Made by a program: the position numbers and the translations under genes
Origin: Callorhinchus milii
Lineage: Eukaryota
Reading direction: 5' to 3'
NCBI RefSeq assembly: GCF_018977255.1
Contig: NW_024704742.1
Location: 36,892,001-36,956,000, forward strand
DNA length: 64,000 nucleotides
Shown: piece after piece, positions 1 through 64,000 of the stretch
Layout: the number at the start of each line of letters is the position of its first letter
Position numbering within the stretch: position 1 is the stretch's first letter
The notes under the pieces: model-generated
Told to the model about the DNA's origin: nothing
The model's database searches: none
What the model saw: only the letters and a program-made list of their open reading frames with translations

Positions 1-2654
1 GTCTGGTCTTGTCTCTCTCTTCCTCTCACTCCTGTTTATAATCAGATTCTGATTCTTTAGAGTTCTCTATTCCTCTTTCCAATTCTATACTGCAGATGCT
101 GATTCTTTGCCGTCCTCCTTTGAAATGATTTTTTACTTCTTCAAAAGAAAAGCACCTGCTCTCGCACCCAAATTGCACCACAAGGTATGGGGCAGTCCAC
201 AATAGCATACAGGTGTAATCCCATATACATAGTTTCCCACATTCCAGGACTTTGTTTACAGCAGGTTTATCCATAACATTCCCAGGTAATGGTGGCCATT
301 CCTTTCATTATGTTGCTTCTGGAGCTATCAGCCAGCTATCAGCCGCTGATATCTTGCTTTAGATGAAGATATTACATCTTTCCCTCAGTGTGTATGACTG
401 TGAAAGCAGTGTCTCTCAGTAAACTCTTGATCGTGCATGTTAGTAACAGTGGAGTAACATTTGTCATTTTAAAGCATTCCTCATGTTACTTTGCACCGGT
501 GTAGATGACCATCAGGTGGCAGTCCACACCTCCTCGTCCTCTTTCAGTTGATCAAATGTGATTGGATTGCCTCATGTGTAGAGAAACCTTGGCACAGATT
601 TGATGGTCTGTTTCTGGACTGTAACATTCTACAGTTTTATGGAGTAAAGAAACAAAAGAAGCGTAATTGCAAATGCTGAACATCTTCCAACTGATTGTTC
701 CTGAGTGTTGCAGACAGGTGAATCATTATGCCGATCACATTCCCTCCTTGAGACACTTTAGTGTTGAGTTAATATTTCAAGTCCCCTTGAATGTGCTCTG
801 GCTGCTTGTCTGACAAAACAGAAACCATTTTAGAATATTATCTCAAATGCACTGACAGTTAACAACCTTTCTCGGTTTACTCTCCATTTAATCCATTTAC
901 TGTCTAATGGGGGGGTGGGACAGTGAAGTGAATCTCTCAGGGCTCACAATCTCAACTTGTCTTACACTTACAGTTCAGCTGATAAGTAATAGTTTATCTC
1001 ATTAACTCTCCAAGGAATATGCATTGTAGCATCATTTCAGGAAAAGGATGCAATGATGTTTTGAAATAATTCAATCCCTCCAGAAATATTTGTGTAACAC
1101 TTTAGATTAGAGCAAATTCTGACATCTTGTGGAGATTATTCCCTCTGTTTATATGGCAATAAAATCCTCTTAAACTACTCCCCTGACAAACATTTCATTT
1201 CCTTCAGCCGCAATGCACTTTGAGATTCTTGCTCAGGTGATGCCCCGTCCTATTTATAGGATTGTTAATACCTTCTGAAGGATATACAAACAGAACCTTA
1301 TTTTAACATCTCACCCAAAGACAGCACAAACAGCAATGGCACGCTCTCCCAGTGCTCTATTGAGGTTTGCAGGTAGAATCGAGGTTTGCATTGCTGGCAA
1401 TGTTACATCGTGTTGCTGCAGTGATATGCCGGGCACTGAGTGATTGGACGTGGACTTGAGCCATAATTACCCACTTAGTGAGTTAGAGATCTGGGGGGTA
1501 TCCAGAATTGACCCTGAATAGAGACATGTAGAGCGAGGGGTGATCACATGAGTCTCCGTGGCACAGAATGGGTAATGATTGGGAAAGGAATTATTACATA
1601 ATTTCCAAATCAACCATAACTAACAGCACTGAGGACATGAACTGTTCTTTGCGTCATTGCCCAGGATGGAAGGTGTAACTACTGCCCCTTTTTTTGCTTT
1701 GTATGGGAAAAAAAGTGCACACTTCATTCCAGACATGACTTACCATTCAGCCAACCAAGCATCTGGTATTTATTGCTGGGTTTGTGGAGGAAACACCATC
1801 TGCTACCATTTGGCATGTCTTGGCCACTGGTGTATAAACTGGGTTATTGTCTTCTCTCTCACTAGAGGAGTTGGCACTGGGCCGCTGAGTCCGATGTCTG
1901 TGTAGAAAATGGAAGACCAGAGAACATGAGCTGAATTACTTTGAAGCATCTGATTCACTCACTAAAATGCATCTTTAGTCTCCCAGGGCTTCCAGACTGC
2001 TGTTTAATGGATACACCTTGAAAAGGATGATTAAGAACAAGAGAATGCTGCGTGTTTAAATGAGCTTTCTCAATGAACTGTTCCCCTGATGGTGTGATAC
2101 TCACGGTTGTTCAGCAGAATTCTTCAGTGTACATTCAAGCTGCAACTGAATAGCTTCTTCCATGTGCATTTAGTGAGTATTGTATTGAAGAGCGCAGCAC
2201 AATTGAGACCACATATATGCAGATATAGATTTTTTTGAAGTTTGGTTGTATTTGTCTAAGTAGGTGCATGTTGCTCTGCCTCGGAGCACTTTCACTGATT
2301 CTCGAGTAAGTATCTAACCTCCAATTGTACCATTTGGTCTTTTACTTCATGGCTGTTTGCAGGACATTGTTGTACACAAATTGGCTGCTGCATTTGCCTA
2401 CAAATACACAATCACTACACTTCACAGTTTAAAAAAAAAAGTCCTGTGAAGCTTTTTGAGATTTCTGGACAATGTGATAAGTCGCGATCTGAAATGGAAG
2501 GATTAATTATCTTTTAAGTTACTGAGGGTTGTGAACAAACTGGAATATCAGCCTCTCACTGCAATCCTGTCTAACCCATTTCCTCACACCCAGTCAGGCT
2601 ACTTCCATCCCAATGGCTGACTGATTGAAACTGGAGGAATCAATTGCAGATATC

Positions 2655-2875
2655 TAATAATAATAATCTTTGCATTTGATATAGCGCCTTATCACATTTG
2701 AGAGTCTCAAAGCATTTATACTGTAAAGTGATTTGGCTATATTTTGTGGGCGAAATGTGGCAGCCGATTGCACAGAGCAGTATCTCACAAACAGTCGTGG
2801 ATTGAATGAACAAATTATAATAATAAATAATAATAATCCTTGCATTTGATATAGAGCCTTATCACATCTTTGAGA
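2655..2875 (-). mobile_element. SINE 3' fragments (two tandem tails) with L2-type tail and (TTA)n end
   Basis: Reverse complement of the shared tail ...gcgctatatcaaatgcaaggattattatt occurs twice (about 2655 and 2820). Confidence 0.75.
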
Positions 2876-3221
2876 CTTATTTCTTTATATTTATTTCTTA
2901 CATCTAAAATGGCTGAGCAAAGAGTTTCAAATTCAGTTTAAAACAAACTGGCATTTTGGAAGATAAAAGGAAGTGAAATGCATTGAGGCTTTGGTATAAA
3001 CCAATGAAAGGCTGGTACACAAATAGAGGAAGTAAGAGAGCAAAAGTGAAGTCGATTTTAGACAAGAGCAGGCAAGATCTCAAAAATTTGAAACAAAAAG
3101 TGATGACTAGTGAGTTAGGTCAAGTCTGAGTTCTGCATCTAGCTGGATTTTCTGTTCTTACACTTTTCATAAATAGCTTGGAGGCGAGTGTTAAAGATTC
3201 CGATACCAAGTTATGCAGGCA

Positions 3222-3690
3222 GACAACAACAACAGCAACAAGATTACATTTGGATAGCGCCTTTCACGTCGGGAGGACGTCCCAAGGCGATGAACAGTGT
3301 ACAGCATTTCAGACCCGAGCTGGGGCCAGGGTGGAGAGGGGAGGGGAAGGGGGAGTGACTGATGACATGGTCGAAGAGGAGAGTTTTGAGGCGAGACTTG
3401 AAGGAGGCTAAGGAGGGGGAGAGGCAGAGAGACTGGGGGATGGAATTCCAGAGGTTGGGGGCAGAGTGGCTAAAGGCTCTCCTGCCAATGGTGGGGCGGG
3501 TAGGTCGGGGAATGTGGAGCACGCCAGAGCCGGCTGAGCGGAGGGAGCGGGGGTTTAGGAGGTCGCAGAAGTAGAGTGGGGTGAGGCCATGGAGGGTTTT
3601 GTATGTGAGGACCAGAATCGTGAACTTGATCCTCTGAAGGATAGGGAGCCAACGAAGTCGGGCGAGAATGGGGGAGATGGGGTCACGGAG
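3222..3690 (-). mobile_element. L2-clade LINE 3' fragment (ORF2 C-terminus + 3' UTR + (TTG)n tail)
   Basis: ORF 3244..3735 has LRWLPILQRIKFTILVLTYKTLHGLTPLY...GRRAFSHSAPNLWNSIP...FKSRLKTLLF, a typical L2 ORF2 end; the 3' stem-loop gggacgtcctcccgacgtgaaaggcgc is present. Confidence 0.9.
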
Positions 3691-3920
3691 ATAGATAATA
3701 TAGAGAAAATAAACAGCATTCAAGAGGATCTGCAAATAGTCAGCAGATGGGTGAAGGAGTGGCAGATGGATGTTAATGTAGATGAATGTAGGGTAACATT
3801 TAATGTAGCAATTATTTCATTAAAGTAACAATGAATGTATTATTGGAACAAGAGGCTGTAAACATGTATACAAAATGAAGGGTATCTATTAGTCGAGGTG
3901 GAAAAGGAAAAGGTTTTGAG
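3691..3920 (+). mobile_element. Degenerate CR1 LINE RT fragment
   Basis: IQEDLQIVSRWVKEWQMDVNVDECRV resembles the CR1 RT motif LQxDLDxLxxWAxxWQMxFNxxKCxV. Confidence 0.7.
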
Positions 3921-4004
3921 CGATTGCTGCTATTTCAATTTACCTCCCCTCTCCACCATCTAGAATTGGGATTAGATTGGCCAGATAAAATTGTTCATTC
4001 ACTT

Positions 4005-4305
4005 AATAATAATCCTTACATTTGATACAGGGCCTTATCATGTCTTCTAGACATCTCCAAGCACTTCACAGAATATACTGTAAAGTGAATTGACTGTATA
4101 TTTTGTGGGTGAAACGCGGCCGTCAATTCCGCACAACAGTGTCCCACAAACAGTTGTGGATTGAAGTGAACAATTTATTATATCATAATTTTTTTGGAAA
4201 GAATTATTACCCCCAGAAAAGCGATCCATCATTTGACTAACAACCAGGTTCCAAGTTACTGCTATGTAAACAGAGACGCGTGGAGTAAGGAAACTTGCCC
4301 AACAT
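4005..4305 (-). mobile_element. tRNA-SINE family B, partial copy
   Basis: Similar to 38606-38960, including the gggcaagtttccttactccacgc...ctctgtttac..agcagtaa segment and the shared tail. Confidence 0.75.
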
Positions 4306-5224
4306 TGGCTGTTTGTGGGATATTAGTGTCCACAAATTTGCTGCTGTGTTTCCCTATAAATTCAAAGTCACTACACTTCACAGTAAAATCCTGTGAAGCA
4401 CTTTGAGAGGTCTTGACAATGTGATAAGACGCTGAAACAAATGCAAGGATTATTATTATATTAAGTATTTCTCTTATGTAGCGAAAATAGCCCATTTATG
4501 ACTTGTTTACTCCAGAGTTTTTGGTTTTCATTGTTCCTTTTTGATAAAGGTGAAGAGTTTAATTCTGAACGTAATGCTTACTTTATTCAAATACTGTATG
4601 GCTATGTGAAAATATTGACTCTGATATAAATTTACACAGTCCCCTGCTGGACCTTCAAGTGATTAACATCTTCAGAGTCTCACTTCTCTCACATTTCATA
4701 ATGTTGTTGCTGATAGAAATTATTTCTTGAAAGAACAACTTGCATTTATCCAGTACCCTTAATATAGGATAATGTATTGGAGCACTTAAATAGCAACTTA
4801 GTGCATCCACAATTAGCAGCCACTAAGTTCATCAATTTGCAGTGTTTGTTTTCAACGTCAGCATTATTTCAATGCTTATTTAAATCATGCAGGTAAAATG
4901 AGTCAGACGTTTCAGGTTCTGAATCAATAAGTGAGTGATAATAATAATAATAATTGTGATGATAATAATAAAAATGGTAACTATATGTCTTCCTACGATC
5001 TGCTAGTAAGTATCATGCTCTTATGTGCTTTTAAAATAATAATTTTATTTTTATACATCGTTTAATTAATCCTATCCGAATACGTAAATATGTGTAAAAC
5101 TTTAATCTAATGAGATGTTTTATATCCCCTAGCTCAAGTGCAAGCACTTAACTGTCCAGCGCCTTGAGACATTCTCTTGAATGTGAAAGGTACTATATAA
5201 ATGTAAATTTGTATCGTAGACTCA

Positions 5225-5550
5225 GAGGTTAGATTTTGATTTTGAAAAGGGGAGAGGGGGGGCAAGACAGAGGGATTGAGGGAGAGTGTTCCAGAGTTTC
5301 GGGGCGTAGTGGCTGAAAGCGCAACCTCTGTTGTTGGGGCGGAGGGTGCGAGGGACAAGCAGGAGGCTGGTGCCAGTCGAGCGGAGGTGTCGGGTGGTGG
5401 ATTGGGGTGTGAGGAGGTCGGAGAGGTAGGAAGGTGCCAGAGAGTGAAGGGATTTGAATACGAATGTGAGGATCTTGAAGTCGACTAATGGAACTGTTGC
5501 AGAATGGGTAGGGATTGGTATGGGTGAGGACATGGGTGGTAGAGTTTTGA
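5225..5550 (-). mobile_element. L2 LINE 3' fragment (internally rearranged subfamily)
   Basis: DFKILTFVFKSLHSLAPSYLSDLL...AFSHYAPKLWNTLP; an upstream frame gives QNSTTHVLTHT, similar to QNSAARVLTRT. Confidence 0.85.
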
Positions 5551-5559
5551 AATAAATTT

Positions 5560-5890
5560 TGTAGGCATACATGGCAGCCATTAGCATCAGCAAGTACCAA
5601 CCAACAGTCAGAAGTGAATGACAGATTATTGTAGAAAGAGAGAGAAACTTCCTCTCTTTTTGAATAATGTGATGAAATCTATCACCTCCATCTAGATAGG
5701 TAGATTGTTTAATGTCTCATCAGAAAGAAGGCAACTCTGACAAATCAACACTTCCCCAGTACTGCTCTGGAGTGTCGGTGTCAATCTAGTTTATTAGCTC
5801 AAGTACCCATGTCGAATAGACAGATTTACAATCAAATTCATGAACTTCAGACCCAGAAGCGGGAGTGGTACCAACTGTGCCAAACTGACC
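5560..5890 (-). mobile_element. Degenerate Deu-domain SINE
   Basis: Reverse complement has a tRNA-like head (ggcacagttggtaccactc) and the Deu-like ttctgatgagacattaaac motif. Confidence 0.6.
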
Positions 5891-6499
5891 AACTCATTAA
5901 ATTAGTATTAAGCAATCAAAGCACAGACCCATACCAAACCCTCTTTTAATGGACCCTACAACCAATCCTTGCACATTGATGGCTTCAGGAACTCTCTACC
6001 CCCATCTAACATTGCCCCTCCAATATCAACAAAGAACACAGTGAGATCTTTGTTTCTCTTGAAACTGTCTTCCTGCCACAGACTCCTATAGTGATCACTT
6101 CATCTGAATTCCTGATGTAGCCGGCATGACATTCTACTCTGAGATCAATGAACCAGGTTTATACTGACAGCCAAGCTCACTGATTAATGATCCAGATGTA
6201 CTTTAGCAAATATTCCAGAATTCGAAGCTCCTCTATAGGCACTTTTTGCCAGGATGGCAAAGCCTTTTCATCGTACAGATGCTGCTACCCCAAAGAAAAC
6301 AATGCACTCCAATGTGATGTTTTTATTCCAGCAATGCTTGGTTTGGGCCTGACAGATGAGCAAAGTACATATCTACCAAATGTCATTCTTCAGAAAGTGA
6401 CCATCATTCATTTGATCTCAATGTAATAATAAACACATCAACCCAAGATGTGGTCAAAGCAGTCATGAGTTGTTGCTAGCCTCAGAAGTGTCTTTCCCA

Positions 6500-7100
6500 C
6501 CCTTGAGCCTCCCTCCCTACCCACGAATAGTATAGTGATTTTTTTTGGTTAGCCGGGTGTCTGTCTGACACTTGTGGAAACCCATCACCATGTTTAAGAG
6601 TATCCAAAACAAACTGAGATTTCCATGCATCCCACCTACACATGGAAATTCCAGAAATATTTATTGTAATGGAAAGTGTACTCTCTCCCTGGAGGGATAC
6701 ATCCTGTTTACCTAATTCCCCTGCAGCTTGGCAAGAGCAAGGGCTTGCGGACCCCAGAGTGTGCGTTGGGGTACTGCTGGAATCTAGCCAGCTAAAACTA
6801 TGCAGTTTGTCATTGAAATGACTGCCTGGCAAGCACCATTAGGGCTTTGGCTTGCAAGGGAAATGGAAGCTGAATGGCAAAAGTCTCTGCCCCCAGTGAC
6901 TGGACTGTCCCTCCAAGTCCTGCTGATAAGCCAGGCTGGCTGTGCTGCCATCAGCAATGCCGAACTAGACTTCAAGACCACTGCAGAGAGTGGGCTCATT
7001 TCCAAAATTCCGTTCCTAAACATGTTATCTTGGAGCCAGAGTTTTCTCAACAGCTACCTGGCAGGCATCTGTCTCCAGCATGGTGGGAGGATTTTTATCG
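6500..7100 (-). repeat. Ancient unclassified interspersed repeat (copy 1 of 3)
   Basis: Colinear patches match 56690-57330 (+) and 21100-21170 (-), e.g. catggtgatgggtttccaca, tgtatccctcca, gccaaagccctaatgg, gcaggacttggaggg. Confidence 0.75.
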
Positions 7101-7221
7101 GGCAGCTTGTGACATGCCAGCCACGTTGATGTTTGAGATTGAAGTTCAGTGCTGCATTCCAGGCTTACTCAGCACGAGCAGTTTAATCCAGGTTTCGTGT
7201 GAGGAGCCTTGGCAAATAGAT

Positions 7222-7580
7222 GATAATAATAATAATCTTTGGATTTGATATAGCACCTTATCATGTCTTCGAGACATCACAGTGTTTCACAGGATATACT
7301 ATAAAGTGAATTGACTGGAATTGATCATTTAGAGGGTGAAAAGTGGCAGACAATTGCGCACAGCGGTGTCCCACAAACAGTTATAGATTGAGTGACCAAA
7401 TTATTATTATTTTTATTTTTTAAAGTGATTATTAACCCCGGAAAAGTGATCTGCCATTCGACTAACAACCGGGTTCCTACTTACTGCTAGGTAAACAGGC
7501 GTGTGGAATAAGGAAATTTCCCTAAGATTTCGCCCTTCCCAGGAATCGAACCTGGGTCCTCTCGCTTGCGAGGCAAGCAC
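7222..7580 (-). mobile_element. tRNA-SINE family B
   Basis: Reverse complement has B box ggttcgattcc, the cctgtttacctagcagtaagtaggaacccggttg segment, the shared tail and (TTA)n. Confidence 0.85.
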
Positions 7581-8144
7581 TACAGGATATGCCCACTGTG
7601 AGGCTGGTTCTGCCTTCAGGTGCTTAGCGACAGGTCAGTGCAGGCCGGAGCTGTCCTTCCCTGTAGGCACTTCCCTGTACCACAAACCGACTTCACAGTA
7701 TAGTGATAGCAACTGACTGCTTTTCACCAACTTTAAGTCAGTGTATTAATTATCACCACTGATAATATCACATGGATCAATCTTCCCCTCCGCCATTTCC
7801 TCTATCAATAAGTTATGAAGATTTTGTATGATGATGATGCTAATTTTACAAATGCTTGCATTTAATACAGCGCCTTATCATGTTGAGATGTCTCAAAGCG
7901 CTTCATGTGATTTTAGTGTAAAGCGGATTGACTGTGTATTTTGTGAGCGAAACAATGATGGCAAAGGTGACGTATTGATAGCGGTACGAGTGATGGTATG
8001 CGCTGTATGTAGTGTGTTACCATAGTGGAAGAATTATTTCAACTTCAAAGCTGTGTGAAGCACTGTGAGATATCCTTCCCAAGTGAAAGGCGCTATATAA
8101 ATTTAAATTGTATTGTAACTTCCTTCTCTTATGGTATGTTCAAC

Positions 8145-8560
8145 ACGTAGCTCAGTTGGTAGCACTTTTCCCTCTGAGTCAGAAGGCTATGGGTTCACTC
8201 CCGAAGTTGGCACTTGCATAGTCTAAGCTGGCGTTGCAATGTAGTGCAGGACGTGTGTTGCATTGTCAGAGGTGCCATCCTTTAGGTGCAACCGAGGGCT
8301 TGTCTGCCTTTTCAGGTAATTTTAAAGATCCCATGGCACAACTCGAAAAGAGCAGGGAGCTTATCCCGGTGTCCTAGCTGAAAATCCCGCAAATAAAATT
8401 GGTTATTTGTTTCATGGCTATTTGTGGGTTATTGCGGTGTGCAATTGGGCAGCTGAATTCACCTAGAAACACAATGGCTCTACTTCACAATAAATCCTGT
8501 GAAACACTTTGAGATATCCTCCTGACATGGAAAGCACTATACCAAATACATGCATTATTA
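8145..8560 (+). mobile_element. Deu-domain SINE (SacSINE1/AmnSINE1-like), near full length
   Basis: tRNA-like head tagctcagttggtagcac...gggttca; Deu-like core gcattgtcagaggtgcc...aaagatcccatggcac...gagcagggag...ggtgtcct; shared 3' tail. Confidence 0.8.
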
Positions 8561-8659
8561 TAAATTGTAGAGCCTGCAGCGTTGTGAAGTAATCTCTTCA
8601 AAATTGTCCTATGAACATTTTTAATGTATGGTGTCAAGTAAAGCCAGAGTGGGTGTTAC

Positions 8660-9035
8660 AACTGGAACACTTGCTTTCATCTCTGGGCGCTGTCCAGACT
8701 GATTTTATGAAAATCTCATGTGTTTGACAGCTGTGAGGTTTTGATGTGAAATGAGTTTGGACAGACTCAATCCAATTCCTAATGGAGCTGGATCCACAGC
8801 ACAAAATGTCCATAATTCAGCACTAATTGGCACTAAAGTGTCAGTCTGACTCAAAGGCCTCAAAGATTGTTAGTTTCAGAAACACTTGTGCGTGACATGG
8901 TCCTCTCCTTAGGTTGGGATTAATGTACCTTGTTGGAACTTTGCTCTGTGTCTGGCATTGTGCTATCCCTGACTTGTGTGTGCTACTGCTGATGGCCACA
9001 GATACAAAAGGATTCCATTACCAACACTGACATAA
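8660..9035 (+). mobile_element. LF-SINE-like ancient SINE
   Basis: atgtgaaatgagtttgg...ctcaatccaattcctaatgga...tccacagcacaaaa...gcactaattggcac is colinear with the recalled LF-SINE central region. Confidence 0.65.
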
Positions 9036-10562
9036 ACCAACCAGAGAAACAATTGTGAGGAATGGTTTTGTTTGCAGTATGTGTTATAATATTATCTCAG
9101 GAAACCAACCAAATGACTTATATATTTCCATTTATAAAATAGCACTCTGAGCCTCTACTCCAAGTGAAGGGTGCTGTATAAATGCAAATTGTTGTTGTTG
9201 ATGATGATGTTCTTGTAACTGCCTTGCTCAGGGGCTTGGCTTTGCGCTCGCTGTGATGCTGGGATTCAGTCTTAGAGCTTAACTGTTCCAGCCACACTGG
9301 GATGAAGATTTTCAATTAATATTTATGAATAGTCCTTCTATTTGATACAGCGCCTTTCATGTCGGGATCACGTCTCAAATCACTTCAGAGGATACAAATG
9401 TGGCAGCCATGAAGTGAATGGTCAGTTTGATCTGGAGGATTGTTAGCCAGGAAATCAGAGGAAAATCCCTTCTATTTTCTATTTTCCTTTCACCAGTTTG
9501 GTGCTCTCAGAAGGCTTTGTGGATACTTCATCTACAAATACACAGTTTTACACTTGATAGCAATTACATGTGAAGCCAATCACAATTCGTAAAAAAAAAA
9601 CTTCATATTATGTGCAAGTCTCTCGTGGGTAAGCAACAGAGTGGTAATGTCTCTGAGATAACGTTATACACAACAACCTATTTTCCAGCTTACATGACTG
9701 ACAAGAAAGGTCAGTGTGGCGGAGGTGGGGGTAAGAGATCCAATTTAAAATTGGAAGAAAGAACAGCAGTGAAATGGATAAACTGCCACCTTGAAAAGGT
9801 CTTTTTGTGTTGTTTTGCAGGCTTAGCTGCTTTGCCCTAACTTTTTCTGCCTGTTGTTTTATTGTAGATCTGTCTACTTGACCTTTTATCTTCTGTCAAA
9901 CTGACTAACATTTGATGTTAGGGAGAATTGCCTCTGACTACACACAGTTTCCTTCAGTGAAGCCACTTAGATCCTGTTTACAGTTGCTTATTTGATGAGC
10001 CAGTAAATTTGTATGGAAAAATGCTTCATAGGTCACAGAGAAAGACATGGCATATTAACTTGTCAAGATGGATTTTAAATCATACGTTTGGGAGATGAAA
10101 AACTCTTGCTATGCTTCCAGTATGAGGCTTTGCTGCGCTTACTTAGAAGAAATCCAACTAAATACAAAACAGAAATGCCAAATTCCTTTACTGGATTGAA
10201 AAATATCATGTGTGATGGGATACACTCTGAGCACATTGTTTTGTTAAACCGGCTGACAATTGTCAACCTATAATGACTGATCATTGCCCGGCTTTGGCAC
10301 AATGGTTGGAACCGAAACCAGCCCAAAGATGCTAGTTATTGTTATTGCCAAAACTGCTAGTGACTGCTCTTGTGACGGAGTGGGGTGTTTTGGATGTCAG
10401 TATATGCAAAGTTTTGAACGCTCCCAAGATGCTAACCAACCTGCAGGAAGGGTACTATATAAATGTTAGTTAGCATTGTTGTTGTTTAAATGACACTCGG
10501 ACATGTGAATAGTTAATTCTCCTGCCAACTGTCATAGTTATAACCCTTACGTTTGATACAGC

Positions 10563-10985
10563 CTTCAGCCTGGCTCAGTGGAAGCACCCTTGCCTCTGAT
10601 TCAGAAGGTTGTGGGTTCAAGCCCCATGTCGGGATTTGGAATGTCATAGTCTAGCCGAAGACTCAAATGCACTCCAGTGCTGGGACGGTGTTGCATTGTT
10701 GGAGGTGCCGTCCTTCGAATGAGACATTAAACAGAGGTCCCATCTGCCTGTTCAGGTAGACTTCAAAGATCCCATGGCACTACTCATAAAGAGCAGAGAG
10801 TTTCTCTCAGTGTCCTGGCCAACAATCTCCCGAATAAAAATAGGCTGTTTGTGGGACGTTGCTGTGCACAAGCTGGCTTCCGCGTTTCACCTACAAAATA
10901 CACAGTCAATCTAGTGTATCCTTTCAAGTGCTTTGATACAGCTCCTTGTCACGATAAGGAGCTATATCAAATGCAAGAATTATTA
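10563..10985 (+). mobile_element. Deu-domain SINE, near full length with internal deletion
   Basis: Head cctggctcagtggaagcac...gtgggttcaagcccc; core ggtgccgtccttcgaatgagacattaaac...aaagatcccatggcac; tail gctatatcaaatgcaagaattatta. Confidence 0.85.
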
Positions 10986-13365
10986 TATAGAGCCTTTCAC
11001 ATCAGGAAGACATCACAAAGTGCTTCACAGAATACGAGTATGTTTGTAGGTGAGAAAGATGAGATTCTACTGTATTTGCTATTGGTCTAACATTAGTTGT
11101 GCCATAGGATCTTTTGTCAGTTTTCCTGTGACTGCAGGCCTATGACTGGAGATGTGATTAATGGCTTGTTTGATGTGGAGGTTTTACACTGCTGCTGGAA
11201 GCTGAAAAGTGGAGTTGTGTGACAATACTCCCTGTAGACAGACCTGATCACGTGACTGGGTCTGCAGTATTACTGAGTTACTGTTAAGTGTTTGATGTGG
11301 AAACCTGCTTGCATGTCATAATATTTTATTTGCCTGTTCGACTGGCATTCAAATTGTCATCATCAATTTACATTGTCTCAGGTAAAGAGAAAACAACAAG
11401 TTCTCAATTGGATCTGATTGAAAAAAGTTACTTAAGGAACTTTGCCAGAACTCGAGAACTCCCAAATTCTGCTCCTTCACCCCGGCTGGAGTGATTCCTC
11501 TGCCAGTATTCTCTCCTCCAGTCTTCGAGGCTTGTGTTCTGTGTTGTTAATCAGCAGTCACAGGTGCTTTTACACCTATTAAAGGTGCAGTAAATTGGGC
11601 GATATTGGAAAAGTTGCTTTTGATGGAACTCTTAAGTGTTTTGTGAAATGTGAAGAATTTTGATGAAAAGCAAGATTGCAAGACTTCACTTGATGGCCTG
11701 CATTTGGTTCAGTAGCCAACGATGAGCCTTTCTTTTCTCACTCTTCAATAGGGGTGATAATTTAGTTGGAATGGGTTCATTAAAACGTGTGAATGATTTC
11801 TTTCCCCGGCAGACGAAATGTCCCACTATTTGATGGCTTCTGTCTCTCGCATGGTATATGAAATCAATTGAATGTTAACTACTTTAGATAGTGGAGGAAG
11901 TGGCTTTGAGAGAGAAATACACATTGGTGATTTGATATGGAGATGTTTTCAGACAACCTGGTTATGTGTGACATTATGCGGAGACTGTTATAAATCGTTT
12001 TACCTTAGTCTGATGATGGGCCTCATTTACATTGAGGGGGAAGGGGGGAGGGGTGGTCTCGAGAAAATTATTATTACAGATAACATTTTATGAGAAAATA
12101 CCCAGAGATAATCTTGTCACTTTTATTAACAGAGATTGATGGTTGTTCTCTGTGATCGTTTCTGCACACAGACAGCCATTTATAGCAAATAGCCAAAGGA
12201 TTCGGTAACACGTCACCTAGTTAGCAAGTTTCTTCTGCCTTTTCACAGATATTGCAAGCAGAAAGTTATCTCCTCACAATGTTAAATTACTTCATCTATC
12301 TTTCCTTATTTAGAGATAGCAATTTCCATTACCTCAAAGCTCAGGGGGCTTCGATTGGCAATGAATTTCAGATCTGTTTGACCTGTTTGTTTTGTTTCTG
12401 TTTGACCTACTTGGTGCCCATGGTTAATAACGCTATTAAAGTCTTTCCAAGTAAATACATTTAAAATTTTTAAAAATTAGTCTGTAAATTTCATTTGGAG
12501 TTCAGTAAGTAGTTCACTGTGGACAAAATATCTCTTGATTGGTTTGAAACTTTTTCAATTGCAGCAGAAAATTCGGAGTTCAGTGCTCTACCAGGCATTG
12601 GGTCCACTAAATAGTGTTATTCGAGGCAGAGAGCAAGGTGTCCAGCGCTGGCCAAACAGAAGCAAAGCAAGGTGGTGCCAGCCTTGAACCCTTACAAAGA
12701 GTAGTAGCATTGCTAATCATGTTGGTAATGCTCTCTGCCTCAGAAGATCAGTACTGTGTCTTCCCAAGGGAGCAACAGAGTATTGGTTGGAGCTGGTGTT
12801 TGTATTAATGTCTTGGCACTACCCACAATTGATTATTTGTTCTGTCAATTATATCTCCTCTGCTTGCGCTTGTTTAAATTGCAAGCAGGAGGAGGAAAGG
12901 TTCCCTGGAATTGTTATGTGCCTGCGAGGGAGCTTGGCTTCAGAGACCATATTTGCTGACTTGGAGCCAATAAAGAATTACTTTGAAGAACCTTGAACTA
13001 CTGCACATTTTCAATTAATGCCAAAATTGGTTCTGTTGGCAATTTTCCCTCCTGAATTTTGAATGCAAATAGTTCATAAAAGACTGAATTCTGTCATCCC
13101 AAAGCACAATACACACTAAGACTAGACATGATTATCTATTCAATTGACAATTGAACCTCTGATCCAGTGGGGAGTAATACCTCCTGGCACGGAGGCTTGA
13201 AAGTTATTTTTCCTTTCGCATTCTTACACAGTCGACAGCTCTGAAAAGTGAGATTGCAGACACGCACTCAGCAGCCTGAGTTTGAACTTGACCCACAGGC
13301 AATGAAGGCTAGGAATCCCACTACACTATTGCGTCATCCTGCCGGATCCTGCTTCACTATTGCCA

Positions 13366-13680
13366 GAATCCTGTAGCTCATTGGTTAGAGCACTCGCCTC
13401 ACAAGCGAGAGACCTGGGTTCGATTCCCGGCAGGGCGAAATGTTGGGCAAGTTTCCTTACTCCACTTCCTTACTGATAATAATCCCTCAAGAAAAAAACT
13501 CGATAATAAATTGGTCACTACAATCCGCGACTGTTTGTGGGACACTGCTGTGGCAATTGGCTGCTGCATTTTGCCCACAAATATACAGTCAATTCACTTT
13601 ACCGTATATTCTGTGAAGCACTTTGAGACATCTGGAAGATGTGAAAAGCGCTATATCAAATGCAAGAATCATTATTATTT
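13366..13680 (+). mobile_element. tRNA-SINE family A, full length
   Basis: A box tagctcattgg, B box ggttcgattcc; body and tail match 20338-20653. Confidence 0.9.
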
Positions 13681-14989
13681 CCCTTCGGTTACTTTGATTT
13701 TTACCTAGTTCTGCGGTGGTGTTTCTCACAAGGCCATGTGGCTCACACAAACTTTAGCAATTCGTTCTAGATGAAATCTGGGTTGTATCCTCTGTCTTTG
13801 CAGGATTGCCATCAAGCAAGCAGTGGATACCACTGTGATAATGGATGGGAGGGGGAGGGCAACATAGCTGACAAATGGAAGTTAAAGGACAAGAAATTCT
13901 CATGAGAAGTACAAAGTAACCTCCCTGTATTATGTTTCAAATCTGTAAAGGTTATCTCCTACTTGGTAGGAGATTAGAGAAGGGAGTTTCTCCTGGTGTC
14001 CTGGCCTACATTCCACCAGATAAAATTGATCATTCACTTCATTGTTAGTGGGACGATACAAATTGGCTGCTGAGTTTCAAAGGGGCAGCGCTTTGAGACG
14101 TCCTCCCAATGTGAAAGGTGCTGTACCAAATGTAAAGATTATTATTATAGATTACTAGTTAATCATTTCCTTACACAAAGTTCCTCTCTCTTTAGATCTC
14201 CCAACCATTGTCACATATATTAGAGACCTGAAGCTGCTCCATACTTTGCATCAGCCATTCTCTAGACACTCACAGAAGTATTCAGTCCTAACCAGTCAGT
14301 AAGTACTGTAATGGATCGCAAATCCTTCTCTTGTGATAATTAACATCAGTGACAATTAGTACATACAACAAATCGCACCCCCAACCCCCCCCCCCACCCA
14401 ATATTTCTAAATTGTTACCTTACAAAGCAACATATGCCTCACTGCATTGTATTTCATTCATCTTTTGTGGGCCTATTTATGCATATATCGATTATATAAT
14501 GTATAAGAAGAATGATTCTAGAAATACAGAATTTAATAATTCCATTAACAGAACCTGTGACTCTGGTGTTTAGCCGTAATAAAGAAAAAATACTTCTGAC
14601 ATGATCTGTTGCCATTGCACTGACATCAGATCCTATGAATCTGTCATTTCTCGGTGTAACACTAATAATGATAATCCTTGCATTTGATATTGTGCCTTAT
14701 CACACCTTCGAGAATTCTTCAAGCGCTTCACAGAATACACTGTAAAATGAATTGACTGTACATTTTGTGGGCGAAATGTCAGTCTTCAGTGAATATTATG
14801 ACATTTTTCGGAACGTGAATGTCCTCTCTGGTAAGCTGTCTGTGCAGTGGCAGACCTTGTCACTCCTCGTGACTTTGACTAACTGACTAAAAAAGGTGCA
14901 GTATATTCAAGGTTACTTGGCAGTCAGTATGGAACTGGCATAAAGCATAATCACTGATACTAAGTAACATGGGCTTTAAAACACCGACT

Positions 14990-15130
14990 TAATAATAATA
15001 ATAATCCTTGCATTTGAAATAGCGCCTTATCATGTCTTTCAGACGTCTCAAAGCGCTTCACAGAATATACTGTAAAGGGAATTGACTGTATATTTTGTGG
15101 CAGAAACCCGGCAGCCAATTGCACACAGCA
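14990..15130 (-). mobile_element. SINE 3' fragment
   Basis: Reverse complement of the shared SINE tail; a similar fragment lies at 14663-14780. Confidence 0.75.
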
Positions 15131-15606
15131 GCACGTGTGAAAGAAAAACGAACAATTTATGGACATCACCAACACTTTTTTATTATTAAATTCAAAGCGA
15201 TCTTTTCAGACACTGAAGTTATCTGAGACCACAAAGCGATGGCGCATAAGTCCTCCCTGTACACTGCAGTTGATTGGTCAGGTCTACCTTACTTGTCTGT
15301 GTGTGTGAAGTAATTAGTATTGCTGTCCTGTGTGAAGGGCCACAGGTTATATTTGGTGAGGCAGCCATACAGATTAAAGGCCGGGGGTTGCTACAGGGGA
15401 GGAGTGTGGTGTTAGTGTCTAACTTGCAATGGAGGAGGGCTGGGGAGGGAGACCAGAAGTGTATTTAATTTAACTGGGCTGCCTCTCAGGCAGAAAGGGT
15501 TTGTCATAGGGATTCCTTGCTGGCCAAGGAACTAATGGTGCTGGAGAAACTATGGACCGGGCACGTTAAAAGTAGTAGAGCAGCTAGACTGGCAGCAGAG
15601 AAGAAC

Positions 15607-15658
15607 ATGGGACTGAGCTGCTTCAAACCGATCAAGAGTGATTCTCATAAGCGTTCAG
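15607..15658 (+). CDS. ARHGAP24: Candidate alternative first coding exon of ARHGAP24 (MGLSCFKPIKSDSHKRS-G)
   Basis: Strong Kozak context aacATGg; 17 codons + 1 nt, then donor CAG|GTAAAC; phase 1 is compatible with the acceptors at 52555 and 60662; G-rich, repeat-free upstream region. Confidence 0.55.
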
Positions 15659-17036
15659 GTAAACACTGTGCAATAACCGACTTAAATAGTGTATCACTGC
15701 CACTTTAGTGAACTTTCATTCGTATAATAGTTACACGGATTTTAAGATAATTCTTAAAAATTCTTAAGATTTTTAAGAATTATTCATCTCAACTTGTCTC
15801 AACCTTTAAATATTGGTCTACTGAAACTGTTCAACATTTTCCCAGATGTGCAGAGGGCTAGAAGTATTGTTAAAGAGTTCTATTTATTTAATCTGAGAGC
15901 AATAATGAAACAAGTAAAACAAAGTCAATGTGTGCGTGTTTTTAAAAGTGAAATGTTTCCCCTATACCATTAGATTTTTAATTCTTTACATTAGACTTTT
16001 AATTATTTTACAAAAAGGGCAGAAATGTTTGGTGACTTGTATATTGTTTATCATTCAATAGAGTACCACTGTAGTCATTAATACATCGGCTTAATAAAGC
16101 ATAATAAGTTCTTAGCTGTGATGTTAACATTTAACTAACTAATTAACTTAAAAGATCGCATGGCACTATTCAAAAAGAGAAGGGAGTTTTTCCTAACCAA
16201 CAGTTCCCCAAAACTTACAATTGGTCATTCACTTCATGACTGTTTGTGGGACATTGCTGTGCACAAATTGGCTTTCACGTACACCTACAAATACATGAGT
16301 CACCACATTTTAATGGCATGGCGCTATTTGAAAAGAGAAGGAAGCTTTTCCTGGTGTCCTGATCATTGACACTGGATTGAAGTGTAAGCCTGGACTGGGA
16401 ACTCAAAAGTTCTAACATGGGGCTTAAACTCCACAACCTTGACTCAGCGGGAAGAGTGCTATCAACCGAGCCAGGCCGAGACTTACGGATGCTTCATTAT
16501 GGTGTTTTTCTGAGGTGTCCATAGATGTGCTATTGCTAAATATTGGGTCAACGTTTGGCACGGATGATAATTCATTTTGAGGAGTTATGGACCTGAGGTC
16601 AGGACTGTAGGAGGGCTGTCTCTTAGGCTCTTTTGTTAAGAATTATGAAGCACATTAACCTTTATATCATTTATATTGTGGAAATCAGAAGCTGGCCCAA
16701 TCTCAGAGGTGGAGCCTTTGTTCTGCACTTAAACCTTCTCTGCTGCTTGGCTATTGAGGCTTTATTTAAAAAGTATGAAAAATATCATTTGGACAAATTT
16801 TAACATTGCTATAAAATAGGAACAAAGCAAAATTGATACTGCAATTTTTCATCATCTCAAAGTTCTGTTCAATCACAAAGGAACTTGATGTTTAACTACA
16901 TCCTTATAATAGAAGTGCAAATAAAATGGAAATAATGAAAGTTTTATGTTATCCCATATTTTAGAAACTGCAACCTAGAATTTCTTTATCATAGACCAGA
17001 AAGGCACGGAACGTAATTCAGAGACTATAGGGACCA

Positions 17037-17192
17037 AACTGTTTGTGGGACATTGCTATGTGCAATTGGCTGCCGCGTTTGCCCGCAAATATACAGTCAA
17101 TTCACTTTGCAGTGTGTTCTGTGAAGCGCTTTGGGACGTCCTCCCGATGTAAAAAAACGCTATATGAAATGCAAGGATTATTATTATTATTA
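17037..17192 (+). mobile_element. 5'-truncated tRNA-SINE (tail portion)
   Basis: Near-identical to the 3' half of 20338-20653; ends in (TTA)n abutting an L2 fragment. Confidence 0.85.
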
Positions 17193-18296
17193 TAGTTGGG
17201 TGTCATCCGCATACATGTGGAAGTTGACCCCATGTCTGCGGATGATGTCACCAAGGGGGAGCATGTAGATATTAAAGAGGAGAGGGCCAAGAACAGAGCC
17301 CTGTGGGACGTCAGATGTGACAGTGCAGGGGCTGGAGGAGAAACCGTTAGAGACAACGAAGTGGAGATGGTGAGAGAGATAGGATCGAACCAGACAAGGG
17401 CAGGTCCGCGAAGATTGAGTAAAGTGGAGAGGCGATGTATGAGGATGGAGTGGTCGACAGTGTCGAAGGCGACAGAGAGGTCGAGGAGGACAAGGAGGCA
17501 GAGGGAGCCCTGATCACAGATGTTCAGAATGTCATTAGTGACTTTGACCAGGACTGTTTCCGTGCTGTAGGCAGCACGGAAGCCGGATTGGAGAGGTTCA
17601 AAGAGGGAATGCCGAGAGAGAAAGGAGCGGATCTGGGAAGCAACGACTCGGTCCAGGAACTTGGAGAGGAATGGGAGGTTAGAGATTGGGTGGTAGCTAG
17701 AGAGGAGGGATGGAGCCAGGGAAGTGGCTGAACGTATCCCCTTGATTTTAGATTCGAGGAAGTCCAGTATCTCTTCACAGGTGGAGTTTGAGGAGAGGAT
17801 GGGCGAGATATGGGAAGGTGGACGGAGGAGGCAGCTTGTGGTGGAAAAGAGAAGCTGGCGGTTGTCCTTTGCCTCCAAGATAACCTTGGAGTAGAGGGAG
17901 GATTTGGCGGAAGCAAGAGCGCAGTGGTAGGTCTTGGTGAGTTGAAGCCAAATCTGCCAATAGACCGTTAGTTTGGATTTGGTCCAGTCGCGTTTGGCAG
18001 CTCGCACTTGTGCCTTGAGGGAACGGAGATGGCTGGTGTACCAGGGAGCTTTACGGGAGTATGAGGCAGTTCGGGAGGTGAGGGGGACAAAGGAGTCCAC
18101 AATGGAGGAGAGGGAGTTGTGGAGAAAGGAGAGTGAGGAGTGGAGATCCGTCAGTGAGGGCCAGAGGTGTAGGAGTTCAGATGACTCCAGGGCAGTGGAG
18201 AGGGAGTGGGAGGAATTTTTTTTCCATGGACGGTATGTAATGGTGGAGGATTGGGAAGGGGGGAGGGGTACTGAGGTACACTGGAGTACAGGTTAG
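17193..18296 (-). mobile_element. L2 LINE ORF2 fragment including the RT domain (frameshifted, internally deleted)
   Basis: APWYT..., [51 protein letters not shown]; a shifted frame gives [11 protein letters not shown] at 17194-17225. Confidence 0.92.
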
Positions 18297-19069
18297 GGGG
18301 TCACTGGCTTTATTTCAAGTTGCCAGTTGAATTAAGCTCGTATCACACAAGCTGGCAATGCAATATTATCCATCAAATCCAGTGCATGTCACAGGATGGC
18401 TTTGACTCGTCTATGGTGACAGAGTTTGTGTGAGGGGGGAGATTTCATACCTCACAATTTTCTCCCTTATAAGCTCTGAATGGCAAAACTACCTCATGAA
18501 TTACAGCAACACCATGTAAATCATCCAAACATCTCCTTTATCTAGCCCGCTCCCCCACACACATATGTTCTTCACTGCAGCTTTCAGCATTCTGACTGCC
18601 TCAATTAGAGGTCCAGGCCTAAAGTTTTATTCCACAATTTTGCAAATGTATCTGAACTCCGTTTCCTTGAGTATGAAGAAAAGTTCCTTGTGGCTGTTTT
18701 CTAAGTTAAAAAAACATCTTGGGTAGTCCTCTACCATAATCAAAGCCTGGCAAAGCACAAATCTTCTTGACATTTTATTAATCTGCTCCAGGCTCCTGCT
18801 CAAGCTCCCTGTACTGTAATTTCAGAAGGAAACAAAAATCCGCTTGAAAGCTGCAAAGCTGCTTAGACAGATGATGACTTGTTTCTGTGATACTGATCTT
18901 CTTCCTCTTTGAGTGAATTTATTTCAGATACCTTGACCCTTGTGACAATGGTGGCCTGTGCACCTGAGATCACTGTGCTGCTTCGAGTGTTTACAGTTTA
19001 CAATCCGTACACATTGAAGTGTGAGGGAGACCATGTGTGAGAGATCATATGTATCCCTTGGTCTATCCG

Positions 19070-19320
19070 CCCAACATTAGCGGACAGGCTTTCAGTCATT
19101 CCCTCCCTCTCCCCCCCAACCCCACCCCCCCCCCACACATACTTTCTAGAACTCTCTCCTTCCTTCCCTCCCTCCATTCAAAGTCTGACTCAAGACGTGC
19201 TGTTTTTACTCTGCTTTTGGTCATCAGTCCCCTCCAGATCCCCTTTGGCTCCCACCCCCAGCTCGGGTTCCCAGTCAGCAGTTTCAAAGGTTTTGAGATT
19301 GCATTTTATGTGAGGATGAT
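19070..19320 (+). mobile_element. Degenerate L2 3' fragment
   Basis: ISGQAFSHS...FKV*LK-like remnants and an L2-type 3' UTR. Confidence 0.55.
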
Positions 19321-20337
19321 TTGATTATTTATAATCTGCATGTTGAAGGATTGTGCGTGGAGAGGGAACCTATAAGAGGGAATCATATGTGAGGAGGTTG
19401 TGCTGGCTGAATTGTTTATAGCTTACAATCCATAGGCATTGAAGGTTCTGTGCAAAGGGACCGTAAGGCACAGCCTTAATTTCAGAAGCGGTTTGGGAGT
19501 GAATAATGGTTTGGTCTGTAGTTTGTTTTCAAAATGTTCTGCCTCCATCCAAGATTCCTGCTAAGTGGTATTGGGCCTCAATTATTTTCCTGAAAGTCAG
19601 AGCCAGCGGTTGAGGTGCTTGGCAGGACGACCGTTGAATTGAGCCAATAATACCCAATTCTCAGCTGAATCTCTGAGGTCAGAAACAGTAAATGGTACCT
19701 AGACATTAGTTATCCTGTAGTTGGGGAGGCAAAATACTTTTTTCGGCATCATGTGGGTGGCCTGTGTCTAGTTGCCGAACGAATCCTCACATTTCCGTAC
19801 TAAGGAATCAAAGTAGAAATTGTCTCATATTAGACCACTTGTTTGTAACACTCTCCAAACTGTCCTGCTTCATATTCACCTCAATATTGAGAAAGAGTTG
19901 TGAACTATATACAGCAACAACAAATTACACTTGTATAGCGCCCTTCACGTCGGAAAGATATCCCAGGGTGCTGGAGTACACTCCTATTATACTGTAGTAC
20001 AGTAGTATACTATTGTACTGTGATTCGGGCAAAGGCCAGGTGCTGTTAGCCTAAGTGGTCTTCCGTGTAAGTTGTGTGCAGTTTTACATCAATGGGAAAT
20101 CAATTATCATTGAGGCTGGCTATGACTTCTGGTTGGTAAGATAGCACAATTAATTTCCCATTTTGCTGAGCTGTAAACAATGTCACGTGGGCAGTGGTAG
20201 GTGGACATGCAGTGATCTACTTGCCTTCTCTGCAGCCTTGATATTCAAGGCCTTTGCTGTCTTTGAGCAAACCAGCTCACCAGTTGTCCTGTGGAGGTTC
20301 CAGATTCCAGGAATTTATGAGGAAGAAATGGATTCTT

Positions 20338-20653
20338 GGAGTCCTGTAGCTCAGTGGTTGAGCACTCGCTTTGCAAGCTAGAGACCTGAGTTCAATTCCA
20401 GGCAGAGGGCGAAACCTTGGGCAAGTTTCCTTACTCCACACGCCTAATAATAATCCCTCCAAAACCAAAAACAATAATAAATTGGTCATTTTCAATCCAC
20501 GACTGTTTGTGGGACATTGCTGTGCGCAATTGGCTGCCGCGTTCGCCCACAAATATACAGTCAATTCACTTTACAGTGTGTTCTGTGAAGCGCTTTGGGA
20601 CGTCCTCCCGACGTGAAAAGCGCTATATCAAATGCAAGGATTATTATTATTAT
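20338..20653 (+). mobile_element. tRNA(Ala)-derived SINE family A, full length, young
   Basis: A box tagctcagtgg, anticodon-like loop tttgcaa (TGC), B box gagttcaattcc, 3' stem-loop gcgctttgggacgtcctcccgacgtgaaaagcgc, (TTA)n; near-identical to the copies at 38290 and 50746. Confidence 0.93.
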
Positions 20654-20999
20654 TCTCTTTGGATTTTGTTGTATCGTATTTATGTTACAGAGAGGTTTCG
20701 GTCAGAGGTGCCTCTACAACACAGTGCGGGTGGATTCTATGGCAACAGAGAAACAACAGTGCATCTACAATCTTACATAGGTCCATTCATATTTGTGATT
20801 TTCATTTCTGTTACACCTTCTCCGATGCTTCAGGTGATTTATTCAGATGATTTATTAGTCAGCTAGGTGCCTGACACAAGAGAAAGCCCATTATCATGCT
20901 TAAGTGTATTTATAATTCCACATGTATATGTCACTTACATATGAATATTTCTGACTGTTGAGAATCTGGAAGGCAATGCATGGTTTGTCCTGGTAGGTT

Positions 21000-21230
21000 T
21001 TAAGTGCAAGTTGGAAAGAGCCAAGGCTTGCAGACCCCAAAGGGGCTTTTTGGAATACCTCTGAAGTTCAACCAGTTAAAAAACACAGTTTCCATTGAAA
21101 GCAGTATCTGGCAAGCTTCCCACTATGTGCCCAGCATCCTACCCATTAGGGCTTTGGCTTGCAATGAGGGAATGTGTGGACCAGTGATGCAGGATGGTCT
21201 GTGTAGACGGGAGGAACACTCAGTTTGAAC
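21000..21230 (-). repeat. Ancient unclassified repeat (copy 2, partial)
   Basis: ccattagggctttggcttgcaa is identical to about 6836-6857; tctggcaagctt matches the reverse complement of about 57010. Confidence 0.6.
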
Positions 21231-23204
21231 TCTGAAGGCCTTCTCTTACCTGTTCAATACTTTCCTGGTACTGACCTACAATATATCTAATAGAACAAAT
21301 ATTTGGAAGGCTCTAAAACCTGATTTTTCTTTCCTTTTTTGTATCTGAATTTAGAGAATTGGCTTCAGACACTGGTAGTATGTATGTCCATCTGTCTGCT
21401 GGTACCGTGAAAGCTTTGTAATTCAGTCCAACTCACCCTCAGGTTACACCCATTGCGTGCCTATTCGACGTGGTTAGGCAATGAATTGTTTTAAAGATAA
21501 GGCAGGTAACAGGATGGTAGAGTGTAGAGTCAAAGGCAACCATTCACAGGACAAAGAAATAGAAATGATTAAAGCTGGCTGCTTAGGAATTTATGTTGAA
21601 CATAATGGGTTGTTTTACTGATTAGGAAGAATGCCAACAAACAGTTCATAAATTTATACTCTCTCCACAGATTAGCCTGTTTATCTTATATCTCATTACT
21701 GTCTCCTTTAGACACTTGCAGACAGACCCTAAAATGGACTGGGGTCAGCACAGTAGCAATCTATCTTTGGTTTTGAGCGGATTATATTCTCAACAGAATT
21801 TAGCCTGTAATGTACCCTTCTCTACTGGTGCCACCCTCTCAGGACACAGGGTTCCTTGCTGAGAGCAGATTGTAAGTTTAAACTGCTGGGCAGATCTCTT
21901 AGTAAAATTATTCTCCTGTGTTGCACCTCCTGTGTGGCAAATGTTCACTCCAGTTAGCTTTCTTGGGTGGCAGCTCTGACTTATGGACAAACAGCCCATA
22001 AACTAAGAATGATGTTGAAAGAAATAATTTTTATAGCATCTATATGTTCAAACCTCTGAAAGTGCTTTACTATTAAGTGTAGTGACTGTTTTTGAAGGGA
22101 AGTGCACAAGCAATTTTGCATTTAGCAAATCCCATAAACAGGCATGATTTTAATGATTGGTTTATCTGGAGGAACACCTTCAATTCAGCGCCCCCAGCCC
22201 CACCCAGTACCCAGTACTGCCTTGACCATATGAATTCAAAGATAAACTATATGAACTATAAGATTAAAAACAGCCTGAATTTGATAATAATAATAATCCT
22301 TGCATTTGATAGACGTCTCACAGTGCTTGATCTGCCATGTGGGAATATACATCCATCAGTTTTTACTTCTTTTTGATAGACTGTCTTTCCTGGGATTCCA
22401 AATTTTATTCAGATGTTTCATTTCAATCCTAATTAAGCTTTTCATTTAGAAAAATCGCTACCAATGAGGAAGATTGGCCACATTGAGTATGATTCAAAGT
22501 GCAAGGTTTGTAAATCGTGCTTTGAATAGTACTTTATTTGGGCTGGCATCTCTTAGGCTAGTTTTAAATCGCATTGTCAGCTCCCCATGCCATACATCAT
22601 TAGCTCTCTAATGGGGCAATTGAGGGCAATCTGTTGCCCAGCCTTTGCCAGCATTACTCTGTACCCATCTGCTAGGTGGTGTGTGAGGGGTGATATGCAT
22701 GCTGATTTGAAAGTGGCACCTTTTTATGTGAAAACATTTGGAGGGAAGTGGGGTGGGGGGAGAGAGAGAAGAAAAATAAGAATACCATGCCTTTTTGCAT
22801 CTTATTCTTGTGTATAAATTCCACAATGATGTGTTCTTGGAGTGATTTACATCATTGTATTGTGTGTTTGCAAGCTACTAAAAATGACCTGCCTTCTTCC
22901 TGTGGGAAAGGCTTGGCCTCCACTTTGTTCCCCTCCCTGATGATCCAGCGGCGACCGTGAAATCACAACCTAAACCTCACTCCCCACCCCTCGATGACAC
23001 AGCACTGTCCAACTGCCCCATTGATCTCTCCACAAAGGTTGCAGTCCATTGCACACCATTTCCTTTTGCACGCTTCTGGCCCTTTGAAGGTACATTTGTC
23101 TCTGGTTGCATCAGGCCATTCCTAACATTAGGCAGCCGCTAGAACAGGCTATAGGAATACTGATATATGTTCACTGCGGCAGGTGAACATACTCTACATT
23201 ATAA

Positions 23205-23410
23205 GAATAATAATCCTTGTATTTTTTAGAGCGCTTTGTATGTTACAAGGACGTCTCAAAGCGTTTCACAGCATTTACTGTGAAGTGGAATGATTGTATT
23301 TGTAGGTGAACTAGGCAGTACAATTGCACACAGCAGTGACCCATAAACAGCCATGAAACAAAGGACTAATTTTATTTGGGGGATTGATGGCGAGGACCCT
23401 GAGAGAAACA
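23205..23410 (-). mobile_element. Deu-type SINE 3' half
   Basis: Reverse complement of the shared tail and the ttcatggctgtttatggg segment. Confidence 0.7.
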
Positions 23411-25589
23411 TTAGAGGATGAGGCTGTAGGACATATGTGCTCTGGTCGAACAGTCAGTGAGGGCAGAGGAATGCTGAAAAAGAGAATGAAGAAACCATAC
23501 TAGCAGAGCTCTCAGTTACATGGTGGTGGTTAATTTGGGCTATTTCTTAATGGGATTTCCATGTCACGCAAGTGAGGATTCCTTCCGGTAACCAGACACA
23601 CATCAGGCTGAGCCGCAGCAACTTTGCTCCAACGGATCTATTTTCAGAGCATAATTCCCACATTTGGATGGGACACAAATCCATTTTCAAGGCATCTTGT
23701 AAAGAATGCCCAAATTATCATTGTTTGGTAAATGAGAAGCTCAGCACAACCACTGAAACTGATCTACATCTATCTCAAATAATAATAACCCTTATGCCTC
23801 CAACTAAAAAAAATGGATCCAGGTTTCCTCATTGTCATTGGAACAATCACCAAAACATGTACATTTGCACTGAGTTTAATATTGAAGCATACATGTTCAT
23901 TTTAAAATAACAGAATCACTGCACTTTATCTCATGCTGGAAAGCTCAGTCATACCTAAGTGCCCATAACTCACACCATCACTGCTTGCTATTCAGAGCTA
24001 CCCATGTGTGTAATAGGTATTGACAGGGGTTGAGAGGAATGTTGGACACAGACCGAGCTACTAAATTCCCTAATGGATTGTTCTGCTCATGAACACCAAA
24101 AAGAAACTGGATTAAAGTTGACTTTGTTTGTAATTAGTTTGTAATTTATAAAAAGCAGCAAGTGTTGTACAGCAACACTGAAGCACTCCAATGACTCCAC
24201 TTCCAAATTAGGGACTTTGGACAATATCAGGAAAATTGATTAACTTAGCAGCTCGGCTGTCAGGTGGAATTGCTGTGATCTGTTCACAGAATCAGAGCAT
24301 GATTCCCAACCAGAGGATCAGTAATTAGAGATCCTATTGCACTATTGAAAAAGAGAAGGGAATTTTTCTTGATATCATGGCCAACAATCCCCAGATAAAA
24401 TTAATCATTCACTTCTTGGCTATTTGTGGGATATTGTACAAATTGTGTGGAACAAACAAGTCCGTTCGAACTTGGCACCATTGGTGCTCCTGGCCTAAGG
24501 CTTGATGTGGTATTTGTATCTTAACAGTTGCAGTTACACCGGGATCATTTTCCACTGAAAATTGAGCCTTGAATGTCCAACCAGCTGAACCCTACCCTGA
24601 CTAGGACAACGTACTAAGGGAGGGAGAAAGGAATGGGAATAACTCAATGAAAAGAGAGTAACAGTTCAGGATGCAACAAACAGAGGCTTTGGTGTGTAAG
24701 CTTTAACTGCTGAACAGTCATCAATAAGACTGGTTAATTTATCAGTTATTCACTGGTCTCTTGTCTTAAGACTCCTCCGCTCAATAGTTTGCAGCTGCTT
24801 TACAATGTAAATAGGAGTTAAATACTCAGCATTCTTGAGAAATTGGCAGATATTCCCATTAGATGGGTTGCTTCAGAATAACAAGTGTAATTCAGCTACC
24901 TTCAGGGTTGAAGTACCCAGGTTGTCCATACTTTGAAGTTAACATCTGTGTAGTTTGGGCTCTATTATATTAATATAGCAATTACGTAGCAACTGATGAG
25001 AGTTCTATTTGGATAGATGGAAATTAGTACAGTCAACATTCATTAGTCAGCTGACAATTATAAAGCAGAGAACATAGTATGGGTTTTTGAGTTCTCTTTT
25101 GCTGTGGATTCTGCACAGTGTAAATGCAGCAACAATCTCACAATACTGTTAATAATGTACTCTGGGACTGTGGGAACATATGCCATGTAACGTGCATTAA
25201 ACAGAGGACCAGCTGAAGTGTACCATTGTGCATGCCTGCTCAAAAATATATTGAATTAAATTGTAGCTTTTTTACTAAGTTAATTAATAACTTGTCTGTG
25301 CCCTCCAATAGGTAGTGTACTGCCTGCCCTCTCTGCTGAGGGATGTATGTGACGTGTGGTCACAGCCTTGGTATTGCTCTTCAGTCTGGGCTCCCGATTC
25401 ATAAGTTTGTACATTGCATCTGTCAGAAAATTGCCAAATGATTCATTTAGGAATTGTGTGAAATTGACAAGATTTTCTGCAAAAGGAAAACGTGCAGTTT
25501 TTACCTTGCGTGCGACAGAGCTGTGTGAGCGAATGCAGGCTGAAGATAACTGAGAGATAATAATAAATAATAATCCTTGCATTTGATAT

Positions 25590-25937
25590 ACAACAACAAC
25601 AACAAGATTGCATTTATAGAGTGGCTTTTACGTCGGGAGGACGTCCCAAGGTGCTGGACAGTTGGGTCGGGACCCGAGCAGGGGGGAAATGGTCAGGGTG
25701 AGGGGAGGGAATGGAGGGAGCGAGGAGGGGGTAGGGGAGGTGAAGGCACGGTTGAAGAGAAAGGTCTTGAGACCGGCCTTGAAGGAGGAAAGGGAGGAGG
25801 CAAGGCGAAGGTACTGGGGGATGGAGTTCCAGAGCATAGGGGCTGAGAGGCTGAAGGCCCGGCCACCGATGGTAGGGCGGTTAGGGAGGGGGGTGTGGAG
25901 CAGACCGGAGCCAGAGGAACGGAGGGTACGAGCAGGT
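25590..25937 (-). mobile_element. L2 LINE 3' fragment nested in a SINE
   Basis: LPARTLRSSGSGLLHTPLPNRPTIGGRAFSLSAPMLWNSIP...FKAGLKTFLF; (TTG)n tail. Confidence 0.9.
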
Positions 25938-26014
25938 AAGTATATATATATATATGTAAGTATATAGCGCCTTATAATGTCATTGAGACGTCTCAAAACG
26001 CTTCACAGAATATA

Positions 26015-26123
26015 CAGGGTGACCAAAAAGTTGTGATATCTATCCTATTATGTAAAAAAACTATTATAATTTCTTTAAGACTTATCGCATTGTAATGGTA
26101 TCACAACTTTTTTGGTCTTCCTG
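26015..26123 (+). mobile_element. 109-bp Tc1/mariner-type MITE with TA target duplication
   Basis: TIRs cagggtgaccaaaaagttgtgata / tatcacaacttttttggtcttcctg, flanked by TA; removing it restores the host SINE sequence. Confidence 0.85.
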
Positions 26124-29100
26124 TACTATAAAGTGAATTGACTGTATGTTTTGTGGGCAAAATGTTTTCACATATTTTAGGAGATGCTTACACATGAATT
26201 CGTACTATCTGAATATTAGATATAGCTGGTACTCTTAACTGGCTCAAGAGGCTTTGTAGGTGCAAAAGTTGTGGTGTGCCATTGTCACTTAACAGATTAA
26301 TAGCCTCACAGCTCATCCCATTTCACAATGTCTCGATTGCTATTTTGCATAGCTCACGCCTACTCCAGAGCTGCCTCCCACCTACTCTTGCCACCAACAC
26401 CCCCCTCCCAACCACCTTTCCCCATTATCATCTCAGCTTCATTCAGTCAGGGGAGAAGCAAGGTGGAGCTCAGCTCACCTTGTTGTGACCTTGTGGCTGG
26501 CATTTGGTACCTGTTTTCCCAGAGCAGTGTGGTAGGTAGGCAGTTTCCCATTCCTCTCTGATAGAGTCATGGGAGAAACTGCAGAAGAAATAGCCTACAC
26601 CAGATGTGTAGCTGTGTAAAGCAAATTCAAAACAACTGCAGCTGCTGACTCTCATGGTGGATGCTGCCCCATGCAAATGGATTACATTTGTGTACAAGGT
26701 GAGAAGCAAGCCCTTGCTGCCTTTTTTTCAAATCAGAAAACATGCTCTGACTACCAACTTCACGTGATGCCTTTCAATAGTTTAGTGAAATGAAGCAACT
26801 TAGCTGTAAAGCACAGCTGCTCTGCCATTTCGATTCAGAATGGTATGACATCGATTGTGTTCAATAGCCGCTGTAGCAATTAATGAAATTTAGTCATTGA
26901 TTTGTGCTTCAGTTCTTAAATAACCGTTTCAAGGGCCATTAACTGTTTTATCGCTAGTGTTTTCTTAACGCTGACATTTGCCATGACGAGAGCTGGGCTG
27001 CTGTTTATTGGTAAAGAATGCATTAGAAAAATCATCACACAGAGAAAAAAAAACATCTGCTTTCTGTTGTAATGCAGTTGGAATGATTTCAGTTTGTTTC
27101 AGCTGTTTCCAGTGAGGTTCTGGCAGTTTTGTTGATTGGCTGTCACTTATGTCCGCATCTCTTGGTCATAGTTTATTCAAACGTTTGCGGGGGAGTTTTT
27201 CCATGAGAAATTCCAGTTATGGTAACTGATTTGGGGGTGATCAAGATGGGGAAAACACAGATGATAACAGCAGGTATAAAGAAAGCCAGAGATGCACTGC
27301 CACATTTGAATCCCTTATTAAATATAGTGAATGGTCTAAAATAGCTACTAGAAAGATCTCCATGTCCCTCAGAGTGCTGGGTAGAGGAGGGGTGTTTTAG
27401 CACAGTCCGAGCAATGAAGTGGTAGTTTTAAACACATCTGCTTTTCTAATTACCACGGAAGACAAGATAAAAGCTGACCTGTTGTTTTAGCTCCAGTAAT
27501 CCTTTCATCCAAATCGTTTTGTGCCATTTTCACGTCATGCGCATAGAGAGAGAGGACAGAGATTCGGTATGTTTCTTGCCTTTGCTAACTTTATTTCAAG
27601 ACCTGCAGTACAGTGTCTCTGCTTTTGTACATTATCTATTCAGCTCCTCGCTTCATGGAGTGGGGTGGAGAATCAGCAAGTACTGTATTCTTTTGGACAT
27701 TACTAAACTTGTAATGGTAATATTGGCCTGTATGGGGCCAATATAAGTAATCAGACTAAAGCGGATTTAACTACAATGAAAGTGTGACATTTGACTTGTG
27801 CTTCTAACCACTGAGACTGCTTACGCAACATATCCACTTGACATTAAATACACTTGATGTCTTCCAAACCTTTTGTGAGGGTCTTAATGCCAGTCTCCAA
27901 TGTAATTATGTGGATCGGTTATCAAAGACCAGATCAAATGAAGTTTGATGCAGTGACAAAGATCAAACACTAGCCTGAAGCAGTTAAATACAGAGAATTG
28001 TCACTGCTGTGGCTGCTTTACCTTGTTTACTTGATCACTGTCAATACTGTGTGGAATATAAAGCCTTCATTCAATGTGAATTTCAGTAGAAAGTGTGCCT
28101 CAAAGAATATATGGCAATATAAATGGATCGTAACAACTAAATATTTCCAATTCAATGTGTATCTTTCATCAGAGGATTATGTCTAACTCGAGCGGAATAG
28201 CATGTGTCGTGTTATTGTCATTGTCATTGTGCAGAGTGTATGTGTTTATGTACATAATGCGGAGGTCTAAAGTGTGACATTCAAAACTGAATTTGTTATC
28301 TTAATATATTGTTTTTTAGATGCTTGTTTACAGAATGCAGGGAAATTATCAGAAGCACTTTGAGACATCCTCCTGACCTGAAAGGCGCTGTATCAAATAG
28401 GTTATTATTATTTTTATTTACACATAATACTTATGTTTATTAAAAATAATAATGACAAAATTGGGTTCAGATATATCAATCTTTCCTATCACTGTTTGCC
28501 CGCCAGACCTTTTTATTCAGCTGTCAACTTGGAATTTATGATTTGCCAGCCAGAAACCTCGCAATTAACAAAACAAATCCAAAGTGGGAATGTCACATTT
28601 TAACCACCATTATCTGGACAATGTGTTGATGCTGTGATACAGTTCATTGAGATACATATTATTTGGCAATGTCCCTCAGAATAAGAGGTAACATGTGGAA
28701 CTTACTGGGCACTGTAGAGGCTATAACTCTGTATTTCCAGCTACTGAATGATATTGAATGAGAATATCATCTTTTCTACTATAGTATCCTATCTGTCTAG
28801 AAAATTAGCCCTGACTAACATTTTAACATTTTACTGCAGGGGTGAGGGTGGGTAGGGGAGGTGTATATTCTGTGCCAAGAGTGGTTAATGTGTTCAAATC
28901 TCTGAAAACCAGGTCTAAATGGATGCTATTTTGGAATCAACTTAAACACAGGGTTGACAAGGTGCTCGAAAGAGAAAAGTGCAGTGTAAATGACGCACAG
29001 TGGAACAACATCTTGGGGCCTGAAAAAGAAGGATTCCTCCAGGGAAATTCCTGTCGTCACACCAACTCATGGGAACTCTGCTTCAAGGCATTATTTTCGC

Positions 29101-30139
29101 TACATTTTTCCCATTCGAGCTGCTTTGTTTGCCCATTGTGTGCGAACTCTGTTCAGTCCTTTTAGGTTCGGCATTAAGCTGACGGACTCAGGGAAATGAC
29201 TCTCCCTGAGACAGCTGGTTCAGTAAGTTTTTAGATCACACATTAAAATAAGCCCGAATAGTTTTGAGAGGGAATATGAACAGAATAAAGAAAAGTCTGA
29301 GTTGCACAATATGCAGAATAAGCCCATTGCAGTACAAATCATAACACAAAAGAGTCAAGTCTATGATGAATGCGGTAGGAACCAGAGCAAAGGACAGCTG
29401 GTCTGGTAGCGGACTTGTTGTTTTAGTCACTGTGAGTGTGTCATTTACTATTTCACTCAAAGTTGCTTTTAATGAGCTGCAGCCACATGTTTACGGGAAA
29501 GATCAGTCTGGTTGTAGTGCAGCTGAGTAGCCCTGGTACTTTTGTTCACTGCAGACCCACTGACAGGAAGAAGTGAAGTCTGCATGACCTTGCTGCAACC
29601 CCAACAGTTGTTGTTTGTACAGCCTGTGTCTAATTGAGTGGCATTAGGGTTCCTGTAGGGTTCCTGCACTGACTGGATGAACTTTGTATGCACCGTGGTA
29701 ATAAGTCATTAATGCAATAAGTAATCATCAGCAATGTGATCTTCAGTCTTCCCAAGAATGTTGCTGTCTAAATTCACAGAGTAAATGTTGATGCCTTTCT
29801 TTTGGGCACTTTTATCTTGTACGTGCTGCTCGTACACTCCAATTGTGACCTCTGTGTGCAAGTCGTATTCTCCACAGAGCTTGGGAGACCAGTAATCCAG
29901 GGACCAATAAAGGGTTGTTGAGGTAAGTAACATCAACCCATGGTTTTATTGAGGAACTGCAGTGGTTAGTAAACTAACATAATTGAAGCAATAAAACTTC
30001 TAAGTTGTAATAACAACTAGTAGCCTAATACCTGTTTATATTCTACTCCTACCATTAACAGCAGTCCTCTAATCCCATGCTCTCTGAAACTCTCACAACA
30101 CCCTTCACCTTGTGTCTTACTGGTTTCGAAACCCTCTTA

Positions 30140-30660
30140 AAAGCCCCATGTCAGGGACATTAAGTCTACACTGGCAATCCAGTTCAGTACTGTGGCAGTA
30201 CTGCATTTTCTGAGATGCCGTTCTTTGGATGTGTCATTAAACTGAGGTTCTGACTGCCTATTCAGGAGAATGTAAAAGATTCCAATAGCACTATTTGAAA
30301 AAAGAATAAAAATAATAATATTCCTTGCATTTGATATAGCGCTTTTCACGTCTTCTCGATGTCTCAAAGCGCTTCACAGACTGTAAAGTGAATTGACAGT
30401 ATATTTGTGGGCGAAACGTGGCAGCCAATTGCATACAGCAGTATCCCACAAACAGTCGTGGATTGAAAATGATCAATTTATTATTGTTTTGTTTTGGAGG
30501 GATTATTATTAGGTGTGTGGAGTAAGCAAACTTGCCCAAGGTTTCGCCCTGCCTGGAAATGAACCCAGGTGTCTCGCTTGCAAGGCGAGTGCTCTAACCA
30601 CTGAGCTACAGGACTCCAGAAGTGAGTTTCTCCTAGTATCTTGGTCAACAATCTTCCACA
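30140..30660 (+). mobile_element. Deu-domain SINE split by an antisense family A SINE
   Basis: The Deu core at 30200-30305 resumes at about 30618 (gaagtgagtttctcctagtatcttgg). Confidence 0.7.
30306..30617 (-). mobile_element. tRNA-SINE family A, full length
   Basis: Reverse complement begins ggagtcctgtagctcagtggttagagcactcgccttgcaagcgag. Confidence 0.9.
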
Positions 30661-31399
30661 ATAGTTGGGCATTCAGTTCATGGGTGTGTGTGCATGCATT
30701 GGCTGGGTATAAGTGCAAAAGTTAGCTGCCAAGTTAATCTATAGATACATGGTCATCACACTTGACAGCAATAACAACAACTTTGTTGTACAGCTGTACT
30801 GCACAGTAGTTCCCTATGAAACACTTTGAGGCATTTGATATAGGCACTGTATCAAAGCAAGCATTATTATTTATTATTAACAACTTAACGCTTTGACCAT
30901 AATATCCTCAAACTATCCCCCTCCTGCCTTCCAACTCCATTATCTCCACTACCTTTGTGAAGCATCTTATATGAAAGGCGCTATATAAATGCAAGTTGGT
31001 TTTGACAGCAAGTGCATTTTCAGAAGCAGTTATTGCCAGAAACATGAGTTCTCTTTGCCTTCAGAGACAACATGGCCAAGAGCAGACAGTACTTCCTGCT
31101 ACCTTTGGTAGCGACAGCTGACAGTTCTAATTGGGGGAGGTAGGGAGGAGAAAAGCTCTAAAAGCCAGTGATCAGTAACTTACATGCACCTAACCTAGAG
31201 GATAAAGAAACATCTGCAGCCAGAAGTTTGCTACTTTGCTACTTTGAAAGCAATTGCATTGGTACTTATGTTCACAAGTCATAAATTGCAGCATTGTCAG
31301 TAGTGGAATGCTCCACAATGTGATATAGTATAAGTCTATTATAATCCCCCCAGTGTCGCACAGTGTAGCTTGTAGGTATAACTCTGCTGTCCTGTGGAT

Positions 31400-31850
31400 C
31401 TGCATTAACCGGAAGTGCAATACTCCTGGTTTCCGGTGCTACCTCACCAGCTTTCCGAGAGCAAAAATGTCCAACTACCAGGTCATCAGGTTGCTACTGA
31501 TGCGCAGGAAGCGTCGTTGATGTCACTTCCCTGAGTGTTATGTACGTTTGCATTGTACAGGAAGTGCTGCTGATGCCACTTGGTGAAGGATTGGCACCAA
31601 AAGCAACACCAAATTACATGTGTATAGCGCCTTTCACATCGGGAAAACATCCCAAGGGGCTGAAGCATTTCCTGTGGATATTGCATATGTGTAGCATGCA
31701 TGAAATAATGTCAGGAAAGCATTTTACGCATAGAGCCAGTGCACATAACCTGTAGCAAGTAACAGCAATGACCTGGAGACTCAGAAGTCAGCCTTTTTTT
31801 TTGCTCTTTGTTTTAAGACGGGACCACTGCATTATAACAGGGTTGCTCTG
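31400..31850. mobile_element. Degenerate Tigger/pogo-like non-autonomous DNA element (related to 39977-40265)
   Basis: End ...cattataacagggttgctctg; internal gacttctg..tc..caggtca.tgct motif shared with 40087-40113. Confidence 0.45.
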
Positions 31851-33095
31851 CGTAACACACCCTCATACAGTGTGGAATACATGTCAACATGCAAAAAATG
31901 CTGTCTGTCTCCATTAATATATTTAGGAAGTATGCTTACAATTAAAGGAGAAGTTAGTTATAATGGCCAGTACTCAATGTTCAGTGACAATGAAAAGCTA
32001 TACATTTTTATAGCTTGTTTCATTTTGGGAGGACATTCCAAGGCGCTTAACAATAATGGCTTGGCACCTGAGCTGACAATGGGTCCGAGGTGGGGTGGGG
32101 AGGAGAAAAAGGACCGAAAACTCGGTCGAAGAGGCTGCAAGGATTTTCTTCAATTGTAGTCACTTTCTGTACATAGCATTGCTGTCTGTACTTAGATTGT
32201 TTTCCAAGACTTTTGTGAGATGCTTTTCCCACTAAGCTAATCTAGTACTAATAGGGGTCCACAGAGGAGCCTTTAAAGTGTAATTGTACATTGATAGAAT
32301 GCTTTGCAAAAAAGAAAGCATTTGGTATGCGGGAAGAGGAGAAGAATGCTTAATGTTTGCAATACTTGCCCCAAGAGTTTTGCTTTTTCTTTAATAATTT
32401 AATGGGGTAAGGGCCATGGGGCTGAATGAAATATATGTATTTTTTCAAAAGCGGTATTGAAACGCCTGCAATCAAATGATGTATTTAATAATGAAAGTGA
32501 TTGTATAATGTGTAAAAATGAATCTCACGGAGCCAAGTTGCACAGCACTTATATCATAGCAGCACAGGACAAACATAATAATCACATTCATTCAGCACTG
32601 TCTAATTTTCAATTGAATATTTATGGTCTGCAGTATCTGATCTAATGGCTGAACTGCAGGAGCTCCATGATAAACGGGAAAGTCTTTCACCTTCATTATT
32701 TGCCACTAAATCCTGTTGAATACACATGAAATGCCAGATACTTTGCTAAATTGAGGCAGTACTGGCATCAGAGAGAATTTTTTTTCATGTTTAAACATGG
32801 AAGTATATGTTTGCATTGGGTCTGCATGTTCCAGAGGCATCGATTTAGACTATTAAATATTCTATATATGAATTTAACAGCAGTCTTACCCTGGTTGGTC
32901 TCTTCGTGAACCTATCAGTTAGTTTTGAAGCAACCTTTTAATAGAAGAGGAACATGCAGTGGAGAACACAATGTGGCTTTCAGTCACAAAGATGCCGCCA
33001 CTGGTCAGCATGCCTAGTTTACTATTTACAAGTCTGGTTATAAATACTCAAGAGAGAAATTCCACCTGTTTCCATATTTACTTTATTAACGTGGT

Positions 33096-33245
33096 ATTTC
33101 GGAGTGTCCAGAATTTGGCAAATTGTTGAATTCATTGTTAACTTTGAAGTGATTTTTCTGTAGTTCTTAAAACAATCTTACAGAAAACTACTTTCAAAAT
33201 TAAGGCTCTATTCAAGAATCTGCCAAATTTTGCTCGCTCTGAAAT
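33096..33245. repeat. Imperfect ~150-bp foldback palindrome
   Basis: atttcggagtg..cagaatttggcaaattgttgaat pairs with attcaagaatctgccaaattttgctcgctctgaaat; the inner arms also pair. Confidence 0.7.
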
Positions 33246-34580
33246 GTTACATAAATGAAGTAAATCTAGACTCGGGTGGAATCTCTCTCTAATGTCAGCA
33301 CAATTAGATTGGAGTTTAATGTAAACTATACAATCTTGGATAGGAATTTGTATATTGTGAGATCCTGGTTCCATTTTAATTTGATGCAAGAAATGCAACA
33401 TTTTGAACTGGAGTTAATGAATACGATGACTCAAAGATATGAAAAAACATGAACTTGAAGATACTTTGGATGTGATATTAAACCCCGCTGCCTATTCAGG
33501 TGGATGTTAAACATCACGTGGCATTATTTGAAAATAAAAAAGGAATTTCTTCCAGTGTCCTGGCCAATAATCCCCTGGATAAAATTGGTCATTCACTTCT
33601 TGGATATTTGTGGGATATTGATGCGAACAAATTGCCTGTCATGTTTGCCTAGAAAATACAGTCACTATACGTCACATGAAAACTGCAAAGATTATAATAA
33701 TGGTACTGTGTGCATGTAAAAGTATTTCACTAACTTTTTCTTCCATCTCCTTACAATTAATAGCCAATATCAATCGTATTAATCACAATCAATAAACGTT
33801 ATTGATGGCTCTTCTTTACCCGCCTTCTAAATAAACAAAACGTTTGCCAGATACTTTTTCACCAGGGCAAGTGACCCATAAGTAGATTGTACACAACAGC
33901 ACCATGGAGTGGTGAGAGCTGGGCATGCATCCACAACTACTGGTGTGATTGTGAGATGCTCAGGAAAGACTGCTAGTAGTGTTTTTGTCCAGTTAAATTG
34001 AGCAAATTTTCCAGTTCATCTAGTTATTCCTGACCTGGATCCTAATTCATTCCTGCAACATTCACAAAGCATATTCTGCAGCAGCACGAAGCAATCGTGA
34101 AACTACCAATTTAGCAATATGATACAACAGACTACAGAATACTGCAGCATATGGTGCTTTTCACATTGGGAGGATGTCTTAAAGTGCAAATGGAAAATTA
34201 ATAAATAGAAAACAAATAAAACTAGGTCAATGGAAAAAAAGCAGTACAGAGCCACTTTAATTTCATAGAGGACACACTACATTCTGTAATTCACTGCTCA
34301 GTCCCAGATGATTTTATCTTGTACTCATATGCTAACTAGGGAAGATGTATCATTGTCCTTTCACGAGGTCACACTTGTTTATATAGTAGTTGGGCAGAAA
34401 TTGAAGATCAGGGGAATGATAAGATAAATCAGCAGATGGTACAAAAGTGTGGTGCATGTCCAATGCAGGAGGTCACAGAGGTCACAAAAGGTGACAGAAG
34501 GAAGAGCAGTAACAGCTGGAAGGATGGCACTGTTATCTGTCTTTGGCACAAGCGATTGGAGTTGAAATTAATCTTGTATC

Positions 34581-34801
34581 CAAAAAGACACAAAATACTG
34601 CAGATGCTGGAAATTTGAAAACAAAAACAGAAGTCGCTGGGAGCACTCAGCAGGACAGGCAGCATCTATGGGGAAAGGAAAGTGAGTCAACGTGAATGTT
34701 CTGACGAAGTGTCGTGGACCCGAAACATTGACTCACTTTCCTTTCTCCATAGATGCTGCCTGACCTGCTGAGTGTTCCCAGCGACTTTTGTTTTTGTTTT
34801 T
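34581..34801 (+). mobile_element. Penelope-like palindromic element with minimal hammerhead ribozyme core, 13-bp TSD
   Basis: ~75-bp inverted arms (34618-34692 / 34725-34800); CTGACGA(34701)-stem-GAAA(34722); flanking direct repeat ttaatcttgtatc at 34568-34580 and 34802-34814. Confidence 0.8.
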
Positions 34802-35007
34802 TTAATCTTGTATCTGTTGGGTTTAGGGGACAAAATTACAGGAGTTTATCTTCTGATTTTAAAAAGAACTAAAGAAGAGGCTGAATTGTAAATGTTAGGG
34901 TGAGTTTCATGATGTGTTCCTTGTGTCAACTATCTCACAACACTTTCTGAAATACCACAAATTCATTTCCATTCCTTAATTGTCTCCAAGGTTAACTGAC
35001 CTGTCAG

Positions 35008-35212
35008 GCAACAACAACAACAAATTACATTTGTAAAGTGCCTTTCACGTCGGGAGAACACCCCAAGGCGCTGGACAGTCAGGGATTTGGACCCGTGCTG
35101 GGTGTTGGGATCAGGAGGGGTGGGGGGCACGGAGAGTGGGAGGGTGGCCGAAGACATTGTCGAAGAGGAGGGTCTTGAGACGTGTCTTGAAGGGGGCAAG
35201 GGAGGAAGCAAG
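35008..35212 (-). mobile_element. L2 3' terminal fragment
   Basis: FKTRLKTLLF-type end, 3' stem-loop, (TTG)n. Confidence 0.85.
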
Positions 35213-35296
35213 TCGCTATGCCAAATGGAAGAATTATTATAAGTATATGTTTTTGTATGATATCATGTATGAAGTAGTTTGATAATATACCTTATA

Positions 35297-35405
35297 CAGG
35301 GTGACCAAAAAGTCTTATTTTTCAGTTACCCTATTATCTAAAAAAAATAATTTCTTTAAGACTTATTAAACATTATAATGGTATCACAATATTTTGGTCA
35401 CCTTG
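35297..35405 (+). mobile_element. 109-bp Tc1/mariner-type MITE (second copy)
   Basis: TA-cagggtgaccaaaaa...attttggtcaccttg-TA; internal taatttctttaagacttat shared with the 26015 copy. Confidence 0.82.
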
Positions 35406-35699
35406 TATTTCTGCATGTGCACAGAAGATACATTTCAAGGTAAGTTCCTTCAAAATATAACTAAATATAATAATAATTTGGTCACTCAATGTACGTATGT
35501 GGGACACTGTTGTGCTCAATTGGCTGTCTTGTTTTGCCCACAAAATATCTGGTCAATTCATTTCACAATATATTCTGTGAAGTGCTTTGAGACGTATCAC
35601 TGACATGATAAGATGCTATATCAAATGCAAGTATTATTATTATAAAGTATACTATCAAACTACTTCATACATGATATCATACATACACATATGATATCT

Positions 35700-35980
35700 G
35701 TAATATTCTTTGCATTTGGCATAGCGCTTTTCATGTCATGAGGATGTCTCAAATCACTTTACAGGATTTTACTGTGAAGTGGCGTGAATGATTGTTTGTA
35801 GGCAAATGCGGCAAGCACAATTTCTCACCCAAGTTCCAAAACAGCCATGAAACAAATGACCAATTTTATTTAGGGGGATCGTTGGACACAACACCAGGCG
35901 AAACTCCCTTATCTTTTTAAACCGTGCCATGGGGTCTTTAACATTCATCTGAGCAGGTAGACGGAATCTCAGTTTAACAT
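35700..35980 (-). mobile_element. Deu-domain SINE 3' portion
   Basis: Reverse complement includes gttaaagaccccatggcac and the shared tail. Confidence 0.75.
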
Positions 35981-36502
35981 GTACTGCAATTACGTTGCTG
36001 CTTCCACAAACAAACCCAAACTTTTTGATGTCAACAGCCAGGGATGTACAATGAGCAACCCCTGCCAGGCAGAGGTGCAACATGAGTGTATGTCATTATG
36101 CAGCAGGTGGCATGATGTTAACCCAACATAAGTGTTTTTCACTGATATTTATCCAGGGTAAATACAACTCTGTTACAGTTCAAGGGATACATCCCACTGT
36201 GATGGACTATAGCAAAGCTTTTGCATTAAATCCAGAATAATGTATATTTATGAGATGGACCAGGACTTCAACATAAGAGACTGAGAGCTCCCTCCTCTGG
36301 AAGCAGACTCAAACAACCAAATCAGATCTGGTAGGTTTGATTATTCACAAGTATTTATCATCAGTGTAAATTCCAAGTCAACCACATGACTCAGATACTA
36401 ACTTTGAAAAAATAGTGTTTGCCAAATTGGGTTTCCTTTATGTGGAGGTGTGGATGCTATCCTGCCAGGGAAATGTCTGAGCTACTGTGCAGGGAAGATT
36501 GC

Positions 36503-36935
36503 ACAACCACAACAAATTTACATTTATATAGCACGTCAGGAGGACATCCCAAGGTGCTTAAAAATACTGGCTTGGCAGCTGAGCTAGAAATGGCAGACGA
36601 TAAGGGTGGAGAGGGGAAAAATGATTGAAAGTGCAGTCAAAGAGGTAGGTCTTGAGATTGACCTTGAACAAAGCGAGGGAGGGAGCATGTCGGCTAGACT
36701 CCGGGATGTAGTTCCAGTGAGTGGAAGCAGAAAGACTAAAAGTCTGCCTGCTGATATGGGGTGGATAGACTGACTGACATGAACCAGGCCAGTACTTGCT
36801 GATTGAAGGGAGCATCCTGGTCTGAGGGTTGAAGAAGGTTGCAAAGGTACGGTGGGGGGCGGGGAGAGACAGTGGAGTGATGTAAAGGATTTAAAGATCT
36901 TGCACTCGATCCACTGGGGATGGGGAGTCAATAGA
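36503..36935 (-). mobile_element. Older L2 3' fragment
   Basis: QWIECKIFKSFTSLH..., ISRQTFSLSASTHWNYIP...FKVNLKTYLF. Confidence 0.75.
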
Positions 36936-37892
36936 TCTGAGCAAAGATGGTGTTGATTGATTCACAAAGCCTGGTGCAGAAAGGGCACAGGCTGCAGAGA
37001 TTTGGATAGTCTGCTCAGGACATGAACAGAGATTGGGTCGGTGTGAGCTCAGAAAAGAGCTGAACTCTGCAAATGTTAATATTTTTGTGGCTGAGTTGAA
37101 CTGCTGCTGCCCTTTCCATTCGCTCTGTCAGGCTGTAATTCAAAGCTATCAAATGGCACAAGCCAGCTGCTTAACTCCTTAATTGTTGAAACAGATTCTT
37201 GCGGATCCTTTGGTGTTACTGCTTAAATGGGATCCAAGGTGCCATACCTGCAAACCGGATATCATGCATTAACAGGGACTTTGTGCCTACAATTGATCAA
37301 TTCCCCTCACACGTTGCAATTCTGAACTCCAGCAAAGACATTATTAACCTTTTATTGGGTCTTTTCTGATAATAATAATATTAATCCTTGCGTTTGATTA
37401 TAGTGCCTTATCACGTCTTCAAGTTGTCTCAAAGCGCTTCACAGAATACACTATAAAGTGAGTTGGCTGTATATTTTGTGGGTGAAACCCGGCAACCAAT
37501 TGCACACACAGTGTTAGACAAACTATCATGAATTGAGTGACCAAATTATTATTATTATTTTATTTTATTCACTGAGAAATAACTGGAAAACAAAACACTG
37601 TCCAAAATCACAACTTAGAGCTTGTGATAGCGCCCTGTGTTTTGCCTCCAAGTCTTTTCTCAACCGAATTCATGAAGTAAAAAGTTACCTACATAATAGC
37701 CTTTGCTGCCATTTGGAAATACATTTTGCAATGTTCTGAGCACTTTTGGTAGCAAGTTAGCCATTCTTCGGATGAGACATTAAACTGAAGCACCGTCTGC
37801 CTGTTCAGGTGAACAATAAAGATCCCCTGATACTACTCGGTAAGAGAATGGGAGGTTCTCTCGATGTTCTGGCCAACTATCCCCCAAATAAA

Positions 37893-38072
37893 CAAAACAC
37901 AAAATACTGCAGATGCTGGAATCTGAAACAAAAACAGAGAGAGCTGGGAAAACTCAACAGGTCAGGCAGCATCTATGGAGAAAGGAAAGTGAGTCAAAGT
38001 TTCGGGTCCACAACCCTTCATCAGAAGCAATTTTTTTTAAGGTATTATTACCCTCTGAAAAGCAATCTGCTA
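37893..38072 (-). mobile_element. Penelope-like hammerhead element fused to a SINE fragment, 14-bp TSD, inserted in a Deu-SINE
   Basis: Minus strand CTGATGA-A-GGGTT-GTG-GACCC-GAAA (38024-38000); the arm matches 34585-34692; direct repeat atcccccaaataaa at 37879-37892 and 38073-38086. Confidence 0.75.
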
Positions 38073-38289
38073 ATCCCCCAAATAAAATTGGTTATTCACT
38101 CATGGCATTTTGTGGGCATTGCTGTGTGCAAATTGGCTTCCACGTTCACCTACAAAATACACAGCCACTGCACTTTACAATAAAACCATATGAAGCGCGT
38201 TTCAACCCCCTCTCCCCAGTTAAACAAGTTATACAAAAGGCAAGGATTATTATAAGGATTATTACATTATTATAATAATAATGTGGTTA

Positions 38290-38604
38290 AGCTCAGTGGT
38301 TAGAGCACTCGCTTTGCAAGCGAGAGACCTGGTTCAATTCCAGGCAGAGGGCGAAACCTTGGGCAAGTTTCCTTACTCCACACAGAGCCTAATAATAATC
38401 CCTCCAAAACTAAAAACAATAATTAAATTGGTCATTTTCAATCTACGACTGTTTGTGGGACATTGCTGTGCGCAATTGGCTGCCGCGTCCGCCCACAATT
38501 ATACAGTCAATTCACTTTACAGTGTGTTCTGTGAAGCGCTTTGGGACGTCCTCCCGACGTGAAAAGCGCTATATCAAATGCAAGGATTATTATTATTATT
38601 ATTA
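38290..38604 (+). mobile_element. tRNA-SINE family A, young
   Basis: Near-identical to 50746-51060. Confidence 0.92.
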
Positions 38605-38605
38605 T

Positions 38606-38960
38606 ATAATCCTTGCATTTGATATAGCGCCTTATCACAGCTACGAGACGTCTCAAAGCGCTTCACAGAAAATACTTTGAATTGACTGTATTTATTTTGT
38701 GGGTGAAATGTGGCAGCCAATTGCGCACAGTAGTGCCCCACAAACAGTCATGGATTGAAGTGACCAATTTTTTTTAAAGGTATTAATACACCCGGAAAAG
38801 CAATCCGCTAATCAACTATAAACCGGGTTCCTACTTACTGCTAGGTAAACAGAGGCGTGTGGAGTAAGGAAAATGTCCCAACGCTTCGCCCTGCCAGGAA
38901 TCGAACCCAGGTCTTTCGCTTGCAATTCTAATGCTCTAACCGCTGAGCTGCAGAATTCCA
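38606..38960 (-). mobile_element. tRNA-SINE family B, full length, tail-to-tail with the previous SINE
   Basis: Reverse complement: gcagctcagcggttagagca...ggttcgattcctggcagggcg...ccacacgcctctgtttacctagcagtaagtaggaacccgg... followed by the shared tail. Confidence 0.88.
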
Positions 38961-39851
38961 TGTTGTGTATTATTATTATTATACTAAGAGTATTTTCTCA
39001 GCAAAAGACCAGCTTCGTGTCTCAGCGTAAAATGTGCAATTGCAAAGATGAAGAACTACAATTCAAACATTGCCGTTACTAGTGCAAACCTGCTGGATGG
39101 TGCAACCCACTCGTGTTGAAGTTTTTGCAGTTCATTTGCTAACCGAGTAACATTTCCTCATCACCAGCAGTGATGGAAACTGTTATGTGACTGTGTCTTG
39201 GCCAAAGTAAACCAGTAAACCACTGTGAGCTGGCAATTTTGCTAATTTTGAAGGTTTGCTTTGGCACACAATTGAGAATCCGTTTTTTATATAAATGAGG
39301 TGTTTCTCGAAATTGAGCAAACTTTATTTTTTACCATAATGGAAACCATCTGTCAAACAATCAGTATCTCTTTTGCCAGCTCACACATTCTTAAAGCAGT
39401 TGAAATCAATAGGACATTCTTCTTGAATTGTCGTGCCATTTTTTTAAAAAAAACAACAATGTTTGCCCTTATGTTAAATTGCCAGGAGCCAAGAAATAAG
39501 TCTGTCTGTGCTTGATTCATTTACTTAGGCAATAATTTTAAATTCAATTTTTTAAAAAAAAACTCCCAACAATGAAAGTTTTCAAGGAAGATTTTTTGGT
39601 TTTGAATTCTGGGTTTGAGGCCAATGTGATCATTTTGTACCATGGAATTCTTATTTTTAATTGAGCTGAGAAGCTATCAGAATTATTAAGTGTGTCATCT
39701 GTTCGGTTCTCCCACCGCTTCTCTGCTCACCTCCGTCTCCCTAATATTTTTATTGCATGTCCCATCCAGTCTGTAATACAACAACAAAATTCCATTTGTA
39801 TAGCGTCTTTCACATCAGGAGGACATCCCAAGGCACTGGACACTCAGTGTT

Positions 39852-39878
39852 TCGGCCTTTTGGCTAAAATCAAGTGCA
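39852..39878 (+). pseudogene. U2 snRNA 5' fragment
   Basis: tcggccttttggctaaaatcaagtgca vs U2 tcggccttttggctaagatcaagtgta (25/27). Confidence 0.7.
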
Positions 39879-39976
39879 ACGTGTGTAATAGAAATTATTC
39901 TGTTCAGCATTTTGAACTCCCTTTTGCCAAGCTTCCTTCCTGCACTGCACTGCTATGGTAACTTCACAACTACTAC

Positions 39977-40265
39977 AGTTGAGCCCCCGTTATAAAATGG
40001 TTTGTTGCGCCATGAATGTCTGATCTGTTGCTTTGACTTGTCTGACCTGTTGCTTTTGCGCAGTCAGCCGAGCTAAAAATAAACCCGACTTCTGGGTCAT
40101 CAGGTCACTGCTAACATTACTTCCTGCCTCCTACCTGACATGCAAGAAGTGACGTCAGCGGCCACCTAATGACCTTGCAGTGAGCTGGAAATAGTCAACT
40201 TCTGGGTCTCAAGGTTGCTGCCAAGGTCGTAACTCTAACCCACTGCATAATAATAGGTCCATACT
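39977..40265. mobile_element. Degenerate Tigger/pogo-like MITE
   Basis: Starts TA-cagttgagcccccgttataa (pogo/Tigger-like terminus); internal repeated acttctgggtc motifs. Confidence 0.45.
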
Positions 40266-40974
40266 TTATATTCTGACTTTATGAGGAAAATCTCTGGTAT
40301 TCTTGATCAAGTTCCTTAATTTAGCACCAATGTTCATTTTGGCTCCTATTGGCAATGTTTCATCTGAGTCAGTGGGGACCAACCTTTGTAGTCGCTGAAC
40401 AAAATACATTTTCTTGATTGAATATTTCTTGATATATGCCATAAATCAAGAAATATTCAATAAAGAAAAAACTGAAAACACTATTGATTGAACACGGACT
40501 TACTTAGACTTGTGCAAATGTTCAGGGAGGGCACTTCTTAACAGCCCGAGGCAGGAGGGGGGCAGTAACTGGTCTGAGTTTAGCATTCTGAGCTTCACAC
40601 TGATTTAATATCCTAGCCACTGGAGGTAGTGTAACCACTTCTTCCTTATTCCTACCCTCACCGAGTCATCCGATTTCCCAAACTGATGATGGATTGAAGC
40701 GATAGATCCGACATTTTGGGGTATCTTGGCCCTTACAGAACCAAATAAGTATTTTTCCACTAGGCCCATAACCCTGACCGTGATGAAGAAATGCTATGTT
40801 CAGTGTAAGAAACCAGCCCAGAAAATAGGAATTAAAAGAGAAAAAAGTAAATGGAAAGAATAGTCTGCTGGTAACCCTAGCCTGGTGTTGCCTGGTACGT
40901 GAATCCACTGGTCACTGCTGTGATGAGACCTATGGCAATCAATTGGTGGGGCTTCAGGTTGTATATCTCACCAC

Positions 40975-41275
40975 CATTTTTCAGATGAGATGTTAAACTA
41001 AGGTCCCATCTGCCTGTTCAGGTGGATGTTAAAAATTCCATGGCACTACTCAGAAAGAGAAGGGAGTTTCTCCCAGTGTCCCACAAACAATCCTCCAAAT
41101 AAAATCTTGTTCATTAACTTTGTGTCTGTTTGTGGGATATTGCTGTGTGCAAATTGGCTGCCATGTTAACCTACAAATTAAAAGTCAATATATACTTTAC
41201 AATATATCCTGTGTAGGATTTTGAGATGTCCTCAGATGGCAAAGGATTCAAGTCGAATGTAAGGATTATTATTTG
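40975..41275 (+). mobile_element. Deu-domain SINE 3' two-thirds
   Basis: tttcagatgagatgttaaac...ctgcctgttcaggtggatgttaaaaattccatggcac and the shared tail. Confidence 0.8.
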
Positions 41276-41779
41276 TTTTATTATTGTCCTTTGCAAAGGA
41301 GGGCAGGGAGGAAACAGTTTGATGTGATGCCGCCCATCTCCACCGCCGTCATTGCGTTTTCTCACAGTGTAACTTGAGAGATTCCTGGATAAGATGAATA
41401 ACATCATGCCCGTTTTATCCTTCCTGCTGAATGGCATCACACAGGAGTGAGTGGCCTTGTGGGAATAACACTGACGGGGAAAAGGGAAAATACAGTTTCG
41501 GAGAAAGTGGGAGCTGCCATTTGATCTTTCATCAACGCAGCAGGAATTAATCCATCTTTCATCGTAAAAAATTGCTGAGTGATACTCTTAATCCCTTAAG
41601 AACTGCAGTATTATTTCATTGCCAAAATAAATATAACGTATAACACAATGTGGATTCTTATGGTTAACATGAGAAGGTAGCTAGTCAATGCATGTTCTGT
41701 GCACACTGACCATTCTGTATGATTTGCAGAGCTGTTCAGTGATACGATAGATCCCTGCTGCCTTTAAGAGTGAGCATCT

Positions 41780-41950
41780 GGGCTCCCCAAGGGCTCAGTG
41801 GGTAACTGGAACTGAGCCACAAAGCTCAGGCGGATCAGAGTTCTATCCCAGAGCTGTGCTGAGTTCACTAATCTCAGCCGGAACAGTGGTAGACGCTACA
41901 ATTGACTGGGCTAGAAGGAGTAAATCAGCTGGCATTCCTGTTCCAGTGGC
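41780..41950 (+). mobile_element. Ancient LmeSINE1-like SINE head
   Basis: ggctcagtgggtaa...actgagcca...tgtgctgagtt..ctaatctcagccgg..cagtggt...gctacaattg resembles the recalled LmeSINE1 5' region. Confidence 0.45.
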
Positions 41951-44900
41951 CAAAATTTAGGTTTAAGATCACTGTCTTAAAATAAGATTATGTGAAATTT
42001 GGAAAACAGTCTTCAATCTTAATTTGAAGCCGATTTTCCACAGTTTCCTTTTTGCTACTACAGAAAAGCAGCTTCTGAATTAAGGCTGAATTTAAGATTC
42101 GGTTGGATTCAAGTACAAGGATCTCTAGTTGGATTCTGATCTGTTTTTACTTTCATGTAGACAGTGTTAGAGAGGCATTCCAGAGGGTCAGCTTCCAACA
42201 TGCCTGGGATTTGCAATTTACAAATCTTTTTACGTGATTCTCCCAAATTAGTTGTGCGCAAACGTGCTTTTTTAAAATAAAAATTAAGTTACCATTGAAT
42301 TGTACTCCACATTGTAAATCCGAGCAGGATCTCAGCAACATCAGCCTCAGGGTCTGAAGTTTCCTGCAATGTAATTACACTGTACTCCTGTGAAATGCTG
42401 TGCAGTGCTTTCCAAATTTGCATCCAGTGACTATAAAACATTGACTCTGAGCTATTAACCTCTTTGTGCAGGTAAAACCTCATGAAGAAGAAAAAAGGAA
42501 CTAAAATTTTCCATTGTTTGTTGGACTTGTGCCTTCTATGTGGTCACACCACTGGTGGTGAAAAAGAGAGAGAGGGATCCAAAGGCATCTACTGATATTT
42601 TTTATAAAACCTAATTACAAACCTAGAGAACCTAGTGTCGCTGCATATCTTATTTATCCACTCCCCTGCAGAGCGTGGAACGTTATTCATTACTCAGCAA
42701 TATACAACCAGTGAAGTTACACAGTGTAAGAATGAACCAGAAATTCTGCAGATACGTGCTGCAGAAATGTGCTGCTAATAGGTTTTATTTTACTTTTGCT
42801 CAATGACGAGATTTTTCTCTTAAAGGGCCAAGTGTTTTCATGTAGTAAAGAGACAATGCACAGTGCGTGTCTACATGTGTGTACATGGTTGAGTGCGTAT
42901 GTGTGTTTGTTTGTATGTGTCTTTGTGTGTCTGTGTGTTTGTTTGTATGGAATCAACTGTCCCAGAACGTCATAGATGAGAATCTATTGAAGAGTTGAAA
43001 AAAAATTGATGGCTATTTGAAAAGTAGTACTTTTTTTTTGAAGTAGTGCTTCCAATTCGAATATGCATTAAATGGGGATGTCCTGGAAAGATAGGTTGAT
43101 TGTAGAAATGTTTGGGACTGTGCCCACTTGAAGTTCTCTGTAATCACTAAGACATTTCTACTTTCCATGGCTATTTCTAACTAATCCAATTGCTCAGAAA
43201 CAGGGAGGGCGGGACATCACAAGAGGGTTCAGTAATTAACTCAAGTCTCTGAGAACAGGACAGCTCAACATGACAACTGCACCGCTAAGTTGGTTGCTGT
43301 TTATTTGTCTTGTTCAAAAGTCTCCAGTAAGGTGATCCGCACTCAGCGACAGGCAGGAAATCAGCCTTTGGTGTGACAGAAATATTAAGCAGTGAACTAC
43401 TTCTCTGCATTGCAGCAAATGTTAAGAAGTGAAAAGGGCTCGCTTCTGAGCTGTTGCGACATCATTTCTTTGAGAGTCCTTTTTCTATTTTACTTTCTCT
43501 CGCCCCCATTCCATTTTTATTAATCTATCGCTTTTGAAATGCTTTTCCCTCCTCCTTTTCCCCCAGGTGATTCCCTGGCTTATAGCTTGAGATACAACCC
43601 AATCCCCCTGTCCAGTTGAACAATCATGTTTTTCATGGAGATAGCTAATGCTTCTCAAACACCTAGGGGACAAACGTGTATATTATGCAGGTGGATGGTA
43701 CTGCTCTATCATTGAAGTTAAATGCAGTTTTAAGATGCATCAAGATTAACAATATTGATGCTACTTGATGTTCAATCAGATTGCCTCTTACAGAACTGGC
43801 TAAATTGTTACCTTTGTAATAGCAACAGATGAGCGTTGAAAGAGGTTTGAATTGGAGCAGGACTTGGAAGACAGAAAGAGAAGGGGCTCACTCTCTTCCA
43901 CAAATCCATCCACTCCCAGGCACCACTTTATATCTCCAATCTCATCCTACCTTACTCCTCCACCGGCCACACCCTTCACTCAGATAAATCAGGTTTGCTG
44001 TTCATCCCACCCACTCCACGTGACCATTATTGGCTGAGCCTTTGGTTCCTATGTACTAACCTTCGGAACTCCCTCCCTCTACCCCTCAGCCTTGTTCTTC
44101 TTGTTCTGCCTTTAAGCCCTGACTCAAATCCTACTTCCTTGAACCTCTGTGGTTACCTATCCCTCCTCCTCTCTTCCCAAACCCCCACCCTTCCCTTGGA
44201 GTCCAATCCCAAGCACTCGGAGATGTTACTCTAAATAAAGAGTGCTACTTGAGTGCAAGTTGTTGTTTATTCAGAGTAGGTGCTTGTGGGAAATGAGCCT
44301 GTCTGACGATACCCCATAATAATAATAATAATAATAAGCCCTGCGTTTCACATAGAGTCTTAATAATAGGAAGAAACGGGGAAAGAACAGATAAAAGAAT
44401 TGTTTTGCAGAGATCACTTCCCACCAACATACTTATACTGTGATCCGTGCATGTTTGAGAGAGATTCATTTCACTTTGCAGGTCTCAAACTGTGCTGCTG
44501 TCGTTCAACCTAACCAGTAGTCACCTTGCAGCTGATAATCCTTGAACGTCAACTTGTTTCTATTTCCAGTCTGCTGTCTGTACAATGTAAGCCATTGTGT
44601 AGAGTGTGCAGTGATAAAAACATCAGCGACAGCTTCAAACACAATGTGGGCGTGCTCTTGTCTATTCTGTTTGTGGAAGAGGCAGGGGGCACTTACTGAG
44701 AACAGGGTGATGTACTTCAAGGACAATTAGATTAGCTGGGAGATTAAACACATTATTGAGCACTGGGAGCACTGGGAATCTGGCTTTGGTCACCACATAA
44801 CACACTTATTTCACACAACCCAACAGATATTTCGCATTGTTTATAATCCTCAGGACTGCAGATTTATAGAATTGCAGAGTCAAGGGAATCCACCCTTGAC

Positions 44901-45466
44901 TTTGCAAAATGACAAACCTGCACTGCACTTGAGCCTGGGTTTGAGTTCAATACTTGCTCTCTAGATATACAGTTATAATTGTGTCCACAATGACTCCTAC
45001 ATGCACTGGCCAGCTTCATTTAAAGTGCTTTTTCTTCACATATTTCATAAGAGGAGTGAGTTTTAAAAAAACACATTTATTTTGACAATTGGCCAAGTGC
45101 CTCCTAATCCATCAATATCTGACTCCTCAAAACTTTATAATCCTTCATACTGAACCTCTATATTTTACAGCAACCTCCTGGGAAGCTGGATTTGACATGC
45201 TGTCAAATCCAGAGTGAGTAGCTTCACACCCTGCACAGGAACCCAGAGTGTAAGACAATCTCTGCTGCTGCCTGTTGCAGGGATATTTGGACCTTTTATA
45301 ACTTTTGCAAAGGCAATGACTCACTTCTCGAAAGAAGGTTTGTCACTTTGTGAAGGAAGTGATATCAGCGGTGTTTGTCAGTGTGCAGAAAGTGTCTTCA
45401 GTCATACGTAGTGCTTTCTACACATAACGTGCAGGGAATGATGTCAGTGGCGAGCTGATGACCCAG

Positions 45467-46162
45467 AACAACAACAACAAGATTCCATTTATAGAGCGCC
45501 TTTCATGTCGGGAGGACGTCCCAAGACGCTGTACAGTTGGGTCAGGATGAAGGGAGGGAAGGGAGGGAGCGAGGAGGGGGTAGAGAGTCGAGAGGGGAGC
45601 TGAAGGCACGGTCAAAGAGAAAGGTCTTGAGACCGGCCTTGAAGGAGGAAAGGGAGGAAGCGGCGAAGGCACTGGGGGATAGAGTTCCAGAGCCTAGGGG
45701 CTGAGAGGCTGAAGGCCCGGCCACCGATGGTAGGGAGGTTGGGGTGGGGGGTGTGGAGCAGACCGGACCCAGAGGAATGGAGGGTATGGGCAGATAAGTA
45801 GGGGGATAGTAGGTCAGAGAGGTAGGAGGGAGCGCGGCCGTGAATGGCCTTGTAGGTGAGGATGAGGATCTTGAATTTGATCCTCTGGGGGATGGGGAGC
45901 CAGTGGAGGCGAGCGAAGGTGGGAGTGATGTGGTCCCGAAGCCTGGTGCGGGACAGTACACGAGCTGCAGAGTTCTGAATGACCTGCAGCTTGTGGAGGG
46001 AGGTGGCGGGAAGGCCGGCGAGGAGAGAGTTCCCATAGTCCAGCCTTGAGGTGATAAAGGCGTGGACCAGAGTTTCAGCAGCGTGAGGGGTGAGGTAGTG
46101 CCGTAGTCTGGCGATATTCCGGAGGTGATGGAAGGCGGTGCCAGTTGTGGCGCGGATATAAG
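45467..46162 (-). mobile_element. L2 LINE 3' ~700 bp, well preserved
   Basis: TAFHHLRNIARLRHYLTPHAAETLVHAFITSRLDYGNSLLAGLP...LQVIQNSAARVLSRTRLRDHITPTFARLHWLPIPQRIKFKIL; 3' UTR and (TTG)n. Confidence 0.95.
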
Positions 46163-46306
46163 AAGCAGGAATGATGGGTGCAGAATTGGCCTGCCACATT
46201 TGCCTGCAAATGCAATCCCCCCATTTCACAGTAAATCCCGTGAAGTGCTTTGAGACATCCTCCTGAGGTGAAAGGCACTGTGCGAAAGGAAAGAATATAT
46301 TTCTTA

Positions 46307-46307
46307 A

Positions 46308-46339
<32 letters not shown>

Positions 46340-46349
46340 ATAATATATA
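46307..46349. repeat. (TA)n microsatellite
   Basis: Interrupted AT dinucleotide run. Confidence 0.9.
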
Positions 46350-49300
46350 CTTAAACAAAAAAAAACTATGAAAGAATGGTTCCACTGTGTAAATATTTCA
46401 ATTTAAAAAAATGTCAATATCATTTCAATTAGCTGGTGGAATAATGGGGTTGATAAAGCTTTTGTCAGGAAATCTTGCACCTTGATGCTGGATAAAGCAG
46501 CTTGTAGGATAGAGTACATCTCCTGCAGTGAACCCCCATTATTTAAAGTCATGCTAACCCAAGATCAGTTTCAGGCTAGTATACAGCTTTGGCGACTTCA
46601 TAATAAGCCTTGCATTTGATATAGCACCTTACCACATCGTTGAGATGTCTCAAAGCATTCATAGGAAATACTCTAAAGTGTAGTGACTGTACTTTGTAGC
46701 GGAACGTGACAAATCATTTTGCGCGCAGCAGTGTCCCACAAACAGCCATGAATGTAGACTTGTAAAGCGTTAATTTATGGGCTCAGATCAAAGTTAAAAC
46801 GTCCATGAATTGCGAGGCTTTAGCTTATTTGTATTCATTAAATTAGACTCAAGGATTTTGTTTGAATTTCTCGTTCATAATTGATTAAAATGTTTTGGAT
46901 TATATTTTATAAGCAGGGCTCTGAACGTGCTTGGAATAGACTGACTTGTGGTAAGACTTGACAACATTGCATTTACAACCAATTTGAGTCTGATTAGGAA
47001 AAAGATAACCACAGAAGCAGGCCAGTCGCTAAGATCCTGACGGGACTGTAAATTGCATGTTAGTCCTCACTTGAAAGCTAAAAAGCTTTGTTTTGGCTTC
47101 ACACAAATTACACATTCAAAGTACCTTTGCTCCCAGCTATTATGTTAGGATTCCAGCATTGATGCAGAAACACTGCTTTCTGTTTGGATTATGAAAATGC
47201 ACCTTTTCATCAAAATGCATTATAAATGAATCGCTCTTCATTTGCATCTGTTTCTTCTACCCTGGTCTTTTGTGTATGTACGGGTTTGTTTTTGCTCAGC
47301 AGGGCACTTGAAAGACAAACCACAACTCCATTACAATTGCCAACTCATAGGATCCTTGATCAGCCACGTCGGTTGGTATTTCTGTGGAGTAAAAGCTGCC
47401 AACCATGTGGCTGTAGAGCTAACCTTTTCCAGCCTCAGAATGGAGAGGAGCAAATGTCTCTGGCAGAAATTTGTAAAAAAAAATTAATATGATACTTTAG
47501 AACACAGAAAAATAGACCGAGATCTACAATCTTTCCAATCCGTAATGAATTTGGCCAAATGCACAAAAAGCTATGGTAGCTATTAATGGGTTCAGGTGTG
47601 ACGTATATCTTGTAATGTGTATAATTTTCAGTGCATCATAATATATATTGTGGAACACCACAATGGATTTCTGATCACACTATCATTGAATGCTTCCTAA
47701 TAACATCAGGCATTATAATTTTGTGGCATGTCATTGTCTTATTTTATAAAGGTCATGTTATTTTTTTCAATAGTATGTGGCAGAATTTGAGATGAAGATG
47801 ATTATATCAAGCATATTAGTCATACTTCCTTTACCTTGTAAAGGTTGTTACTAGGAGAGAAGTCGTACCGAAGTCAACTTTTATAATATTTCTTTAATGC
47901 AAACTCTAAAACCACCAAGTGAGTGGATGTAACAGCTGCCTTTGTTTCAATTATCTGTGACTATCCCTTTGTTGAATACCTTGGCAGGTGCTGGCTGTGT
48001 TTAAACTGTTGTGCAAAACTGGTATGATCCAGGAGAGCGCTCCATTCATACAAAACTCCCATCACTGGGGAGATGGATCACAAAGGCAATTTGGCTCATC
48101 AAATCCATTCTTTCCACAGTCTCTGTGCAACCTGTATTGCAATCCATTGTATCTCCTCGAGAAAAGTATGTAATATTTATCCTGATCTCTTAATGATTAG
48201 CTGAGTGCAGCTGCAAAAACATCTGTCAAACCTTGCATCCTATATCATCCGCATGAATTTATCATGGTCCCAGCAGCTGACGAACCATCATCTTCCATAG
48301 ATTTCGGTTATCTTCACCTGTATTTTTCAAAACCTTTATTCTTCTTTCTAGTTCAATACTCACCCAGTTCTTTTTTTAAAAAGGTATGCAATAGTTCTAC
48401 TGAATTTATCTTGGATTCTATTCCACATATTCAGTGAATGTGTACCTACAAACTACACATTCCCTGCACTACACTTCACAGTAAATCCAGTGAAGCACTT
48501 TGCGACGTTTACCTGATACGAAATTGCTATATCAAAGGCAACAATTATTATTATGATTTCACTGGGCATAAGGAATCCTTCTAAACTCAATTCAGTCAAG
48601 ATCCAGCCATCAATTTCTACTGTCCTGAGAATGAATCAATTCTGGACAAACCTGTCCCAGAAGTGAGCTTACTGTGTGGGAGGAACTGATTGAGAGCTCG
48701 CAATTTTAGTACACACATTCTCGAAATTAAATGTTGGATTTAGGCAGATGTTGATTGTGTTCTAAGATCCTACACATTGCCATTATGGTTATCTGCAGGT
48801 TCAGCCCAGGATGCTCTAAGTTAATGTTAACGAATACAAGCCCTAAAACTCTGGACTCCGACATTGGATGATGATGATGAATATTGGAGAAGTCTTTATA
48901 TTCACCTTTAGCTTGGGATTCAGCTGTAAAGAACTGTTTTCATTCGGGGTTCTCTGAACCCTAACTGAATGTAACTGGTCCGCTGCTCATACAAATGTCT
49001 GGCCGAGGTCTAATTGTATGACAGGGGATTATTATTGCAAGTGCGTGGGCTGACCTGTGTGGTTTCCAGCTGAAATGTATGGTAGATGCAGATCAGGTAT
49101 TTATACTAGTCTGACATGAGTCTTCTACTTCACAGTTCCAGACAAACCCAGCTGTGTTTTTGCTGCAGGTCACAGTCACAGGTTTCCGTGCAAGCAAATC
49201 TAATCTTGACCAGCTGCACTTGAACTTCTCGTGGGAATTTTTAGCCACAGAGTAAATGGAAGAGGGGTAGTCGGTGCCTTTTACCCGAATTACTTCAAAA

Positions 49301-49854
49301 TCTAGGAGTGGGGGAAAAAAGATATTCAATATAGGTATGAGATAGTTATCCTGGTCTGAGCTCATGGATATCTTATCAAGCACATACTAGCTTCTGAAAG
49401 TGCAGCTTCGCTTGTCTCTGAGGAAAAGAGGGGAACCAGGATTTGTGGGTCTTGTTTTACACTCTTGAAGGACATGAAGGCTTTTTTACTGGATTCATAT
49501 CTGTTGCTATTCAATTGACTGTATTTAAACGTTAGTTACTGAATTCCTTGAAATTCTTTCGGTCTGCAAAATTCAATAAGATCACGGAGCCTGAATAGGT
49601 GTTGGACAGAGCAGGATTCACACTATTGTGTAGGTGGCTACAGTCACCCATCTTACCTCAACGATTGAAATTCTTTTACATCTTTTTTTTAAATCTGTGC
49701 ACGTTTCTTTATCAAAACCTGCATTATATCCACATTACTATCTGTCAAAACCAATCTCTGTAATGTGCTAAAAACAGAAATCAAATGAACAAAACTTAAT
49801 TTGCTGAAATCCATGAATACAACTGTAATCTAATTCATGCAAATTAATCATCTT

Positions 49855-50245
49855 GTTATTATAATATCCCTTGCATGTGATATAGCATCTTTAATGTCTT
49901 CAAGGACTTCTTCACAGGTAATTGCTGTCAAGTATAATGAGTGTATATTTTTAGGCAAACACAGTAACCGACAATAAGGTCCTACAACCAACCATTCGGT
50001 GAATGACCAATTTTTTGTTTTGGAGAATTGTTGGCTGGGATACAAGAAAAAAATAGCCTTTGGTTTCAAGCAGTGTCTGGGTGGGATCTTTAACATACCC
50101 CTGAACAGGCAGACAGGACCTTGGTTTAATGTCTCATCTGAAGGATAGCACCTCGGACATATACAGCACTTCCCAGTATACTGTAGTGGAGTGTTGCCTA
50201 GACTACAGAGATACCTGATTCTAGCATGGTCAGCTTGGTTCAATG
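49855..50245 (-). mobile_element. Degenerate Deu-domain SINE
   Basis: Reverse complement contains ccttcagatgagacattaaaccaaggtcctgtctgcctgttcagg..tgttaaagatccca. Confidence 0.75.
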
Positions 50246-50745
50246 TTTCAGAGACCTGGTGATCCAGATGTCAGCTATTGTTTATTGCAGCAAGCAAGCT
50301 ACTCAGCCAGGGATCTCTGTTCGTGATCAGGAGCTCTGGTCTCTGGGCTAAGTTTCCCTCCCTAACCCGGGGGAGCTGAGATCAATGATCAGTGGCACCC
50401 CAATCATAGTGAGGAATTCAAAGCTTTGTTTAAACAAACTTTTACTGCATATTATTTCAAATGTCTTCATTTACTTCAAGCAGAGGGATCCAAATTATGT
50501 GAATGTCACTGTCCAGCCATTGGTGCAAGGTGTGCTATAAATGCAAGTTGTGGTTGTTGAATAGCACATTAAGACTCAACAGTAAGATCACTTTGACATA
50601 CAATAACTATGATTGTAATTCTATTGCTATAAGCTATTGCTGTGTAAACCTGGATGGAAAGATTTGAGGCATTTCATAGGAACCTTCTAATGGATTCAGA
50701 AATCTCAACCGCCTCTATTATACATACAAGCTATTATACATACAA

Positions 50746-51060
50746 GGAGTCCTGTAGCTCAGTGGTTAGAGCACTCGCTTTGCAAGCGAGAGACCTGAGT
50801 TCAATTCCAGGCAGAGGGCGAAACCTTGGGCAAGTTTCCTTACTCCACACAGAGCCTAATAATAATCCCTCCAAAACCAAAAACAATAATAAAAAAATTG
50901 GCATTTTCAATCTACGACTGTTTGTGGGACATTGCTGTGCGCAATTGGCTGCCGCGTTCGCCCACAAATTTACAGTCAATTCACTTTACAGTGTGTTCTG
51001 TGAAGCGCTTTGGGACGTCCTTCCGACGTGAAAAGCGCTATATCAAATGCAAGGATTATT
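50746..51060 (+). mobile_element. tRNA-SINE family A, full length, young
   Basis: Intact anticodon-like arm ctcgc-tttgcaa-gcgag, A/B boxes and 3' stem-loop. Confidence 0.93.
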
Positions 51061-51706
51061 AAGCTGAAGGATGTCCTGCTGAACACAAGTCCTGAGAGAA
51101 TAGAAAGTGCTGAGAATGCTTTTCAAAAGTAGCTAGGTGTAGAGTTTCTATAAGGCTTGTTGGTGCTCAGGACCCACGTGATTAACGCCCCTGGCCCCCA
51201 CCCCGACCCATCCACCTGCAGTAAATGTATGGCTTACAAAATCAAAATCCAAGAAAATATTTCTTTAATTACCTTCTTCACAGAAGATAAAATGCGTGAA
51301 CATGCGTGCCAAGGTCAGAACACTCAGCACAGTGAGATTATTTTTGTTGGAGAGAACGGTGAAGCTCTCGTCAGAGTCAGTGAACTGAATTGAGTTGAGG
51401 TTTAATTTGCACAGTGAGACGCACAGGAACAGGTCATGCAGTTTTTTTTTTGCACAACGAACAGCGAGTCTCAGTGAAAAAGTTACGATTTGGCGAGTAC
51501 AGCATGTATGGAAAGAGAGAGCAGTTCTTTACCTCAAGCACGGCAGCCGTGGTGGATCTCTGCCAAAAGGCTCAGCCATCCATGCAAGTTTCCCATCCCT
51601 TCATAGCTGCCTAGGTTTCTTAGACAAATAATAATGTACACAGATTATGGAGTGTTATAAGATTTATTTAAACACATTTTGAAATTACAGTACTTGTTTT
51701 TAGGCA

Positions 51707-52142
51707 TCAGCCTGGCTCAGTTAGTAGCATTCTTGCCTCTGAGTCAGAAGGATGTGGGTTCAAGTCCCACAATAGACCTGAGTCCACAGTTAATCAATGC
51801 TGACCCTCCAATGCAGTGCTGGAGGTGTGCTGCATTGTCAGAGGTGCCGTACTTTGAATGAGACGTTAAACCAAGATCTTGTCTGAATGTTCAGGTGGAC
51901 GTCAAAGATCCTGTGGCACTAATCAAAATGAGATGGGAGCTTCTCCTAGTGTCCTGGCCAACAATCTCCCAGATAGAATTGGCCATTCACTTCATGGCTG
52001 TTTGTGGGATATTGCTGTGCAAAAATTGATTGCCACATTAACCCACAAAATACAGTCACTACATTTTATAATAAATGTTGTGAAGAACTTTGAGACTTCC
52101 CCCTGACATGAAAGGTGCTATGTCAAATGCAAGGATTATTCT
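51707..52142 (+). mobile_element. Deu-domain SINE, full length
   Basis: Head cctggctcagttagtagca...gtgggttcaagtccc; Deu core gcattgtcagaggtgccgtactttgaatgagacgttaaacc; shared tail. Confidence 0.88.
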
Positions 52143-52554
52143 TATTCCAGGTTACATATGTCCTATACCTCCACATATTCCTTGATATTCTCTGAATAGC
52201 CGAACTCAACATCAGCGTATGATAGATTTAATGAGGTGATATATTGATTGACAGGCTTACAATTATAGTTTTTCCTTTTTGAAATGTCTGTCAGACGTGC
52301 TGCGAGCATATTTAAATGACTATTTCGGTAAAAGACTATTGATCACAATCAGAATGGAGTCAGGAATCATGGCAAACCTCCAGGTTTAATCTTTTAAAGC
52401 TTCTTAACAGAAGAAAGTTATGCATATAGATATTTGGAAGATCGCTTTAAGACGGGGAGAAAAAGGGAAAGCTGGCACTATATTGGGTGAATTATCACCA
52501 AATCCGTGAGCTAACCAACACTTGGAACTTATTCAGGTTTATTGTGTCTTGTAG

Positions 52555-52677
52555 GTGGAGATCGTGATCGGATGACTGCCAATCATGAGACATACCTCCT
52601 CATGGCCAGTACTCAGAATGATATGGAAGACTGGGTGAAGACTATTCGCAGAGTGATATGGGCTCCCTTTGGTGGAG
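52555..52677 (+). CDS. ARHGAP24: ARHGAP24 (FilGAP) internal exon, C-terminal part of the PH domain
   Basis: Acceptor tgtcttgtag|, donor |gtaaga, 123 nt, phase 1-1; encodes (G)[40 protein letters not shown], nearly identical to recalled human ARHGAP24. Confidence 0.95.
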
Positions 52678-53711
52678 GTAAGATGAGAGTTTGGGCTACA
52701 GTTCTACACTGATATGTTTTAATTTCTAGCTGCTTACGGTAGGATTTTCTTACTGCTTTTGGACTTTTAGTGGTATTAATGGGACACAATAGCCCAAGAG
52801 GAGGGGCACCAAGTTCAAAGCGCCTTCAATTACATTACTTTCCCTGAGACTCGCCCAATATGGTAGTTCAGGACTGGAGTAATATTGTGCTGGCCCCAGT
52901 GTAACATCCCAACTCAACACAAGCAGTGCAGAAATCACATTGGGGTCTAATCTGTAATATTTGCAATATTATTAATAAATGCAAAATTGTTGCATTTATT
53001 CCAGAATTTGGATTGTGAAAGACGTGTGTTAATAATGTGTTGTGTTTTGCTCTCTAGCTTTTTCAGACTTTACTGATGTGTAGTTTGGGATTTGCCATCT
53101 GCAAATTTGACAAAACAGATGTCACAACAGAGATGTTGCAATTGGTGTCCATTTTGAGAATATCACACACTGTAGATGAAAAATTTACCGATTGTTACAC
53201 CTTGTGTGTATATGGTCAGTCTGCATAATGTGGATACGATTCTGTACTGCATAGCTTTAAAGTAAGGAAATAATGGTTGTCCTTCATATCTGAAGATGGC
53301 CGTTCACACAATGTGAACACTTGGGTGCATAATATATATGTGGTCATTCTGTGTAACTTGTACATGGTCAGTTTCTATAATGTGTACATGGTCTCCTTTG
53401 ACACTCGCATTGAAGTGTGCAACTGCACATTTACAGGCACAGACATTTCAGAGACCAGTCTCTATGATCCAGTTGTGAGACTAAGAAGCCATTATTCAGT
53501 TTTCCTGACTCGCTCCAGTGGGTTACACCTAAGAAAGCCACTGGACGCTTCTGCCCCATTTACTGATACTTGTTTCAGTTTCCAAAAGCATAAGAACTGA
53601 CTTTAGCAGTGGGTGACAGGAAACCTAGCACTGTGAGGTACAGAGCCTCACAATGTAATGACTGTATTGTAGAATATACAGTCTACGGACAATGTAGTCA
53701 ATATCCCTTGC

Positions 53712-54290
53712 AATACAATACAAAATTATATTTGTAAAGTGCCTTTCATGTCGGGAAGACGTCCCAAGGCACTGAACAGTCAGGGATTAGGACTCAAGCA
53801 GGTGAGTTGGGGGGGTGGGGGGTAGGCAGGGGTTGTGATCAGGGAGAGTGGAGGACAGAGAGGGTAGCGGAGTGGCCGAAGGCATGTTCGAAGAGGAGAG
53901 TCTTGATACGTGCTTTGAAGGAGGCAAGGGAGGAGCAAGACAAGGGGACTGCGGGATGGAGTTCCAAAAGGTGGGGGCAGAGAAGCTGAATGGTGGGGCC
54001 AGGCTGGGCCAGGCCGGGCGGGGGATATGGAGCAGTCTGGAGCTTGCTGAGCGGAGGGAGCGGATAGGTTGAGGTGAGGAGGCGCTGACAGGAGCCAATC
54101 AGGAGAGCCTCGGTCTTGTTGACGTTCAACTGAAGAAAGTTTGCTCTCATCCAGGACTTGATGTCTGACAGACATTCTGTCAGGACAGCAGTAGTCCTGG
54201 AGTCAAGGGTGGAGACAGAGAGGTAGAGTTGGGTGTCATCTGCATAAATATGGAAGTTGACCCTATAATCTGGGGATGAGGTCACCAAGA
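53712..54290 (-). mobile_element. Internally deleted L2 (RT YADD segment joined to the 3' end)
   Basis: VNFHIYADDTQLYLS...LQLNVNKTEALLIGS followed directly by RSLRSASSRLLHIP...FWNSIP. Confidence 0.88.
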
Positions 54291-54715
54291 GACTAGGCCT
54301 ATATTCTCTAGAATATAGAAGAATTGGAAGTGATCTTACAGAAACCTAAAAGATTCTTAAGGGTCTTGACAAGGTAGACAGTGTGAGATTGTTTCCCCTG
54401 GTTAGAGAATTGAAAACTAGAGATCATAGTCTCAGGATTAAAGGTCAGCCCTTTAAAACTGAGTTGAGAAAACATTTCTTCACTCAGAGGGTATTGAATT
54501 TATGGAATTCTCTACCCCAGAAGGATGTGGATGCTCAGTCATTGAACATATTCAAGACTGAGATCGATAGATTTTTAAAAACTAAAGGGATTAAGGGATA
54601 TGGGGATAGGGCGGGTAAATGGAACTTGGTTAGATCAGCCATGATCTTATTAAATGGCGAGGCAGGCTCGAGGGGCCGAATGGCCTACTCCTGCTCCTGT
54701 TTCTTATGTTCTTAT
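54291..54715 (+). mobile_element. CR1 LINE 3' end (ORF2 C-terminus + 3' UTR)
   Basis: RLFPLVRELKTRDHSLRIKGQPFKTELRKHFFTQRVLNLWNSLPQ...FKTEIDRFL; 3' UTR ...ggccgaatggcctactcctgctcct, tail ttcttatg repeats. Confidence 0.92.
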
Positions 54716-54721
54716 TTTCTT

Positions 54722-55258
54722 ATAAATGTGTGGATGAGGGTTTCAGTGGCCTGAGTGTAGAGGCAGTGGCAGAGCCAGGTGGCGTTGCACAGGTGGAGGA
54801 AAGCAGAGTGGGTCATGGCACGGATGTGGGGTAGAAAGGATAGTTGAGGGTCAAACAAGATGCCAAGTTTTTGGACTGGCTCAGTAAGGTGGAGTGTGCA
54901 TGCATGGATGGTGATGCTGCCAGTGCCTGAGGTGTAGATGCGCTGACGGGAGCCAATCAGGAGAGCCTCGTTCTTGTTGACGTTCAACTAGAAAGTTAGT
55001 TCTCATCCAGGACTTGATGTCTGACAGACAATGGTCCTGGAGTCGAGGGTGGAGGCAGCGAGATAGAGTTGGGTGTCATTCGCATACATGTGGAAGTTGA
55101 CCCCATGTCTGCAGATGATTTCACCAAGAGTGAGCATGTAGATATTGAAGAGGAGAGGACCAAGGACAGGGCCCTAAGGAACGCTGCACGATGATGGGAG
55201 AAGCTGTTTTTGGAGACAAAGTGGAGATGGTGTGAAAGGTAGGATCTGAACCAGTCTA
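54722..55258 (-). mobile_element. L2 ORF2 RT-region fragment
   Basis: [19 protein letters not shown]..., [28 protein letters not shown]. Confidence 0.88.
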
Positions 55259-55429
55259 GGACAGAACCATGAAGATTGAGGTGAGAGGAATCCTGGGTGT
55301 GTGAATTTGTTGATAATGTAGAAGCTGTGACCGCACAGTAATCACACTCTTAGCTAGCAAACAGTGTAACCTGGTGTCAAGGAATATCCGAGAAGACCAG
55401 CCCACTTGATAACCACACTGGTAGAAACC

Positions 55430-55605
55430 ATTCCCTCCGGAAAGTGATCTACCAATCAACTTATCAAATAGGTTCCGATTTACTACTAGGGAAACAGAGG
55501 CATTTGGATTAGGGAAACTTGCTTAAGGTTTTGCCCCGCTGGGAATTGAACCTGGGTCCTCTCACTTGCGAGGCGAGCAAGCTAACCACTACGCTATGTG
55601 ACTCA
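55430..55605 (-). mobile_element. tRNA-SINE family B-like head and central segment
   Basis: Reverse complement: tagcgtagtggttagcttgctcgcctcgcaagtgag...ggttcaattccc...gcctctgtttccctagtagtaa. Confidence 0.7.
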
Positions 55606-56235
55606 CAAGTACAGTACAGAAATTCATCTCTGTAGACAACACAGCTTTACAGTGGAGAAAATGCACCTCTATGGAGTAAACAGCCTCAGAGTGCAGAGAG
55701 TGACTACTGTAGCATTGGACAGCCTTATAATGTTGCAACGTTGATTTAATTAATTCACAATAATAATTTCATGTGGCCTTGGGGCATGATCTTTGCAGAA
55801 TGGCCCCTTTCCAGTTGCAGCAAACTTTATTAGCCTGTAAGCTGTGCTGAATGAATTCCTTCTGTAATTATGCCAGTAGTCATTGAATATTAATCTCTGA
55901 TGGATGTTAGATTTTTATGCCTATTTTGCAGTCCCTGGACTATAAATTAAGAGTAAGGCAGTTTGTTAGAAGTAGTAGGGTCTAAGACATAGTACTTTTT
56001 AATCACTCAGACCTGTCCAGTCCACAATTTGCATATTAGAATATTGGGAGGCATTTTGTTTGACACTTTCCACCCTGGACTGAATAACTATTAAAGATAG
56101 AATGTCTTCAGGGGAATCAAAATGGCTGCAAATTATAACTGACGAAGTGACGAAGGTAGGAAGAGTATAAAGAAATGACCACCTTGATTGGTGTGTAGAG
56201 ACATAAGCAGATGCTGATCAAGCTCTGTGCTTCCA

Positions 56236-56652
56236 ACAACAGCAACAACAACAACTTGCACTTATGTAGAGTTCTCCACGCATCAGTGCGTCTCAGAGCG
56301 CTTAACAATGGCGGAGCCTGACTCCGAGCTGGTGGGGGGGAAGGTGACCATAAGCACGGTCGAAAAGGAAAGTTTTCAGGCGGGACTTGAAAAAGGGGAG
56401 AGAGGGGGCAAGGTGGAGGGATTGTTCCAGAGTTTTGGGGTGTAGTGGCTGAAAGCATGATCTCCGATGGTGGGGCAGAGGTTGCAAGGGATGAGCAGGA
56501 GGCCAGTGCCAGTCGAACGGAGGCGCCGGTTGGTGGATTGGGGAGTGAGGAGGTCAGAGAGGTAGGGAGGTGTCAAAGAGTGAATGGATTTGAACACAAG
56601 TGTGAGGATCTTGAAGTTGACTGATGGAACTGTTGCACAATGGGTAAGAACA
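56236..56652 (-). mobile_element. L2 3' fragment (same rearranged subfamily as 5225-5550)
   Basis: VNFKILTLVFKSIHSLTPPYLSDLL...AFSHYTPKLWN; FKSRLKTFLFD. Confidence 0.87.
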
Positions 56653-56689
56653 TTTGTTTGAGCAGTGGGCAATGAGTGCTGCTCACCAG

Positions 56690-57330
56690 AGAGCTTGGGA
56701 TTGCCTGGTATCTGCTATCAACCAAGTGAGGGCTCAAACTGCACTCGTTGTTGGATGTCCAACTCTTGACTATCTAGTTGAGCTGGCTCCAAGGTGACGT
56801 GCTTGGCAACAGAATGGTAGAATTGAGTCAAACTTCTTGTGGCAGTCTCAGTAGTCCAATTTCTGAGTCGGCCAGGTATGCAGTCCCCCTAGGGCAGTCC
56901 TGTTTGGCAGGACTTGGAGGGGCAGACTGGGGCAGGGATGTTTCTCATTTGCCCTCTGTTAATTCTGTAAGCCAAAGCTCTAATGGATAGGATGGTCCCA
57001 GCAACAAAAAGCTTGCCAGACAATGATGAACTAGTAGCTGGTTACACTCCCAGTGTACCTCTAAAACGCACATTTAGGAGCCTTGGCTCTCGCCCACGGT
57101 CCTAATACCTTCTTGGAATTAAGTAAGCAGGGTAGGGTGTATCCCTCCAAAGAGAGAGTGCACACTCCATTCCAGACATAGAAAAGTTTAGAAAGTTGCC
57201 AATGATATGTGGAATGCTCATTATGGTTTGGCTACTATTATAAGCATGGTGATGGGTTTCCACATGTGTAAGAATGACCAAAATAAAGAAGCAACCTAAG
57301 TGGGCAAAAAAAAAGCAGCTCAATAAGGGT
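56690..57330 (+). repeat. Ancient unclassified repeat (copy 3)
   Basis: Colinear with the reverse complement of 6500-7100. Confidence 0.72.
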
Positions 57331-58529
57331 GACTTGAGAAAAGGGTAGCGATGGCCCAAGGGAAGCATCCCTGCCTCCGTTATGGGCGCTGCCTTGTTGT
57401 CTCGATCTTTGGTTATGCACCTCATTTTGTTTCACTGTTGAAGACGGAATCCCTAGTTGGGGTGACGCTGTGTTTGGATATGCCAATGAAAACTGCCTCT
57501 TTAATTCGGTCGGGAGGCAGCGGCACTTCCTGGTTTACCATCAGTTTAACTATGGAATTCATAATGAGCCAGTGCCTTGAAAAGGTCAGCAAAGCTGGGC
57601 TGCAAATGCTCCTTTCATACAGTGCAACAAGAACTTATTTCTAAATCAACAGACACCACTTGAGGTGTCTTGTCACAGCCTGTGTTGGAAGCACTCAGTC
57701 AGCACTGTACGTTTAAAGGAACTGGAAGAACACTCGTACTCTAAGCAATCATTGCCAGTACCTCTCTGCTAACAAACAAGAAATGCCCCTCTTTTAATCA
57801 TTTACCTACACGTGATAACATTGTTTACTGGCTGGGGGCTGGAATATGAGGGGAGCTGGGAGGTGTGCTCACTGGCCAGTTAACACCAATCCAAGGAATA
57901 AAGTAAATGGGAGTGGGGGAGAGGAGGAGAAAAGTCCTTCTGATTGTTTTCATGCATGTCTGCTTGTGAGATTCTCTTCCCGATTAGATTATAATGATAT
58001 AAAAGGTCTGCACTCTCTGACTAATGATTACAGAGCAGGAAGACTCTGGGACGAACATGAAAGGAAAGCAGGCACTCGGGGGATGAAATCTGAATCCACT
58101 CTCTCAGGGTTTAGTGGATTGGCACTCTACCTCTGCATGCCAGAGGGATTTTTAATTGACTGCTGTAAAGTTTCCGCATGTGACGGGAGCTACAAGTCAA
58201 GTGAAAGTCAGTTCTCCTTTTGACCGAATATTTTCCACCTTAGTCTCACTACTGTAAGCAGTGAGCGATGCACACAGACTGCAGAGCTGAAGCTATGCCT
58301 CACTGAGAGATTTTAAATAATCTCCTACCCACCCCAGATAATCTACCACTACATTGAGGACACTAATGGGATTTTTAGGCTGCTCTTCATTGTCCAATTG
58401 CATGTAAACTGTTGTCGTTTAATCCCTCCCCCACCCCCCTTGAACTTGATAATCATAATAACTGTTCCAGTTTGAAGAGTAACACATGTGGATACCGTAT
58501 GCAGTGCAGCCTGAACTCAGCACTCTGCA

Positions 58530-58641
58530 ATGCCTGAGAATAAGAATATCATATTCTGCACTACCAGTGCTTTAACATACCCCACTTTCCTCCCTAAAAC
58601 CACCTACAGGAAAATTAAGCGATGCTTCAGCTTCAGAAAAG
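58530..58641 (+). CDS. ARHGAP24: ARHGAP24 alternative first coding exon (PH-less p73RhoGAP-type isoform)
   Basis: MPENKNIIFCTTSALTYPTFLPKTTYRKIKRCFSFRK + G|GTAAGT consensus donor, phase 1; matches the recalled human isoform N-terminus MPE...PFIPKTTYRRIKRCFSFRK-GIFGQ. Confidence 0.88.
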
Positions 58642-59199
58642 GTAAGTGTCTGCAGGATGATTGTTTGATTTCACAGTTTATATGAGATTTCAGTTTTGAT
58701 TTTCGTCTATTGCTTGTGTTGCTGATGTGTATGAAATAGTAAGTGTGTGTTTGTGGTGTGCGTGTGTGGGTTTGCACGCACCGGTTTAAGCTGCTGCTTC
58801 TGTAGTTGAATGGTTCGGTTAGGTAAAAGATGCTTTGTGGTCAGTTGAAATTGTGTTCTCTATGCACAATATGGATATTGCTATGAAAAGATAATTTGAA
58901 AAGTACAGCCATCAATTTATTTTTGTGTGTGAATTGCTAAGTAGCTGCCTGCTGATCAGAACATACATGTGCGCGCGTACCTGTGTCCGCACATAAACAT
59001 GGACACATGGGGTCCAGTAGGAAGCACTTTATAACAGGATGCAGTCACGGGAAAATCCTGCTGGTAATTGGCAGCCTGTCAGTCAAATCATGGGATCACC
59101 AATATCTGCTTTTGGTACTTTGGAGCAGAAATTCCTCAAGTCATCTGTGTGTTACCAGTTTTGGCAGGATTCCCTTATGGCTACTCTTGAGTTAATATT

Positions 59200-59822
59200 A
59201 CAATAACAAGATTACATTTGTATAGCGCCTTTCATGTCAGGAGGACGTGCCAGTGTACAGCATTTCAGACCCGAGCTGGGGTCAGGGGGGGGAGAAGGGA
59301 GGGGAAGGGGGGTGGCCGATGGCATGGTCGAAGAGGAGGGTCTTGAGGTAGGACTTGAAGGAGGCTAAGAAGGGGGAGAGGCGGAGTGACTGGGGGATGG
59401 AATTCCAGAGGTTGGGGGCAGAGTGGCTGAAGGCTTTCCGGCCAATGGTGGGGTGGGTGCGTCGGCGGACGTGGAGCAGGCCAGAGCCGGCTGAGCGGAG
59501 GGAGTGGACGGGTTGGTAGGGGGTTAGGAGTCACAGATGTAGGGTGGGGCGAGGCCATGGAGGGCTTTGCAGGTGAGGACCAGGGTCTTGAACTGGATCC
59601 CCTGAAGGATAGGGAGCCAATGGAGTCAGGCAAGAATGGAGGAGATGGGGTCACGGAGTTTGGTGCGGGAGAGGACCATCTGCAATCTGTGGAGGGAGGA
59701 GTTGGGAAGGCCGACAAGCAGGGTGTTTGCATAGTCGAGCCTGGAGGTGATGAAGGCATGAACAAGAGTTTCAGCGGCCTGAAGGGTGAGGCAGTTGGGC
59801 AATGTTACAGAGGTGAGGGAAG
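59200..59822 (-). mobile_element. L2 LINE 3' fragment
   Basis: AAETLVHAFITSRLDYANTLLVGLP...; 3' portion closely resembles 3222-3690. Confidence 0.9.
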
Positions 59823-59977
59823 GCAGATTCCTGTTGCAATTTGAATGTTTTTTCACCCCATTGTATGCTAAAGATTTTAGAAATTGGAAATTTTCAACAC
59901 TCAGGTAGAGGGAGGTCTAACTTGTGAGATTTGTAAAAGGATTTGTAAATAGTCTTGCACATTGTAATTTATGTTAA

Positions 59978-60262
59978 CTAACAACAACAACAGCACCTTG
60001 GATTTATATAGCGTCCTCCATGCTGGACGGCGTCTCAGAGCGCTTCACAGTAACGGATCCCAGGGCCGAGCCAGGGGGAGGGGGAGGAAGCTGACCAAAG
60101 GAGCAGTCGAAAAGAAAGGTCTTCAGCCGAGACCTGAAAATAGGAAGAGAGAGAATGAGGCGAAGGGAGTGAGGAAGGGAGTTCCAGAGCCTCGGGGCAT
60201 AGTAGCTGAAGGCACGGCCGCCGAGGGTGGAGCGGAGCACGCGGGGGACAAGGAGGAAGAAT
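59978..60262 (-). mobile_element. L2 3' fragment (different subfamily)
   Basis: LLVPRVLRSTLGGRAFSYYAPRLWNSLPHSLR...FRSRLKTFLF; (TTG)n. Confidence 0.88.
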
Positions 60263-60661
60263 GCCATGTGAATGCTAAATTCCTTACCAGGTGCATAACT
60301 TGACCATAATTCTTTGACTAAAATTTGACTTCAATGAAATCGAGATTGAAAATGGTATTCAAGTGGCTTTCCAGAGAGGATTAGTTTCAGACCCATCGCT
60401 GGGTATCAGCAAGACTCACTATTTGCAAATCTTTTCAGCAATCGTACAAATCAAACCCCATTTTCTCTCAGTAAACATTGGTTCAGGGTATCCTTAGGGG
60501 TGTTTGTTTGCGTGTTTTAACCATTTGGATTGGAATGGTTAGTTCCTTTGACATTACCCTATGAAGCACTGCTATCCTGCAACTGTTACTTTCTCAGCTG
60601 TAATCTCTGTAGAAGTTGTTTACTGGAATTGGGTAACCTGGTTTTGTTCCTGACTCAATAG

Positions 60662-60869
60662 GTATCTTTGGCCAGAGGCTGGAAGACACTGTACGGTACG
60701 AGCGTAGGTATGGTACTCGCATGGCACCAATGCTTGTGGAGCAGTGTGTAGACTTCATCCGCCAGAGAGGGCTGAAGGAAGAGGGTCTCTTTCGACTACC
60801 CGGTCAAGCGAATCTGGTCAAGGAGTTACAGGAGGCCTTTGACTGCGGTGAGAAGCCGTTATTTGACAG
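60662..60869 (+). CDS. ARHGAP24: ARHGAP24 exon, start of the RhoGAP domain including the arginine finger
   Basis: Acceptor aatag|, donor |gtaagg, 208 nt; (G)[68 protein letters not shown]. Confidence 0.97.
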
Positions 60870-62449
60870 GTAAGGAAGTGCAGCTTTCTGTTTGTGCCAT
60901 GGTATTATTAATCTTTGTGGATTCAAGTACTTTTAGGAAACATTTTGAAGTAGACATTTGTGAGCCTTTCAATGTCTGGTTGAATCAGCTTTAAACATCG
61001 TCTATTCCTAATACCCTAACTTTGCAGCCTAAACTTTCCTTCACTTGTAAACACCCACAAGAGACGTCCCAGCTTGCATTGGTTGGCAGCAACATTTGAT
61101 TCACAGGAAACAGCTACTTCAGCTCCAAACACAATGCAATTTTTATGGGAAAATTGTTTGACCCTAATGTACATCCAGTAGCAGTTGGCAAAAGGTTTAT
61201 GAGTCTGCGATGGTATTTATGAATACACATAATACTTTTATGGGCCTTTTAAACCAAAACATTTTGTTTTTCCTGCTCATTATCCAGTACAGCAGTTACA
61301 TCCCATTCGTTTGAAACAATTTACTAGTTTACATTAAGCAACTTGTTTAAGCATTCTTCTGTAACTGCCTTGGAGACTGCAGTAAAAGCCTATACCAGAG
61401 AGAGACTGTTCTAAACCCATTATGAGACATCGTACTGATCCAGGCAGCTCCATTGTATTGCTCAAGGAGATTGCAAATGAGAAGATGATGGTGACTTTCC
61501 GATGGATTAGTTTTGAAAGCTCTTCCAGCTAATAAGATTTCAAACTGTACTGCAAGCCATTCAGTCCACGTCTCCTACAAGCATTGTACTAATTTCTGTA
61601 CTAGATTAAAGTATTCACCATGATAAAGCATGAAAAGGGCTTCAGACTGATTTGATGAACAGACTGAATGTGATGGAAATTCATGCCATTTCAACTTGTG
61701 GGCTCCCTTCCGACCCACCTAATTATCTTATTGCTGAGCATAGGTCTGCCTTATTCTCTGATAGAAAAGCAGAGCATTTAATAAATAATAGATAATAAAT
61801 ATTTAATAAAAAAGCAGGTAGGAGAACAATGCAGGGCTATGGTTACTGACTTTGCTCCCTCTTCTCCTCTTTCCCCTTCATTAACCCTGGAAGTGACAGG
61901 TCTTTAAAAAAGGTGAAACTGATCCCTGTGTTATTACCTCAGGAGTCAGCATTTTTATGTGTAATGCTGGCTTTAACAAAATGAATAATACTACAACACC
62001 CCACCCTGTAAAACCTTATAGTGTTTAAGCATGGATTAATTGGATTTAGAAATATTTTGACAAATAGCTTTGAGGCATAGCAAAGATATAAGAGTCTGTG
62101 TGGTGCAATGTTGGAGACAGTTAAGTAAGGAGATATTAGAGAGAACAGTAGAAACAGTCAGCTACACATGGGACATCTGCAGAGAATGCTGTAATTGTTC
62201 AAGTTTGGGACAAGATGGTTCACCAAACCAGATGGGCTCCTGAACAAGCAGAAGCAAACCACATCAATCATTGCTGACAGAAAATTGCCTGTAATTTAAT
62301 AAGTCGGTTAGTGACATACTCAACTGCAAAGGGAATAGGAGTTATTATAGGAAAATCTTTTGATCCCAGTTAAATGTATTAATCCAGTTCATTGTGATAA
62401 AATAACTACTGTATATTTTGCATGCAGAAAAAAATAGAAAATAGTTCAA

Positions 62450-62655
62450 TACAAATTTACATTTATATAGCTCCTTTCACATGGCGAGAATGCCTCAAGG
62501 TGCTTAACAATCCTGGCTTGGTACACAAGCTGGGGTTGGAGCTGATGGGAGTGGGGAGGGGAAAGATGATCAAAGTGTGGTCAAAGAGGAAGGTCTTGAG
62601 ACAAACGTTGAACAAGGTGAGGGAGCAAGCAAATTGGAGGGACTCCGGGATGGAT
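62450..62655 (-). mobile_element. Old L2 3' fragment
   Basis: Similar to 36503-36700. Confidence 0.65.
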
Positions 62656-63861
62656 GTGATGCACCTAATGCAGTGCTCAACAGGAAAATGACATGACAGC
62701 TAGCCATGAATATTCTGATGGTCATTAATATCTATGCATTCTGGCTAAAGTGTACATAATGTCCATTGCCAAGGTAACATCTTGTAATGTACTTTCAGAC
62801 TGACATTTGCAAACGCTCTAAATCTGATCTGAACCTTCTTTGGATCAGTTTTGTTGCCTGTGAAGGGTGCTGAAAGAGACCAAACTATATCTTTCCAGTT
62901 GACTTGTGCAGGTAAACCCAGACCACTGTATCCAATTATAAGTCCATTGGCAGTGGTGACTGTGTCGCCGTGACACATGCACAGTGTGCTGCCATGCCCC
63001 AAGACACAATGTACTGTTCAGTCAAGATTTCCAATGGTTTATATCACAGTTAATCATATCCATAGTGCAGAGCCCTTACTAAAATTCAGCCCACTCTGAG
63101 TTAAACATAGCTCCAAGCAGACCTGCTTTGACCCAAACTCAAACCAGACTGATTTCAGCAAAGAACAGTTCAAGCGCAGCAAGAGAGATGCTGTGCAAGA
63201 GCATTAGTTTGCTGATGCTTGAAACTATTCCTGTCATAGTCTGAAAAATGGTTCTGAGTGTGGCATCATGTGATTCATTGCACATATGCATCAGATTGGA
63301 TTAAACAAGCCGCAGATTCTAATGATTACAATCCTTGCTCTCCTAATGCGTATTTCTGACTGTCTCTAACAACATTTCACTGCTCCACTATAAGATTATG
63401 GCTTAGCTAATGTATAAACCCTCCCGTCACACATTGTTAAGCAAGTTTTCTTAAGTTAATAAGGCATCTTTGATGCTGATTTCTATTTCTCATTTAACCT
63501 ATTGTGTCCCTTATGGGGCACCTCACTAAGAAGGATGGCAAGGCCATATAGAGGGTGCACAGGAGATTCACGGGGATGATCCCATAGAGGAGATTGTGTA
63601 GTGGTAATGTTAGACAAGAAAACCCATGGATTCAAATCTCGCTATGGCAGTTGTGTAATTTAAATTAAACAAAATTGGTAATTTGAGCTTCCAGCAGTTT
63701 TTACAACAATAATGCTGTATTATTGTAAAAACTTAATTGGTTCACTAATGCCATTCGGGGAAGAACATTGTCTGTACACAAAATATTTTTGTTCTCAAAA
63801 TATACGGTCAATTCACTACAGTGTAATCTTTGAAGCACTTTGAGACATCTCAAGGATGTGA

Positions 63862-64000
63862 TAATAATAATAATAATCCTTGCATTTGATATAGCGCTTT
63901 TCATGTCGGGAGGACGTCCCAAAGCGCTTCACAGAATAAACTGTAAAGTGAATTGACTGTATATTTGTGGGCAAACGCGGCAGCCAATTGCGCACAGCAA
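63862..64000 (-). mobile_element. tRNA-SINE 3' half, truncated by the window end
   Basis: Reverse complement of the family A tail with (TTA)n. Confidence 0.9.

Follow-up and report, generated by a model that had tools for sequence, protein, structure and literature searches.

An alternative first exon of arhgap24, with its coding part at 15607..15658 on the + strand, is very likely a real exon of the chimaera Callorhinchus milii. It comprises the 17 codons MGLSCFKPIKSDSHKRS plus 1 nucleotide, ends in phase 1, and has orthologous N-termini in two bamboo sharks of the genus Chiloscyllium. Judged by this comparison, the exon is very likely older than the split between sharks and chimaeras. That it predates the split and carries a fatty-acylation signal in its residues 1–9 is the reading we favor, with slightly more belief than doubt. 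What is new is the copy in the chimaera, the age that this gives the exon, and the pattern of N-terminal conservation; ARHGAP24 itself, its PH-truncated isoforms and acylation via alternative N-termini are already known.

Exon anatomy and conservation

The window, i.e. the whole stretch of 64,000 nucleotides analyzed here, is identified by its exons as C. milii arhgap24, from within the large intron between the two parts of the PH domain through the start of the RhoGAP region, because the exons at 52555, 58530 and 60662 are identical to C. milii proteins and the start at 26671 equals that of XP_007895145.1. The upstream PH exons and the full-length start lie outside the window. The shared exon at 52555..52677 (+), which offers the acceptor for the 15658 donor, encodes the final third of the PH domain, includes an internal start at 52572, and matches the full-length C. 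milii protein (P0121) at 40/40 residues and the shark models at 39/40. The common exon toward the RhoGAP domain, at 60662..60869 (+), is identical to P0121 at 68/68 residues. These two identities, together with the Pfam RhoGAP domain found in the isoforms, assign the gene to ARHGAP24/FilGAP, and the 52555 exon used as a query retrieved ARHGAP24 proteins (120 of 682 matches listed).

The start codon of the 15607 exon (15607–15609, +) reads aagaacATGg in its context, with a purine at −3 and a G at +4. The 5′ splice donor GTAAAC at 15659..15664 (+) follows nt 15658 as CAG/GTAAAC and agrees with the consensus CAG/GTAAGT at 7/9 positions, while the gene's four protein-supported donors in the window agree at 6–8/9. 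A scripted join of 15658 to 52555–52677 and then to 60662–60869 keeps the frame open and continues into ARHGAP24 sequence. Since the 52555 exon is 123 nt long, skipping it and splicing 15658 directly to 60662 would preserve the frame as well. The ATG with its Kozak context, the peptide, the phase-1 donor and the in-frame splice to 52555 were all found as the sequence-only reading had described them. Its description of a purine/G-rich and unique region upstream of 15607 agrees with the counts: G amounts to 31–38 per 100 nt at 15300–15599 versus 10–22 in the seven remaining 100-nt bins between 15000 and 15999, and of at least 60 repeat families, the 20 largest were compared and do not overlap positions 15135–15990. 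On the + strand of positions 1–52554, 35 starts have the form ATG-GG with at least 8 codons; a purine at −3 and a phase-1 donor-like site accompany 8 of the 35, and among these 8 only the start at 15607 has a Cys among residues 3–7. The decisive control for chance is the comparison between species.

Two shark proteins begin with the counterpart of this exon. XP_043551974.1 of Chiloscyllium plagiosum (isoform X2, P0255) starts with MGLSCFKSIQIDPQKCQ and passes directly into the shared exon, and XP_072451570.1 of C. punctatum (isoform X4, P0262) does so after MGLSCFKPIQIDPQKCQ; their identities to MGLSCFKPIKSDSHKRS are 10/17 and 11/17, respectively. Both were found among the 15 of 77 members listed of the main shark/ray cluster, and both are automated RefSeq predictions with no function assigned. 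Such models usually rest on aligned transcripts. In an ungapped six-frame scan of the window, the two queries had their best match at 15607, scoring 48 (C. plagiosum) and 56 (C. punctatum) with a runner-up of 26, and shuffled queries reached the true score in 1/300 and 0/300 cases, respectively. First-exon length and junction are the same in the sharks as in the window. Residues 1–7, as well as residue 9, are invariant in 3/3 sequences (the window and the two Chiloscyllium), whereas residues 10–17 differ: identity over residues 1–9 is 8–9/9 (9/9 in C. punctatum) versus 2/8 over residues 10–17, with Fisher p values of 0.015 and 0.002 for a boundary picked after looking.

Chimaeras and sharks separated about 400 million years ago, so the exon has held on to its start codon, length, phase and donor for that long. 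A lack of conservation in orthologues had been named beforehand as grounds for refuting the exon, and the outcome was in its favor, two Chiloscyllium models carrying the 17-residue N-terminus. The exon had also been called hidden. This holds for C. milii, in which the N-terminus is absent from the 7 ARHGAP24 records examined, but the exon is already present in the automated annotation of the bamboo sharks. Only 2/42 named cartilaginous-fish ARHGAP24 proteins start in the 15607 manner, compared with 9 of the 26671 type and 10 of the 58530 type, and this frequency hints at expression that is low or confined to few tissues or stages. The two carriers belong to one genus; the independent lineages with the exon number two.

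Upstream region and other first exons of the locus

An AT-rich element at 15461..15493 (+) can be read as a weak box of the TATA type that would place the start near 15490, or as a branch point followed by a 3′ splice site; it is ambiguous and does not exceed chance. A branch-point-like word overlaps the TATA-like word at 15461. Two AGs lie in the element four bases apart, at 15488–9 and 15492–3, with 11–12 pyrimidines in 18 positions. Use of the AG at 15492–3 as an acceptor would give a 165-nt in-frame cassette, 15494–15658, ending at the 15658 donor. The gtatttaa at 15461 had been put forward as a promoter sign, but it is a weak one: the word is common (the window's + strand has 10 copies of TATTTAA and 36 of TATA[AT]A[AT]), it overlaps the possible 3′ splice site, and by itself it is no evidence.

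The reading frame of the 15607 exon is open from 15469. Two ATGs in front of the exon's start were missing from its first description. One, at 15535..15537 (+), is in frame and has the less favorable context (C at −3); starting there would lengthen the N-terminus by 24 residues, with Gly2 buried. The other, in a strong context, opens an out-of-frame uORF of 5 codons at 15552..15569 (+) that ends 37 nt before the 15607 ATG. The upstream in-frame ATG and the strong uORF could lower the amount of the Gly2-start product. A protein search with the 41-residue frame 15535–15657, covering cluster representatives and missing the shark proteins, gave 1 candidate and none at E≤10; a further search of representatives, which missed the shark proteins too, gave 4 matches that were unrelated by inspection.

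The sequence-only reading had counted the 15607 exon as a third start, which is too low. At least four coding N-termini are found (full-length, 15607, 26671 and 58530), in addition to the start inside the shared exon. The alternative first coding exon at 26671..26698 (+) has 9 codons with a second ATG at 26677, ends in phase 1, and encodes exactly the N-terminus of C. milii XP_007895145.1. Sharks, rays, gar, bichir, sturgeon and teleosts have related starts of 7 residues. In the 26671 exon the Cys is not conserved and is lost in the ray and bony-fish orthologues. The p73RhoGAP-type first exon at 58530..58641 (+), which is spliced to 60662, has 37 codons and a basic, Cys-bearing end; it is identical at 37/37 residues to a C. 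milii protein (P0122) and at 34–36/37 in three elasmobranchs. The basic stretch at its end includes Cys-Phe in 32/32 such exons compared, from rays to one primate, and a Cys-Phe pair is common to this exon and the 15607 exon. Going by its setting, the Cys-Phe of the p73-type exon is a second candidate palmitoylation site. This side result may weigh more for human biology, and a lipid-anchored FilGAP form would point to the Cys of the human p73RhoGAP N-terminus.

Other lineages have short first exons of their own spliced onto the same acceptor of the shared exon. These encode 24–25 residues in ray-finned fishes, 10 residues in frogs, and 17 residues with two Cys in notothenioid fishes. The intron splitting the PH domain seems to gain first exons repeatedly. 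Short interspersed repeats are present in many copies throughout the window (e.g. 20467–20654, 38413–38600, 50882–51069 and 63856–64000), some of them 92–96% alike, and they are very abundant in presumed-RNA contig sets. An inverted repeat at 34618–34800 has 76-nt arms that are 93% complementary, separated by a spacer of 31 nt.

Beyond the sharks, none of the other ARHGAP24 N-termini resembles the 15607 peptide among the 120 of 682 and 120 of 999 matches listed, the best other score being 24 versus 48–56. An orthologue in bony vertebrates was not found in a thin sampling that includes 3 named mammalian proteins and no ARHGAP22 or ARHGAP25. The reach of the finding is limited because the exon is seen only in cartilaginous fishes. 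A degenerate DNA pattern of the exon, run against metagenome contigs, gave 31 matches that were discarded as chance, 31/31 being devoid of donor or flank similarity. Residues 1–60 of XP_072451570.1 retrieved one low-score ARHGAP24 cluster from the ESM Atlas, which was uninformative. RNA data gave no listed carrier of 15200–16000, which speaks neither for nor against expression. Four presumed-RNA contig sets yielded repeats and unspliced pieces on 15000–27200; even the annotated 26671 exon was not spliced in them, so these sets have no power. That exon is crossed by one unspliced contig in one set, and two sets have no cover around 15407–15813. A rise in depth to 19.2 in the bin 15407–15813 was rejected as a sign of expression, for it comes entirely from a single stretch of 22 letters in a contig derived from a repeat (355.6 × 22 / 407 = 19.2). 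No paper on a lipid-anchored ARHGAP24 isoform was found among the open-literature titles listed.

PH-domain loss and proposed fatty acylation

FilGAP shuts off Rac at membranes, and its location decides cell spreading and migration. The shared exon starts at residue 90 of full-length C. milii ARHGAP24 (P0121), in which the Pfam PH domain spans residues 20–124, and hence any exon spliced onto the shared exon drops about two-thirds of the PH domain. An intronic promoter and a splice from 15658 to 52555 would give a protein of about 679 residues, which would lack PH residues 20–89 and keep the RhoGAP domain and the C-terminal part. Pfam detects PH in full-length P0121, and in C. punctatum XP_072451570.1 it detects RhoGAP alone. 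For human FilGAP, the available text of PMC10709582 describes PIP3-dependent membrane localisation that requires the PH domain, and Arg39 lies in the part removed here. PH-truncated human FilGAP isoforms exist and are active in human cells, as described in the accessible parts of PMC10709582 and PMC4049857. According to the same parts of these sources, alternative 5′ ends likewise take away some or all of the PH domain, and PIP3 binding along with it, in human FilGAP isoform 3 (residues 96–748), in p73RhoGAP/RC-GAP72 and in ARHGAP22 p68RacGAP. A Gly2/Cys5 tag is not described for the human PH-truncated forms in those portions of PMC10709582 and PMC4049857, whereas the 15607 exon has one; the terms 'myristoyl' and 'palmitoyl' have 0 occurrences in PMC10709582. 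The proposal that the exon swaps PH membrane targeting for acylation holds in its first half, most of the PH domain being removed and the Pfam PH lost in the C. punctatum model, but the acylation is not established.

In the mechanism proposed, Cys5 would be S-palmitoylated amid the hydrophobic Leu3, Phe6 and Ile9 and the basic Lys7, with or without N-myristoylation of Gly2, and the acylated Rac GAP would reach membranes without PIP3. The pattern of N-terminal S-palmitoylation is a conserved Cys close to the N-terminus with hydrophobic and basic neighbors; we know of no strict consensus for this modification. In the window and the two Chiloscyllium sequences, the Met-Gly start and Lys7 are each kept in 3/3, with no acidic residue at positions 6–7, and Cys5, Phe6 and Lys7, invariant in 3/3, fit the palmitoylated pattern. 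An acylation signal is favored because the conservation is confined to residues 1–9, the part read by N-terminal acylating enzymes, with Gly2, Cys5 and Lys7 kept. Given that the exon is real, acylation of some kind is moderately probable, with myristate plus palmitate and palmitate alone sharing this about evenly. Our best guess is palmitoylation of Cys5, with or without myristate.

N-myristoylation of the 15607 peptide is doubtful, as its Leu3 and Phe6 do not conform to the expectation of Ser/Thr6 or of a small or amide residue at position 3. Lys7 is typical of myristoylated starts (available text of PMC12775124), and residue 3 acts as a facilitator when Ser6/Thr6 is missing, by the rule as cited in the accessible part of PMC4736023. 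For reference, 75 sites mapped by mass spectrometry in human (HeLa) cells (PMC10696250, supplement mmc2) were tallied by eye. Residue 6 is Ser in 53 of the mapped sites, Thr in 3 and another residue in 19. Neither an aromatic residue 6 nor the combination of Leu3 and Phe6 occurs (0/75 each); Leu3 is present in 4/75, all 4 with Ser6, and residue 3 of the 19 sites lacking Ser/Thr6 is Asn (10), Ala (4), Gln (2), Cys (2) or Gly (1). Leu, Ile, Val and Met do occur at residue 6 in these 75 sites, which are a sample of abundant substrates, and since large aliphatics are tolerated there, Phe6 is not excluded. The available portions of PMC4550359, PMC8478909 and bioRxiv 2021.06.22.449375 do not deal with a Phe in position 6. 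The conservation of Gly2 may reflect no more than the need for a G at +4 in the start context. The claim of dual acylation from Gly2, a nearby Cys and Lys7 is supported by the invariance of Gly2, Cys5 and Lys7 in 3/3, but is weakened by a Leu3 that is unfavorable without Ser6 and by the 0/75 sites alike.

Isoform-specific acylation by alternative N-termini is known from ABL1 1b, PDE2A3 and PSD-95 alpha, in which promoter choice decides the lipid anchor. It also occurs at the N-terminus of NADH-cytochrome b5 reductase (accessible text of PMC2289487). Lipidation was found by experiment in these four proteins, whereas in the 15607 exon it is predicted. By analogy, the closest tested counterpart of the 15607 tag is the sperm hexokinase HK1S (MGQICQ), in which an alternative N-terminus likewise replaces a targeting domain with a tag that has Gly2 and Cys5 but no Ser6. 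HK1S is myristoylated, and Gly2 and Cys5 are needed for its targeting to the plasma membrane, which is lost in C5 mutants (PMC4736023, part available). The two genes are unrelated, and HK1S has a Gln3 found to be necessary (same part of PMC4736023), whereas the 15607 exon has Leu3 and Phe6.

Alternatively, the exon may be real and translated with its N-terminus left unlipidated, serving as an N-acetylated tag or a small protein-binding motif, with the protein placed by filamin A or other partners like PH-truncated FilGAP. Such a peptide would suit the position of Leu3 and Phe6 outside all 75 mapped sites, the several short first exons of the locus without an acylation look, the nonconserved Cys of the 26671 exon, and the function of PH-less isoforms in human cells (in the parts available of PMC10709582 and PMC4049857). 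Nevertheless, the invariance of Gly2, Cys5 and Lys7 while residues 10–17 drift is the pattern expected of an acylation signal, and HK1S shows that nonconsensus starts can be acylated (accessible part of PMC4736023). We consider the unlipidated N-terminus somewhat unlikely.

The exon could also be used in C. milii mostly without the Gly2 start, through the ATG at 15535, through the uORF at 15552 leading on to the start at 52572, or through a 3′ splice site at 15489/15493. This is quite improbable: both shark models begin at Met-Gly, the context of the 15607 start is the stronger, and the 41-residue frame 15535–15657 is without relatives among cluster representatives, in a search that missed the shark proteins. 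The open frame from 15469, the presence of both upstream ATGs, and the AG, pyrimidines and branch-like word at the 'TATA' are what speak for it. Still less credible is that the stretch in C. milii is what remains of an old exon fallen silent, or that it matches by chance within the intron. The 7 C. milii records lacking the exon would be expected in that case, as would the 2/8 identity of residues 10–17, set against 34–36/37 for the 58530 exon in elasmobranchs. However, the shuffles exclude a chance match; no damage is seen in the start codon, its context, the length, the phase or the donor, residues 1–9 match C. punctatum at 9/9, and long neutral decay would probably not have spared the start, length, phase and donor. 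An old exon with an acylation signal in residues 1–9 is the reading we keep. The earlier interpretation as a whole stands as far as a real, PH-removing alternative first exon of ARHGAP24 is concerned, but its dual acylation is not established.

Implications for FilGAP

The practical gain now lies in the annotation of the chimaera genome and in an indication that the models of the two bamboo sharks are more than noise. A wider proposal, which we regard as unlikely, is that the FilGAP locus is an old switchboard set by promoters, on which a PIP3-gated PH form stands opposite forms that are anchored by lipids and independent of PIP3; the product of the 15607 exon would take up myristate in spite of Leu3 and Phe6 and palmitate at Cys5, and the p73-type Cys-Phe would be a second palmitoylation signal. 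If true, this would widen the substrate rule of N-myristoyltransferase, and the 15607 peptide would be a natural test of the disputed residue-3/residue-6 rule of myristoylation. The overlooked palmitoylation signal of the p73 type would then bear on the isoforms of human endothelium and glioma. A RhoGAP would join the genes whose lipidation is set by promoter choice, and a FilGAP anchored by fatty acids would, unlike the full-length form, inhibit Rac independently of PI3-kinase.

Follow-up and report, generated by a model that had tools for sequence, protein, structure and literature searches.

At about the middle of the 64-kb stretch of DNA analyzed here (the window), upstream of exons of ARHGAP24, lies a 221-bp hairpin that contains a hammerhead ribozyme motif, which raises the questions of what kind of element left it there, how its two arms were laid down and whether its ribozyme could act on the host transcript. 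We consider it highly likely that the insert is a dead-on-arrival 3' end (the pseudo-LTR, or pLTR, end) of an endonuclease-bearing (EN+) Penelope-like element (PLE), made up of head-to-head pieces that probably arose from two primings and carrying a hammerhead that is almost surely inactive.

Structure of the Insert

The insert occupies 34581–34801 and is flanked by an exact 13-bp direct repeat on the + strand (34568–34580 and 34802–34814, the edge of the right copy being ambiguous by 1–2 T). The probability of a 13-mer repeat falling within ±5 nt of both insert ends by chance is ~5e-6. Two inverted arms, 34618–34693 and 34725–34800, are 93% complementary over 76 nt, with 5 mismatches, and the RNA fold of the hairpin has a predicted energy of -152.8 kcal/mol (z = -21.6; none of 200 shuffles was equally stable). 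A preliminary description of this DNA had proposed a 221-bp insert with a perfect 13-bp duplication and inverted arms of ~75 bp, and these measurements bear it out. The 37-nt tail described below, which is confined to the left side, and a second copy of the family at 37891–38026 are features absent from that description.

The layout of the insert is asymmetric. From left to right it comprises a 37-nt 3' tail (34581–34617, minus strand), the 76-nt inverted arm (34618–34693, minus strand), 4 filler bases (34694–34697) that resemble neither arm, and a 104-nt sense arm (34698–34801, + strand). The left arm is an inverted, 5'-truncated copy of the element end and stops at the ACGU palindrome of the hammerhead, and the right arm begins at helix I and finishes in a T-run as a tail-less 3' end. 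Neither arm is a plain copy of the other, because each holds sequence absent from its partner: the 37-nt tail is present in the left arm only and the 27-nt 5' half of the motif in the right arm only. There is one complete hammerhead motif, the arms lie head-to-head and there is no head-to-tail repeat. Seven private or arm-specific changes were counted in 217 nt of the insert, as expected for neutral decay.

Target Site and Other Copies of the Family

Four runs of contigs were compared with the window at 80% likeness. Runs X1 and X4 represent organism A and X10 represents organism B, a related species; run X5, which may be DNA, covers no flank. A contig of 663 nt from organism B (X10 record 9) covers 34335–34580 (record positions 176–419) and resumes at 34811 (record position 420), with the left 13-bp repeat uninterrupted; the insert is therefore absent at the orthologous site in organism B. 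This empty site is 4 nt longer than a clean single copy of the duplication, and the resumption 4 nt early may be due to the edge of the alignment, to bases lost in A or to a short stretch duplicated in B. In organism A the left junction was present without difference in both of the runs that cover the flank (X1 and X4), and the right flank was almost uncovered. The proposal of a retro-insertion with target duplication is supported by the 13-bp repeat together with the empty site in organism B. The arms differ from one another at 5 of 76 nt and the flanks of A and B at 29 of 246 and 15 of 130 nt, which would date the insertion, very roughly, to halfway along lineage A after its split from B, if the arms began identical.

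The element stretch was matched by 11,767, 12,968, 25,812 and 4,090 contigs in the four runs, nearly all of them on the element, and the left flank was at single-contig depth. The repeat family is very abundant in organisms A and B, with the proviso that depth is no copy number. Both tail-bearing and tail-less 3' ends occur among the loose ends of contigs in the four runs, and the loose ends at 34799 that continue into the tail sequence number 294, 322, 788 and 108, respectively; the tail of the left arm thereby extends the sequence of the right arm, and it also aligns with the end of the second copy in the window. Upstream of 34698/34699 the agreement among loose ends is only 0.37–0.41, and many copies of the family have unrelated sequence upstream of helix I. 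A subset of copies in all four runs has a coherent upstream extension of ~13–18 nt, which adds a fourth pair to helix I. This extension is pyrimidine-rich in a consensus of low agreement and ends in CAG at the 5' edge of helix I, resembling a 3' splice site; in the Penelope of Drosophila virilis an intron is reported to end where helix I begins on its 5' side (PMC4209133). Patterns specific to the family gave 0 matches in viral contigs and 0 in metagenome contigs.

Fold-back copies exist in both organisms, the junction between the arms being crossed in 5 of the 8 X1 records and 5 of the 7 X10 records listed, in a table that favors long records. Every listed record that crosses the center differs from this copy by gaps (1–15 gap positions). 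Depth in X1 is 256 at 34694 vs 236,031 at 34727 (~0.1%), and the joints are scattered among the 15 listed of 281. The center of the hairpin, where the filler bases lie in this copy, thus varies between copies.

The second copy was found by alignment at 37891–38026 (minus strand, 136 nt) and is a single arm that runs from the hammerhead to the end of the tail, with motif, body and tail in one piece. It is 87–89% identical to the insert (89% to the right arm over 101 nt) and it too has lesions in helices II and III. Both arms of the insert share subfamily bases that differ from this copy. The whole second insertion (37879–38086) lies inside a SINE-like repeat and consists of the second copy plus ~47 nt of another repeat family within 14-bp direct repeats (37879–37892 and 38073–38086); at its other loci in the window the SINE-like host repeat carries the 14-bp-repeat stretch once only. 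In its make-up this second insertion looks like a template-switch chimera.

A Minimal Hammerhead in the Sense Arm

The right arm opens with a minimal type I hammerhead motif (34698–34732, + strand), recognized by pattern, by the majority bases of the family and by the published consensus (PMC4209133, Fig. S3). On the + strand it consists of helix I (34698–34700 with 34730–34732, 3 pairs), the core sequence CUGACGA (34701–34707), an unpaired A (34708), helix II (34709–34713 with 34717–34721, 4 of 5 pairs in this copy) and GAAA (34722–34725), with a cleavage site predicted after 34729 from its position in the motif. All of the core elements (CUGANGA, the unpaired base, G10.1–C11.1, GAAA and UH) are present between 34701 and 34729. 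The string reported earlier from GUU-CUGACGA to GAC is present as written, and its attribution to the minimal hammerheads of Penelope-type elements is upheld by these core elements and by the match to the published consensus. As in the PLE hammerheads of the study that defined the minimal form (PMC4209133), the motif combines CUGANGA, one unpaired base, G10.1–C11.1 and GAAA with a short helix I, and also has no loop III and, in the family majority, the palindromic 15.2–16.2 pair. This copy is unlike the PLE consensus given there in its helix II mismatch and the C·A pair in helix III.

The bare CUGANGA..GAAA pattern is not above chance in the window (8 matches vs 5.76 expected); one of its matches, at 56139, was dropped as it is without helix II. 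The search with an RNA-motif descriptor that had been suggested in the preliminary description was run with a fuller version (3-bp helix I, helix II with at most 1 mismatch, G10.1–C11.1, UH), which matched only this site in the window and had 0 matches in 60 simulated 64-kb sequences, having been loosened until the copy at 34698–34732 passed with its two lesions; three stricter versions gave no match. The companion suggestion of an Rfam search did not yield a hammerhead among the 8 matches up to E 10 over 33500–36000. Those matches that fell to miRNA families were rejected as generic hairpin matches, all far below the gathering score.

The lesions that had been noted in stems II and III are real and lie at 34710 and 34727. 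At 34710 helix II has a mismatch, and at 34727 a C–G pair of helix III has been replaced by a C·A pair through a CpG-type change. Both are private to this copy, because the family majority has G at these positions: in the four runs G accounts for 96%, 95%, 94% and 99% of summed contig depth at 34710 and for 78%, 78%, 65% and 85% at 34727 in other copies. In the family majority helix II has 5 of 5 pairs, and the longer copies gain the fourth helix I pair seen in their loose ends. The palindromic 15.2–16.2 pair is absent in this copy and in the second copy, and is present in the left arm and in the family majority (65–85% of depth in the four runs). A consensus with a palindrome had been deduced from the opposite arm; it is the other copies, with G at 34727 and 34710, that bear this out, the left arm itself reaching only ACGU. 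None of the 40 variant rows listed (of 86) falls on a core position of the hammerhead, two copies having been compared directly.

Probable Assignment to Penelope-Like Elements

Several traits of EN+ PLE insertions are found together in the insert, including a 5'-truncated end with an adjacent inverted copy, a 37-nt tail at one end only and a 13-bp duplication, to which are added the empty orthologous site in X10 (with its 4 extra nt) and the 14-bp duplication around the second copy. In descriptions of such elements an inverted 5'-truncated copy lies at the 5' end and a tail of 30–40 bp is often present at one end only (Craig et al., 2021, PMC8557442), and elements of Adineta are described with an inverted pLTR, a 31-bp tail and target-site duplications of 8–10 bp (Arkhipova et al., 2013, PMC3846280). 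The insert resembles both accounts in its truncated end piece with an inverted copy, one-sided tail, short duplication and hammerhead in the pLTR. Unlike the Adineta examples described (8–10 bp), the duplication here is 13 bp, and unlike known EN+ PLE insertions both halves are only ~100 nt long with no ORF left, and searches gave no ORF-bearing parent.

The linked Penelope GIY-YIG or reverse transcriptase (RT) ORF that the preliminary description had called for was not found in the window or by peptide search. A tblastn search of the 64-kb window with the protein P0002 and 28 related proteins gave no PLE-type RT or GIY-YIG remnant, its 3 weak matches all lying outside the element, and a search for proteins containing the ATG reading frame of the element gave 18 candidates with none at E ≤ 0.1, which is a weak test. 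Because no RT or GIY-YIG ORF could be linked to the family, its membership of the PLEs is judged by architecture and motif, on which grounds the family very probably belongs to them.

The motif pattern also matched 3 metagenome loci, with 0 matches in viral contigs and 0 in prokaryote genomes, and a PLE ORF stands beside the motif in 1 of the 3. At this locus (L001) a GIY-YIG ORF (Pfam E 4.9e-5) is followed, 160 nt downstream, by a motif with the same core and the same helix II, and the ORF has 28 longer relatives, often with RT. Only the 26-nt motif is held in common with our element (81%, E 0.02–0.05) and nothing else, such that L001 supports an association of the motif with a GIY-YIG ORF and not membership of the family. 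Over L001:118–1148 the end of the GIY-YIG ORF and a cysteine-rich linker, Neptune-like going by the description in PMC8557442, precede a minimal hammerhead whose helix II stem is the same. The other two loci, L002 and L003, are near-duplicates that have no PLE ORF; at L002:782–988 the motif pattern sits in a decayed fold-back of 207 nt (65%, E 1e-4) laid out as in the insert, with no PLE ORF nearby. Among the 56 representative rows of Fig. S3 in PMC4209133 there is no chondrichthyan, and 15 of these 56 rows read C-G-U-U after GAAA, like the majority of the family.

Host Gene and Predicted Activity of This Copy

Exons of ARHGAP24 were located on the + strand at ~52555–52677, 58530–58643 and from ~60662 by Pfam and by tblastn with the UniRef C. 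milii ARHGAP24 protein, the domain scan having taken in 54 of the 311 unmasked + strand frames of at least 36 aa. The RhoGAP exon peptide is 100% identical to a UniRef entry labeled Callorhinchus milii, so that the window probably derives from a Callorhinchus genome. The first coding exon found downstream of the insert, at 52555–52677, encodes the end of the PH domain (Pfam PH E 7e-5), and earlier PH exons are not in the window upstream of it. Of the statement that the element lies in sense orientation within the ARHGAP24 pre-mRNA, the sense orientation is borne out by the exons, and an intronic position in the long ARHGAP24 isoform is a deduction, the upstream PH exons being outside the window; an isoform starting at 58530 would exclude the insert. 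In a short isoform of ARHGAP24 the exon at 58530–58643 serves as an alternative first coding exon, and it is 95–97% identical to two database proteins, one of them labeled Leucoraja erinacea.

Other repeats were seen in the window. An inverted pair at 35214–35296 and 35641–35726 (~84% over 86 nt; core of 52 nt, 92%) surrounds a SINE-like repeat and has no further copy in the window, and adjacent SINE-like copies at 38425–38770 are inverted relative to one another (79% over 358 columns). Broken RT fragments (Pfam RVT_1) are present on the minus strand at 17102–18292 and 53839–54345, and these we take to be probably of LINE type.

Fold predictions indicate that the left arm of the insert locks the cleavage strand of its own hammerhead. 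In the predicted fold of the whole insert helix I has a probability of 0.0 and 7 of the 8 bases at 34725–34732 pair with the left arm at 0.95–1.0; forcing the hammerhead fold carries a penalty of ~19 kcal/mol with or without the majority bases. In the isolated motif the probability of helix II is 0.98–1.0 with the majority bases and ~0.001 as it stands. On these predictions this hammerhead copy is almost surely inactive, and the earlier suggestion that it may be inactive is strengthened by the private lesions in helices II and III and by the predicted sequestering of the cleavage strand. Cleavage of the ARHGAP24 pre-mRNA by this copy is very unlikely, because of the fold predictions and the lost palindrome, and nothing points to a role of the insert in the host transcript.

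Proposed Construction of the Insert and Alternative Explanations

We propose the following course of events for the insert. A PLE RT/GIY-YIG protein would have nicked AT-rich DNA on both strands, the nicks lying ~13 nt apart. The cDNA primed at the top-strand nick would have begun at the tail start and given the left arm with its tail (113 nt), and that primed at the bottom-strand nick would have begun at the tail-less start and given the right arm (104 nt). Both cDNAs would have stopped inside the hammerhead region of an uncut RNA and been joined with the 4 filler bases. Any activity of the hammerhead would have belonged to the RNA of the source element, where it would have needed a dimer or the help of a protein; in the inserted copy one pair of helix II and the C–G pair of helix III would later have been lost. 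Each outer end of the insert is a known 3' end type, abuts one copy of the duplication and is oriented as for priming from that strand. Both arms and the second copy run past the predicted cut, and we therefore infer that the templates were uncut. The 5' ends seen in the window, three in all, lie inside the 35-nt motif; the RT may have stopped there, or the template may have been short and discrete.

The second of these possibilities leads to a different account of the template with the same PLE origin, in which the template was a discrete RNA of only ~135 nt, non-autonomous and running from hammerhead to tail, that was moved in trans in the manner of a SINE, rather than a randomly truncated full-length transcript. 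In favor of such an RNA, the two arms in the window that have the whole motif begin at the 5' limit of helix I (at 34698 and the equivalent of 34699), and loose ends upstream of this point agree poorly; the coherent upstream extension in a subset of copies from all four runs, however, indicates that longer templates exist, the pile-up at 34698 is partly forced in that the query ends there, and the pattern would equally follow if the RT stalled on the structured motif. We regard this account as possible but on balance unlikely. The same PLE origin would also be compatible with an inverted arm made by self-priming or fold-back of a single cDNA or antisense template instead of two primings, and self-priming on an antisense template is the explanation preferred in PMC3846280 from palindromes at the inverted junctions described in Adineta. 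Here the left arm does end exactly at the ACGU palindrome, and the arms share subfamily bases that set them apart from the second copy. Fold-back copying would nevertheless have to account for a tail in the left arm only and the 5' half of the motif in the right arm only. Both outer ends lie directly against a copy of the duplication, and an extra template switch would be required. We consider it rather improbable, and the arrangement at this one locus favors two separate primings at two nicks over fold-back copying.

The term "retrozyme-like" in the preliminary description is not supported in its published sense, since this locus has no units arranged head-to-tail, and a center that varies between copies means that amplification does not act on the hairpin as a whole. 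Transposition of the entire 221 nt by self-cleavage, as a non-coding hairpin retrozyme, would be in keeping with the fold-backs centered near the motif in both organisms, but their gaps, the ~0.1% depth at the center and the scattered joints, along with the one motif and a hairpin predicted to block the active fold, make it very improbable. A host-adopted intronic ribozyme or hairpin RNA acting on ARHGAP24 would be in keeping with the sense orientation relative to the exons, the very stable hairpin and a left junction unchanged in both organism A runs that cover the flank. Against this, the insert is absent in organism B, has two pairing lesions and 7 changes in 217 nt, and matches miRNA families far below the gathering score, and a host role of this kind strikes us as extremely improbable. 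Long inverted arms and a flanking duplication would also be shared with a MITE-like DNA transposon, and a hairpin could in principle form by chance; we give negligible weight to either, as on the left the inverted repeat stops short of the insert end, with the 37-nt tail outside it, the single-arm copy at 37891–38026 has its own duplication, the duplication lengths differ (13 and 14 bp), and the motif descriptor found nothing in 60 simulations.

Relationship to Known Elements and Implications

The preferred reading, that of a PLE end piece laid down by two primings, has a close counterpart in the Poseidon element PAc of Anolis carolinensis, for which cleavage and extension of both strands of AT-rich DNA are described, together with RT starts at two sites with the tail between them, copying of mainly unprocessed RNA, and a hammerhead whose cleavage depends on the presence of protein (Frangieh et al., 2024, PMC11167929). 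The insert is like PAc, as described there, in having its hammerhead ~100–130 nt upstream of two 3' ends separated by the tail, an AT-rich target and a copied RNA that was uncut. The PAc pLTR is described as overlapping the ORF start (PMC11167929), an overlap that our protein search did not yield, and the likeness is one of description. The formation of PLE head-to-head repeats and one-sided tails is called undefined in PMC8557442, and no two-primer account of such repeats appeared in the literature searched, part of which was represented by titles and listings.

Minimal hammerheads are reported to occur in thousands of mostly single copies per genome, with the monomer described as without activity and the dimer as of low activity (PMC4209133). 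The family resembles that account in its mostly single, dispersed motifs with some opposite-strand pairs. Retrozymes, by comparison, are described as head-to-tail tandems with a hammerhead in each unit (Cervera and De la Pena, 2020, PMC7229834; Li et al., 2026, bioRxiv 10.64898/2026.07.22.740005), and the latter source derives animal retrozymes from PLE ends. With animal non-LTR retrozymes, as they are described, the insert has in common that it is short, non-coding and PLE-related with a type I hammerhead, and they are reported in one chondrichthyan; unlike those tandems with circular RNA products, the insert consists of two arms set head-to-head with a single complete, minimal motif. In its workings it resembles a PLE end piece, and a relationship to the retrozyme families is possible.

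In itself the single locus matters little. The 221-bp hairpin is a real but ordinary dead insertion that carries a damaged copy of an already known motif and belongs to an abundant and described kind of repeat. What it offers is a clear illustration of the way a PLE insertion is put together, backed by an empty site in a relative. The asymmetry of the arms argues for two primings and links the in vitro result from the anole element, in which both strands are extended from two starts, to a genomic product; the fresh angle is limited to this two-primer reading of the asymmetric arms and a possible fixed 5' edge. We offer as a tentative and rather doubtful suggestion that the family is a discrete non-autonomous PLE unit of ~135 nt with its 5' edge at the hammerhead, an edge that may be set by a splice site or start site or by the RT stopping there, and that its fold-backs stem from two independent primings, one for each RT start. 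If this were true, thousands of copies with empty sites in a relative would provide a natural data set on how PLE head-to-head repeats and one-sided tails are made.
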